A stretch of 64,000 bases of DNA, from NCBI RefSeq assembly GCF_006345805.1, contig NC_042997.1:130076001-130140000 (forward strand), given 5' to 3'. Below are positions 1-64,000 of the stretch, in pieces (within the stretch, counting starts at the first letter, position 1; each line of letters starts with the position of its first letter). The position numbers and the translations under genes are program-made. This DNA comes from Octopus sinensis. Lineage: Eukaryota. The notes under the pieces were generated by a model. It was not told the origin of the DNA, ran no database searches, and saw nothing but the letters and a program-made list of their open reading frames with translations.

Positions 1-504
1 ATGTTTCCTATTACAAGCACCATAGCCTACAGTAGATTTCATGACAGAAACTGAAGGAATACCATTATATGCATGTGTGTGTGTGTACATGTATATGTAT
101 GTGTGTATGTGTATACAGGTATGTGTGTGTGTACATGTATATATGTGTGTACATGTATGTGTGTGTTTGTCTTTGTGTTTGTCCTCACATCCACTCAAAC
201 GACTGGCATTGGTTTGTTTATATACCCATAACTTAGCAGTTTTGCAAAAGAGATCAGTAAAATAAGTACGAGGCTTTAAAAAGTAAGTACTGGGGGTCAT
301 TTTGTTCGACTAAATCACTTCAAGGAAGTGCCCCAGCGTGGCCACAGTCCAATGATTGAAACAAGAAAAAGATAAAAAATAAATCTCAACAGGTGCAAGA
401 GTGGCTGTGTGATAAGAAGCTTGCTTCCCAACTACATGGTTCCAGGGGCCGATCAAAGCCTTGTGAAAGGATTTGGTAAACGGAAATAGAATGAAGCCCG
501 TCAC

Positions 505-655
505 TGGTTGGAATTAGGAAGGGCATCCAGCTGTAGAAACTCTGCCAGATCAAGATTGTAACCTGGTGCAGCCATCTGGTTTGCCAGTCCTCAGTCAAAT
601 CGTCCAACCCATGCTAGCATGGAAAGCGGACGTTAAACGATGATGATGATGATGA
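505..655 (+). mobile_element. RTE-type 3'-tail repeat (family A, ends ...ggacgttaaacgatgatgat)
   Basis: Multicopy in the window; elsewhere the family continues from RTE coding fragments. Confidence 0.8.
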
Positions 656-3600
656 TATATATATATTTGTGTGTGTCTGTGTTTATCACCCTATCATCGC
701 TTGACAACTTAGTGGTTCGGCAAAAGAGACTGATAGAATAAGTACTAGGTTTACAAAGAATAAGTCCTGGGGTCAATTTGTTCGACTGAAGGCAGTGCTC
801 CAGCATGGCTGCAGTCTAATGACTGAAACAAGTAAAAGAATAGACATACACGTAACAAGTTATTTTGCTAAATGCAACCAAATTGTTATCAAAATGAATA
901 GAAACATAGAGGGGAGCCTACTGCATTGGAAATATGGTTATGAGAATGTTAGAAATAGCACTGGAGAAACCTTACAAATATACATTTACTGGAAATAACT
1001 TGATTAGGAAATTGAATAATGATTGTGATGATTGGATATATGAAGAAAGCTGGATAAAATTGTACAATGATCTTGTAAAGAAGCTCCAAGAATTGAACCT
1101 CTTGTCAGTCTTCCAGTGATATTATGACACACAATGTCTATTGCAGGGGTCGGGGACAATTTAAGGATTAATTTTATTTTTATGTTTTATATATCTTTAA
1201 AGCTATGATATGGTATTTCAGTATGTTTGCATTATCACACACGTGGAAGCTCTAAAAGTGTCAAAGCTTGAATAGTTCAATCAAAAAAAAAAATCTGTTC
1301 AACAACTGAATGAATGCAAATTTTAGAAATGTCAGAATAATTAAAAACATTAAAAAGGCTTCAGTTTTCTTAATTTTGTTCTAAAAAAAAAAAAAAAACT
1401 TTCGATGTACGCGCTATTTAAAGGTAGATAACTCTGTATCATCATGATTAATAGTCTTCTTCAGAATTTCATTACTCTTCAAAAATTACGTTTGACATTT
1501 GATACAAGGTGATCGAGTTAAAAATAAAGTCTCTACGGTGGCCACTCAAGCCATTAGAAATAGCAACCAAATCCCCTTCGAATCTCAACATTTTCAAAAC
1601 TGAAAGACACAGAGGATAATGTAGTCATAGGTATAATATTGGTGCAGGTTAAGAAGTTTGTTTCACTATTACATTGAGTTCAAATCCAACATACGAAATC
1701 CTTGGGCAAATATCTTCTACTATACATAACCTTGTGAGTACAATTTGGTAGATGAAAGATGTAAAGAAACCTGTTAAAGGAACCGTTTTTGTTCTTAGAT
1801 GGGAGACTTAATCATAATGAATTGTCATGTCTTAACACACTCTGATTTGAATATGTTAATTGCTGCTGTTTCATCATTGTAGAACAATTTCTTCTTTCAG
1901 ATGAATGCATGTTCATAAAACACTAGATTCATTATCATAGTCTGGTTTAAACTCACCACGTGGCACATTGGGTACCTTCAGTGGAGTCTTTGCTGCAAGT
2001 ATTTAGAGCAGGTCTCTGATCTGAGGATAATTTCTTCCCATTAATCTCAGAGACCTGAAAAGCATCATGGGCATCTTCATGTTCCGAGTTCAAATTCCGT
2101 TGAGGCTGACTTTGCCTTTCATCCTTTTGGGGTTAATAAAATAAGTACTGACTGAGCACTGGAGTTAATGCAATCAACTTAGCCACTCCTACGTAACTGT
2201 GCCAAAATTCGAAACCAATATTACATAACATATAGCTGCCTATTACGTCTAGGTCAAAGACACACACTCTAGAAGACTTGCTTCACAAAAACATAATATG
2301 CTGATGAGTCAGATTAAAACAATAATTTCTGCACTAGTTAGCATTTAAACTAGAAACTACCAACTTATGTCATACAGTACATCTTTATCATTTACACAAT
2401 ACATAGAAAATACAAAGAAATACTTAATTGTACAGTCCATTCACTAATATATCCTTTGGTTCAGCTAATGCGGGAAGTTTCTCCATGGCAACTAGAATAG
2501 CAGCCAATCTCCTTCAAATCACTCCCTACCAATAAAAAAACTATTTCAATGTTTTGGTCCCTGATGCACAGTGCCTAGGGAAAAAATAAGATGGTCTTGG
2601 TTGGAATTTCTTTCATTATAGGTCTCCATTGGGTCTAAAACCAACAATATTTGGTCAAAATAATTAATTCCCAATACTAGGATTGCCATGGCACTTATTT
2701 GACCCTCTCTATAATGCTCTACTCCTCCCTCTTTTATCCTTATCACCTTAGCTCTCTCTCATCATTTTACAATATATACATAAAGGACTTTCCATTTTGA
2801 AAATGTTGAGATTCGAAGGGGATTTGGTCGCTATTTCTAATGGCTTGAATGACCACCGTAAAGACTGCATGTACTCCATATACCCTACCTATACTCCCCA
2901 TTGGCCATTTGGTATCAACATACATCATTCACTTTCACCATTTATCCATCCCTTGCTATCCATGACTCTCATCCTTATCATTTCTAATTTTGGTGCCATA
3001 AAATAAACAAAATAAAATGCACCCAGTACACTCTGTAAAGTGGCTGGTGTTAGGAAGTGCATCAAGCCATAGAAACCAAGCCAAAATCAAACGTAGAAGC
3101 CAAGTGTGGTCCTTTAACCCATCTAGGTGACAGGCAACAACTCATGCTAGCAAGGCAAACAGAGGTAAAAAAACGATGATGATGTTTTTACCAGCAATAC
3201 AGCAAGTCTTGGTCCTCACTAGTTCTGTATATGGGCCTGCCATTTTTCTGTTGTCATAAACCACAGCAAATTATTAACCATCCAAAACAATGTTCTCTAG
3301 CCCATAACAAGCCACATACATCACAACTAACTACTGAACACAATCCTAAGTGTTGAATTTCTAACTCCATGTAAACATTACCTGCAGTCAGTCGTCACAA
3401 CTCTGAATGTTCATGGTTATGGCATGACTTGATAACCTCTCTCCATGATGGTCGGCTTTTGTCAAGTTTGTCAAGGGACATAATTCAATTATTTTAACTG
3501 GACAATACTATGACTGATCAAACCAGTTACCTAGAGGCATACTGACAACATACTAGAACATTATAATATCATTCTTCAGTTAGTCATTTAACAAACCCAA

Positions 3601-6600
3601 GTACAGAAAAAAAATTCCAAAATCATCAGTTTCCTGTGATACCAGCCAGTAATACATCTGAAATCAAATCTATCATACACTGGCTGAAACTACATAGTCC
3701 ATACATGAGCCAAAGTAAGCCTCTGCCCAATTGTTTGACCTGCTAGAAACAGCGACCAGATCCCACTCATATCATTCTCTACCATCTTAAAGAAGGAAAG
3801 ACACTTTGCATAATATATCCAAAGATGCATGCTATATGAAAAAAGTGATCATAGCAGGAACATCTTTGATCATAGGTATGGTGGATCACGACTAACCTAG
3901 GGCTAAACAAACTATTATGGTAGCTATGTTCACTGTTAGAAAACACAAGTAACTGGACAATAAAGTAAACTGAATATATTCTATTTACCAAACTAGGTAC
4001 TTTATTTAAGCAGATCTATGGTGTATTTGTGAAGCCCTCCCAAATATATGAATAGCTGCTTGGACCTAAATGTAGGAATAAAATGTTGGGTGGGTTTTCT
4101 TCCTTAAAGAAACAGGGAACACAATATCAATACCTATTAATACCAAGGAGGGAAATGCTTAGCAGATGAGTTAGTTTAAATTCCTCACTCTCTTAGTCTG
4201 ACTATATACTCAAAAATAAAATATTGATAAAAAGGGTTTCTTTATCAGGGCTGACCCGGAACTAAACAATGGCTTATTGTCTATCTTTACATTGGTGAGT
4301 TGCATAGCTTATAAGGTTACAACTGAATACTATCTTCATATAGTCCACCTGGGGCAAGCCAGCTTGGTGAATATCATCAATCTTCAAGTAATAACCACAG
4401 GAACTGAACTCATCATCAACCCTCGGACATTACTGTCTTGAATCTGTAGATTCACAGGGATGGTTAACTGGTTTCCATAATATATAAGCAACTGAGACCA
4501 TAACATCCCCCCTCAATGGAATGCCTGTCCATGGCAGGGTTACATGTTTACAGCTGAGTGAATTAGAGCAACATAAATATTTTGCCCAAGAACACAATGC
4601 ACGACCTGGTCCAGAAACTGAAACCACAATTTTGCTATCCTGAGTATAACATCCTAACCACTAGGCCATGTGCCAGCACTCATTGAATTCAACACTACAA
4701 ATAGACAAAACACTTATTTTTAGTGCAGTAACCTTTTACAGTAAGGCAGACTGCACTGAGTTATCTGAGAGTGAAACAGTGTTGCCAAAGATACAGTACA
4801 GTGGTTGATTGTTGGTTACCTTATTGATTCAGCCTTGCAACTGTGACAGAGTAGAACACTTCATAAGAGTCCTCACTAACCAGCTCCTTACCTCTTTTTC
4901 TTGAACTCAAATTACAGTGGATGCAACTGTCCTCCATCCCTTCAGGGTCAATAAAATTAATACTAATATATCAGAGGCAAACTATAAGGAACTATACACT
5001 ACCTTTATCTTTAGTGAAGATTACAGTATTGTTAATCTCAATCTTTAGAATAATCAGCTCAAAGTTTTTCAAAAATGGTGCTATTTTCTATTTCCATATT
5101 CCTTTGACAATATTTTGGGTAAATATCCATGTTGGGCATTTCTATTTCACACTCTGTAAATATAAAGTATTGAACAACAATGATTATCATTGAGACACTG
5201 TGAGGAAGCAGTGACTGGACTCCAGAATATTCAATGATACAATATCTATTTACCTGATATGACAGTCAACTTAACCAAAGTAACTCTTGCCAAGTTCAAG
5301 AGAGTGCTTCTAAAAGCTGTAACTATAGTAAGTCTGAAATAGAGTATAAATTAATAAAATACTCATCAAATATAAAATGCGTCTACTGCTTGTATGGAAC
5401 TACACTTCTCTATAGTACATTTGTTATGAACTTTCTCATTGATTTCCACAAAGGAATATTCCAGTTGCTTAACTAATAGAACCACCTATCTATTATAGGG
5501 TATTGCTTATAAGCTTGTAAAAAATGAACTGTAGACAAGGACTTTTACTGCAGACTAGTTATAGAACTAGATGGTAGAAAAGGCACTTCTGGTGAGGTAG
5601 GTAACAAGACCTGGGCGGTAGGGGTGGGTGAATCACTCTTTTTCACATTTGTAAATGTTTGACATGCAATAAACAACAGCTCAATAACTGTCATTATTTT
5701 ATGTGTAATTTAACTAAAGCTATGTTATTGTATAATAGTGCTAGTAACTAAGTATTCCAGGGACACTTGTACATTTAGCATAATTCTCAGGTCAAATCAG
5801 CATACTATATGTAACACTGAGCCTTGGAATCACACACATTGTCCATTTGACAAGCTTCTACAAAATTTCCCCCTCTATAATTTTACTGACAAGATTTTAG
5901 TCAATCCAAGACGACGGAAGAAGTTATTAGCTCAAGTTGCAATAAAGTGGAATCAAACTTAGAACCTTGTGATTGTGAAGCAAACTTCTTAACCACACAG
6001 ATATGTATTGACAGCTAGGTAGAATGGAACTGCGAGAATTACATTTTGGTGATGTAGGTGACGAAATGTAAATATATTAACCTTTCAATCAGACACTTTG
6101 CCACAAAGAAAATATAACATAACAAATTTAATGTCTAAATTAGAAGTCATTAATGATATTTAGACAGGGGACTAAATTTTTATTTTGTGTTACAAATCAT
6201 TTGAATGTTATCTGAAGTAAAATAGATATTTTGTTTAGTTCAGTAACATTTCACAGGCATAACACATGGCTGTCAGCAATATCCTTTCTTCTTCACAGAG
6301 GTAACTCAAACATGGATACTAAAACATCCTTATATCTTTAAAGTATAATGTTCTAAAAACTTCACTGTTAGATTTCAAAACAACAGAACAACCAATGAAA
6401 TTTTACAAGCCATTTTATTTATAATTAAAAAAAGAAAGCAATTTCTTTTTTTTTTCTTTTCTTCAAGACAATTTCAAAATACAAAGTTTTTTCAGAGTTA
6501 TTCCACTGGTCAAGGTGGAAATAAAAAGTCAAAAAAGATTTAAAAAATGTCAAATAAAGCTCACATCATTTATATGAAAACAAAATTGTGAGAAAGCTAA

Positions 6601-6714
6601 AACATAAAAGATTAATTTTGAAATGCTTATTTAGTTATTTGGTTATCATTTCAGTTTCTTTTCAGTAGTTGAACAAAATGCACGTTGCCACTTCTTTCTC
6701 TAGAAATTCTTCAT

Positions 6715-8910
6715 TTATCGACTTGCAAATTTCCTGTTATATTTCAAGTCAATAAAAGAGGTCTGTGCTCGTTTCTCCAATATTGCCAATTCAGAAACTG
6801 TTGGAGCCAACTGAGCAACATGGCCTTTGTACATTGACCCTGTATTTTTGCGCTTCTGTCCATAAGTGACTTTACCATCAAATTCAAAGATTGGAATTTT
6901 CATGTCAGGTTGCACTTTATCAATTGTGATGTCCAAATGTTCTTGAATATCATTCAACAGTTTAGGTTCATCATACCAAATACAACAGCCCCCCCTGTCA
7001 GTCAAATTGGTGTTATAGCATCCTTTACCACGAGATGAACAGTTGGAATGGTACCAGACTTTCTCCTTTTTCACTGCAACCAGTGAAACAGCCAAACCCA
7101 TCCTTTCAGCACGACCAACACGACCAATACGGTGAATGTAGTTCTGTTTTTCATCAGGTAGAGTAACATTGATGACAAAAGGCAGACCAGTTACATCAAT
7201 ACCTCGAGCTGCTACATCGGTACAAATGAGAAATCGAACCTTTCTGTCTTTAAATTTTTGTAGATTAGCCTTACGTTCAGGAGGTTTTCGATCACTGTGA
7301 AGACAAACACAGGAATATTTACCTCTTCCCCGTTCCATTAAGTATTTCTCCATGTTATCACAATCCAACTTTGTTCGGCAGAAAATCAGTCCATGATCTA
7401 TATTATGCTCATCAATGGCATTTATGGTGTATTCTCCTTTGAGGATTTTCACAGCTTCAGACATCATCTCAGGAGAAAACAGATTGCCGTGATTATCTTT
7501 ATAATGAACACCATCAGTTTGAACATGGTGTTTCAGAGTTTTCCACTGAGTATCAACAGTTGGATCAACCTCACACACAACATGGTGCACAGTCTCGGGG
7601 ACAGAATCTTGACCCTTTAAATCAATCCAGGTGGGGAAATACATGATTCTCTCGGCCATTTTCTTCACATCAAATGAATGCAAAGTAGCAGAACAGACGA
7701 CCATTTGTAAACGATTTCCATCATTAGTTACTTTAGGAATCTGTTGATGCAGACGGTTGATTAAATCTCCATAGCCTTGAGAGAGCAGACCATCAGCTTC
7801 ATCAAGCACAAAGAAACGCACTTGATGTAAAGCTAGCTTCCCAGTTGAAATCAAGTCGTCCATACGACCTGGCGTTCCTACGACAATATCAATTCCTTGC
7901 TCCAACTTATCACACTGTTCTTTTGAACTAACACCTCCAATAATTAAAAGTTCTCGGATGTTAGGCTCTGCTAAATGTATTTTGAACTTACAAATTTGGG
8001 AAAAAGTTTGTTCAGCTAATTCCCTTGAAGGCTCAATAATGATAGCTTGGGGTGCATTAGGTGCAGGTTTGTGGGTATTTCCACCAGACTCTATCTTGGA
8101 AACAAAAATAGAATCTTTCGGTGCTTTAAACAAAGAGGTCCAACTTTTATCTGGTGGATATTTAAAAGCATTTTCACCAAAATTTATATCCATTTCTGCA
8201 TTTTTCAAAACAAGAGCTGCAAAGAATTTCTCATTTCTTAATGGACCTGGAATATCATAAGCTTTACCAAGATCAATCCCATTTTTTGACCATTTAATCA
8301 GTCCTTTCTCCAGATCTAAGTAACACCCAATAACATCGTTAATACCAAAAGATTCCCCATATGAATCAAACTGTCTGTTATAAGACTTCTTGCCGGTTCC
8401 ACCAAACCCGAATCCATTTTTATCAGTACCAAGATCAAGGGTAGCTTTGTTTGTCGACCAACCCACACGACAGAGGCCCTCGTCTGTTACAGTAGCTTCA
8501 TAAAAATAACGTCCACTCTTGCCCAAAACAGCTTTGTTGGAGCGAACCCCGTGCCAGCCAGAGGGGTCTCTAGCCTGACATAAATGACCCTCGGGGTCAA
8601 TAGCCATGGCATCGCTCCGGTCGAAGACGTTCATTTTCCAATTTTTTGATACATCACCAGTCTTTACTATAGTTTTGCCTTTACCTTTACCTTCAGCTTG
8701 ATCTTTCAAAGACTCGTGGACAATCTGTATGATGGGTAAACAGAAGGCTCCAGTCTTGCCGCTTCCAGTCTCAGCCGCCATCAGCACATCTCCTCCTCCA
8801 AGAATCATTGGGATGGCTTCAGATTGCACGTCTGTCGGTAACATCCAGTCCATCTCTTCAACAGCCTTGCCTAATTCAGGCATTACTCCCATCTCTTCGA
8901 AAGCAGTCAT
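6715..8910 (-). CDS. DDX1: ATP-dependent DEAD-box RNA helicase DDX1 (SPRY insertion), single coding exon, 731 aa
   Basis: Uninterrupted ORF with motifs [45 protein letters not shown] domain ([20 protein letters not shown]) sits between motifs I and Ia, which is diagnostic of DDX1; N-terminus [13 protein letters not shown] is DDX1-like. Confidence 0.97.
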
Positions 8911-9352
8911 GATGCAATAATATCAATGTATCAACTACAATGATAACGTTCACACGACTCCGGCAAACCACAATGTCTGAACAGGAAGCCGATAAAAATT
9001 CTACGTGCACATTAGTCACGCACAGAATATATTCTCACATACTTACCGAAATATTTTTCTGAACGAAACTATTAGAGTCTCTTCTCGATATAACACCTAC
9101 TTCTATTTTTATATAGTTTTATTTTAGAATGTTTAACTTATTTTTATTTAAAATCATAAGAGAAATGACCTTTGGCATCAATTCAGTGCCCTATTATTAT
9201 ACCAATTACTAACGTTATCCCAAACATGAAAGCGTTATGTTCTTCACAATGTATAATATGAAGGAATTGGCTTTACTGGAATGACACGTCGTGTAATAAT
9301 CGGAGACTTAGTAATGTTAAATTGTTGTTGTTGATAAAGTTGGAGGGCAACT
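8911..9352. promoter_or_regulatory. Putative bidirectional promoter and 5' UTRs shared by DDX1 and WDR59
   Basis: Divergent start codons 442 bp apart; ETS-like CAGGAAGC near 8982. Function is inferred from the geometry only. Confidence 0.7.
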
Positions 9353-9406
9353 ATGTCTATCAGGTGGAGTATTGAACAAAATGTGAAAGATCTTAAAGAT
9401 CTTCAG
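9353..9406 (+). CDS. WDR59: WDR59 exon 1 (MSIRWSIEQNVKDLKDLQ)
   Basis: ATG at 9353, donor gtttgt; resembles human MAARWSSENVVVEFRDSQ. Confidence 0.85.
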
Positions 9407-11440
9407 GTTTGTTAAAAACATGAAATATTTCGTTTACTATTTTGTCTGCAGTATCATTTATCTTCCATCCACATCATCTTTTAAATATTTATACATATTC
9501 ACGTTTAGATAGCACGTATTTATGTATGTTTACATCGATAGGATAATGTCTGTGTACATCAAAATGTATGTTCAACTCGGAAGGTTTATTTGAAGTACAT
9601 TCATGTAAAATCAGTACAGTTGCAATATAACAAATGTTTTATCTTGTGTTTATTTGTTAAAGAAACTAGTTAACACCATTTATGCTCTTATTACTGCCCG
9701 CACTAATACGAATCAAAGAGGGAACGGCTGTACTGTTGCTAGAAATAGCAGCCAAGGCTCTCTCAAATCACTCCCCCTTGACTTTCAAAATAGAAAGATA
9801 AGTTAGGTATAGTTCTGATACATTATACTTTTAAAATGATAGGATAATAAAGGCTCCCTGGCTTTTCATCATATGTATATTTCATCGTGACTGGGTTGAG
9901 GCTATGCAACATCAATTACTCACTAACGTCTGGTATTTACATTTCACTGTCGTTACATGAGGAGAAATATGTCAATAGTTCGGGTTACCTGAAAGATACG
10001 ACGGCAAGACTCCCCAATCTATATCTGTTAGACATGTAACAACTAATTACAAGTGTAATTAATTATCATATTACATTGTTGTTAATATAATAAGCCAGTA
10101 TGGCTAATGCCATGACCTTTGTTGCTTGTGTGGTGCTGAACTATGTCTGCTTCTGTGACCCCCATCAATTCACAGGGGATACATTTGGCATAACTTGGCA
10201 TTTGTACTTAGTAATAATGTAGATGACAACATTATTTAAGGTTTTGAATAAACTGTTTGAAAACAGTTAACGTTTGTTTCATACAATTTTCTTTTACTGA
10301 ACTGATGTTAAGATCCATTTGATATAAAACCCTTCACCACTAATCTGATATATGTATGTATGTATATATATATTTATATATATGTGTATGTATATATATA
10401 TATATGTACATATATAATGATGATGTATATATATATATATGTATGTATGTGTGTGTGTGTATATATATATAAATTTATATATATAATCATTATCATTATC
10501 GTTTAATATCTCTATTTCCATACTTGCATGGCTCAGTCAGAATTTGTCGAAGCAGATTTTCTACAGCATGATGCCCTTCCTATCACCAACCCGCACCTAT
10601 TTCCAAATAAGGCAGTATTTCCCCATGCCCTGACACATTCTTCAGTAAAGACTGGAAACAAACAACATAGCTTGTATCACAGTGATGCTCATTTACAATC
10701 ATCACATGATGTCAAGACAAAGCTACTCACACACAGTTGGCTTCTCTTGGTTTCCATCTACCGAATCTGCTCACAAGGCTTTTGTTGACCCAAGGTTATA
10801 GTGAACGGTGTATGGTTCAGTGGTTAGGGCATTCAGCTAACAATCATAAGGTCATGAGTTCAATCCCCAGTGTTGTGTCCTTGAGCAAGATACTTTATTT
10901 CATGTTGTTCCAGTCCCCCCAGCTAGCAAAAATGAGTAGTACTAATGAGTAGTACCTGTAGTTCAAAGGACAGCCTTGTCATACTGAATCCCCCTAAAAA
11001 CTACATTAAAGGTATGCATGTCTGTGAGGTGCTCAGCCACCTGCCCAAGGTGTTGCCCAGTGGGACTAAGACTACATGATTGGGAAGCATGCTTCTTACA
11101 TATACAGTTATGCCTCTATCTATCATTCTATATATATATATGTATATATAGATTGTTGAACTGGAGAAACTCTTGACAGAGTCCCTCATCCTGTGATATG
11201 ATGGTTTCTGAGGAAGCTTGGAGTGGACAGGTAGCTTATGAAAGCCATAAAGCTATATTTACAGGAGTGCTGTCAGTAAGGTGAGAGTTAGCTATGCATG
11301 CAACAACGAATTCAGGATTCAGTTCTCAGTCCCCTCCTATCCATCATTGTCTTAGAGGTCATAACAGAACAACTGAAGACTGGCTGACCTGAAAACTACT
11401 ATATAGTGATGATCTCACTTTTCACAGACGAATCTGTAAC

Positions 11441-11708
11441 AGTGCCGCTGGACTGCTTCCTGTGCTGGTGGCACATAAAAAACACCATTTGACCATGGCT
11501 GTTGCCAGTACCACCTGACTGGCCCTCGTGCCAGTGGCACGTAAAAGCACCCGCTATACTCTCGGAGTGGTTGGTGTTAGGAAGGGCATCCAGCTGTAGA
11601 AACTCTGCCAGATCAGATTGGAGTCTGGTGCAGCCATCTGGTTCGCCAGTCCTCAGTCAAATCATCCAACCCATGCTAGCATGGAAAGCGGACGTTAAAA
11701 GATGATGA
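11441..11708 (+). mobile_element. Family A RTE-tail repeat
   Basis: ggcacgtaaaagcacc...ggaagggcatccagctgtagaaactctgccagatc...gatgatga. Confidence 0.85.
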
Positions 11709-11709
11709 G

Positions 11710-12530
11710 TTAGAAAATAAATTCCAGGTGTGGAAGCAAAACCTGGAATTGTAAGGCTTTAAAGTAAACTTAGCAAAGACCAAAGTTCTAGTTAGCAGGA
11801 AAACGGATAGGACTCTAACCATATCAGGTAAATGCTCAATATGCAGGAAAGGTGTAGACAGGAATTCCATATGGTGTACTAAGTGCAAGCTATGGACACA
11901 TGAAGGCAGTGAAAGCACAGAAAATCGTGTTTGTATGTAGAAGGTGCTCAGATGCCATAAAGACCAAGGATACATGAGAAATTGATTCTCTCAAATGCCC
12001 TCGAAAGTAGTAAATAGTTTCTGTTGCCTAGATAATCTAATTAGCAGTAGAGGAGGATGTTCTGAAAGTATAGTTGCTAGAATAAGAATAAAGTTCAGAG
12101 AGTTATTACTGATGTTGGCAGCAAAAAGTCCACCACCACCAAAGTGAAAGGTAGCTTATATGATGCTTGTATACATACAGTGATGCTACATGGTAATGAG
12201 ATGTGGACCCTGTATACAGAGGAACGAGGCTAGTATGCTCCGTTGGATGCACAATGTCATTTGCATGAACAGCAAAGTGCTAATGTATTGAGAGAAAAGA
12301 TAGGCATAAGAGGAATCAGATGTAGTGTGCAAGAAAGAAGACTGTATTAGTTTGGCTGTGTGATGTGTGTGGATGGGTACAGTTGCAGAAAGAAGTTTCA
12401 GTTGATTAAAGTGGAGGGAACTTGTGAAAGAGGGAGACCCAGGAAGACATGGGATGAAGTATTGAAGGCAGTTCTCCAGATGCTGAGCGTTATGTAGAGG
12501 ATGACAGGGAAGTGAAGTAATTGGTGTTGT
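11710..12530 (+). mobile_element. Degenerate RTE-clade LINE C-terminal fragment
   Basis: Frames read VMLHGNEMWT, NEASMLRWM, LREKIGIRGI, VEGTCERGRPRKTWDEV. Confidence 0.75.
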
Positions 12531-13209
12531 ATTGTACCCAAAAGACCTGTCCATCACTACAAGAACAGAATAGGCATATATTACATCCCCTTCTCTTCTG
12601 GTTACCTCCCTCACTCCCTCCTCCTGGAACCACTTCCTTTCCTCATTATCATCCCTGCCACATTATTTCTAGCACCTCTTGCTATATCTTCAGCCACTGT
12701 TCTCTCCCTGCCATTCTTAACACTTCTCTTATTTGCTATTATTCTCAATGCTCTCCCATATTTATTATCATTCCCCACTGACTTTAGACACTCATATATC
12801 CCTATATCTCTCCCTCTCTGCTACTCATCACCTTGCACATCATCCCACTATTTTCTGATCTATTCTCTTTCCTAAGCCCTTCCTATACCTTTCACCTTAC
12901 CCCTTTCCATACTGGTATTTCCTTTCCACTGCATTTCCACCTTGTTCATTACTCATGATCAGAACCTAGCCTGGCAATACATGCTGTGTTGTAACAACTC
13001 TGTATCAAATATATAGAATGTATGTTATGTCAATATATTTAATAAATACCAGTTTCAGATTATTTCTTTTACAATACTGTCACTTTTGATCATATGGGTA
13101 TACTACTATACTCTATCTCCATGATATATTCATTTAGTAGTAAGTATAATAACAAACCCATTAAAATTATTTGATGTTTTTTTTTAAACACTTGTATGTT
13201 TATTTACAG

Positions 13210-13259
13210 GCCAGTACAATGGCTGTGGACTGTCTTGGTCAATGGGTTCTTCTTGGAGG
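13210..13259 (+). CDS. WDR59: WDR59 exon 2 (ASTMAVDCLGQWVLLGG)
   Basis: tacag acceptor, gtaag donor, 50 nt. Confidence 0.93.
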
Positions 13260-13351
13260 GTAAGAATATTTTCATCTTGGCTATCTCTATTTCCAGTTCA
13301 AATTGTAGTTTTATCTTTCTGAATATCTTTTTTTTTTTCTTTTAAATACAG

Positions 13352-13484
13352 GAAAAGAGCTTTAACGTTGATGAGTCTTGAAAATCATGATCATGTTCGA
13401 AAAATTGACCGGAACAGCAAATATGACATCAGTTGTGTCCAGTGGAATCCACATGCTGTTGCAGCTGAAAAGTTTGCTGTAGCT
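13352..13484 (+). CDS. WDR59: WDR59 exon 3 (KRALTLMSL...VQWNPHAVAAEKFAVA)
   Basis: tacag/gtaag, 133 nt, phase matches exon 2. Confidence 0.93.
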
Positions 13485-13573
13485 GTAAGTGAACTTATAA
13501 ATTAGAGTGCAAGCTAGCATATTTGATGTAGTAAACCAAGAAATTTTAACTGTTTTGAAAGTCTATACTATAT

Positions 13574-13822
13574 CATCATCAGCACCATCATCATTGTTTA
13601 ATGTCCGCTTTCCATGCTAGCATGGGTTGGACGATTTGACTGATGACTGAGTAACCAGATAGCTTCACCAGGCTCCAATTTAGATCTGGCAGAGTTTCTA
13701 CAGCTGGATGCCCTTCCTAACACCAACCACTCCGAGAGTGTAGTGGGTGCTTTTACGTGCCACTGGCACGAGGGCCAGTCAGGCGGTACTGGCAACAGCC
13801 ACGCTCAAATGGTGTTTTTTAT
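13574..13822 (-). mobile_element. Family A RTE-tail repeat (inverted relative to 11441-11708)
   Basis: Reverse complement of the family consensus. Confidence 0.85.
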
Positions 13823-14713
13823 ATGTATCTTGATTTTGTTGAAATCTAAATTGTTTTGCAAATAGTATTTTTGGTATTGCACGACTGTTATATGAGTAGA
13901 TAATCTATTATAACTCAATGTATTAGTTTTTAATACTTCATTAAATATAAAACAAATATAATAAACAGAAAAAAACTCATTGAACAATTAAGTCATATTA
14001 CATTGTTGTGCTTTTTTTTCTACCTAATAAATGTGGGTAAGGAAAAATTTGCAACTGGGTACAATAAATTATGTGTACCCTTAATTTTAGGGTGGGTTGT
14101 GGGTGTAGAAAGTGCTTATTTTACATTGAGTTTGTAGTCACACCTTAATGATGAGCGCAAGTAACATCTTAGGCAAACTGCAGGGGAGACAACTCTGAAA
14201 TTTTTTTTTTTTAAATGAAACGTGAGTTGTGAGTCAGGCAGCGCTGGCATCGGCCACGTTCGGATGGTGCTTTTTACATGCCACCAGCACGGGTATCATA
14301 ACTACAATTTCCATTTGATCAAGAATCTGACAGAAAAGGCAACAATTAAAGTATTCCTGCTGTAGTGGGAACATAGTGTGACAGGGTTGATGTCCACTTT
14401 TCCATGCTTGCGTAGATCAGACAGAATTCATTGAATCAGATTTTCTATGGTTGGTTGCCCTTCCTGTCACCAACCTTCACTTGCTTCCAAGCAAGGTAAT
14501 ATTTTCTCATGGCTGGACATGTTTTTCATGGAAGATTAGAACCAAAGAACATTGTTTGTATGACAATACTACCTATTTACAAATATTGTGTGATGGCAAG
14601 GCCACGAGACAACACACATACATATAGGGGCTTCTTTCAGTTTCTGTTTACCAAATTCACTCACAGCTTTGTTCTGTCTGGGGCTTAAGTAGTAGACACA
14701 GAGTGAAAGTGCC

Positions 14714-14807
14714 ATTATTTGATGTTTTTTAAAACAGTTGTATGTTTATTTAGAGGCCAGTACAATGGCTGTGGATTGTCTTGGTCAATGGGTTCTTCTT
14801 GGAGGGT
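14714..14807 (+). pseudogene. Duplicated copy of WDR59 exon 2 with about 42 nt of upstream intron, embedded in a SINE in intron 3
   Basis: Aligns to 13166-13261; the exon part (14756-14805) differs by one base (GAC>GAT); AG and GT are retained. Confidence 0.92.
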
Positions 14808-14990
14808 GAACCTGAAACCACATTGTTGGGAAGCAAACCTCTTAACCACACAGTTGTATGTGTGTATATAATTAAGTTAGTGTTAACATATTGAATGCAA
14901 GGAGCATTATTATGATCCATAACTGCCAAATCAGATAATTCTAATAATTGATTTTACAGTCATGTAACAAACTGTTTTCTATCTTAATAG

Positions 14991-15082
14991 TGTGGTCAGA
15001 AACTGGATGTCTATCACTGGCAAGATGGTAGCAATAGCAGCAAACCAATATGTTCCATAAAAGCTCATTCCCGTGTTGTAAG
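14991..15082 (+). CDS. WDR59: WDR59 exon 4 (CGQKLDVYHWQDG...AHSRVVS)
   Basis: aatag/gtgag, 92 nt. Confidence 0.92.
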
Positions 15083-15227
15083 GTGAGATTCATATATCAT
15101 TTCTAAATCTTGTAAACATTCTCTCTTGTTTCTTTTTCTCCCGTATCTTCATTTCTTTTTGAAATATTACCATTGTGTTGAGTCAAAAGTTTTGCAGGAT
15201 TTTGGTTACTTATTCTTTTAACTCTTT

Positions 15228-15600
15228 CAGTCATTTTGACTGTGGCCATGCTGGAGCACCGACATTAGTTGAGCAAATCAACCATAGGACTTATTCTTTG
15301 GAAGCCTAGTACTTATTCTATCAGTCTCTTTTGCTGAACCGCTAAGTTACGGGGACGTAAACACACCAGCATCGGTTGTCAAGCGATGTTGGGGGGGACA
15401 AACACAGACACACAAGCATATACACACACATACATATATATATATATATACGATGGGTTTCTTTCAGTTTCCGTCTACCAAATCCACTCACAAGGCTTTG
15501 GTTGGCCCGAGGCTATAGTAGAAGACACTTGCCCAAGGTGTCACGCAGTGGGACTGAACCTGGAACCATGTGGTTAGTAAGCAAGCTACTTACCACACCC
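15228..15600 (-). mobile_element. tRNA-head SINE (family C) with an internal (CA)/(TA) tract
   Basis: Same structure as 47200-47560 and 43855-44215. Confidence 0.8.
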
Positions 15601-15609
15601 ACTCCTACA

Positions 15610-16665
15610 CCTATAAATTATTTACTTTACTCATCAAGTTATAACAAAAGCAACCTAGCATTCAAAGCAGAAGCCACCATGTTGCACCGTTTGAAGTCAC
15701 CTTTCTATCAGTTCTTTAATTCTATGTTCATACCAGTTCTTGTCCTTTGAGGTGAAGAACTCTTTCACTGAAGCTTCCACCCTCTCTTTGTTGATAAAGT
15801 GTTGTGAGAGCAGGAAGTGAACCATGGATAAGAACAAGTAATAATTTGAGGAAGATGTTTTTCCACAATCTTAACATGCATAAGTAGTGGTTAAGCAAAG
15901 GCCAGCTTCTGGAACCTGTTACCAAACATGGGCATTTCAAAGAGATGTTCTACGTCTGGTGGAATTATGAGGGGATAATTCACTGTGAGTTTGTTCCAGA
16001 TGGTTGAACCATCAATGCCAACCAGTACTCCAAACAGCTGGAATAGATGTATGTCATTGTGTGGCAAAAATACCCCGCATTGGTTAACAAAAACCAAGCT
16101 CTTCTACAGCAAGAGAATGCAAGACCTCATAATGCTCAAACGCCAAAGACTTGAGGGAATAGAACTGATGGCACACCCAGCATATTGTCCAGACCTAATT
16201 CCCTTGGATTATTACTTGTTCCAATATGTGGCTCACTTCCTATGCTCACAACACTTCATCAACCAAGAGGACCTGAAAGCTTCAATGAAGGAACTCTTCA
16301 CCTTGAAGGACAAGAACTGATATAATAATAATAATAATGAAATTATTGTATACAGTGCTCAGGTGCACCACAACTTGTCTGGAAAGTGAACAGTGTATGA
16401 GTCAGATACATGCTTGTGTGTGCATGGAGGGGACAAAATCAGGTGTAGCGTTGGCGAATCTCAGGAAGCATGGAAGTTTTGAAGGATGCAATGCTCCGAC
16501 AACTAACAACTGGTGCCGGCAGTTTATTCCATACTTCAGCAACTCTTAACATGCAAAAATGTTTCCTAAGGTCATGGGAGCTGTGCTGTTTTCTGTTATA
16601 ACTTGTCAAATAAAGCTAATAAGTTACCAAAATATTGCAAAACTTTTGAGCACAATAAATCATTC
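15610..16665 (+). mobile_element. Degenerate mariner element, interrupted by a LINE 3' fragment, with an inverted copy of its 3' end at about 15640-15790
   Basis: VWWNYEGIIHCEF and MAHPAYCPDLIPLDYYLF (mariner HPPYSPDLAPSDY motif); minus strand 15650-15790 reads VEASVKEFFTSKDKNWYEHRIKEL. Confidence 0.8.
16322..16595 (-). mobile_element. 5'-truncated 3' end of a related CR1/L2-group LINE
   Basis: Encodes RKQHSSHDLRKHFCMLRVAEVWNKLP...PEIRQRYT*, with the same terminal stem-loop and (ATT)n tail as 17229-20845. Confidence 0.88.
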
Positions 16666-17313
16666 TTTAACTATCAACATTTGAAAGTGAACTATTGCTC
16701 TAATCAGTCTCCAGTCAGTGAAGTATTTATTAGGTGATATGAATAATCATCACCTTTGCTTTCATGTCTGTTTTCTTATACTAGCTTAAGTTGAATAGGA
16801 TTTTTAGAGGTAGCTGGATCCCCTTCCTAATAGTAGCCATTTTAAATGCCTCTTATAATATGCAGGAATACAGTGTACCTAATCTAAAAATGGAGGCACA
16901 CACATTTTTTTTCTCTTCAGTATTTGGATCAAAGACAGGATATATTTCAAGCTGCTTCTGTTGTTATCACCACTGGACATCATTGATCCAAGTTAGTCCT
17001 ACTTCAACCAATGTATGTGACCAAGAATATTGTTTGAATGTAAAGGTCAATGTTTTGAGCAATAGTCACTTTATCTTTATTGTGGGATACACTATTCAAA
17101 AATATACGATCATTTCAATAATTCTTCATTTACATCATCATGAAAAATGGACATTAAATGATGATGAGAGGAGGATTAACTTCCTGTATGACAAGGTACT
17201 GCACTGGTCTTGAAATGCATGATATCACAATAATAATAATAATAATAATAATTGTGTACAGTGCTCAGGTGCACTACAACTCATCTAAAGTGTATATATA
17301 ATCAGGTGTAGTT

Positions 17314-20067
17314 TCAACGGATTTCGGGAAGCATGAGGGCCTTAAAGGATGCAGTGTCATGGCAGTCAACAACTGATGCAGGCAGTTTATTCCACGCTTC
17401 AGCAACCCTGAGCGTGAAAAAATGTTTCCGAAAGTCATGGGAGCTGTGCTGTTTTCTGACTTTGTAGGCATGTCCATGTGTGTTAGACACATGGAGATCA
17501 AAAAGGTGTTCAGTGTTGTTGTTGGTGAGGTGGTTGATAACCTTGTGGGTGTTTACCAAGTCTGTCGCCAGACGCCGGAGCTTCAGTGAATCCATGCCCA
17601 GGGAAACAAGGCGCTCAGAATATGGTAGGTGTCTGATGGAGGGTATGCGTATGGTTGCACGTCTCTGGACAGATTCCAGGAGGTCAATGTTCTGAGCAAG
17701 ATAGGGATTCCAAACTGATGATGCGAATTCCAAGTGTGGTCGTACCATAGCTGTATACAGTTTTAAATAGATGGCTGGAGAGCGGCTAACAAAAGTCTTG
17801 CTGAGTGATGCCAAGACACCCTCGGCCTTCTTGACAATTTTAGAGATATGCTTTGTCCAACGCAAATCACTGCTGACAGTGATGCCTAGGTCACGCTCAC
17901 AAGAGGATTTCTTGATATCAGTGTTGTGAAGGGAGTATGTGGACGCAGGGTTTTTTCTCCCAAAATGCATGGTGGTACACTTGTCCACAGCCAGTTTCAG
18001 TTGCCAGTCTGTGATCCATTGCTGCATTGTGTCTAGGTCTGATTGCAGGAAAGAGTTGTAGACATCAGGATCAGTCCTCTTGATTTCAAGGTACAGCTTG
18101 ATGTCGTCTGCATATTTCAATACTGTGGCATTCTTTAAATTGGCATCTATGTCATTAATGTATGCCACAAACAGGAGGGGACCAAGGACAGATCCCTGTG
18201 GCACACCCGATGACATCTCATATGGTGTAGAGTGCTGTCCTAGAACTGTGACTACCTCCTTTCGGCTGAGGATGAAGGATTTCAACCAGTTAAAAAGGTC
18301 ATCCCCCACACCCATTGCAGAGAGTTTCACCATAAGCCTTTTGTGTGGCACAGAGTTGAAAGCCTTAGCAAAGTCAAGGTAGACAACATCCACCCATGAG
18401 CCACTGTCAGTGATCTGAGTAATGTCCTCAAGGAACTCGACAAGCTGGTCACTGCAGCTGGAGTTAGGGACAAATCCATATTGTGAGGGTCGGATGAGAC
18501 TGTGAGAGCTCCAGAAGTTCCAGAGTGTTTCTCTGACACACGATTCCATCAGTTTTGCAATACAGCTAGTGAGATTGACTGGGCAATAGTTGACAGGTGA
18601 TGTGCGGTCACCCTTTTTGAACAGAGGAATGACACTGGCAGTTTTCCACTGCTCCGGAGTAGCACCATTGTTGAGACAGTACTGGAAGAAAATAGAAAGC
18701 TGGTGTAAAAGGAAGTGCCTGCCATGTTTGAGAAGCAGGTATGTAACTCCATCGAGACCAGGGGAGGCATAGTTGCGCTTATTTTGAAGGTGACGTCGCA
18801 GCATTGCAGGTGTAAATTCCATAGTTGTTATGGAGTTTGCTGTTAGTGATGGTGAAGATGGTACATTTTGACTTTCGACAGTGAATATGTTTGCATAGCA
18901 CTCGGCAATGAGTTCTGCGCATTCCTTGGGGTCGTCAGTGATCTGGTTCGTGTGAGGGTTGCGAAGAGGGCCCACTGGAGAGTGAGGTCTCTGCTTTGAA
19001 TGCACATATTTCCAGAAAACCTTGCTGTCAGGATTGGCTGCTATGCACTGTTCAAATTCAAGCACTGCATTTTTTGTCACTTGCTTGAGATGGTTGGAGG
19101 ATTTATTCCGCTTCTTCCTGTTGGTGTCTGATTTATGCAACTTGTATTCCTGTTCAGCAGTCCGACGTTCCTTCCTGGCAAGTCGGACCGCTGAAGTTTC
19201 CCAAATTGCCCTTTTGGGGCGGTTCTTCTTTTTTTGTTTACATGGCACTGATGCTGCACATGCTGCCCATATTGAGTCCAGGATACTCTGGAGTATAGTA
19301 TTCACATCTCCAGAGTTGTAGAATTCACGCCAGTTTGGGTGCTGTAGTTCAGTGTGGTACAGGTTCCAATCTGCTCTCTTCCAATCGAAGGAAGCAGATT
19401 GGAGATGGTTCAGGTGTTTGTTGCCCGCAAGAGCCAGATTGGCGATGATCATAGCATGATCAGAGTCACCTAGAGGTTCCTCCGTAGTGCAATTGATAAC
19501 CGCTTCAGGAGTTGTGGTGAAGAGCAGGTCCAAGGTGTTGTCGCCTCTTGTTGGAGAGGTGACTACTTGTGACCAGTTTGAGTCCAGCACAAGCTCAACA
19601 AAATCGTTTGCACTCTGTGGCCAACGGAAGGTTTCCCAATCAATCTCAGGATGATTGAAATCGCCTGCAATAAACACATAAGTGGCTGTTTTCCTGGCTG
19701 CAGCTCGGAGGATGTTGCAAAGCTGTGTGTCCTGATGGTAATTTGGGGGACGATAAACAACGCCAAGCAGGAGTGTTGACATGGTCATACGTACGTCACA
19801 GAAAAAAACTTCTTCTTGTGATTCGTTCAAATCGGCACAAGGAATTACCAAAAAATTTGAACGAACGTAGACCATCACACCACCACCACGGCGGTTAGTG
19901 CGGTCCTTACGGAAGAGGTTGTACCCCGTGATGTTGAAAACCCCATCACAGAGTAAGGAATGCGCCCATGTTTCCGTGACAGTGATGAAGTCAGGGTCAA
20001 CACTTCTGACGTAGGCGTTGAACAAATGTATTTTGTTGCATAAACTGCGAGCATTTAAGGACAACAA
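17314..20067 (-). CDS. LINE ORF2: apurinic endonuclease + reverse transcriptase, no initiating AUG (frame stays open upstream into the ORF1 end)
   Basis: APE motifs VTETW, VYRPP, GDFNHP, LDLLF, SDH; RT motifs YLDFAKAF, QGSVLGPLLF, YADD, RDLGI; CR1/L2-type C-terminus FFTLRVAEAWNKLP. Confidence 0.95.
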   Translation of the reverse strand: MLSLNARSLCNKIHLFNAYVRSVDPDFITVTETWAHSLLCDGVFNITGYNLFRKDRTNRRGGGVMVYVRSNFLVIPCADLNESQEEVFFCDVRMTMSTLLLGVVYRPPNYHQDTQLCNILRAAARKTATYVFIAGDFNHPEIDWETFRWPQSANDFVELVLDSNWSQVVTSPTRGDNTLDLLFTTTPEAVINCTTEEPLGDSDHAMIIANLALAGNKHLNHLQSASFDWKRADWNLYHTELQHPNWREFYNSGDVNTILQSILDSIWAACAASVPCKQKKKNRPKRAIWETSAVRLARKERRTAEQEYKLHKSDTNRKKRNKSSNHLKQVTKNAVLEFEQCIAANPDSKVFWKYVHSKQRPHSPVGPLRNPHTNQITDDPKECAELIAECYANIFTVESQNVPSSPSLTANSITTMEFTPAMLRRHLQNKRNYASPGLDGVTYLLLKHGRHFLLHQLSIFFQYCLNNGATPEQWKTASVIPLFKKGDRTSPVNYCPVNLTSCIAKLMESCVRETLWNFWSSHSLIRPSQYGFVPNSSCSDQLVEFLEDITQITDSGSWVDVVYLDFAKAFNSVPHKRLMVKLSAMGVGDDLFNWLKSFILSRKEVVTVLGQHSTPYEMSSGVPQGSVLGPLLFVAYINDIDANLKNATVLKYADDIKLYLEIKRTDPDVYNSFLQSDLDTMQQWITDWQLKLAVDKCTTMHFGRKNPASTYSLHNTDIKKSSCERDLGITVSSDLRWTKHISKIVKKAEGVLASLSKTFVSRSPAIYLKLYTAMVRPHLEFASSVWNPYLAQNIDLLESVQRRATIRIPSIRHLPYSERLVSLGMDSLKLRRLATDLVNTHKVINHLTNNNTEHLFDLHVSNTHGHAYKVRKQHSSHDFRKHFFTLRVAEAWNKLPASVVDCHDTASFKALMLPEIR

Positions 20068-20133
20068 TTTGTACCCTGCTCGCAGTTTATGATGGTGTGT
20101 GGAGGATGGCAGATTGTCCTGGCTTAGTTTCCC
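20039..20133 (-). promoter_or_regulatory. Putative -1 programmed ribosomal frameshift signal (G GGA AAC + 6 nt + H-type pseudoknot)
   Basis: Heptamer 20133-20127 directly before the ORF1 TAA; the -1 frame is continuous into ORF2; 7-bp and 15-bp stems are interleaved. Confidence 0.78.
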
Positions 20134-20831
20134 TGAGTTGCTGTAGTCTTTTTAGTTATTGTGGGTAGAGAGCACTCAGACCAGCTGGTATCTCTCTTCC
20201 ACGTTTCATCAGTCTTGACAAATCTCCAGATTTGTCCATCTTCCCGAAGACTGAAGCTTTCCTGTAGAGCTGAGTTCCTATTCAGGGAAGCCGCTACACG
20301 TAGCTTCGGACGTAGATCGGACGGTAAGCCTGGGCGTGTTCGGAAGGTGGTCCGATTTTCACGCCCAGCTTTAACTGAGGCCAGATGGTAAGAGGTTGCC
20401 TCAGTGTGGTCCGAAAAAGACAGCTTGATGAGCCTAGGTTTTGGGCCAGGTTGTCCAAGGCGGATAGCACCCGTTGGGGGAACGCAGCCTAGGTCTTTGG
20501 CTGAGTTGGCAGCAAATGCCTGAAGATCAGCCATGTCTTCAGGCACCCCAATGGCAATGACTTCATGGGTAGCAGAATCCGCGGTCTTAGATGCGACAAG
20601 AGGTACAGGTACAGGGAGGTTCTTTAGCAGAGCATTCCGATAAGACCCCTCATTGTGGAGTCCAACCTGAATGGTTGCTTTTATTCCTGCTACTTCCCCT
20701 CTTAAAGCACAGATCGATTGTTGCAGTTCTGCAAGAACCGCACTGGTCAATTGGTGTTGTTGTTGTTGCTGCTGCTGCTCTGGTTGTGGTTGATTTTGTA
20801 CAAGAATTGTACTAACTTTGTTTACATTCAT
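20124..20831 (-). CDS. LINE ORF1: polyQ/coiled-coil followed by an L1-ORF1p-like RRM/CTD region
   Basis: VIAIGVPE...IRLG...PRLIKLSF pattern typical of RRM-type LINE ORF1; the N-terminus may be truncated or partly read from flank. Confidence 0.8.
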   Translation of the reverse strand: MNVNKVSTILVQNQPQPEQQQQQQQHQLTSAVLAELQQSICALRGEVAGIKATIQVGLHNEGSYRNALLKNLPVPVPLVASKTADSATHEVIAIGVPEDMADLQAFAANSAKDLGCVPPTGAIRLGQPGPKPRLIKLSFSDHTEATSYHLASVKAGRENRTTFRTRPGLPSDLRPKLRVAASLNRNSALQESFSLREDGQIWRFVKTDETWKRDTSWSECSLPTITKKTTATQGN

Positions 20832-20965
20832 TGTTTACATTCATTTTAAAGGAAGTGAGGAACCCTCTAATGTAAGGGAAAACCTAAGTCTTCTATCATT
20901 CATTTCTGTTTTGTAACATTCCTTGTACTTTTGTTGTTTTTTATTATTTGTATTTGCTTTTTGTT

Positions 20966-20988
20966 TGATATATATGTGTGTGTATATA

Positions 20989-21053
<65 letters not shown>
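20966..21053. repeat. (TA)n microsatellite just upstream of the WDR59 exon 5 acceptor
   Basis: Long near-perfect TA run. Confidence 0.95.
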
Positions 21054-21057
<4 letters not shown>

Positions 21058-21079
21058 CATTTTGTGTGTATTTCTTTAG

Positions 21080-21160
21080 TGATTTAGATTGGTCACCATT
21101 TGATGTCAACATCCTGGCTTCTTGCTCTGTTGATTCCTACACTTTTCTCTGGGATATCAG
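21080..21160 (+). CDS. WDR59: WDR59 exon 5 (DLDWSPFDVNILASCSVDSYTFLWDIR)
   Basis: tttag/gtcag, 81 nt, WD40 signature. Confidence 0.94.
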
Positions 21161-21975
21161 GTCAGTCCTTGTATTTTATTGAATAAAACAATATTTAGTG
21201 ATATTTCCATGATATCAGTAATATTGTATCATCATCATCACCATCATCATCATCATTGTAATCAGCTGCATTATTTTCAGTGCACCATAATTCAATCAAG
21301 GAATATAATTAATGCTGTGAAATATCTAGAGAGAATCTTCAATTCAAGCTGTTCTGCTTTTATTGCAAGTAAATTTTGTAAAAACACAGTTTTGACTCAA
21401 CTAGGGAATCAAAACCTGTTTTATGGTTTTTATTATCAGCTACATTATCCTTTGATTGAGCCAATTAAATTTTACTTAATCTGCATGGTTGTATTTGTTA
21501 TCATTAAGATATTCAAAATGCATGAAAATCATTGTTAGGATGTATTATAACTCTGACTTAAGCTCTGGTACTTGAAGGATACCAAATGGAACTGTAAAAC
21601 CTTAGAAAGAATAAGTCAGTTGATTGTCACATTGATGCATACCAATAAAAAGAATATCTTAGACTAGGAGGAACATAAGTAAATAATGTATACACAAAAT
21701 ATTCTGTAATTAAAATAAAAACATTTTATTCTTGTTCTGTTATGTAATTCACATGTGTAACAGTCATAATAGCTTACTAATGACTATATTAAAATGTAGA
21801 ATCTGTCTCCTACTATGTGAATTCAGTTATTTGCATAAGAAACTATGTAATTAAGTGGAATTACCCATGTTATGTATTCGTTTGTTGTTGCAAGTTTGTT
21901 GCCACTGGTATTAATATAGCAAATACACTCACAAAATTGCTCTATATATTCAATGCTGGCTTTGTTATTTTTCAG

Positions 21976-22013
21976 AGAACCAAAGAAACCTACGGGATCA
22001 TTTCAAACAGTTG
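21976..22013 (+). CDS. WDR59: WDR59 exon 6 (EPKKPTGSFQTV)
   Basis: ttcag/gtgag, 38 nt, phases fit both neighbours. Confidence 0.87.
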
Positions 22014-22139
22014 GTGAGTATATACTGTAGTTGACAACAACAGTGTCATGTGAACCACTAGTTTACAAATATTTCCTTATGTTCTGCTATGTTTAGACAA
22101 CCCATGCAAACATATAAAAACTGACATAAAAATGATAAA

Positions 22140-22177
<38 letters not shown>

Positions 22178-22389
22178 CAAATTTGAGGTCAATTCAAATA
22201 TGTTTGACCTGTAAAGAGGCATTTTCACTGCAGTTTGCCATGGAGAAATATTCTCACTTTCAGCAAAAGGTATTGAAAATAACTGAGTCAGTTCAAAGCA
22301 GCGATTATGCTAGAAATGCACCTACAAGTCCATAGGAGATGCTTTGAACTGACTTTTCACCATCAGCAAAAGTTTTTCCCTCATACCAA

Positions 22390-23053
22390 ACCACAGTGAA
22401 AATGCCTCTTTGGAGATATGCTGTGCATGAGAAGACCCGGCAAGCCGAGTGAGACCATAACTGTGGCCTATGCCAATGCAGCATAACCGGACCATTTAAG
22501 AGTACTCTTCAATCATTGGGCAATAAGCTGCGCTTGTGAAGACCTGTTGAGTCAAATGAAGTCATTGTTGTAGCCGATGACAGTACTGCCTGATTGATAC
22601 CCATGCTGGTGGCACATGGAAACCCCCATTCAAATGTGGTCCATGCCAGTTCTGTCTGACTGGTTCCCATGTTGGTGGCATGTAAAAAGCACCATTCGAG
22701 CATGGTTGATGCCAGTACCGGCTGACTGGTCCCATGCCAGTGGCACATAAAAAGCACCATTTGAGTGTGATCGTTGCCAGTGCTGCCTGCCTGACCTCCA
22801 TGCCGGTGGCGTGTAAAAAGCACCATTTAAGCATGGTCGATGCCAGTACCACCTGACTGACCCTCATGGCAGTGGCACGTAAAAAGCACCCACTACACTC
22901 TTGGGGTGGTTGGCATTAGGAAAGGCATCCAGCTGTAGAAACACTGCCAGATCAGATTGGAGTCTGGTGCAGCCTTCTGGCTTGCCAGCCCTCAGTCAAA
23001 CTGTCCAACCCATGCCAGCATGGAAAGCAAACGTTAAACGATGATGATGATGA
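22390..23053 (+). mobile_element. Family A repeat with internal tandem ggtggcacgtaaaaagcacc units
   Basis: About five 60-65 bp subunits followed by the common tail. Confidence 0.85.
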
Positions 23054-23099
23054 TATATACATGGGTGATGTATTACCGTATTCGTATATATTTATATCT

Positions 23100-23239
23100 A
23101 TTTATTTTATAGAAGGAGCTTCTACAGGACTAGAACTGTTTCATTCAAAAGAAATCATCAGGAAGCTCCTGCGCTTCCTGATGATTTCTTTTGAATGAAA
23201 CAGTTCTAGTCCTGTAGAAGCTCCTTCTATAAAATAAAT
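23100..23239. repeat. Perfect fold-back (67-bp arms, 6-nt loop); each arm carries a type I hammerhead core
   Basis: Arms 23100-23166 and 23173-23239 are exact reverse complements. Confidence 0.95.
23114..23170 (-). ncRNA. Type I hammerhead ribozyme motif (second copy on + strand, 23173-23221)
   Basis: AGGAGCUUC-CUGAUGA-U UUC UUUU GAA U-GAAACAG(uucuaguc)CUGUA/GAAGCUCCU: 9-bp stem I, intact core, GUA cleavage triplet. Confidence 0.75.
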
Positions 23240-23706
23240 TAATTTACTCTGCTATGTATTGAGTACCTTATTTACTGTGGTTAACCCTGACTCAACCCGG
23301 TACCTACATATATTTATATCTATATATATATAGTACTATGAATTATATGTTAGACCTGTGTGTTGTGATGATTGTTGTGTTACTATATCTACTAATGTCT
23401 GTTGTGCTGTAATTTATAACATCTATTCTGTTGCAGTGCATATTGTGTCGTAGTCTGCTGTGTTGTAGTGTCTTCTATATAATGTCTGCTCTGTTGTTAT
23501 GTCTACTTTGTCATTATGACAATTGTATTACATCTATTGTGCTGTTATGAAATATAGGTCGTCTTGTCTGTGTGTTACTTGTAATTGATTATACATAAGA
23601 TTATTGTGCCATTTTTCACAAGATGTTTTATCATTTGATGACCAAATCACATGAGAAAGGAGGATATTTTTACAAATGCTGCCTTTTCTTTTGTCTTTTC
23701 CTTAAG

Positions 23707-23795
23707 CTGGTGCCTCTCAAGTTCAATGGAACAAAGTTACCAACAACACATTTGCTACAACACATGAAGGGGATGTCAGAATTTGGGATCCAAGG
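23707..23795 (+). CDS. WDR59: WDR59 exon 7 (AGASQVQWNKV...HEGDVRIWDPR)
   Basis: ttaag/gtagg, 89 nt. Confidence 0.94.
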
Positions 23796-25001
23796 GTAGG
23801 TTTTATAAAATATTTTCCATTAGATCTTGACATTCTCTTGTACCAATTTCCACATCTAACTGTAAAATTGTAACTTGATATCAAATCCTTAACAGCTCCA
23901 TCCTGAACTGGAAAGTTTGAGTATAATATCTATTTATAATGTCTATTGGTTAAAAAATACAATTAGATTGAACAGTGCTTCTAACTATCTGATGTGGTAT
24001 ACTGGCAATTTTTTTTTTCCAATGTGCAGGGGACTAGTAATATTTCTTAGTAATATTAATTTATACCAGAAACAATACATCTAGATGCAAGTGACTGAAT
24101 AGTCTTTGGAATACTAATCAGAGAATTCAGTTCCACTTGAAATCACCATTCATGTTATAATCTTTACTGTGCTTCATATTCTTACTTTTCTCTTTTTTCC
24201 CTTTCCAAGATAAGTTTTTATTTATTTGGACATGTTCACATTATTCAACTTTTTTCCACTAAGATTTCTTTCCTACTATGAAGTAGAAATAGAGCAATAG
24301 GATCTATGTCAGTAATGCAAACCTAATGATTACACACCATGTGGCTCTTTACAACAGTTGGTGTTTGGTGTGAACTAATGATAATGTTCACACCAGGCTG
24401 TCTTTTCCACTTCTTTCCAGTCGGATCCCTGCTTTTTCAACTCTGCTTCAGTATCTCAACCTCTAGCTATTTTTAGGCCACCCTCTCTTCTACCACTCTT
24501 GTGGTTGTATGTTTCCCTGACAGAAGGCTTTTCTCTCTCCTAGATCTTGTTGGTTTCGAATTATCATCCATGCATCTATAACCTTGCTTTTTTCTAGGTA
24601 GGTGTCTTGATCCTACACAAACCTATTTCTCTCTCTGAAAAGTGGTGGTCCATATTATTCTGGCCTGTGTCCTTTGACTTGTCTCGCATGTGAGGCTCTA
24701 CCAAGTACTTGGACTCCATTGGCATTGCTTTCTCAGGGTCATTGAGGCATACAAGCTATTAATACAACAGGGACTGGACCTTATTGTGGTCATGAATGCA
24801 GTCAGCCAGTAATCTAACATATTAAGCTTACAACCACAGTGCCTGTCTTGAGAATCTACTCTATAACAAACATTGTAAAGCTTAGAAGTATCTAGATAAC
24901 ACGAAACTATTCACAATGTAGAAAACTTTGCATAGAGACTTAGTTTTGTGAAACCCAGCCTTTGATATTATATCACTTATGTCTTTATATTATCCTGACA
25001 G

Positions 25002-25118
25002 AAAGGAAATACTGCTGTGCAGTATATTGCAGCCCACCCGTCCAAGATTTATGGTTTAGACTGGAGTCCATTTTCAGAGTACAATTTAGCTACTTGTAGT
25101 CAGGACTGTACAGTGAAG
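25002..25118 (+). CDS. WDR59: WDR59 exon 8 (KGNTAVQYIAAHPSKIYGLDWSP...CTVK)
   Basis: gacag/gtaag, 117 nt. Confidence 0.95.
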
Positions 25119-25287
25119 GTAAGTTTTTACTTCCACATTTTGATATATAAGTTGGTACTAATTCTGAATGAGAATTTTGTCATTGAACAAAATGTGTTCC
25201 CCCTACCCTCTTCTCTGTTTCTCTCTTTCCATTTCCATTGAAAATCTTTAAGATGTCCCAAATATTTGCTGATAATTTCTAATCAAC

Positions 25288-25735
25288 ATCATCATCATCG
25301 TTTAACATCCGTTTTCCATGCTAGCATGGGTTGGACGATTTAACTGAGGTCTGGCAAACTAGATACCTGCACCAGGCTCCAATCTGATCTGGCAGAGTTT
25401 CTACAGCTGATGCCCTTCCTAATGCCAACCATGCCGAGAGTGTAGTGGGTGCTTTTACGTGCCACCGGCATGAGGGCCAGTCAGCCGGTACTGGCAATGG
25501 CCACGCTCAAGTGGTGCTTTTTATGTGCCACCTGCACAGGAGCCAATCCAGCAGCACTGGCAACGACCTCGCTCGAATGTTTTTTTCACGTGCCACCAGC
25601 ACAAGTGCCAGTAAGGTGATGCAGGTAACGATCATGCTCGAATGGTGCTTTTTACGTGCTACCAGCATGGGAGCCAGCTTGTTGCTCTGGCAACGATCAC
25701 ACTCGTATGCTACTCTTAGTGCTCACCCAAGCAAT
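25288..25735 (-). mobile_element. Family A repeat
   Basis: Reverse complement of the family consensus. Confidence 0.85.
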
Positions 25736-26284
25736 ATTCTGATGACAGTAATGTCAACTTCTGCAGTAACTCTGATAATGTGCCTAAAAATTACAATGAT
25801 TCAGTTCCTGGCCAATAATAGTTTTTAAGTCCATTTCTCCTGCTCCTAATATTACTATATGAAATATCCTGTCTTCATTAAAAAAAACTGTATACCTCAA
25901 GTTAAAGATTTTATTGCTGGAACTTCATTTTACAATAATTCTTTGAGAAGCAAAAGTGCCTGTGCAGAGCATGTAAAAGCGCCCGGCACACCCTGTGAAG
26001 TAGTTGGCATTAGGAAGAGCATTCAGCCATAGAGACCATGCTAAATCAGACTGGAATCTGGTGCAACTCACCAGCTTGTGAGCTTTGATCAAACCATCCA
26101 ACCCATGCCAGCATGGACAATGGACGTTAAATGATGGTGATGATTTTGCATTAATTTCAATGTAATATTTTCATTAACACAGAGAAAAATGTACAATTTA
26201 GATGCAATTATCTTAATATTGCTTCCTACTTGCATACTTGAATTCTTTACTTTAATTCTTTCCTATCTTAATTTGTAAAAGAGC

Positions 26285-29200
26285 TACTCTTGGGTCCCAA
26301 ATAATAGAGGGGTTGGAATAAGCAGGTGGGTTGGATATTTGCTTAAATTCATATAAGCGGGTCGGTTGGAAAATCCGTATTTGTATAGCGGTAACTGTAT
26401 AAAATTTTAAAATTTTCTAGGTTGTCTCTCTTGATTTTCTTTTTTTTTAAACCTGTTATTTACTTTTTCGTTTTGGGATTTGGTTTGCAAGATTCTTTAT
26501 ATGAGTTCGTGTGTTGAAGCATATTCTGTTGTGTCTGGGGAGAGTTATTTTCTTTTTGTGCCTTATAATGTAACACACTCACCGGTAAAATTTTAGGACA
26601 ATAAAAATAAGAAAAAAAGTGGAAATTTTACCGATGAATGTGTTACATTATAAGGCACAAAAAGAAAATGACTCTCCCCAGACACAACAGTTATTTACTC
26701 TCCAGTCCCAAATAATAGGTGGGTGTGTTGAAATAAGCGGGTGGGTTGGACATTTGCTTAAATTCATATAAGCGGGTAGATTGGAATAAACGGAGGTGGG
26801 TGGGAATCAGTAACAGCATAGTGTATATACGAAAATTAGAAAAAAAGCATCTTAAAGTACATATAACAACACAACGAGGCAAAAGAAATTAACAAGAGGC
26901 AAGTGAAATTAGCACACACGTGTACTTCAAACGTTCACTTCAGTTAAGATATACATTTGGATAATAAAAACAAGACATTTGTTAATTATGGTAATTTGGG
27001 GATTTTTTTTTAAATGCTGTGGACTAAACAGATATTGGTATAAGCAACATGTCTTAAAAAGAAAGAAAAGTAAAACACAATGAAAAGAGTATGTAATTAC
27101 TGTTTTGTGAACTTGCAGTATTTTTATACCATACATAATAAAACATAGCACTCCATAAATAGGTATAAATGATAGACTCATGATTTTTCATCACTGTCCT
27201 TCTGCAGATTTCTTGGTTTCAATATTCGCTTCTTTACAGATTGCCAAGCTTCACTGACAGTTGACATGAGTTGACATGCTTTGATATGGCAAGAAAAGTG
27301 TAGAGGTCTTGTTTTTATATAACACCTGTATTTTTTCAAGGAACAGGGCATCTTTATTAACCTGTTCATCACTGCTGATTCCTATTAGAGAGATAGAGCT
27401 TCCTATCATCATGTTTGGTCGACCATGCTGTGGCTCCTGTGAAACCTCCATGGGGATTTTTCCAGATGGGTCAATCACCTCCAGAAGATTCCAAGATGGC
27501 TTGCTTTCATCTACCGATTCACTTTTGGCAGTTTTTTCTTCTGTGCCATCACCATCAAATAGTTTTGAGCCTTCAATATTATTTGCATGCTTGACCCCTT
27601 TCAGTAGAATTAAGTTCTTCATGACTCTCTGAATAGTATTTGGCCAGGGTTTTGATGTCACGAAACTCTCACAGCAACAGACCGATGAGATGCATAATTT
27701 TCAGAGCCATCGAAAGTATTTGTGGCCCATGTCAACTTGAAAGCAGCTTCAACATCAATCTGCATGTGCTTGTTATAGCATCTGCATTATCTTGGATCGA
27801 TTGGGTGTGGGTGTTTTCTCTATTTTGTGATGTTTTGCTTTCAATTGTTTGTACAAGTGTGTCATTAACTTGAACAAATCCAGAGATACTACCACTGATG
27901 ATGACTAGTACATAACCCCTTTCCTAGATGGCATCTCTTCAAATGCACCATGTAATCATCAAGCACATAAATGGCAAATTTTGCATGTGAAAGCATATTG
28001 AATCAGTTTGGAAGGTTTTCAATAGTACAGAGTTGCTGTCCTAATCTATAAGAACCTTTAGAAGACCATTGATATTTCATTGTAGGCACGGCATTCAGTA
28101 GTGGTGGTCTTTTTCCAGTTCCTTTCAATACAAACTCTGGAATAAGATTGATTTTGGTACCATTGCTAACCTGTGTGAACACCATGATACATTCCCTAGA
28201 CAAATGCTGGTTTTCTTTGACGAATGTATCTTAATTTCTGAATGACAAGGTAGCTTTTCTGCTACTTTCATTCCGGTGCAAGGACATTTGATTTCCATTG
28301 ATAATAGGAGGATCTACACTAAATTTGTCAAGGAATTAACAATGCACACTCCATATGTTCTTCAAATAATCCTGAATGCACTCAGCACATTGCTCTTTGG
28401 AGATTGAAATATGTTTGTTTGGAAATTTCAGTAATACCCCGTACTCTTTTTGCTAACCTTTCATCCACCTTTTTGAAAAACAAAGATTTTCCACACTTGG
28501 TGTGCTTGGGTGTTGGCAAATCTACTCCTCGTAAAATTTCTCAGCCTGTAATAGGAAAAGAGCTTGTGGTAATCTCACATGCAGTGATGTTCTAACATCC
28601 ACAAACCCTTTAAACAAGATGCCTTCATGCTTGGTGCTTTTGTTTTATGACCTCCTCCAACGACTCTGAAACGTTTCTTTGTATTGTTTTCAGTGCTATC
28701 AGGTTTGCCTTTCAGATATTTTTCATAGCAGTATTTGGCTACTTTAACAATAGAATCAAATAGCTGATCAGAGTTTTTGACACTGGCCAAATTTGAGTAA
28801 AACAAGCAAACTGTTTTGGCAAGATATCCAAGTTTCAGGACGTCTGGGACATGGTGTTTCCTTTTAGCAACCAATGAGTTTTCCCTTTCATTTGCTCTAA
28901 TTCAGAATCATACTCCTCTTTGCATTTGTTCATCATGATAGCAAGTGCTTGCTTTTCTTCTATAAAATAATTTCCATATATCACACCACAAAATACTTTT
29001 TTCTCTGCCATTATGCTATGAAAAATAGTTCAAAGAGAAATTACTTGAGCCGTGTTGATGTTGTTAAATCCTTATTCCATAAAAAGCTTGTCCTGTAAGG
29101 ATAAACAGTTCGTCATTGAAGTTCTTAGTTTGTATGGAATTTGTGTTGGCATTTGGTAGAGAAATCATAGAGAAATTGAAAATAAAGATTTGCTGACTAC

Positions 29201-30205
29201 AGTGTAGAGTGGTAGTAAAGTCACTTGTATGTTACAGACTGGGGCAGTTGTCCAGTGTAAAGTTTTTATAAACTCTGGCTGGTTGTAAAGCATATTTTCT
29301 GACAGCAATTTCCTTGTATTCTATGTGTCCTGAAGCAGGTGTGTTGTGTCTCGAAATGATTGATCTTTTTAGGGTTGAAGGTTATCAATGCCCTAAAATG
29401 TTGAAGGCTCACCTGCATGAACATTGGCTACAATATACTGTGGATAAATATTTTTCTTCCATGTGTTACGAAAAAGAATAGAACACTCCAGGTTTTCTTC
29501 CCATTCCTGTCATCTGGGTTTTTTTTTATCGTGCTGTTTCACAATTTGTGTCAGTCAAAATAATAATGAATTCCCCCAGAGTTGTGTTTTGTACTAGTAA
29601 CAGGAATCAGTTTAATTGACTTTCCCCTTCCCTTTAAATTACTAGCCTTGTGCTTAAGCATTGGGCAAAGTGCCTTGCAGCATTACATTCTGAGTTCAAT
29701 CCCGCTGAGGTCAGCTTTATCTTTCATCCCTACAGGGTCAATAAAATAATGCACCAGTAATGTAGTGGGCTGCTTTAATCCACTTGTCCCTCCCCACAAA
29801 TTGTTGGCCTTGTGCCTGAATGAGAAATCATTAAAATTTGCTAGGCTGTCACCCTTGATTTCTTTCTAAAACTAGAATTAGTTATTTAGTTTATATAATC
29901 CTATTTATTTTATAACATATGGTATTACTTGTAATGTTCTTTTTTTTCTGTCATATATATATATAATGTTTTTAATGTAAAATAAAATTATTATTAGATT
30001 CTCCAGCTGTTGTATCAATATGAATAGCTTAGAATAAAATTTCACCAGAGATAGATTAGCAAAATTTAATAAGCAAGGTAGGTTGGAAAAAAGCAGAGAG
30101 GATATTAAAAATTAATAAGCGGTAGGCGGATAAAAGCATGAGGGTGGAAAAAATCTGAAAAATTGATAAGCGGCAGGGAGGGAGGTGTCTTATACAAGAC
30201 CCCCA
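26285..30205 (-). mobile_element. Degenerate pogo-like (DDE_1) DNA transposon with a duplicated left end
   Basis: Broken transposase frames at 27180-28960 (FRVVGGGHKTKAP; GTKINLIPEFVLKGTGKR); terminal tactc...gtcccaaataatag at 26285 and 26696; subterminal ataagcgg repeats also at 30070-30200. Right boundary is uncertain. Confidence 0.65.
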
Positions 30206-30840
30206 TGTGTCTGTGTGTGTGTGTATGTATCACAAACATAATTTTGTAAATGAGAAGTTCATTTCTTAACCATGTGATTTCAGGATTAGTTTCATTGCAT
30301 GACACATTGAGCAAGTGTCTTCTGCTATGACCCAGGCCAACCAGAGACTAGAGTGAATTTGGTAGATGGAAACTGAAAAAAAGCATGTTGTCCATGCATG
30401 TGTGTTATGTGTGTGTGAGTGTGTGCTCATGTGTACATTTGTATCAGCATTTCTCAGACAGTTGCTCCACTAGAAGTAGAGAGGTTCTTGTCTTTTCTCT
30501 CATCAACTAATCACTGGCTTTGTGCCTTCAAACATGGGTGGAATGATAAGAGAGCTCTTGAAAAACAGCTAAGGATTAGTGACAGGAAGGACATCTGGCT
30601 ATATAAGAGTGCCTCAACAACTTACTCTCTAATTCATGTAAGCACAGAATAACAGTTGTAAAGTGAGAATTGATATATTGTCATCATCATTTAACATCTG
30701 TTTCCTATGCCAGCATGAATTGGATGAGTTGAGAGGAGGGTGCAGTAGTACTGAGGGAGATGGCTTTGTACCAATATTGAGAGGTTAGAGTATGAATAGA
30801 TGGACCTATGTGTATATGTATGTATGTATGTATGTATATA

Positions 30841-30872
<32 letters not shown>

Positions 30873-30873
30873 C

Positions 30874-31337
30874 ACAAAATGAGAAAATGGAGAAACATAC
30901 CTAAATCAATCATCAACCATCAGATAATACCCAATCAATACTTTATTAAACCATTACACAACAGCAATGATATTATACATTAATATAGTACAAATATAAC
31001 AAGACATAGAAATAGAAAATACATTTACATTGTAGCTGACAGCTGTTTCGGCCGTGAAGACAGGTATGTCCCATTTAACCTATTAGCCATATAAAGCAGG
31101 TATACCTGCTTTATATGGCTAATAGGTTAAATGGGACATACCTGTCTTCACGGCCGAAACAGCTGTCAGCTACAATGTAAATGTATTTTCTATTTCTATT
31201 TCTATGTCTTGTTATATTTGTACTATATTAATGTATAATATCATTGCTGTTGTGTAATGGTTTAATAAAGTATTGATTGGGTATTATCTGATGGTTGATG
31301 ATTGATTTAGGTATGTTTCTCCATTTTCTCATTTTGT
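30874..31337. repeat. Spacer-less palindrome, arms about 230 bp
   Basis: Centre between 31102 and 31103 (gcaggta|tacctgc); the arms differ only by a 6-nt tatttc indel. Confidence 0.95.
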
Positions 31338-31651
31338 ATTATTAATTTACGGTAATAATTTTACCCTTGCCCACATAATACAGTAGATGAATTGCATCAC
31401 AATTTTTAACATTTATGTATTAGCTTTGTTGGGTACTTCTCTAGCAGTATATTGGATATATGTTATCCCATGGAGGGTTGAATTTACAACCCCTATCTCA
31501 TTTTATAAATATATATATATAATATATATATATATAAATTTAAAATAATAAGGGTGAAAAATTGAATATTAATTTGATTAATATAAATTTAAAACCAGTG
31601 GTCTAGCATATTTAAAAATCTGAATTTTCAGAAAAAATTATATTACATACA

Positions 31652-31850
31652 TATAAAAGGAATGACCTGTAAGTGGACATCCATTATGCTAGAAGAAGAT
31701 TCGCTATGGCCTTATCACTAATAAAGGAATGTTCTCAAGAAAATTTAGCAAATTTGCTAAATTTTCTTGAGAACATTCCTTTCTTAGTGGTAAGACCATA
31801 GCAGATCTTCTAGCATAATGGATGTCCACTTACAGGTCATCCCTTTTATA
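31652..31850. repeat. Spacer-less palindrome with a perfect 30-bp inner arm and diverged outer arms
   Basis: Centre at 31752/31753 (agcaaa|tttgct); the left arm belongs to the family at 60083-60290. Confidence 0.9.
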
Positions 31851-32130
31851 CTTGTTCATGTTGCCTTGAATAAATACAGATAATATGAACTAGAGATGAC
31901 TTTTTAATGTTCCGGAGACAAAGCAACCTCACTAGTGCTGGTGCCATGATAAAATTCATCATGCACACACTGTCAAGTGGTTGATAAGTGAATGGAGATA
32001 TCTTTGGTCTTGCTAGTGACAACCTCTGTAGTGTTGGTGCCACAATAAAATGCATAGAGTACACTGTAAAGTAGTTGGATGAAAGGCATCCAGCTATAGA
32101 AACCTTGCTAAAAATGGTACATCTTGTTAA

Positions 32131-32326
32131 CCCATTAGCACCCATGGTCCTTTTTTTAGGACGAGAGGGATAATCCATCATATTTCTGCAACACATGTAT
32201 TTTTCTGAGATACTGGAGTCTTTCAAATATTGTAATTAAATTTTTTTTATATATTAATATCAGATAAAGTTGTATAAAAAAAGATTTTTGGTAATAAATC
32301 AAATAAAAAGTTTGGGCACTAATGGG
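32131..32326. mobile_element. piggyBac-type MITE
   Basis: TTAA on both sides; TIRs cccattagcaccca / tgggcactaatggg (2 mismatches). Confidence 0.75.
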
Positions 32327-32670
32327 TTAAAGTAGAAAACAGGCCCCTTAATGACTGAATGAATAACTACTGTTCGATAAGTGTTGTTTTCTGGAATTAT
32401 TCTTAGGATAATTGTATGAAATTAACTATATGCATGGCATCCCTTGGAAATATTGTGAATCAATTTTCACTGTAGGCATGTGCCTTGCACTCAGTTTTAG
32501 TAGTCCATGTAGAACTTTCCTTGTAGGAAGCCCTATCTGAGCAACTGAAACTGTGTTGAGGCACTCTATGAGATTTTCTATGGAATATTATTCAACGTGC
32601 CCATAGTTAGTACACACTTGTGTAAATATACCCCCATAGCAATGCAACCATGTTTTATTGTATTTTCTAG

Positions 32671-32748
32671 TTTTGGGATGTCACAAATTCTAAACGTCAG
32701 GAAGAAGTGCTAGTATCCGGTTCTCCAGTTTGGAAGGCTCGCTACACT
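32671..32748 (+). CDS. WDR59: WDR59 exon 9 (FWDVTNSKR...PVWKARYT)
   Basis: tctag/gtaag, 78 nt. Confidence 0.94.
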
Positions 32749-33689
32749 GTAAGTATACATTATAATTTAATGTTCTGAAATTCAGTTTTAATTTTCATCC
32801 CAATTTTCAAAGAACTCTGTAAAAACATACATTTCGTTTGGAATAATCTGTGTTCTTAAACCTAAACTGAACTACCATCAAAAACTGTATGCAATTGTGT
32901 GTTAGATCTTTCATATATGTTCATTATATGTTAAATACTATGAAATGTAGATGAAAAAACAACTTGGCAAAAGATGAGACATTTTTATACTGTATTGCTC
33001 AGTGGATAGAGCATCAGGCTCACAATCATGAGGTAGTGAGTTCGATTCCCAGACCAGGCTGTGTATTGTGTTCTTGAGCAAGACACTTTATTTCTTTTAT
33101 TTAGTTCACTCATCTGTAGAAATGAGTTGCAACATCACTGGTGCCAAGCTGTTTCAGCCTTTCCCTTTCCCTTGGATAACATTGGTGGCATGGAAAAGGG
33201 TGGCTAGTATGCATGGGTGACTTCTAGCCTTCCACAAAAACAGCCTTGCCTGGACTTGTGCCTCAGAGGGAAACTTTCCAGGTGCAATCCTATGGTCGTT
33301 CATGACTGAACAGGGTCTTTACCTCTATATACTAACTACATAAAAAATTACTTATTTTGCACCACTATATACTTGTTATATAACTGTTGGAGTTTTACAC
33401 CATTTGGCATTAGGAAGGGTATCCAACCATAAAAACCATGCCAAATCAGACATTGGAACTCGACGCAGTCCTTAGACATCAGTTCCTGTTAAACCATCCA
33501 ACTTATACCAGCATGAATTCACTTGGTTTGACAAATTCTAATACTTCCATATTCATGTAACCAATCAAACTAATTATATTTTCAAATGACATTGCAACAA
33601 AATATTAGTAAAGGTATATGGAAAAAATGGAAACATAGGCCTAAGATAAACATAACAAATTGCCAATAACATTTAATAGAAAAGCAATC

Positions 33690-34160
33690 CATCATCATCA
33701 TCATCATCGTTTAACATCCGCTTTCCATGCTGGCATGGGTGGGACGATTTGACTGAGGACTGGCAAACCAGATGGCTGCACCAGGCTCCAATCTGATCTG
33801 GCAGAGTTTCTACAGCTGGATGCTCTTCCTAACTCCAATCACTCCGAGAGTGTAGTGGGTGCTTTTACGTGCCACCGGAATGAGGGTCAGTCGGGCGGTA
33901 CTGGCAACAGCCATGCTCTAGTGGTGTTTTTTATGTGCCACCTGCACAGGAGCCAGTCCAGCGGTACTGACAACGACCTTGCTCGAATGTTTATTTTCAC
34001 ATGCCACCAGCGCAAGTGCCAGTAAGGCGATGCAGGTAACAATTACGCTTGAATGGTGTTTTTACATGCCACTGGCATGGAGGCCAGCTTGTTGCTCTGG
34101 CAACGATCCTGCTCGTATGGTACTCTTAGCACTCCACTAGCACGGATGCCAGTCATCGAA
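33690..34160 (-). mobile_element. Family A repeat
   Basis: Nearly colinear with 25288-25735. Confidence 0.85.
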
Positions 34161-34364
34161 TTTGATTTCAATTTTGATAGAAAGGCAATCCAATATATTC
34201 TATGTAACAGCTAACATAGCAAATCCCTAGAGAACTAGCAGCTTTAATCTTAGAGTTTATTTATATTCTTTGTTATGAGAAGCAAAAGAATCTAATGTGG
34301 TCCAATGACTGAAATAAGTGATCCTCCTAACAGATCTTTCTTTCTCGTTTCCTTTCTTTCACAG

Positions 34365-34521
34365 CCTTTCCAAATTGGATTAGTCACACTTGTTCTACCT
34401 CAATTAACCAGGGAGCCATATCTGTATTTATGGAATATTTCTAACCTCAAGCAACCTGTGCACACTTTTGTAGGACATGCTGATGTTGTTTTAGACTTTC
34501 ACTGGAGAAATAAAGCAAAAG
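34365..34521 (+). CDS. WDR59: WDR59 exon 10 (PFQIGLVTLVLPQL...FVGHADVVLDFHWRNKAK)
   Basis: cacag/gtaat, 157 nt. Confidence 0.95.
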
Positions 34522-34647
34522 GTAATCTATTGATTTGTCTGTGTGAGTTTGTGTGTGTGAGAGTGAGAGCATGTTTTGAATGTTCCCTTTTATCAGGAAT
34601 ACGATAAGAGTTTTGTGGAATGTTGTGTATACGGTATGTATGGAAGG

Positions 34648-34887
34648 TCCATAAGGTGGCGAGCTGGCAGAAACGTTAGCACTCCAGGTGAAATGCTTAG
34701 CGGTACTTCATCTGCCGCTACGTTCAAAGTTCAAATTCCGCCGAGGTCGACTTCACCTTTCATCCTTTCGGGGTCGATTAAATAAGTACCAATTATGCAC
34801 TGGGGTCGATATAATCGACTTAATCCGTTTGTCTGTCCTTGTTCGTCCCCTCTCTGTGTTTAGCCCCTTGTGGGTAGTAAAGAAATA
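34648..34887 (+). mobile_element. tRNA-derived SINE (family B; core ttcatcctttcggggtcgattaaataagtacc)
   Basis: Box A/B-like head (gagctggcagaaacgttagc...gttcaaattcc); flanking repeat ggtatgtat(g/a)gaaggt. Confidence 0.85.
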
Positions 34888-35465
34888 GGTATGTATAGAA
34901 GGTAGAGAGGAAGAAGAGGATGGAGGTGGAGTTGATAGACAATATAAAGAAGAGAAAATAAGAAGCGTAGGAATCCTCATTGAGGCAGTGGTGAAAAATG
35001 ATCAAATTTTGAGCCTTACAGAGATGACAAAGAACCAAGACATTTGGCAATTTGTTGTACTTGAGAAGACCTTCCCAGGTATGTTAAATCCTGAACATAA
35101 TGGTGGGTCCTTTATGTCCATTCTCCCCATTCACTCCACAACCCATCTTCCTGTCACTTCCCTCCTTTCCCCCACCCATGTTCACTACCACTGTATTTCT
35201 TCTCCTTCCTTAGATTCTCTCCCATGTACCAACTGGCATACAATATGTTTCCATTGAATCCCTTCATCACAACATATTCTCCTAATATCCATTCCCTCTA
35301 CCTGTGTCCACTCATTATACCCCCCTCATCCCAGGTTCAACTTTCCTTTCGAAATCTTGGAAACTCACTCTCTCCAATCCCTGCCCCATTTCACTTCATA
35401 CACCTCCCTGTAATTTGGGTGTGTGGTCCACGATACCTTCCAATCACATTCTCACCATCTATCTC

Positions 35466-35879
35466 GGATCTTTTCAGTTTGAACGGCAGTTTTTTCTAGC
35501 GGTGTCATATGAAACTGTCACCCATAATTATGACCCTAGTATCGCTCTATTGCATTTCAATCTGTTTTAGGGTTAGGGGTGGGGGGAAGGGTTTCTTTTT
35601 TTTTCTTCAGAAATGTAAATAAACCCAATCTGTTTCTTAAACGAGGGACATATTCATATGGCACAGAATGTTTTCAACTCAATAGATGTCATTGATTGGT
35701 TGATATTGCAGAAATTGAAGAAAAAAAACAACAAATATCTTACAAACTATAGAATTTTCTCAATAAAGCCAAGAGAAAAAGATGTTTTATAAACACATTC
35801 TACCAGTATACAAAGTTTAAAAGTGTTTAGTTACGTAGAAATTATTAAAAAAAAACTGCCGTTCAAACCAAAAAGATCC
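35466..35879. mobile_element. MITE with about 30-bp GGATC-starting TIRs and 8-bp TSD (Merlin-like)
   Basis: TIR ggatcttttcagtttgaacggcagttttt / aaaaactgccgttcaaaccaaaaagatcc; flanks tctatctc / tctttctc. Confidence 0.85.
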
Positions 35880-36120
35880 TCTTTCTCTCCTCTTTTTCTC
35901 TCCACCTGATGTAGCTGTTTCTCTTCTGATGCAAGACACCTTTTTCTTCCTCCACCCCAGCTGAGATGTCTTGCCTCAAAAGTTACGCTGTGACCCCACT
36001 GCTGTAGGTGCCTTGTAAAAAGCACCTAGTACACTCTTGTAAAGCGCATTTAGCCATAGAAACCATACCAAAACAGACCACAGAGCTTGGCACAGTCTTC
36101 CAACCTACCAGTTCCTGTCA

Positions 36121-36985
36121 TCATCATCATTGTTCGACCGTGGTCGAGACAATGGAATTTACCATGCTACGCCAGACTTCACGGTCCATCATGGCATTAC
36201 AGAGGTCCTGTTGCTGGATGCCTGTATCCCTGGAGATTACATCAGGGTAGGAGAGTGTGCGCCCTCTGGTATTGCGAGTAGATGGCTTCCAGAGGAGAAG
36301 AGTAGAAATTACCTCGTTTCAGCTCTACAACAATGTCCAGTGGTAGTTTCCCATATATTTGCATTTTGGTTGGATGGCGCTTCCACAAGAGATTTTGAGC
36401 TCTCATAAGGAGGCGAGTGTAGGTTCCATCCAACCGCCTCTCAAGCTTCTTTGATAACGTCCAGGTTTCTGAGCCATATAGTAGAATTGGTTCGACTGTG
36501 GCTTTGAAGATTTCAAGTTTGAAGTCTCTACTTAGATTTGATGACCAGATCTTATGCATGTCATTACAGGCTGACCAGGCCATACCCTTTCTAGTTAGAA
36601 AGTCTTTTCCAGATGATGATATGTATGATCCAAGATATTTGTAATCAGAAACCATATTTAAGGGAACATTGTTGAGAGTATGGATGATGCAATCACTGTT
36701 GGACAGGCACTTGTTTATGTATTCAGTTTTGGCCTCATTGAGGTAAAGACCTACACAATTTGAGGCTTGTTCAAGAGATTGTAAAAGAGACTGGGCATTA
36801 GAGAGAGAATCACTGATAAGAGCGATGTCGTCAGCAAAGTCAGTGTCTGTCAAGTACTCAGCTGGGTGTCTGGAACTTCTTCTTGGTTTTATTTCAAAGC
36901 CCTTGCCAGAGATGGTATCAACTGACATACGTAGCACATAATCAACAACAATGATGAAAAGAAATGGGGCGAGTGTGTCTCCCTG
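36121..36985 (-). mobile_element. 5'-truncated RTE-clade LINE with 12-bp TSD
   Basis: QGDTLAPFLF, DFADDIAL, YKYLGS, LLYGSETWTL; (ATG)n tail; TSD cagttcctgtca at 36109-36120 and 36986-36997. Confidence 0.9.
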
Positions 36986-37228
36986 CAGTTCCTGTCAAAT
37001 CATCCGCCACTTCCAGAAAATGGATGTTGAATGATGATATTTTCTATGGCTGGATGCTCTTCTTGTTGCAAATCCTGTCCTGTTTCTGAGCAAGATAATA
37101 TTTTCCCATGGCCAGACATGTTTACACGGTATATTGGAAAATAAATGACATTCATTTACTACAATCACGCAATGTTAAGACAAGGAGACCCAATCATATA
37201 CACACTCATACTTACATACATACATGTA

Positions 37229-37418
37229 TAAGAAAATAAGATGATTAAGGAATTAATAATTATCTTATGAACTTCATTAGCTTACAGCTGTTTCGGCTAT
37301 AAGATGCAGTGAACTCGTAGTTGAGTACTTGAATCCACTGCATCCCATAGCAGAAACAGCTGTGAGCCAATAAAGTCTATAAGATAATTATTTATTCCTT
37401 TGCCATCTCATTTTCTTA
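37229..37418. repeat. Imperfect fold-back carrying GAAACAGCTGT in both arms
   Basis: cagctgtttcggctat..gatgcagtg versus cactgcatc..atagcagaaacagctg. Confidence 0.8.
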
Positions 37419-38955
37419 TTACTGTTCTGTACTCAACTAAAGCTTCATTCTGAAGCATATTGTATATTGAGTTCTACACCAGGTTATTAGTCTCACAATG
37501 CCTAGGTGAAATGTGTGTGTGTATGTACAAACATGCACGCACTCGTGCGCGAAACAGGCATCTTTGTAGTTTCTGTCTACCAAATCCACTCACAAGTCTT
37601 TGGTTGGCATGTGTCTTTAGTAGAAGACAAGATGTCACACAGTGAGACTGAACCCAAAACTGTGTGGTTGAGAAGCATGCTTTCTTCTTAACTACACAGC
37701 CATACCTGCGCCTTTCCATTTCACTTTTTATTCAATACAGCCCTTAGCCTGACATGTTGGATAGTTGACTCAATCAGTCTATTTTACACCCACAACCCAG
37801 TCCTTAGGTTGGATGCCTTTAGCAGAGCTCAATCTGTTGCAAGCATTCAGACCAATTTTCCAGTCTTTACAGTATCTTCCTCCCTGTCATTCTTATACAT
37901 GGGTGTTGACCATTCCTCTTTGACTAAGTCATAAAATAAATTGTACATTGATTGGGAGAGAAGTTTCTAGCAATAGCCCCTTCTGTTGTTAACAAACACA
38001 TGAATTGATAAAATAAACTGTATGTTGTAATAGGAATTAATATGTATCGATATGCATTTTTAAAATCTTATAAAATCAAATAATCCATCGAAGTAAAATT
38101 TAGTTATTTATGCAAAAAAGCCCATTTTTTTTAGCTAATTTTACTTTGATCTCTTCTAAAAGATGCAGTAACGTTCCTAAAGAGATGCTAAAATTCTTTA
38201 ACCTTCTTATGAGAAATTCTTAGAAAAATGTATTTTTGTCCTTTCACCCCTCTTACATTTCTTTACATTTATTTTCTATCAGACACAGCTGTGATGAAGA
38301 AGTTCACTTCCCAATCGCATGGTTTCAGGATTAGTCCTACTGTGTGGTACCTTGGGCAAGAGTCTTCCACTATAAGTCCTGGGCTGGCCAAAACCTTGTT
38401 TGTTAGTGGGTTTAGCCAACAGAAATTGAATAAGGCCAGCCGTGTGCCTGTGTGTGTGTGTCACTTTGTCTTGATGTCATATGATAGTTGTAAGTGCGCA
38501 TCACCATCATGCAAATGGTGCCATTCATTTCTGAGTCTTCTGTGAAATCATAGCCAACCAAGGGGAAATATTTTCTTTCTTGCAAACCAATGAAGTATAT
38601 CAACAGCAATGGTATCCAGCTATAGGTAGTCTATTTCAATGGATTCCCCCTAACTTATGCTAGCATGGGAAAGTGGTCATTAAAACAATGATGGAGGGCT
38701 CATGGTGTAATGGTAGCACATCTGACGTTCAATCAGAAGGAATGTGTTCGATTCTCACAACTACCTGAATCCATTTTGTCCAACCCATGCCAGCAGGGAA
38801 AACAGACGTTAAATGATGAGGATAATGATGATTATAATGATTGAAATATTAACATTTTTTGTTCTTATGTGTAAGGGAGTCTATTAAACAAATCTTTACC
38901 TAAAAAAAGAAAATGACTACCAAAAAACCTAAATAGTTTTCTGTTTGTGTTTCAG

Positions 38956-39035
38956 GCAGTAATGATTACCAGTTGGTGACTTGGTCAAAGGATCAGAGTT
39001 TAAGAATTTGGAAAATAGATTCTAACTTGCAGAAG
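38956..39035 (+). CDS. WDR59: WDR59 exon 11 (SNDYQLVTWSKDQSLRIWKIDSNLQK)
   Basis: ttcag/gtaag, 80 nt. Confidence 0.95.
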
Positions 39036-39732
39036 GTAAGATTACTTTAAGCTTAATCTGATGATTTGGAGGTTAGCTTTTATTACATGCTGCTTACATT
39101 TATTGTTTTTTGTGTTGAAATATGTGTTAGACTAGTCCCAACTATGGCTGTGTGGTTGAGAAGCTTGCTTTTCAGCTATATAGTCTTGGCTTTAGTCTCA
39201 CTGTGCAGCACGTTGGGCAAGTGTCTGTTATTGCTCTAGGCTGACCAAAGCCTTGTAAGTAAATTTGGTTGATGGAAACTAAAAAGAAGCCCATTGTATG
39301 CATTAAATGTGTGGTGCACGTTTGTGTACCTTTGTCTTGTAGGTGTCATTGTCCTACAAGTCTTGTTCATTTTCAGCTTCCCATGGAAAACATACTTGGC
39401 CATGGGAAATATTACCATGCTTGGGTTGGTGACAGGATGGGCAGTGGGCAGTAGAAAATCTGCCTCAAAAAATTCCATCGAAGCCATGAAATCATGGAAG
39501 AGTGAACATTAAATGATAATGATTTTGAAAATTTGAATGTGTTTATATTATTAAAGTGAGATGGACAGCATTGGCAGTGCTGCCACTGAGGGAGTGTCTA
39601 CACAGTCATTTGATCCACTGGCAATATCAGCCAAATCTTCTTCATATCACAGTTTACTGCCTTAAAAAATGTAGAGCGCATTGGATAATGTCATCTAGAT
39701 ACACAATACTTCAGTAAAAGATAAGATGATCA

Positions 39733-40134
39733 AGATCTTTTTGGTTTGAACCGCAGTTTTTTCTAGTGGTGTCATATGAAATTGTCACCCATAATCATGA
39801 CCCTAGTATCGATCTATTGCATTTCAATCTGTTTTAGGGTTTGGGGTGGGTATCTTTTTTTTTTCACAAATGTAAATAAACCCAATCTGTTTCTTAAATG
39901 AAGGACATATTCATACGGCACAGAATGTTTTTTACCTCAATGGATGTCATTGATTGGTTGAAATTGCAGAAATTGAAGAAAAAAACAACAAATATCTTAC
40001 AAACTATAGAATTTTCTCAATAAAGCCAAGAGAAAAAGATGTTTTATAAACACATTCTACCAGTATACGAAGTTTAAAATTTTTTAGTTACCTAGAAATT
40101 ATGTTAAAAACTGCCGTTCAAACCAAAAAGATCC
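39733..40134. mobile_element. Second copy of the same MITE
   Basis: Colinear with 35466-35879; perfect TSD gatgatca (39725-39732, 40135-40142). Confidence 0.88.
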
Positions 40135-40356
40135 GATGATCATGGCTGCAATGCCTTTAATCACAGGTCTTTTAGGTTAGAGCTGACCTGGGATGAAACA
40201 GCAATGACAAGGAAGGACACATTAAATGATGTAGTCCTGGATATGTTATATCTGAATAAAAGGTAGAAACAGCGACCACTTTTTAAGGTTGTAGGTATGG
40301 TTGTGTGGTTAAGAAATTCATGTCCCAGTATATGGTTTCAGGTTCAATACTATTTA

Positions 40357-40525
40357 AATAATAATAATAATGAAATTATTGTATACAGTGCTCAGGTGCA
40401 CCACAACTTGTCAAAAGTGCATATAAAGCATATGCAGTAATGTACAAATGTCTGGGAAGTGAACAGTGTATGAGTCAGATACATGCTTGCATGTGTATGG
40501 AGGGGAGGAAATCAGATGTAATGTT
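40357..40525 (-). mobile_element. 3' UTR fragment of the same LINE group
   Basis: Shares tacagtgctcaggtgcaccacaac and the (ATT)n tail with 16322-16595. Confidence 0.8.
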
Positions 40526-41161
40526 ATATGGTGTCTTGGACAAGGGTCTTCTGCCATAGCCATGGCTCAAGCAAAAGCCTTCTGAGAGAAATTTAGTAGA
40601 TAGAAAATTGTGCAGAAGCCTGTCAGAGTGACCATTCCTATTCTTGGGTGGTTGAATAAATCTAACTTAAATAGTGACTAAATAGTAAAGTCCACTCTAT
40701 TGCAAGCATTTAAGTCAGGTCACCTATTTGAAGATACCCCTTCCACCAGTTTCAGAGACCTAATGAAAGATTTTTGGCCTGCCTACCTCCTAAAAAGAAA
40801 GCCAAAATATGTCTCCCTCCAGTCTCCTGATAAATATTAACTGTAAAATAAATATACTCTGTTAATTGGTTATTATATATTTCTTGACAGAGATTTTTTA
40901 TTTCCAAGGTAAGTATCCCTCCACCTCCTCGGCTAATACCTACCTCAATTCACTACCTCCCAATGTCTGCCAATTTTTCTTCCTCTATTTACTATGAAGC
41001 AGGTTGGAGCAGTGAGCAGAAGTTGGGTGGGGTAGGGGAGTAAACAAGTTTCCTCTTCTTTCTGTCCTTCAGTTTTATTCTCCATTTTCCTTTTACCCTT
41101 TTCCAAATATTTTTTATCCTTTTCCATTTTTACAATATTAAATTTTTATTGAAAGTTATCT

Positions 41162-41375
41162 GATGGTGGCAAGCTGGCAGAAACGTTAGCACGCCGGGTG
41201 AAATGCATAGCCATGTTTCGTCTACCATTATGTTCTGAGTTCAAATTTCGCCGAGGTCAACTTTGCCTTTCATCCTTTCGGGGTCGATTAAATAAGTACC
41301 AGTTGCGACTTAATCCATTTGTCTGTCCTTGTTTGTCCTTTCTGTGTTTAGCCCTTTGTGGGTAGTAAAGAAATA
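41162..41375 (+). mobile_element. SINE family B
   Basis: Consensus match; flanking agttatctg repeat. Confidence 0.85.
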
Positions 41376-41481
41376 GTTATCTGCTGCATCACAGTCACCT
41401 GACTCCTGAGTCTCTCTCCAGCAGAGATTTAATCATCCAAGTTACAATGTCAAGAAATGCTTTCCAAGAACTGTTATTCAA

Positions 41482-41935
41482 CATCATCATCATTGTTTAA
41501 ACGTCTGTTTTCCATGCTGGCATGGGTTGGACAGTTTGACTGAGGTCTGGAAAGCCAGCAGTTGCACCAGACTCCAATCAGATCTGCCAATGTTTCTACA
41601 GCTGGATGCCCTTCCTAATGCTAACCACTCCGAGAGTGTAATGGGTGCTTTTTTATGTGCCACTGGCATGGGAACCAGTCAGGTGGACCTGGCATCGACC
41701 ACATTCAGATGGTGCTTTTTTTGTGCCACTGACATGGGAGCCAGTCAGGGGGCACTGGCATCAACGACGTTCGGATGGTGCCTTTTACATGTCACCATCT
41801 TGGGAGCCAGTCAGGCAGACCTGGCATCAACCACGTTTGGATGGTGCTTTTTACGTGCTACTGGAATAGGAGCTAGTCAGGGGGCACTGACATCAACCAT
41901 GTTCAGATGATGCATTTTATGTGCCACCAGAATGG
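41482..41935 (-). mobile_element. Family A repeat
   Basis: Reverse complement of the consensus, with tandem subunits. Confidence 0.85.
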
Positions 41936-42178
41936 GAGCGATTTGAAATTCTCCAGATTTTCACTGGCTGTTAAAGAGTACCATTAAAAAATAGTTTGGT
42001 GTGGAGACCATTTCTCAGGTTGTTAAGAGTTCATACATTGGGGGTGGAATGCCTTGCATTAATCATTCCAGTTCTCTTCATTCTGAGTTCAAACCCTGCT
42101 GCTGTCAGCTTTGCTTTTCATCCTTTCAGAGTTGATAAATAAAGCACTGGTCCAGTAAGGGGCTCAGTTTCTTTTCTT

Positions 42179-42238
<60 letters not shown>

Positions 42239-42339
42239 CAAGTCAGCTGTATTCAGACTTGAAGAGAGATGGGCCCCACCTGCTTTAAAATGAATAAGAT
42301 ATGCTGCATGTCAATATGGCATGTCTGTCACTGGACAGG

Positions 42340-42600
42340 CTCCTGTGCATGTGGCACATAAAAAGCACCATTTGAGTGTCGCCATTGCCAGTACCACCTG
42401 ACTGGCCCTCATGCCGGTGGCACATAAAAGCACCCACTACACTCTCGGAGTGGTTGGCATTAGAAAGGGCATCCAGCTGTAGAAACTCAGCCAGATCAGA
42501 TTGGTGCCTGGTGCAGCCATCTGGTTTGCCAGCCCTCAGTCAAATCGTTCAACCCATGCTAGCATGGAAAGCGGACGCTAAACGATGATGATGATGATGA
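42340..42600 (+). mobile_element. Family A repeat
   Basis: Consensus match, (GAT)n tail. Confidence 0.85.
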
Positions 42601-44244
42601 TCTGGTCATATTTGTTTGTATGTGTAATGGCTCTCTCATTCTTTCTATTTATATTTCTGTGTGCGTATGTGTGTGTGTTTGTATTTACCTCCAGTACCAA
42701 AACATATTTCCTCCCAAACAGCTTGAATCTCCAGTCAGCCATGCCAGATCATTAACATGCAGACAGCCATTTCCAATCATTTCATTTTTCTGACTCACTG
42801 ATTGTTTCCTATTTCATATACATGTGAGAGACATAACCTTTTGAATGCAAGAAATCTCAGTAAGAATTGTACCATGGGAAGTGGAGAATATCATTGTATG
42901 TGGGTACTTCTGCTAGATAATAATACTGCTCTTTTGACGAATAATTTATCTTGACAATCTTAGTTATTTCATGAGAAACTACTTGCTGTTTTATATATTA
43001 GTTTAATGTGCGTGTGTGTGTGTTAGTGCATGCATGTGCATATACACACCCAAATGCATATATATAAATAAAGGAAGAAAATGTGAATTTCATAAGTTAC
43101 ATCATGGACAACCCATGAAGGCACTGGTTCCAAATATGAACTGATACAGGGATTAAAAGACTAGCACTGTCACAGATAACATCTCTTGTATCTGTAGTTT
43201 GATGAAATGCACTTACTCTTTGCCGTAATGGAATTGGTGATAGAAAAAGCATCCAGCTGTAAAAATCCTTCCCCTCCCTGCAAAGAAAAAAATGAAGCAG
43301 GAAATAGATGGAGGGGGGCTCCAAAAGGGGTCTCAGGGAGTAGCGTCCTTGCCTTCCTGAGCTAGTTTTCCACCACATTTCTTAAAAATCATAGTAGAAA
43401 CCTTGATCTCGGGATCACTCATGTCTAGAAACTGAGGTTGGGGGCAAGCTCCCCCATAGAAAATCCAGCTCCAAAAAAGCCCCATGACAGCAAAGGAGAA
43501 TGGGCACCAGCCAGCCCAAAAGTTGGGGTGGGCTGCACCTGCCTACCTCAGTTACTATAGCATTGAGGTAAATCCAGCCACCCCCATTAACAGAGACAAA
43601 GCCCGGATTTAAAACACTGGACTCTGCAAAGTGCATTACAAGCAAACTGTAGAGGAGAATGATAACTCCAAAAGAAAACTGATGTGAAGTATAGGGGTAT
43701 ATTTAGTTCCTCATGTCTAGTGCCTATGACATGGTGAAATACACCCAGTTCATTTTGTAATAGGGATAAGAATGCTTTAAAACCTGTCCAACCTTTGCAT
43801 GTATGGAATACTGGAGCAAAAAATTATACCATTACTATTTATCTTTTACATGTTTCAGTCATTAGACTGTGGCCATGCTGGGGCACTACTTTGAAGGATA
43901 TTTTTCTTTATCAGATGAATTGACCCTGGTACCTTTTTTTTTAGGCTTGGTACTTATTCTATCAGTATTTTTTGTTGAGACACTAAGTTATGGGGGTGTA
44001 AACACACCAAAACCAGCTGTCAAGCTGTGGTGGGGGACAAACACACACACACCTATGACAAGCTTCTTTCAGTTTCCATCTACCAGATCTACTCACAAGG
44101 CTTTGGTCAGCCCAAGGCTACAGTAGAAGACTCTTACCCAAAGTGCAGTGCAGTAGGACTAAGCCTGGAACCATGTGGTGTGAAAGTGAGCTTCTGATCA
44201 CACAGCCATGCCTGCACCTGTATGAGGAAAAAATTAGTATTGAT

Positions 44245-44778
44245 GTGAGACCATAACCTTGTGGCCTATGCCAGGGGTGTAACCAGCCAACTTATGTGTA
44301 CCTTTTCTTCATGGGACACTAAACTCTGCTTGCGAAGACCTGTTGAGGCAAGTGAAATCAAAATCAAATTTGATGACTGGCATCTGTGCTAGTGGAATGC
44401 TAAGAGCACCATCCGAACGAAATCGTTGCCAGAGCAGCTAACTGGCTTCCGTGCCGGTGGCACGTAAAAAGCACCATTCGAGCGTGATCGTTACCAGCAT
44501 TGCCTTACTGGCACATGAAAAAACATTCAAGCGAGGTTGTTGCCAGTGCCACTGGACTGGCTCCTGTGCAGGGGGCACGTAAAAAAACACCATTTGAACA
44601 TGGTTGTTGCCAGTACCGCCAGACTTGCCCTCATGCCAGTGGCACGTAAAAACACCTACAACACTCTCGGAGTGGTTGGCGTTAGGAAGGGCATCCAGCT
44701 GCAGAAACTCTGCCAGGTCAGATTGGAGCCTGGTGCAGTCATGCTAGCATGGAAAGCAGATGTTAAACGATGATGATG
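44245..44778 (+). mobile_element. Family A repeat
   Basis: Consensus match, (GAT)n tail. Confidence 0.85.
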
Positions 44779-45909
44779 AAATGTAAATTTAGGTAAATTA
44801 GCTGCAGTAAAAGTATCAAAACATGTAGTAGAGCAGTTTATTCTTTCAAAGCTAATGTTTTACCCTATGATTAACCAAAGCTTCTCCCTCACTTGTGATC
44901 ATTCAAACAACAGATAAATCTTTTTGCAATCAGAAAGAGTGCATTTGGTGAAACAGCTTTGGATGGGAGTGTGTGTGTAGATTTTTTATTTTCTTTTATT
45001 GAAACTAAGAGTTTGTCTTACACCTGTTATATTCAGGTGAGAGACCACACCTTGTACATATTCAGCACATGTACAAGTTGTGGTTTATCACGTGAATATC
45101 ACAGGCATGAAACTTGAGTAATGAGACAAACTCACGCCCTTGTCTCATTCATCTGACATGTACAAACATGTATATGTACAAACACACACACACACACACG
45201 ATATTTATATGTGTTTACTAAATTCTTTGTTAACTTTTGGGGGAAAATAGATAGTGACATTTTTGGAGAAATAAAATGTTTTGATGTTCATACCTGTACA
45301 AATCTAAATGAAGAGATACCTGTACATACTTGTACAAATCTAAATGTTCATACCTGTACATACCTGTACAAATCTAAATGAAGAGAAATAGTTTAATTTA
45401 AGAATCAAAACTAGAGAAGTGATCTAGCTTGATAGGAACTTTTATCTGAATGAATAAATTTTGATTATAAATGTACACACACACACACAAGCATATGTGT
45501 GTGTGTACATATATGCCACAAAAATGCATGTAACACATGCTATAAAGTGGCTGGTTATTTTAAAGGGTATCCAGCCATAGAAGCCATACCAAAGCAGATC
45601 CTGGAGCATTTTGCAGTCCTTGGACCCATCAAATCATGTCAAACCATTCAACCCATGCCAACATGGAATAAGGGCATTAAATGTCTATGTGTGTGTGTGT
45701 GTGTGTAGGTGCATATATATTTTCATGGACATTAAATGGCTATGTGTGTGCGTGTGTAGGTGCATATATATTTTCCTAATACATGTATGTAAGCATTTGA
45801 TTTAATACAAATTTGAAAAGAAATATTTGGTAAAAATGTCTCATTTTTATCTGAAGGAAAATAATGACTGTATATTAAAGCAAATATTATTTTTTCTACT
45901 TTATACTAG

Positions 45910-46110
45910 TTGTGTCGTCAGGATGCTGCAAATTTTATGGATGATAATATTCCAGAAAATCTGTTACCCGAAGATGATGAAATTGCCAGAGTCAGTGTTA
46001 GTGCTGGAACTCGAGAGCCTTCATTTACATCAATATTTCATCAGCCACAAACCTTGTTACAAGAGTTTTCTTTAGTTAACAAAGATATTCCTAGAGTTGC
46101 ATTTGAAAAG
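45910..46110 (+). CDS. WDR59: WDR59 exon 12 (LCRQD...QPQTLLQEFSLVNKDIPRVAFEK)
   Basis: actag/gtaat, 201 nt. Confidence 0.92.
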
Positions 46111-46369
46111 GTAATGCTATTCTTGTGTTTCCTTTTAATTTTTCCTCTTTCTTTGTTTATTCTTATTGTTTCAGCATCTAATTCTCAAACAGCTCTACTT
46201 CCAATAAAATCCATTTACTCCTGTTATTTCTATGTCATCCCCGTTCCATATTGTTAGACTATTTCTGTAGTACTTACACAATCATACAATACCTCACCAC
46301 TCCATTGGCTAAAGTCACCTCAGAAGACACTCTACTGATATTTTTACTACAATTGTTTCTAGATATAGT

Positions 46370-46908
46370 GACCGAGACCTTTGGCAGTGACTGAGACCTT
46401 TGGAAGTATGCTGTTCGTGAGAAGACCCAGCAGGACAAGTAAGACCATAACCCGTGGCCTCTACCTGGGATGTAGCCAGCCCACTTATGCATACCTTTCC
46501 TTCTTGGGAGACAAAACTCTGCTTGCGAAGACTGGTTGAGGCAAGTGAAATCGGAATCGAAATCGCTCAAAAATCAATGGAAATTGTAGTTGTGATGCCA
46601 GTGCCGGTGGCATGTAAAAGAACCATCCGAACATGGCCGTTACCAGTGCCGCCCCGTCTGGCCTCCGTGCCGGTGGCACGTAAAAAGCAACAACCGGTCG
46701 TGGCCGTTGCCAGCCTCTCCTGGCACGTAAAAAGCACCCACTACACTCACGGAGTGGTTGGGGCGTTAGGAAGGGCATCCAGCTGTAGAAACACTGCCAG
46801 ATCAGACATGGCCTGGTGCAGCTTCCTGGCTTCCCAGACCCCAGTCAAACCGTCCAACCCATGCTAGCATGGAAAGCGGACGTTAAACAATGATGATGAT
46901 ATGATGAT
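46370..46908 (+). mobile_element. Family A repeat
   Basis: Consensus match, (GAT)n tail. Confidence 0.85.
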
Positions 46909-47199
46909 GAATTGTTCCTAGATATCTGTTAGACTGACATTCTATTGTAATACAGTTAATTCTGGCATTGAAGTGAGCCATACTTTTACAAGACATTGTA
47001 GATGACAAATCAGATGATAATTCCATTAGAATAGCTTACTCCATAAACAAATTGAATGATAACAAAGGTAAAGACTATTGGAACAAGAAAAAACAATTAG
47101 ACAATAAACATTTTAATGAGAAGTTAAAGTCAATTTGAAAGCATGTAGGCAAGAAACTGGAATAAGATATACATTACTGTATTTAACAACATATAACTG

Positions 47200-47560
47200 T
47201 TGTCATGCTGGAGCACTGCCTTTAGTCGGGCAAATCAGCCCCAGGACTTATTCTTTGTAAGCCTAGTACTTATTCTATCGGTCTCTTTTGCCGAACTGCT
47301 AAGTTACCTGAACGTAAACACACCAGCATCGGTTGTCAAGCGATGTTGGTGGGACAAACTCAGACACACAAACATATACACACACACACACATATATATA
47401 TATACGACGGGCTTCTTTCAGTTTCCGTCTACCAAATCCACTCATAAGGCTTTGGTTGGCCTGAGGCTATTGTAGAAGACACTTGTCCAAGGTGTCACGC
47501 AGGGGGACTGACCCCAGAACCATGTTGCTTAAGCTACTTACCACAGAGCCACTCCTATGC
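47200..47560 (-). mobile_element. SINE family C
   Basis: Colinear with 15228-15600. Confidence 0.8.
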
Positions 47561-48506
47561 CTTGCACTTTTTTCATTAAAAAATGTCTCAAAAATTACAC
47601 TGGGTCCAATATGTGAAGTTGGGCCTCCCACAAGCTAATTTTGTCTCTGACACTCACTACTGTGTGCTAATTTTAATCCAGATAGTCTTCTAGGCCTGAC
47701 TTCATAATGATAGTATTTAATTAAACATTATTATTGTTACATGTACTGTGAAAGGACTTGTCATAATAACAAGCTGATGACATTTGCCAATAACAGCTGA
47801 TCCATTTCAACTAAATATGCCTTAACACACTCCTACCAATCAATTGAAAACAACAGAAGGGGCAGAAGTGAAAGCAAATACTGGTAATGGTAAATTACTA
47901 ACCTTGGAAACATTAACATTAAGACTGAGAAGAAATATGAAGAAATATCTCCATCATTGGAATTAGCCAGAATATTTTCACTGTCATGATTTCTGTTCTT
48001 TGTTCAGATTTACTTCTAACTTAGTTTTACATTTTGTAATGTTTTCTGCTATAACTAAGGAACTTCTGTGAAATTTTACAATGTACTGCTACATTGTTTT
48101 ACTATTTAGCACTTAAATCAACCAGTAAGTTGGCCAGATCTGGCATTTCAAACCTATCATATAATGTCATACTAAACATATACAATCACATCATCAGAAT
48201 TTGAATGCTAAAAGATAATGCATTATTAATTCAAACAATGTTAATTAATAAGTACTACATTAAAGTACTAAAAACTTATTTTACTGGATTCGCACTGCTG
48301 AAATTGGGGTGCAACTAATATACCTGTGTGTTTTTATGTCATCAAATATGATAACAAAAGACAATGAGCTAATGGTCAAGAATTAGGATAGAAAGTTCCG
48401 TGTATTATATTGAATCATATTAAGCTCATAAATTAATGACAGACAAAATTATTCATATTTTTCTGTTGCTTTGACAAAACATCTCAGATTTTTAATTATA
48501 ATCATT

Positions 48507-48728
48507 GAGCTGGCAGAAACGTTAGCGCGCCGGGTGAAATGCTTATTTGTATTACGTCTGCTGTTATGTTCTGAGTTCAAATTCCGCCGAGGTTGACTTT
48601 GCCTTTCACCCTTCCGAGGTCAATAAATAAAGTACCAGTTACACACGGGTCGATGTAATTGACTTAATCCCTTTGTCTGTCCTTGTTTGTCCCCTCTATG
48701 TTTAGCCCCTTGTGGGCAATAAAGAAAT
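48507..48728 (+). mobile_element. SINE family B
   Basis: Consensus match; TSD taattataatcattg. Confidence 0.85.
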
Positions 48729-48774
48729 ATAATTATAATCATTGCTATGATGTTGATCTATTTTCTGTTCTCAG

Positions 48775-48939
48775 ATGGATGCTGATAGTCGAACCTGCAC
48801 AGTAAGTGCTGTCAGTAAAGGTCATTGTGCCTCTCTTGTTGTTACATTCCCTGTCAGTTACCCAAACAATGCTGCACCGACATTTCAATTCACTCAGAGA
48901 ACCACTCTACAGACATCACAGAAAAATGTCCTATTGCAG
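48775..48939 (+). CDS. WDR59: WDR59 exon 13 (MDADSRTCTV...FPVSYPNNAAPTFQF..., RWD-like)
   Basis: ctcag/gtgag, 165 nt. Confidence 0.94.
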
Positions 48940-49256
48940 GTGAGATGATCAAAATTTACATTTATTTTGTTATTGTATTCTGTCAAACCATCCATTTCAT
49001 GCTGGCACAGGAAACAGACACTAAATGGTGGTGTTGACTTAACATAATGTTCTGTATATTAAAGTTAGTTTATGTTACATACTGAACACCATATAATTAT
49101 GTTCTTTATACACTTGTAGAAACTTTATAATATTAACATACAATTACTGTATACAGATTATGGAGTTATCCCTCAGACATATGATAAAATCAACCATTCT
49201 CCTCAAATTTTCTCTTCTTTACAAGATGTTTGTTGTTTCTCTGAATTTTTCCTTAG

Positions 49257-49352
49257 GCTCTTGAAGACACATCACAGCAGCATGTCAAAAGAAATCGGTC
49301 TTGCCTGGAACCTTGCCTTAGGCAACTGACCGCCAACTTGGACAAGTTAACA
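49257..49352 (+). CDS. WDR59: WDR59 exon 14 (ALEDTS...SCLEPCLRQL...)
   Basis: cttag/gtaag, 96 nt. Confidence 0.94.
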
Positions 49353-49639
49353 GTAAGTTAGAGAAATAATTCTATTTCATACAAACTATTTATCAGGTTT
49401 AGAATTTAATCGGATCATTGTTTTAGTAAAGTGTAGATGTGCTAGAATCATTGTGTTAGCAAAATATGTTTGCTTTTGGACCATTTCTGTTTTGTCACAC
49501 TTCTTGTTTGAATTGGTGAAACAGCAGTTTCACCAGTTCGAGTAAGGAAAATCTACCATTCATGACTAGGTTTGTTAGGAGCAAAAATACTGCAGTCTTT
49601 TCTCTATAACTAACAACCCTTTAGCCTTACTTTTTTTCC

Positions 49640-51000
49640 CAGCCAATATTATCAGCTTCTCATTTGACAAATTTTCAGTATGGGATTAGAGCAACTCAAC
49701 CATAATATTTTCCATGACTTCTTCAAACTCTGTACCATTTGCTGATCTCAGAATATCTTACAGAGTTTGATGTAGACTTTCTGCCGGTGGAAAATCTGTA
49801 GGGACAAAGTTATAGTTTGACCAGGTTTACCAAACACTATTCATAGCTGAGCATTTTACTTCATTCCATGACTCAGCTCTGTTATCCATTGCCTCTATAA
49901 TGTTGAACTTTGTCCATAAGTCTCTATCAAAAGGTATGCTCTTCCCTATTACTTACTCATATGAATTATTTCTAAACTTTTCTTAAATAGCATACCTAGC
50001 TGGAGCAAAGCCGTTATGTTGTTGAAGACATATTACACTTTAACATTGCCAGAAACTTCATTGTCTAAAAGGAGCAATGCTTTGTTGAAAATGTTACGCA
50101 TGGCACCACTCTACACCAGAACAAATAGTTTGTAAATCAGTCTTGGGAAAAAGGCATCTTATTTCTTTATTGCCCACAAGGGGCTAAACATAGAGGTGAC
50201 AAGCAAGGGCAGACAAAGGGATTAAGTCGATTACATCAACCCCAGTGCTTAACTGGTACTTAATTTATCGACCCCAAAAGGATGAAAGGCAAAGTCAACC
50301 TTAGCAGTATTTGAACTCAGAACATAAAGACAGATGAAATACCTATTTCTTTACTACCCACAAGGGGCTAGACACAGAGGGGACAAACAAGGACAGACAA
50401 ACGGATTAAGTCAATTACATCGACTCCAGTGCGTAACTGGTACTTAATTTATCGACCCGAAAGGATGAAAGGCAAAGTTGATCTTGGCAGAATTTGAACT
50501 TAGAACATAAAGACAGACGAAATACTGCTAAGCATTTCGCCCGGTGTGCTAAAGTTTCTGCCAGCTCGCCACCTTAAAAGGCTTCTGATCAACCAAACCT
50601 TCTTATTTGAACACCAAGTTACAGATAGCCTTTGAAAGTCTTTGGATTTTCAGAGTGACACTCAAATAGAGGCATTTATTCATATTACCAGCAGCATTTC
50701 CTCTCCCAAGAAGCATCATTTGATTTTTTGGGGGAAGCTTTAAGGCCTAATACTGATTTGTCTTCACTAGAAATAAAGCCTTAGCAGAGCATGTGCTTCC
50801 AGAAAAGCCTAGTTTCATTAACATTTTATAACCTTCTTCCACCAAAATTTTTTTAGTTTCTCATGATAATTACTATCAGCCTCTGTTTCAGCATGACAAA
50901 TTCACTGATCATTTTAATATTGCGCTAATTGATATGCTTCTTAACATTTCAATGTAGCCTTTACTTGCAAAAAAAGAGTTTTACATCAGAAGTTACATCT
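49640..51000 (-). mobile_element. Tigger/pogo-type transposase remnant interrupted by SINEs
   Basis: Minus frames give NIFNKALLLLDN, FNIIEAMDNRAESWNEVK, MLLGRGNAAG, similar to Tigger DDE_1 motifs. Confidence 0.6.
50160..50577 (-). mobile_element. Two tandem SINE family B copies
   Basis: Reverse complement of the consensus twice, inserted in the Tigger remnant. Confidence 0.85.
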
Positions 51001-51281
51001 TCCATCTTTTACAAATTGACATACAAGCGTGTTCACAGACACATTATATCCAGTCTGATTGTTAATCTATACACAAGAACTGTTCCATTGTTTCTACCAT
51101 AATACAGTTGTTTCACTTACAGTAATAATTTTAGACAAAATCACTTAGACAAATACAACAAGGAAAGTAAAATTATTGTTGTTTGAACATTAACTTCTGT
51201 AAATGTCCTTTGACCTGTATTCTGTTTGAAACTGTTCTGTTTCAATATAAAGCTACAACTCAGTTTTTTTTTTTATTGTAG

Positions 51282-51432
51282 GACGTTGAACATCAAACTC
51301 CTGACAATGAGGACCAGTTTACTCTTCCAACAAAGTCAGGAGCCCCAATTGTTCCAAATTTCTATTATATTGGGCATCAAGATAGTTCTGTTCCTTTTCC
51401 ACGTACATCGGGAGCTCGTTTTTGTTCGGCAG
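51282..51432 (+). CDS. WDR59: WDR59 exon 15 (DVEHQT...QDSSVPFPRTSGARFCSA)
   Basis: tgtag/gtttg, 151 nt. Confidence 0.93.
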
Positions 51433-51595
51433 GTTTGTAATGTTGTTATTATCATTATTAATTATCCTGCTGGGGTTAAGTTTATTTTTCTGCTTTCTAA
51501 AGTCAATAAAATAAAATACTAATCAAGTACAAGGGTTGATTGATTTAACTATATTCTCCCCTAAAATATATGGTCTTGTACCAATGCTAGAACCA

Positions 51596-51922
51596 TCATC
51601 ATCATCATCATTGTTTAACGTCCGTTTTCCATGCTAGCATGGGTTGGACGGTTCGACTGGGGTCTAGGAAGCCAGGAAGCTGCGCCAGGCTCCAGTCTGA
51701 TCTGGCAGTGTTTCTACAGCTGGATGCCCTTCCTAACGCCAACCACTCTGTGAGTGAAGTGGGTGCTTTTTACATGCCACCAGCACAGGGGCCAGAGGAG
51801 GCTGGCAAATGGCCACGATTGGTTGGTGCTTTTTACGTGTCACCGACACGGACGCCAGTCAGGCGGCGCTGGCATCAGCCACGTTCGGATGGTGCTTTTT
51901 ACATGCCACTGGCACGGGTATT
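51596..51922 (-). mobile_element. Family A repeat
   Basis: Reverse complement of the consensus. Confidence 0.85.
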
Positions 51923-51930
51923 TTAACTAC

Positions 51931-51968
<38 letters not shown>

Positions 51969-52004
51969 CCACATAATTAACTACATTATATATATTGAAA
52001 GGCA

Positions 52005-52610
52005 GATTGTATGATGCCTGTGTGTGAACAGTTATGCTACACAGCAGTGGAACGTGGTCTGTAACAGCCGAGGATATGCATAGGCTTGAAAGAAATGAAG
52101 CCAGTATGCTTCACTGGATGTGCAATGTCAGTGTGTATGTTCAAGAGAGTGTAAGCATCTTGAGAGAAAAGTTAGGCATAAGAGACATCAGATGTGTGCA
52201 AGAGAAATGACTGTGATGTGTATGGACAAGGACAGCTGTGTAAAGAAGTGCCAATCTCTAACTGTAGAGGGAACTTGTGGTAGAGATAGACCCTGGAAGA
52301 CATGGGATGAGGTGGTGAAGCATGATCTTTGAACTTTAGACCTCACAGATGCAATAACTAGTGGCCAGAACCTTTGGCGATATGTTGTACTTGAGAAAAC
52401 CCCTCAAGCTAAGTGTAATTGTAGTCATGGCTGATACTGGTGTTACGTAACTTTCTAGTGTTGGGACCCATGGAGGCAAACTGGCTGATGCTGGTGGCAC
52501 ATGAAAAGCTCCTTTCAAGTGTTAGGCCTCATGGAGGCAATGACCAAGACCTTTGGCAGTACATTGTACTTGAGAAGAAGACCCATCAAGCCAAGTAAAA
52601 TCGCAGTAAA
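52005..52610 (+). mobile_element. Degenerate RTE-clade LINE C-terminal/3' fragment
   Basis: Same family as 11710-12530 (RNEASMLHWMCNV, VEGTCGRDRPWKTWDEVVKHDL). Confidence 0.75.
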
Positions 52611-52711
52611 CAGTGATATCAATTTTATAAAATTTATTCTCATATATTGAGAAATAATTGAAGTTCATACCAATCTTCAGTTTGTCTCATTCTTTTATTT
52701 CCATATTACAG

Positions 52712-52775
52712 GATATCTGGTTTGTTTTGGTCGTCAGGCCTCCAGCAAGAAAGCTTATACAGAGCGAACTCCCAA
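52712..52775 (+). CDS. WDR59: WDR59 exon 16 (GYLVCFGRQ...ERTPK)
   Basis: tacag/gtgag, 64 nt. Confidence 0.9.
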
Positions 52776-54168
52776 GTGAGTGACAATTTTGAAAACACAT
52801 TTATGCACTGTAATTGTTGTACTTAAATATTTCTTTTAAATTACATCAAATTTGCTTTATAATTATTTTGGGATTATCTCAATTCCTATAGCCATTAAAT
52901 ATTAACTGCAAGCACATCTTTCTACACCTTTCCAAATAGATTCAAATATAACTGTCTAGATAGCTATTAGGTCTTTTAATATTGAGCTGGCATTGTTCTT
53001 ACTGTTTAGCTCCAGGTGAGCCCTGATCAGACAGATTTCTGATCAAAGGTGTTCCAACTGTAACAATCTTATCTTTTATTCAAACATAGTATATTTTGGA
53101 TTGAGGAATTTGACTGCTATTTCTAATAAATCAAGTAATTGTGTAGGGGCTCTCAATTGTTCAAGTATATAACTGTTTTCTAAGTTGGTATGTGCTAAGA
53201 CTATCTCTCACACTAACATTGCACAGTCAATAGATTACATTTCTTTAATTGTATTTCAACCACCCAATACCTTGTCCTTCACCAGATCATATAGCATCAT
53301 ATAATTGTTTTACCTAAAGTATGCTGTCTCCCCTCACTACAACAAAGAAAGAATCCATTTACCGTCAGTAAAAGGTTTTTATCTAAATTAACTCTTCCCA
53401 TGTACAATTCCCAACTCAAAAAGTATTGAGACCATAATAATTTAAATGAAAATGCTACAAACCAGTGTAGATTTTCAAATATAATAATGGAATCATCATC
53501 ATTATTTAATGTCTGCTTTCCATACTGGCATGCGTTGGACAGTTTAACATGGAGCTAGCCAGCCAGGGAGCTGTCCAAACTCCTGTTGTCTGTTGTGACA
53601 TGGTTTCTACATCTGGATGCCTTTCTTAATGCCAACCACTTAACATAGTCTGCTGGGTGCTTTTTATGTGCCAACGGCTCCTGAAAGGACAATCTGGTAT
53701 CTGTAGATGACGATTTAACTTAGTTTGATGTGTCTTATCAAATACAGCAAATTTCCACATCTCCCAGTCCCTTGTCATTTCCTCAGTGAGGCCCAGTGTC
53801 CGAATATTTTAAATATTTCTATTTCCTATAAGGAAATTTATAAACAACAATTCTAGTACCTGTGGCATAATAAAATGCACCCAGTCTATGCAGTATAGTA
53901 ATTTGTTAGTAGGAAAAAGTATCGAATTATAAAAGCCATGGTAACAATGAAACGTGTTATATACAACAGCAAATTAGCCGTTTTCTGTTTATTGAACAAG
54001 ACATATCCACCAATTTGTCTTGAACTGTTACAACCTCTCCTACTAATGCTAACATGGAAAGCTGGTATTGATGATGTGGAAGAATATTCAGGCATATTCA
54101 ACACATGCAAGTATGGAAAAATATACATGATGATGATGATGGTGGTGGTAGTGGTGGTATTCTGATAA

Positions 54169-54403
54169 CGAAGGCGTCAAGCTGGCAGAAACGTTAGCAC
54201 GCCAGGTGAAATGCTTAGCGGTATTTCGTCTGCCGCTACGTTCTGAGTTCAAATTTCGCCGAGGTTGACTTTGCCTTTCATCCTTTCGGGGTTGATTAAA
54301 TAAGTACCAGTTACGCACTGGGGTCGATGTAACCGACTTAATCCATTTGTCTGTACTTGTTTGTCCCCTCTGTGTTTAGCCCCTTGTGGGTAGTAAAGAA
54401 ATA
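54169..54403 (+). mobile_element. SINE family B
   Basis: 13-bp flanking repeat ggtattctgataa (54156-54168, 54404-54416). Confidence 0.88.
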
Positions 54404-54925
54404 GGTATTCTGATAATGAGTTTCGATTCTGTATAGAAGATTAACTTTCTCTCAATTAGATTTGAAAAGTTGTTCCCTAACCTTATAAATAAATATTCTA
54501 AAATTTATTATTATGATATCTGTTTTACAAACTCACTATATAATACTTCATCTCTCCATCTTTTATTTACTACTGTATTGCCAAAATAGTCTTCACTTCT
54601 TGCCTACTCCTTCCTGTTTACCATTACCATTGGAATATATAAATCTTTCTCGTGTATTAGAGCCTTTGTGTTTACCTTCAACACTTCAATCACAAGCTTT
54701 CAAACTTCTCTATTTGTAAACCAGTAACTTCAGCAGTGGTTTTCTACTTAATCCCACCTTCAGTTCCAAACTCTCATTCTGTTCAGTTCCTTAAATCACT
54801 GCTTAATCATCTTAACAGTATCTGCTTCTCAAAATGGTTTATTTTATGAATTTTTTTTAACTTTTAAGATGATCATGTTGCAAATTTGATGAATGTTTCT
54901 TTACTGAATGATGCCTCTTTTACAG

Positions 54926-55064
54926 ATCTCTGTCAGTGCTAGCCTATTTACAGTCAGGCATGAGGTCACCCCAGTCAACATCATCCTACTCTGTCTTTTC
55001 TCGTAGCCCACCTACATCTGATGGAATGTTCTCTATCAGTAATTACTATGCTTTTAAAGAAAAG
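54926..55064 (+). CDS. WDR59: WDR59 exon 17 (SLSVLAYL...SISNYYAFKEK)
   Basis: tacag/gtaaa, 139 nt. Confidence 0.9.
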
Positions 55065-56125
55065 GTAAAGATTTACTTTGTTTTTCTAAACTGTTCGTTA
55101 TTCTTCTTTTACTTCCAATTATTGTCACCCTCCTCTTCGCCATCATTGTTACCACTCAGTTATATTTTGTTTCTCCTAGACAAATTCAAATCTTGTTTCA
55201 TAACTCAATAGATTTTGTTAGCAGATAAGTAGATCATAATTATCATCATTATCTAATGTCCATTTTCCATGCTGGTATGGGCTGGGTACTTTAACATGAG
55301 CTGGCTAGCCAGAGGACTGCACCAAGCTCCAGTGTCTACTTTGGCATAGTTTCTACGGATGGATACTTTTCCTTATGCCAACCACTTAACAGAGTGCACT
55401 GCGGTCTTTTTATATGGCAGCAGCAGCAGTGATGTCTCCAAGTAATTTGCTAGACAAGACACTTCAGTTGAAGGCTGTGGTATTGAGGGAGGTGATTTAT
55501 GCCAGGTGATGAGAAGTTAAAACATGTTAGGATAGTGATAGGTTTATTGCTGTACAACAGATACATGATTACACCACCTGAACTAAGAAGAGGATGGTGG
55601 TGAAGATGTGTCTGGGCACACCCTTGTCTCAAGCACCCCTGTCATTCAGTGGCTTTTAATACCAAAGAGGATACTACAAGATATTATAAGCAATTATATT
55701 TATCATGTAAACAAGATAGTAGAGTTCAAAATGTGATTAGTTTAATGCTTATTTACTGATATTTAGTTTGGAAGTTTTATGTTTTCCAAGTGTATCTTGC
55801 TGTGGAATCTTTTAGAAGGCAGGTATAATTCTAGGAAAATCACCTCTGTATAAATCTCTTTTTTTTACTGATATTTATTTGTTGTAAACCTGTCCCACTA
55901 AAGGACCATTATTATGTTTGCCTTCTCCTCCTCCTTCCCCTTGTACTATCAAGTCAACAATTTTGGGCAGTTTTCATCAGATGGTGTATAGGTTTGATGC
56001 TCATCTACTGTTTCATGTCATCAACCCTCTGCTCTGAGGTTATTGCCAACAAGCTCAGCCTTCCACAATCTTTACCACAAAAATATATTTACTTCAATGC
56101 CTTTGAGAAAAAGGGGGTCACTAAT

Positions 56126-56806
56126 TGTAACAAGGATGAAGGTCTCTGGAACACTTGAGGGGTGCCGGTCTTATCCTGTTACATTTAATTATTTGTCGAA
56201 AGGAAAACAGCAATAAATGATATTTATTTTTCTGGATTCGCAATAATATATATACATATAATTCCTTCAGGGCGAACCGGTAGCCATTTTGTTTTCTGGA
56301 GCCACTACAATCTTCTGTTTCGTGCTTCTGCACTCGAGGGTGAGCCTTGTAGTGACGCCATTTTGGAAGTCTTCAGCACACATGTGCAGAGTTGGATTTC
56401 TTCCAGTAGGCTGCTGGAAGTCCCCTCATGCGCATGCGCAGAGAACTACCAACAACAAGATTTCCCACTGGATCTGTCTTTTTCGAAGCTGCAGCCGAAT
56501 TGAATGGACATGTCCTTGCGGGTCTCCCAAGCAAGCCAACACGTAGAGGAGCCCTTCTATGCTGGAACGAGATAGCAATTGGCTCACACATGTTAACTAA
56601 TGTGACTAGTTTCATGGCCCATGGCTACTGGTTCGCCCTGAAGGAAATATATGTATATATATATTATTGCGAATCCAGAAAAATAAATATCATTTATTGC
56701 TGTTGAAGTTATTCGAAGTCTTGGTTTTCCTTTTGACAAATAATTTAATGTAACAGGATAAGACCGGCACCCCTCAAGTGTTCCAGAGACCTTCATCCTT
56801 GTTACA
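56126..56806. mobile_element. Non-autonomous element with long (about 160-185 bp) TIRs ending TGT...ACA (Ginger-like termini)
   Basis: 56126-56286 is the reverse complement of 56622-56806 apart from an indel of about 24 bp; GC-richer non-coding core. Confidence 0.8.
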
Positions 56807-56946
56807 GGAATAACTACATTGACAACAGTAACTACTGTTAGTTTATTGAAATTGTGTCAAAGGCAGGACTATGTCAAATGTAATGTGTTGTCTATTTTCC
56901 CCATAATATCTAAATACATTCCCTGTATGTTTTCGTTTGGCTGCAG

Positions 56947-57098
56947 AAGCGAAATCGAAGCCGATGTCGTTCTAAAGATACTTTAGATTCAAAAGGTCGA
57001 GATTCAGAACTGAAGAAGATGCCAAAAGTGAACCCAGTCATTATTTATGATGTTTTACCTCTGCAGATGCTTAACAAACAGTTAGCTGAAAACTATAT
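56947..57098 (+). CDS. WDR59: WDR59 exon 18 (KRNRSRCR...VIIYDVLPL...LAENY)
   Basis: tgcag/gtgag, 152 nt. Confidence 0.88.
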
Positions 57099-58024
57099 GT
57101 GAGTATTCCTTCTTTGCCCTTTGTTGTACTCTTTTGTCAGCTGCTGTCTGTGAAAATAGCTTTAGTTACTACGAGGGTTTATTTCGACCCTTTAGAATTG
57201 GAATTTTGAAAAGTAAAAATTTTGCATTATGTGGCTTGTTATTCTCTTTAAGTGAACATTTTTCTGGTTGAAATACACTGAAAAATGGCGACATAGCAGT
57301 AAAAAAATTGTAAAAAAAATAGGGATTGTCATAGAAAAAGAGCACCTTTTTGATGTAAATAATTTTTGGTGTTAACATGGTCCAATTTGAATTTTATCTT
57401 CTATGGAATGAAGAGCAAGCCTTCTTCTATCATACTCTCAATTTTGGTCAACTTGCATCACAGAGTCTCCGAAGAGATATTGTTAGTTGAAGGCTACCAA
57501 ACCTGCCATACACAGACAACTTCAGCTTTATATATATATAGAGATTGACAGAAGTTATAAATAAACGCATCATCATCATTTTAATGTCCATCCTTCCATG
57601 CTCGCAAGAGTCAAATGGAATTTGTCAAGACAGATTTGTTACAGCTGGATGCCCTTCCTGTCACCAACCCTCACCTGTTTCCAAGTAAGGTAATATTTCC
57701 TCATCACCATTTTCATGGAAGATTGGAAACAGCAGGCACTACTTGCATGACTGACACCCATTTTATAAATATCCTGTGATGTCAAGGCAAGGAGACAATA
57801 ACACACCCATGCGTACTCTCACAAACCTGTATATACATACATACATATACAACAGGCTTCTTTCAGTTTCCAAGTTCACTTGCAAGACTTTGGTTGACCC
57901 AGGGCTACAGTGGAAGATATTTTGTTGATACTTACCCAAGGTGCCACACAGTGGGACTGAACCCAAAACCATGTAGTTGGGAAGCAAACTTCTTACAGTG
58001 CAGCTTTGCCTGTTTACACACACA

Positions 58025-58055
<31 letters not shown>

Positions 58056-58164
58056 TACACACACATGCAATGTTAATGTCTGTATGAAAAATTTCTGTGT
58101 TTATTTCTAAGACAATTTTAATGGTGCTCTCTGATTTAGAATGTATTAACTGTTTTACTGTAGC

Positions 58165-58547
58165 ACCTGTGCCAGTGGCACGTAAACGTAACTAGCACCT
58201 GTGCCAGTTACATATAAAAAGCACCTTTTGAGTGCTGAGCCTCATGGAGGGTATGACAAATGACGAAGACCTTTGGCAATATGCCATGCTTGAGTAGAAG
58301 ACCCATCAAGCCAAGTGAAATCATAGCTGTGGCAGATACTGGTGTCATGCAACAGGCACCCATGCCAGTGACACGTAAAAGCACCCATTACACTCTCGGA
58401 ATGGTTGGCATTAGGAAGGACATCCAGCCAGAGATACCTTGCCAAATCAGACTGGAGTCTGGTGCAGCCTTTCAGCTTACCAACCCTGGTCGAACCATCC
58501 AGTCCATGCCAGCATGGACAATGGACGCTAAATGATGATGATGATGA
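58165..58547 (+). mobile_element. Family A repeat (diverged)
   Basis: Consensus match, (GAT)n tail. Confidence 0.75.
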
Positions 58548-58592
58548 AGACTAATTTTTCTTTCTCACATTTATATATTGTTGCTTTTACAG

Positions 58593-58674
58593 AATCCAAT
58601 TAAATGATATTCCTAAGATGTGCAGCCACAATGGTAATGCCGCACTTGCAGTTGGAAGGAAAGATTTAGTACAG
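58593..58674 (+). CDS. WDR59: WDR59 exon 19 (IQLNDIPKMCSHN...VGRKDLVQ)
   Basis: tacag/gtaaa, 82 nt. Confidence 0.93.
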
Positions 58675-58889
58675 GTAAATTGTTTGCTGTTGTTGTACTG
58701 ATACATCTAGTCTTCCATTTCGTATTCGTTTTTATTTCATGTAATTATGTCCTCTTTTAAATTGATTATGGAACTGAAATTGGTGTAAATGTTGATAGTG
58801 AATTGGCTGTAACATGTTTTCTGACCCTTACAGATGGTGAGGCTTAGAATTTAAATATAGTGAAATATGCCCTCACACACAACACTATA

Positions 58890-59345
58890 CTTACTTCACT
58901 CTTGAATTCACCCACTCATTGACATAGCACCCTATATCCACTTCATTAACTGGCATAAATATCCTCTATCTTCTGCTTTGATTGATATACTCTAACCCTG
59001 TATCTACCTCACTCTTATATTCACCCCACTGGCTAACACAAATCACTGTACCCACCCCACTAATTGATAAAACATCCTCTATTCACCACACTGGCTAATA
59101 TAGCATCCTCTAGCCACTACACTGATAGGTAAGATGCCCTCTATCTACCCTGCTGACAGTCACAGCCCTCTTAACACCCTCTGTCCACTCTGCTAGCTGG
59201 TATAACACGCTCTATCCTCTCCACTGATGAACATAATATGCTCTAGCTGATGTAACATCCTCTGTCCATTCCACTGTGAGATAAAACACCCTCTATCTAC
59301 CCTGCTAACAGTCACAGCCTTTTATCCACCTTATCATTATACCAT
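58890..59345. repeat. Degenerate C/A-rich minisatellite (units like ...atcctctatccac...ctg)
   Basis: Recurrent cctctat(c/t)(c/t)ac motifs about every 30-40 bp. Confidence 0.6.
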
Positions 59346-59397
59346 GCAACACTGTACTATATTTTACATTTCAGTTGTCTGATTTCTTTACTTTCAG

Positions 59398-59510
59398 ATG
59401 TGGTCATGGCTGGCTTTGGTTGCTGGAGGTGGTCAAGATTTTAGTAAAGATCCCTTTGATGGTGCCCCTTGGGCTCAGCATACTTTTGGAAGAAAACTAA
59501 TAAAATCTTT
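59398..59510 (+). CDS. WDR59: WDR59 exon 20 (MWSWLALV...PWAQHTFGRKLIKS)
   Basis: ttcag/gtaag, 113 nt. Confidence 0.93.
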
Positions 59511-60082
59511 GTAAGTGTCCCCTTCTCTTCCTTTCTTTTCTTATATTTTTTTGCTACCTTTCCCATCCACTGTATCTTGCTAGTTTGTATATTTTATTTC
59601 ATTGTGCCAATGGGCAGTCTTTTGGTATCGAAACCAGTACTTTTGACCACTTGTAATCTAGTGTCTTCAGAATATTCTACAAATGCAGCAAATAACATTT
59701 GTTCATGCAGGCTAGAAATGTGGACATTAAAACTGATGGTGATGTATGTGTATTCGTTTGTACTTGTATGCATGTGCACATGAATGTGTGCATGCAAAAG
59801 TAAGTGAATTTTAATATTTCATTTGTCACCATGTAAGCTTAGCTGTCCTAATATTGACATTATGACTGGGTGCTCTGTGTTTTCAAAGATCTATGGAATA
59901 TAAAAATTTCTTACCTAAAAACCAGGTGAGGGTTGGCATCATGAAGAGCATCTAGCCATAAACCCAGCTTTGAAATCAGTTTCCTTCCTGAACTATACTG
60001 GCATGGAGAAATAGATACCTTGTGAATGAATTTTGTAGACAGAAACTGTGTGGAAACCAGTGTTATTGATATATATATATAT

Positions 60083-60668
60083 GTCAAAAAGAGGGTGAAA
60101 AAATTGGATATTAATTTAATAACATCAATTTAAACACCAATGGACTAGCGCATAAAAGACTGAGATTCAGTAAATATTATTAATACACAAATATGAGAGA
60201 GAATCCACTATGTGGATGCTCTTACGCTAGATATAGATCCGCAAGGGTCTGAACCACTAAGAATTGTTGTCGAGAAAAATTTTAGCACACTATAAACGTA
60301 AGCGAGCAGGACAAATGAAAAATAACAAAAATATAGATTAACCCCATACAATTGTTTCACTGTTAATAAATTATGCAATTTTACTTACATAATTATCTTC
60401 AGGTCCTCAGTGAGGTACGTCATAAAATATAATTTGTCAAACTGCACGCTATGTATTAACACGAGGTCAAAGACACGAGCAATTCGGCCTATTATATTCA
60501 GTTATATTCAAATGCCCTTGTTCTAGCGCGCCAAATTCCCGGAAATAAATACTGCACAAGTAATTTACTGCAGTAGTTTACGCCGTTTTGAGAACATATT
60601 AATTTATAATTAAAGTCAAAAAGAGGGTGAAAAAATTGGATATTAATTTAATAACATCAATTTAAACA
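60083..60668 (-). mobile_element. Retrozyme/Penelope-pLTR-like unit: 532-bp monomer with 54-bp perfect terminal direct repeat, in (TA)n
   Basis: 60083-60136 is identical to 60615-60668; hammerhead motif inside; no ORF. Confidence 0.7.
60341..60416 (-). ncRNA. Type I hammerhead ribozyme motif with palindromic stem III
   Basis: ACCUCA-CUGAGGA-[stem II]-GAAACAAUUGUA/UGGGGU; 6-bp stem I, self-complementary ACAAUUGU. Confidence 0.62.
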
Positions 60669-60684
60669 ATTTATATATATATGT

Positions 60685-60940
60685 GGAGGCACATGGCTTA
60701 GTGGTTAGGGTGTCAGCATCATGATCGTAAGATTGCGGTTTCGATTCCTGGACCAGGCGATGCGTTATGTTCTTGAGCAAAAGACTTCATTTCACGTTGC
60801 TCTAGTCCACTCAGCTGGCAAAAATGAGTAACACTGTGATGGACTGGCGTCTCATCCAGCTGGGGAACACATATGTCATAGAAACTGGGAACTGGGCCCA
60901 TGAGCCTAGCTAGGCTTTAAAAGGATGCATTTATTTATTT
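60685..60940 (+). mobile_element. tRNA-derived SINE (family D)
   Basis: tggcttagtggttag...gtttcgattcc head followed by ttcttgagcaaa...gatggactggcgtc; related heads near 10810 and 32995. Confidence 0.7.
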
Positions 60941-61524
60941 TATTATATATATATATATATATATAATCATCATCATCATTTAGTGTACATTGTCCATGCT
61001 GGCATGGGTCGTCGGATGGTTTGATCAGGGCTGCACCAGACTGCAGTCTGATTTGGTATGGTTTCTACTACTGAATGCTCTTCCTAATGCCAACCACTCC
61101 CAGAGTGTAAGGGATGCTTTTACATGCCACTGGCACAGGTGCCAGTTGCATGACACCAGTATCTGCCATGATTACGATATCACTTGGCTTGAGGGGTCTT
61201 TTTCTGAAGCACAGCATATTGCCAAATGTCTCAGTCATTTGTTATTGCCTCACTGTTATCCTACACAGTTTGCTTTCACTATAACATATGGATTCCATTT
61301 TCCTTCTTTTTTTTACCTTTTTGTCATGGTTTTTATAATTGGATGCTTTTCCTTTCATCTTTACAACATGGACTTGGTGCATTTTACACCTCCAGCTCCA
61401 GGGAGTTTTCTGTCTGGACTAAAAGTGTTCATATGCATATGTGTGACTTTCAATGCTTGTATAAGAATGTGTATGAATATGTAAATATAGATAAGAAATA
61501 AGAAACTTTAATATTGTCCCGAGT

Positions 61525-61748
61525 GAGGTCATTGCCAGTACTGCCTGACTGGCCTCCGTGCAGGTGGCATGTAAAAAGCACCCACTACACTCTCGGAGTG
61601 GTTGGCATTAGGAAGGGCATCCAGCTGTAGAAACTCTGCCAGATCTAGATTGGAGCCTGGTGCAGCCATCTGGTTCGCCAGCCCTCAGTCAAATCATCCA
61701 ACCCATGCTAGCATGGAAAGCAGACGTTAAACGATGATGATGATGATG
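61525..61748 (+). mobile_element. Family A repeat
   Basis: Consensus match, (GAT)n tail. Confidence 0.85.
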
Positions 61749-61899
61749 TAGCAATCTGCTCCTCAGTGTACACAACTATCCCAACCAGTGGAACTGAAGA
61801 CTTTATGCCCGTCCTATACAATATGTTTAACTACTCATAATGCATGGTTTATTTATTGTGTTTGTAATGATTTTTATGTCTTTCTCTTCTATTATCTAG

Positions 61900-62038
61900 G
61901 CTTGACCACTACATGAGTATCTATGACATTCAAACATGTGCAATGTTGTCCTGTTTATTATGGACAAAATCTGTTGCTCAACAACTTCAACAACCTCCAC
62001 ATTCGCCAAAACCAGACAAAGAGAATATACCACCAAAC
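61900..62038 (+). CDS. WDR59: WDR59 exon 21 (LDHYMSIYDIQTCAMLSC...IPPN); further exons lie beyond the window
   Basis: tctag/gtaag, 139 nt; matches LAHYCRLRDVQTLAMLCS of vertebrate WDR59. Confidence 0.92.
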
Positions 62039-63317
62039 GTAAGTGTCTTTTTCTATTTCTCATCAATCTTCATATTCTGGAGGATAAAATGTCTTCATTT
62101 CTCTAAGCAATGGATCAAAGTATTGTTATATGTCATTTATTTGGATTTACCTCAGACTATTTCATTTGATAGTAGGGAGCCATTAAAGAAAGTATTTTGT
62201 TATATTCATTTAAATCTATTGTTACTATTTTTCTGTTGAAATACATTGCTTTTGGAAATTAATTTTGAAAATAACAAAGAATTTAGTAAAATAACTTTGC
62301 CGTTATTAACTAGCTGGTGTTTGAAAAATAATTTAATATGAAATTTTTATGGAAGGTTTTAACTTTGATCAGTTTAAAACAGTTAAGTTTGTATCATAGA
62401 ACCAGGAGTGGTCTCATATAGGTTGGTATCAAAAGGGTTAAAGGATGTGCTTCTAGCTATTGTACTATATATAATCCTTTCTACTATAGGCACAAAGCCT
62501 GAAATTTGGTGGGAGAAGGTAGTCAATTACATCAGCTTCAGTGTGTAACTGGTACTAATTTTATTGACCCGGAAAGGATGAAAGGCAAAGTCAACTTCGG
62601 CGCAATTTGAACTCAGAATCATAGCGGCAGATGAAACATTGCTAAGCATTTCGCCCAGCATGCTACTGATTCTACCAGCTCACCACTTTTTTTGTACTAT
62701 ATATAATGACACATGATTCGTATAAAACCAGTATGTTGTTAGAGACATGGAGTAAGATTAATAGAAGAGAATACTTATGACTATATCCTCACAATAGAAA
62801 GAGAGAAAGTGAGAGAGAGACACACAATTGTAAGATATGGATTACAGCTTGTTGAAAGATGATTGCTGCAGAGGTTGAATTCCTATTCAGAAATGTTTTA
62901 AGTTTATTTTTCAGTTACTTTGTATTCCACTCCTTATTTGGGTGGGCAGTGTTGTCCATAGAAAAGATTGTTCAGTCATCCAGAGTTACAAAGAATCAAG
63001 TAGTCTCTAATGTCTGAAGTAGGGGATCATCTAGTGAAACCCATTCCTGTTCATTCTAATTTGCTTCCCATCTCTGGACATTCTGTTGCAGCACCCCTGC
63101 TAGAAAAGGGAACTCAATGTAGTCTGCTGATTTAGTGAATGTAATAAATAAATAAATTTCACACATTCTTCTACTGTTTGCAAACACAGAAACAACGACA
63201 TATCAATGATCTTGAATCTATATTAAAAGCTAAATACTTCCAAACTGTTCACAACAAAACCAGTAACAAAGGCTGATATCAAACATTCCATTGCTACCTG
63301 GTGGTTTGAATCCAACC

Positions 63318-63526
63318 AATCGTGGCCGTTTGCCAGCCTCCTCTGGCCTCTGTGCCGGTGGCACGTAAAAAAACACCCACAGAGTGGTTGGGATTAGGAA
63401 GGGCCTCCAGCTATAGAAACACTGCCAGATCAGACTGGAGCCTGGTGCAGCCTCCATGGCTTCCCAGACCACAGTCGAACCGTCCAATCCATGCTAGCAT
63501 GGAAAACAGACGTTAAATGATGATGA
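63318..63526 (+). mobile_element. Family A repeat
   Basis: Consensus match, (GAT)n tail. Confidence 0.8.
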
Positions 63527-64000
63527 TATTGTGTTTGCAAACCAAACACCATATATCAATGCTTTTTACATGGCACACCAACCCTAGTGCTTTTTATGTG
63601 GCATACTGTAGAGGACAGGTCTTCTTGAGAAAAGCAATGTGCCGTATATCTGAGTCCTTTGTCATTTCCTTTGTAAGGTAGACCAAACCACAGATCAAAA
63701 AACAATCTGGCAGTAACAAAGCATTTGTTTGTAATCATTGCTGACCCAGCTTTATTGTGAATATCAAGGAAATATTGTACTAAATATCAGACACTTAATA
63801 TATGGTGTTTGGTTTACAAATAGCAGTAAATCCCAATGAAGGGCCATCTTTAGGATTCACATGAGGTTTAAATTTCCCAGTTTATACTTCATCATGTGAA
63901 GTATATATTTCCAAATTCATGTGTGTTGCTTCAAAGGTGAAGTGATGACAGAGAAAGACTTATTTAATAGCTGCTCATTAATTCAACTCCAGTGATCATG

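Follow-up and report, generated by a model that had tools for sequence, protein, structure and literature searches.

A conserved GGGAAAC heptamer joining ORF1 and ORF2 of a CR1-like octopus LINE: a probable −1 ribosomal frameshift site without a conserved 3′ pseudoknot

In a 64,000-nucleotide stretch of Octopus sinensis DNA (hereafter, the window), the two open reading frames of a CR1-like LINE meet at the heptamer GGGAAAC, and we consider it probable that this junction serves the LINE family as a programmed −1 ribosomal frameshift site, one without a conserved 3′ pseudoknot or hairpin. Since G GGA AAC is a conserved and correctly phased heptamer, an ORF1–ORF2 transframe fusion appears to be the best reading of the junction. 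The copying enzyme of this LINE would most likely be made only upon a −1 slip at GGGAAAC.

The copy found in the window comprises the following parts:

17229..20799, minus strand: CR1-like LINE copy, 5′-truncated, with a partial ORF1, a complete ORF2, a 3′ UTR and a simple-repeat tail
20124..20831, minus strand: ORF1 remnant, a mechanical ORF of 235 aa, in which only 20799-20124 is element sequence
17314..20067, minus strand: ORF2, in the −1 frame and without an AUG of its own, with its stop at 17316-17314
~20061-19456, minus strand: AP-endonuclease domain within ORF2
~18609-17926, minus strand: reverse transcriptase within ORF2
17229..17313, minus strand: 3′ UTR of ~60 nt and tail, (ATT)n at ~17253-17229

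The element is a LINE because ORF2 matches Exo_endo_phos (Pfam, E 1e-13) and then RVT_1 (E 9e-34), and an (ATT)n tail closes its 3′ end; it has no LTRs, and its 5′ truncation lies at 20799. The best named matches of ORF2 were bird CR1-type ORF2 proteins at ~31% identity, the sole indication for the CR1-like grouping. With a locus of Octopus vulgaris (L001), the window copy shares 95% identity, aligned from 20799 to ~17232. Homology to full-length relatives begins at 20799 as well, and the ATG of the 235-aa ORF, at 20831, belongs to flanking DNA. The Cys/His-rich N-terminal part of ORF1, present in L001, L002 and L006, had no match anywhere in the window; we read this part of the long ORF1 forms as PHD-like and did not retain it as a PHD finger, as Pfam does not recognise it. 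Being 5′-truncated, the window copy is dead. Other copies within the window are isolated 3′-end fragments, none of which spans the junction.

What is left of ORF1 resembles L1 ORF1p in its predicted structure (coiled coil, RRM and C-terminal domain; pLDDT 71), the best PDB match being the human LINE-1 ORF1p trimer 2ykp (E 4e-5). Pfam gave no match for the window ORF1, and an exact look-up found no record of it. A scan of viral contigs with the ORF2 alignment turned up no relatives.

At the junction, three features follow one another:

20127..20133, minus strand: slippery heptamer G GGA AAC, phased as X XXY YYZ relative to ORF1, the proposed −1 shift site
20124..20126, minus strand: ORF1 stop TAA, directly adjoining the heptamer
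20068..20127, minus strand: transframe linker LSQDNLPSSTHHHKLRAGYK, 20 codons in the −1 frame from the shift site to the endonuclease

On the minus strand, ORF1 ends with ...ACA GCA ACT CAG GGA AAC TAA, where the GGA and AAC of the heptamer are ORF1 codons. The ORF2 frame is −1 to ORF1; it opens just 6 codons upstream of the heptamer (20151), with no ATG there, and stays open down to 17317, a run of 939 codons ended by the stop (17316-17314). Read after a slip, it would give L S Q D N L P S S T H H H K L R A G Y K and then the start of the endonuclease, LLSLNARSL. The first Met of ORF2 lies 86 codons past the heptamer, ~60–64 aa into the endonuclease and downstream of its conserved N (LNARSL) and E (TETW) motifs. 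Direct reading of both frames thus bears out what the original prediction said of this junction, namely an ORF1 ending in CAG GGA AAC UAA with the heptamer at 20133-20127 adjoining the stop, a −1 frame open for 20 codons into an ORF2 without its own AUG, and a first ORF2 Met ~64 aa into the endonuclease.

The junction was compared among 10 loci from 6 lineages (the window, L001, L002, L029, L005, L006, L003, L004, L034 and L033); L028, with 60% ORF2 identity, was set aside as a witness because its contig begins 35 nt before ORF2. GGGAAAC with a stop immediately after it was invariant in 10/10 loci, despite an ORF1 protein identity of only 37–57% across the 6 lineages and saturated synonymous sites, and for this reason we hold it beyond reasonable doubt that the heptamer looks functional. 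The position of the stop never varied, its identity did (TAA, TAG or TGA), and the ORF1 C-terminus flanking the heptamer was variable. Among the 52 ORF1 columns with an invariant amino acid, only 4 had an invariant codon, and two of these 4 were the GGA and AAC of the heptamer; in the remaining invariant columns for Gly (three) and Asn (one), the codon always varied. The codon before the heptamer was CAG, GTG or TTG (Q, V or L), its third base always being G. Across lineages, the −1 frame opened only 2–14 codons upstream of the heptamer, and the linker following it was poorly conserved in sequence and 20–44 codons long. An ORF2 at −1, open across the site and without its own start, was common to the 10 loci, apart from an AUG in L003, L004 and L034. 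One relative, L002, combines an intact 405-aa ORF1 with an ORF2 open to the end of the contig.

One might suppose that the motif is kept because ORF1p needs Gly-Asn at its C-terminus, or for some other nucleic-acid function, and that the window junction is a decayed remnant. It is true that many ORF1 homologues keep 'GN' as a protein motif and that the window copy is dead and 5′-truncated. However, a need for these residues would not explain why GGA is fixed among the four Gly codons, AAC over AAT, and G as the third base of a preceding codon that varies, and the junction has not decayed, because the window copy retains two open ORFs. We find this explanation highly improbable, and more distant ORF1 sequences weigh on it as well.

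In a profile search, an aligned (S/Q)GN motif closed ORF1 in 79/132 distant homologues, the criterion being 'GN' within the last 16 residues, which background windows satisfied in 3% of cases. These 79 homologues were read at the protein level, L064 also as DNA. Ahead of the aligned motif lies a linker that varies in length and sequence, and past the motif come 0–14 unconserved residues, which is how a nucleotide signal would behave; the stop comes 0–3 codons after GN in 52/79 homologues. In 77/78 cases, the residue preceding GN has a G-ending codon. Exceptions to GN still spell slippery heptamers, A AAA AAC in the case of 'PKN' and G GGA AAA or AAG in that of 'GK', which also speaks against a protein requirement. 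In L064, the DNA reads tcG GGA AAC ttc TAA, with ORF2 at −1 and no ATG.

Independent LINE families, picked through RT motifs only and thus unbiased for the junction, carried other heptamers in the same place: U UUA AAC UAG in L036, L037, L073 and L080, U UUU UUA in L038 and L114, and A AAA AAC in L035. An in-phase heptamer within 45 nt of the ORF1 stop was found at 7/14 loci with ORF2 at −1 versus 0/11 loci with an in-frame stop, against a background of 0.5% per in-phase position. Two further in-phase heptamers from metagenome loci were not counted, as each lies inside a conserved ORF1 motif and may reflect protein-level conservation: A AAA AAC in SKNE.ADW (L008–L011) and C CCU UUA in DLTPLER (L012 and L015). 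An in-frame stop with no AUG between the ORFs was seen in L030, L031 and 11 MAG-derived loci; in such families, the stop contexts before the AUG-less ORF2 were UGA-CUR and UAG-GAY.

An alternative would be that ORF2p is a separate protein, made by termination-reinitiation or non-AUG initiation past the ORF1 stop, with the heptamer irrelevant. Human L1 ORF2 is translated by AUG-independent termination-reinitiation, so a missing AUG alone is no proof of frameshifting; the octopus endonuclease begins only ~20 codons past the ORF1 stop, and either readthrough or reinitiation could serve the families whose ORFs are divided by an in-frame stop without an AUG. In L003, L004 and L034, an AUG lies 23 codons downstream of the stop, in L003 and L034 in frame and directly before the endonuclease (..LLM LNARSL), so that initiation is possible there. 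Between the ORF1 stop and the endonuclease, octopus-type lineages and L033 offer no AUG, and a Met before the catalytic endonuclease motifs is missing from 4/5 major lineages. The expectation that other copies would likewise lack an in-frame AUG for ORF2 therefore held for the octopus-type lineages and L033 and failed for L003/L004/L034. Reinitiation also leaves unexplained the nucleotide-invariant G GGA AAC, its exact phase, an ORF2 that is always at −1 over saturated synonymous sites, and the other canonical heptamers at the same spot, none of which occurs in the in-frame-stop families. We therefore judge this route decidedly unlikely.

Downstream of the heptamer, the original prediction had placed an H-type pseudoknot built of two stems:

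20114..20120, minus strand: 5′ arm of stem S1, AGGACAA, 6 nt past the heptamer and complementary to 20064-20058
20058..20064, minus strand: 3′ arm of S1, UUGUCCU, in the loop of the S2 hairpin
20077..20091, minus strand: 5′ arm of stem S2, CAUAAACUGCGAGCA, starting 35 nt past the heptamer
20039..20053, minus strand: 3′ arm of S2, UGCUCGCAGUUUAUG, encoding the conserved endonuclease motif NARSLC

All four arms, the spacer of 6 nt and the loops of 22, 12 and 4 nt are indeed there, and the H-type topology is present in the window. S2 is a perfect 15-bp stem (−22.3 kcal/mol alone, −27.8 with an inner extension), and its region folds at −29.8 kcal/mol (z = −5.2), far beyond chance and equalled by none of 200 shuffles. 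It is common to L001 save for one A·C mismatch at a CpG, and where the S2 arms of the window/L001 sublineage differ from those of L002, 6/6 differences, one of them synonymous and in the coding 3′ arm, go toward perfect pairing. The spacing of S1 is canonical, and a 7-bp Watson-Crick S1-like match to the S2 loop at that spacing arose in 0.5% of shuffles (2.7% with G-U), which is modest for a post hoc observation. Long first loops and interstem elements are known, e.g., from Visna-Maedi virus (PMC5009743).

Such evidence might invite one to take this pseudoknot, with S1 entering the loop of S2, as the stimulator of the whole family. However, S1 requires a central G (20118) that is private to the 5′-truncated window copy, all other octopus-type lineages having GAACAA; S1 is mismatched at 2/7 positions in L001 and at 3 in L002 and L029. 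In the MFE fold, UUGUCCU, the 3′ arm of S1, is taken up by GGG.ACAA, lengthening the S2 hairpin by a nested helix that is incompatible with S1. This extension contributes −5.5 kcal/mol and the S1 duplex −8 kcal/mol before any pseudoknot penalty; the nested alternative is of similar or better energy. Moreover, a 4-nt loop 3 across a 7-bp stem is shorter than in classical pseudoknot examples. The 5′ arm of S2 is derived in the window/L001 sublineage (ancestral state CUGAAAUCA), and among the examined loci only these two have it in complementary form.

Comparison across relatives points the same way. Pairing and covariation of S1 and S2 over 7 sequences equalled those of shuffled controls (243/500 and 288/500), and RNAalifold on the 7 junctions returned a consensus of only −3 kcal/mol with an unrelated weak helix. 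The junction folds of L002, L029, L005 and L006 had z near 0, no better than shuffles; L002 is the relative with its ORF1 intact. In the window, L001, L002, L029 and L006, a nested structure starting 5–9 nt past the heptamer was either missing or did not exceed shuffles, and most of the other families gave the same result. Over 17000-21000, Rfam gave sub-threshold chance matches only, among them the S2 hairpin at E 0.6 versus a plant miRNA model. Overall, a role for the S1/S2 pseudoknot as part of the signal is not supported by the sequences compared, and we regard it as unlikely. S1 is a private feature of the truncated window copy, and the 15-bp S2 hairpin is a real novelty of the window/L001 sublineage; without S1, S2 at 35 nt from the heptamer is too far downstream for a standard stimulator. 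We also discarded a ribosome-collision role for S2, as 0-frame ribosomes terminate before reaching it. What had been called a complete signal is thus supported in part: the phased, conserved heptamer stands, and the H-type pseudoknot, with its private G, its missing covariation and its shuffle-like relatives, lacks support. Likewise, of the three properties expected to be shared by family copies, the heptamer and the −1 phase recurred in 10/10 loci each, and S1/S2 covariation did not rise above shuffles.

Frameshifting at the heptamer would proceed as follows. On a ribosome that has translated ORF1 as far as G GGA AAC, tRNA-Gly would occupy the P site and tRNA-Asn the A site. A small minority of ribosomes would slip back by one base, re-pairing from GGA to GGG and from AAC to AAA, and take CUA (Leu) as their next codon; they would then read the 20-codon linker into the AUG-less endonuclease/reverse-transcriptase ORF, yielding an ORF1p–ORF2p fusion, ...T-Q-G-N-L-S-Q-D-N... 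The remaining ribosomes would terminate at the adjoining stop and release ORF1p. This stop may assist the shift, in that slow termination would prolong the interval in which the tRNAs of the P and E sites can re-pair. The slippage itself, its low efficiency and the help from the stop are what we infer from the arrangement of the junction. For mammalian ribosomes, G_GGA_AAC is listed with the heptamers most prone to shifting (PMC5009743). The efficiency of the octopus site may be a basal level only, because no conserved 3′ stimulator was found. Transcriptional slippage was dismissed, as GGGAAAC has no long homopolymer run. The predicted fusion measures about 1170 aa in the truncated window copy, as originally proposed; that figure does not extend to the family, for which intact relatives predict about 1200–1340 aa.

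Among known systems, SRV-1 gag-pro, PEG10 and the poleroviruses/enamoviruses (BWYV and PEMV) have a heptamer identical to that of the octopus LINE and in the same phase, and make a structural protein by default and a polymerase fusion from a minority of ribosomes, as predicted for the LINE. Their signals include a compact H-type pseudoknot 5–8 nt downstream. Unlike them, the octopus LINE has no conserved 3′ structure that we could find, and its 0-frame stop adjoins the heptamer. In this last respect, it resembles the luteovirus and dianthovirus sites: in BYDV (G GGU UUU UAG) and RCNMV (G GAU UUU UAG), the 0-frame stop immediately follows the heptamer. The LINE relative L065, with G GAA AAC UAA, has a GGA-type variant comparable to these. 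The signals of the luteoviruses and dianthoviruses include a bulged stem-loop, located 6 nt downstream, whose pairing partner is a loop kilobases away (PMC5009743).

Human L1 and Bombyx SART1 share with the octopus LINE a bicistronic RNA and an L1-like ORF1p (the octopus ORF1 fold matches 2ykp). In both, ORF2p is a separate protein, made by termination-reinitiation in L1 and by UAAUG coupling in SART1, whereas the anatomy of the octopus LINE predicts an ORF1p–ORF2p fusion. The earlier statement that LINE ORF2s are usually thought to come as separate proteins holds for some elements and is not universal, since ORF2 of the Dictyostelium LINEs TRE5-A and TRE3-A is stated to need a −1 frameshift (PMC5911963). 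These are non-LTR retrotransposons with ORF2 reached by a −1 shift, as is predicted for the octopus LINE; they differ in LINE clade and host, and the review specifies no heptamer and no conservation analysis (PMC5911963). The sampled LINE families, some with a −1 heptamer and others with an in-frame stop before an AUG-less ORF2, mirror the choice between frameshift and readthrough in retroviral and LTR Gag-Pol recoding. Unlike Gag-Pol, the LINE fusion has no protease and no capsid, and the element moves by target-primed reverse transcription.

The L1 model, with separate ORF1p and ORF2p and the latter made by unusual reinitiation, prevails in LINE biology. A family that has a strictly conserved canonical heptamer, an AUG-less ORF2 at −1, and sister families bearing other heptamers or in-frame stops would depart from this model. 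It is conceivable, though we would not yet call it the likelier case, that a large group of LINEs in many animals, with an L1-ORF1p-like ORF1 and a CR1-like ORF2, never makes free ORF2p and makes only the ORF1p–ORF2p fusion; Gag-Pol logic would then be general and overlooked in this group, and the adjacent stop rather than a pseudoknot would provide the pause. LINEs with a junction of this kind would set their ORF1p:ORF2p ratio by recoding, as retroviruses do, and the enzyme would be physically tethered to an RNA-binding chaperone, a built-in explanation for cis-preference. For frameshifting research, they would offer a natural set of eukaryotic sites, apparently without a conserved 3′ structure and with a stop adjoining the heptamer. 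Annotation pipelines separate ORF1 from ORF2 in such elements and give ORF2 a made-up start; once the site is recognised, LINEs of the octopus and of other invertebrates can be given correct protein models.

The octopus site is a known kind of signal, a −1 frameshift heptamer, for which the searchable literature yielded no LINE description; in the full texts searched, no slippery heptamer was found described for any non-LTR element. The same search turned up the Dictyostelium TRE statement, as well as HeT-A and TART in a recoding review.

On direct reading of the minus strand, ORF1 of the window LINE ends in ...ACA GCA ACT CAG GGA AAC TAA, bearing out the original prediction of a slippery heptamer that abuts the ORF1 stop and of an AUG-less ORF2 in the -1 frame. 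The element is laid out as follows.

Features of the window LINE (window coordinates)
20151, minus strand: opening of the ORF2 frame (-1 relative to ORF1), six codons 5' of the heptamer and ATG-free there
20133-20127, minus strand: heptamer G GGA AAC, in the X XXY YYZ phase of ORF1
20126-20124, minus strand: ORF1 stop TAA, abutting the heptamer
17316-17314, minus strand: stop of the ORF2 frame, after 939 open codons
3' UTR of about 60 nt after ORF2, then an (ATT)n tail to near 17229, minus strand

Across the junction, the -1 frame reads GKL SQDNLPSSTHHHKLRAGYK, then LLSLNARSL..., the start of the AP endonuclease. The first Met of this frame lies 86 codons past the heptamer, already 3' of the conserved N (LNARSL) and E (TETW). 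The Pfam matches of ORF2 are Exo_endo_phos and RVT_1, and ORF1 had no match in Pfam.

We compared the window junction with those of nine further loci of related LINEs.

Loci compared, with DNA identity to the window LINE where given
L001, O. vulgaris: 95%
L005 and L006, O. vulgaris: 78%
L002, environmental contig: 78%
L003 and L004, environmental contigs: 64%
L029, L033 and L034, environmental contigs

ORF1 protein identity to the window was 37-57% in the divergent lineages and 89% in that of L001. The conservation of heptamer and frame that the original prediction had proposed to check was found in all ten loci: GGGAAAC stands in phase and is followed immediately by a stop, fixed in position and read as TAA, TAG or TGA, and ORF2 lies at -1, its frame opening 2-14 codons upstream. 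In the alignment, the heptamer and the first stop bases stand out as a block of invariant columns, with a variable ORF1 C-terminus around it. One of these loci, L033 (1536-1750), joins an L003-type ORF1 that keeps GGGAAAC-TGA to a longer linker and an endonuclease start reading WITNIRGL, not LNARSLCNK; two LINE lineages may have exchanged modules here, at the frameshift junction.

Among ORF1 columns with an identical degenerate amino acid across six lineages (52 columns), only four were also codon-invariant, and two of the four are the heptamer codons GGA and AAC. The other three invariant Gly columns use GGA, GGT, GGC and GGG, and the other invariant Asn column uses both AAT and AAC. The codon preceding the heptamer is CAG, GTG or TTG (Q, V or L), its third base always being G. 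Since GGA and AAC are fixed and the preceding codon always ends in G, the conserved signal is a nucleotide one; judging from these codon patterns, protein-level selection does not account for the invariance, and a putative slippery site does. ORF2 might also be translated by AUG-independent reinitiation in the style of human L1, a reading that leaves the heptamer unexplained.

The evidence best fits tandem -1 slippage on G GGA AAC (...Q-G-N-L-S-Q...), and we infer that such slippage takes place. The product would be an ORF1p-ORF2p fusion with the predicted transframe peptide ...TATQGNLSQDNLPSSTHHHK, while most ribosomes would terminate one codon past the heptamer. Slippage would presumably be inefficient, suiting an enzyme of which much less is needed than of ORF1p. 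The stop next to the heptamer may assist, e.g., if slow termination gives the P-site and E-site tRNAs time for re-pairing. On eukaryotic (mammalian) ribosomes, G GGA AAC is among the most shift-prone heptamers (PMC5009743).

A profile search seeded by five ORF1 proteins recovered 150 distant homologues, 132 of them of normal length. In these protein sequences, "GN" occurs within the last 16 residues of 79 of the 132; among background windows of 16 residues, 3% contain it. Usually read as SGN or QGN, the motif lies in the alignment beyond a linker of varying length, C-terminal to the conserved W.RD.DW domain; a G-ending codon is possible for the residue before it in 77/78 cases, and a stop follows within 0-3 codons in 52/79 homologues. 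Exceptions to GN were PKN, consistent with A AAA AAC, and GK, which fits G GGA AAA or AAG. At the DNA level, the distant member L064 reads tcG GGA AAC ttc TAA, with an ATG-free ORF2 at -1. The idea that the stop assists slippage is supported by its fixed position in the window's family, but weakened by a 0-14-codon spread in the wider one.

A sample unbiased with respect to the junction came from prokaryotic genome bins scanned by RT motifs alone; the scan yielded 80 CR1-like eukaryotic LINEs with 27-42% ORF2 identity. The LINEs are host or eukaryotic DNA wrongly binned with MAGs. An animal-type CR1-like LINE ORF2 is encoded by at least 375 stretches of "bacterial" or "archaeal" bins, under MAG labels that include Sedimenticola, Ca. 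Thiodiazotropha, Metamycoplasmataceae, Poribacteria and Nitrososphaeraceae. Loci whose upstream ORF reached 120 aa or more were sorted by frame and searched for a canonical in-phase heptamer no more than 45 nt from the ORF1 stop.

Heptamers by frame of ORF2 relative to ORF1
ORF2 at -1: 14 loci, heptamer in 7
ORF2 in the same frame, one stop between: 11 loci, heptamer in 0
ORF2 at +1: 9 loci, heptamer in 2

The background rate was 0.5% per in-phase position. One of the two +1 loci with a heptamer, L076, belongs to the U UUA AAC UAG family, as L080 does, and is a copy that has itself been frameshifted.

Putative shift sites at or near the ORF1 stop in the related families, ORF2 at -1 (the seven -1 loci with a canonical heptamer, plus L080 and L065)
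U UUA AAC UAG: L036 (about 3635-3644), L037 and L073; family member L080 (about 3911-3920)
U UUU UUA: L038 (about 478-492) and L114 (about 3950-3965)
G GGA AAC: L064
A AAA AAC: L035 (about 1069-1075)
G GAA AAC UAA, a non-canonical variant: L065 (about 1413-1422)

Varied heptamers at one place, absent where a frameshift is unneeded, form the pattern expected of real recoding sites. G-rich runs (GGGGGAG, GCGGGGAG, GCAGGGGGG, GGCAGGGGGG) lie 5-15 nt 3' of the ORF1 stop in L064, L065, L036 and L080, four unrelated junctions, and no such run occurs in the window's family; the runs might act as a different type of stimulatory element. The families with an in-frame stop have an AUG-free ORF2 and a single stop between the ORFs (L030 1002-1004; L031 1301-1303; L051, L053, L054, L056, L058, L061, L077, L092, L101, L106 and L111). 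Its context is UGA-CUR or UAG-GAY: in detail UGA-CUG, UGA-CUA, UGA-CAA, or UAG-GAY then ..UGUUUU. Such an architecture would suit stop-codon readthrough, or reinitiation.

The original prediction had added an H-type pseudoknot as stimulator, with a 7-bp stem S1 (20120-20114 with 20064-20058) and a 15-bp stem S2 (20091-20077 with 20053-20039). The coordinates of both stems, the 6-nt spacer and the loops of 22, 12 and 4 nt are each correct, so the topology is present, and S2 is a perfect stem in a region of -29.8 kcal/mol (z = -5.2 relative to shuffled sequences). L001 shares S2, bar one A.C mismatch at a CpG. Beyond this sublineage S2 is missing from the loci compared: at the position of the window's CUGCGAGCA, L002, L029, L005 and L006 carry CUGAAAUCA, and in none of the four does the junction fold more stably than shuffled sequence (z between -0.4 and +0.9). 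The L003 junction folds differently (z = -2.5), into a hairpin not found in L034. All six differences between the S2 arms of the window and L002 favour perfect pairing, one of them, CUA to UUA in the coding arm, being synonymous, which suggests either selection for the hairpin in the window/L001 sublineage or templated correction of a quasi-palindrome. S2 starts 35 nt past the heptamer, outside the stimulator range of 5-9 nt. Contact of the structure with the ribosome would depend on S1 alone.

S1 itself is weakly supported. In the window its 5' arm is AGGACAA, against xGAACAA in all other octopus-type lineages compared, so that the window form rests on a substitution private to a dead copy. 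In the minimum-free-energy fold, the 3' arm is taken by a nested extension (-5.5 kcal/mol); the S1 duplex itself contributes about -8 kcal/mol, not counting any pseudoknot penalty. Over seven sequences, 72% of the S1 and S2 cells were paired, the same as the mean of the shuffles, and the covariation sought among copies showed no excess over shuffles. The RNAalifold consensus of the junctions reached -3 kcal/mol, and an Rfam search of the window junction region gave no match. A search for nested structures that begin 5-9 nt past the heptamer gave none exceeding shuffles in 5/9 junctions of the window's family, L003 being marginal, or in 6/7 of the other families; the exception, L038, has a strong hairpin 5 nt downstream (-20.8 kcal/mol, equalled in 1/100 shuffles). 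Pseudoknot stimulation in the window/L001 sublineage is possible but unsupported.

The closest relatives of the window element are O. vulgaris sequences: its ORF1 is 89% identical to the protein P0001, and L001 matches it at 95% DNA identity from 20799 to about 17232. We use the label CR1-like, without formal phylogeny, because the best named ORF2 matches outside cephalopods are bird CR1-type proteins (about 31% identity). The predicted ORF1p structure (pLDDT 71) best matches the human L1 ORF1p trimer 2ykp (E 4e-5), and in this model has a coiled coil, an RRM and a C-terminal domain. Full-length relatives (L001, L002, L006 and the proteins P0002 and P0039) carry a Cys/His-rich N-terminal ORF1 extension, which had no match anywhere in the 64-kb window. 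Homology of the window copy to them begins at 20799, within a poly-Q stretch. This places the ATG at 20831 in flanking DNA and makes the copy non-autonomous; by this comparison, the copy is 5'-truncated and dead. This ATG sits inside a direct duplication, atgaatgtaaaca/atgaatgtaaaca (20799-20845, minus strand). The 235-aa ORF1, and likewise the originally proposed fusion of about 1170 aa, hence apply only to the dead truncated copy; in intact relatives, the expected fusion ranges from about 1200 aa (L003: 264 + 939) to about 1340 aa (L002: 405 + about 937). In L001 (4772-4960), a Q-rich repeat (NQPQPEQQQQ...) is tandemly expanded in ORF1 and holds an in-frame TAA, so this O. vulgaris sister copy is dead too.

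A -1 frameshift at X XXY YYZ for a polymerase fusion is classical in retroviruses and LTR elements, and in insect elements, e.g., jockey, F and R1, ORFs overlapping at -1 were recognised early on. For the Dictyostelium LINEs TRE5-A and TRE3-A, ORF2 is stated to need a -1 frameshift (review, PMC5911963), and the only non-LTR mentions in a large recoding review are HeT-A and TART. Our searches of the searchable full-text literature met no account of a conserved slippery heptamer in any LINE, CR1-like or otherwise, nor of one in an octopus LINE, published octopus LINE work standing outside this comparison. The specialist interest lies in the broader pattern, i.e., the GN signal of the wider ORF1 family and the varied heptamers of related LINE families.

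Elsewhere in the window, short fragments at 16437-16595, 16322-16375 and 40357-40425 are 79-91% identical to the ORF2 3' end and 3' UTR of the LINE; probable origins are copies of it with severe 5' truncation, or a SINE that has the same tail. An ORF at 15985-16320 (plus strand), with ...HPAYCPDLIPLDYYLF..., looks, by reading alone, like the C-terminal part of a putative mariner/Tc1-type transposase. Just upstream of the truncated LINE lies a long (TA)n microsatellite (about 20975-21050), and the segment 20969-21076 recurs in O. vulgaris in L001 (13742-13816) and L006 (16584-16684), and is therefore another repeat family.
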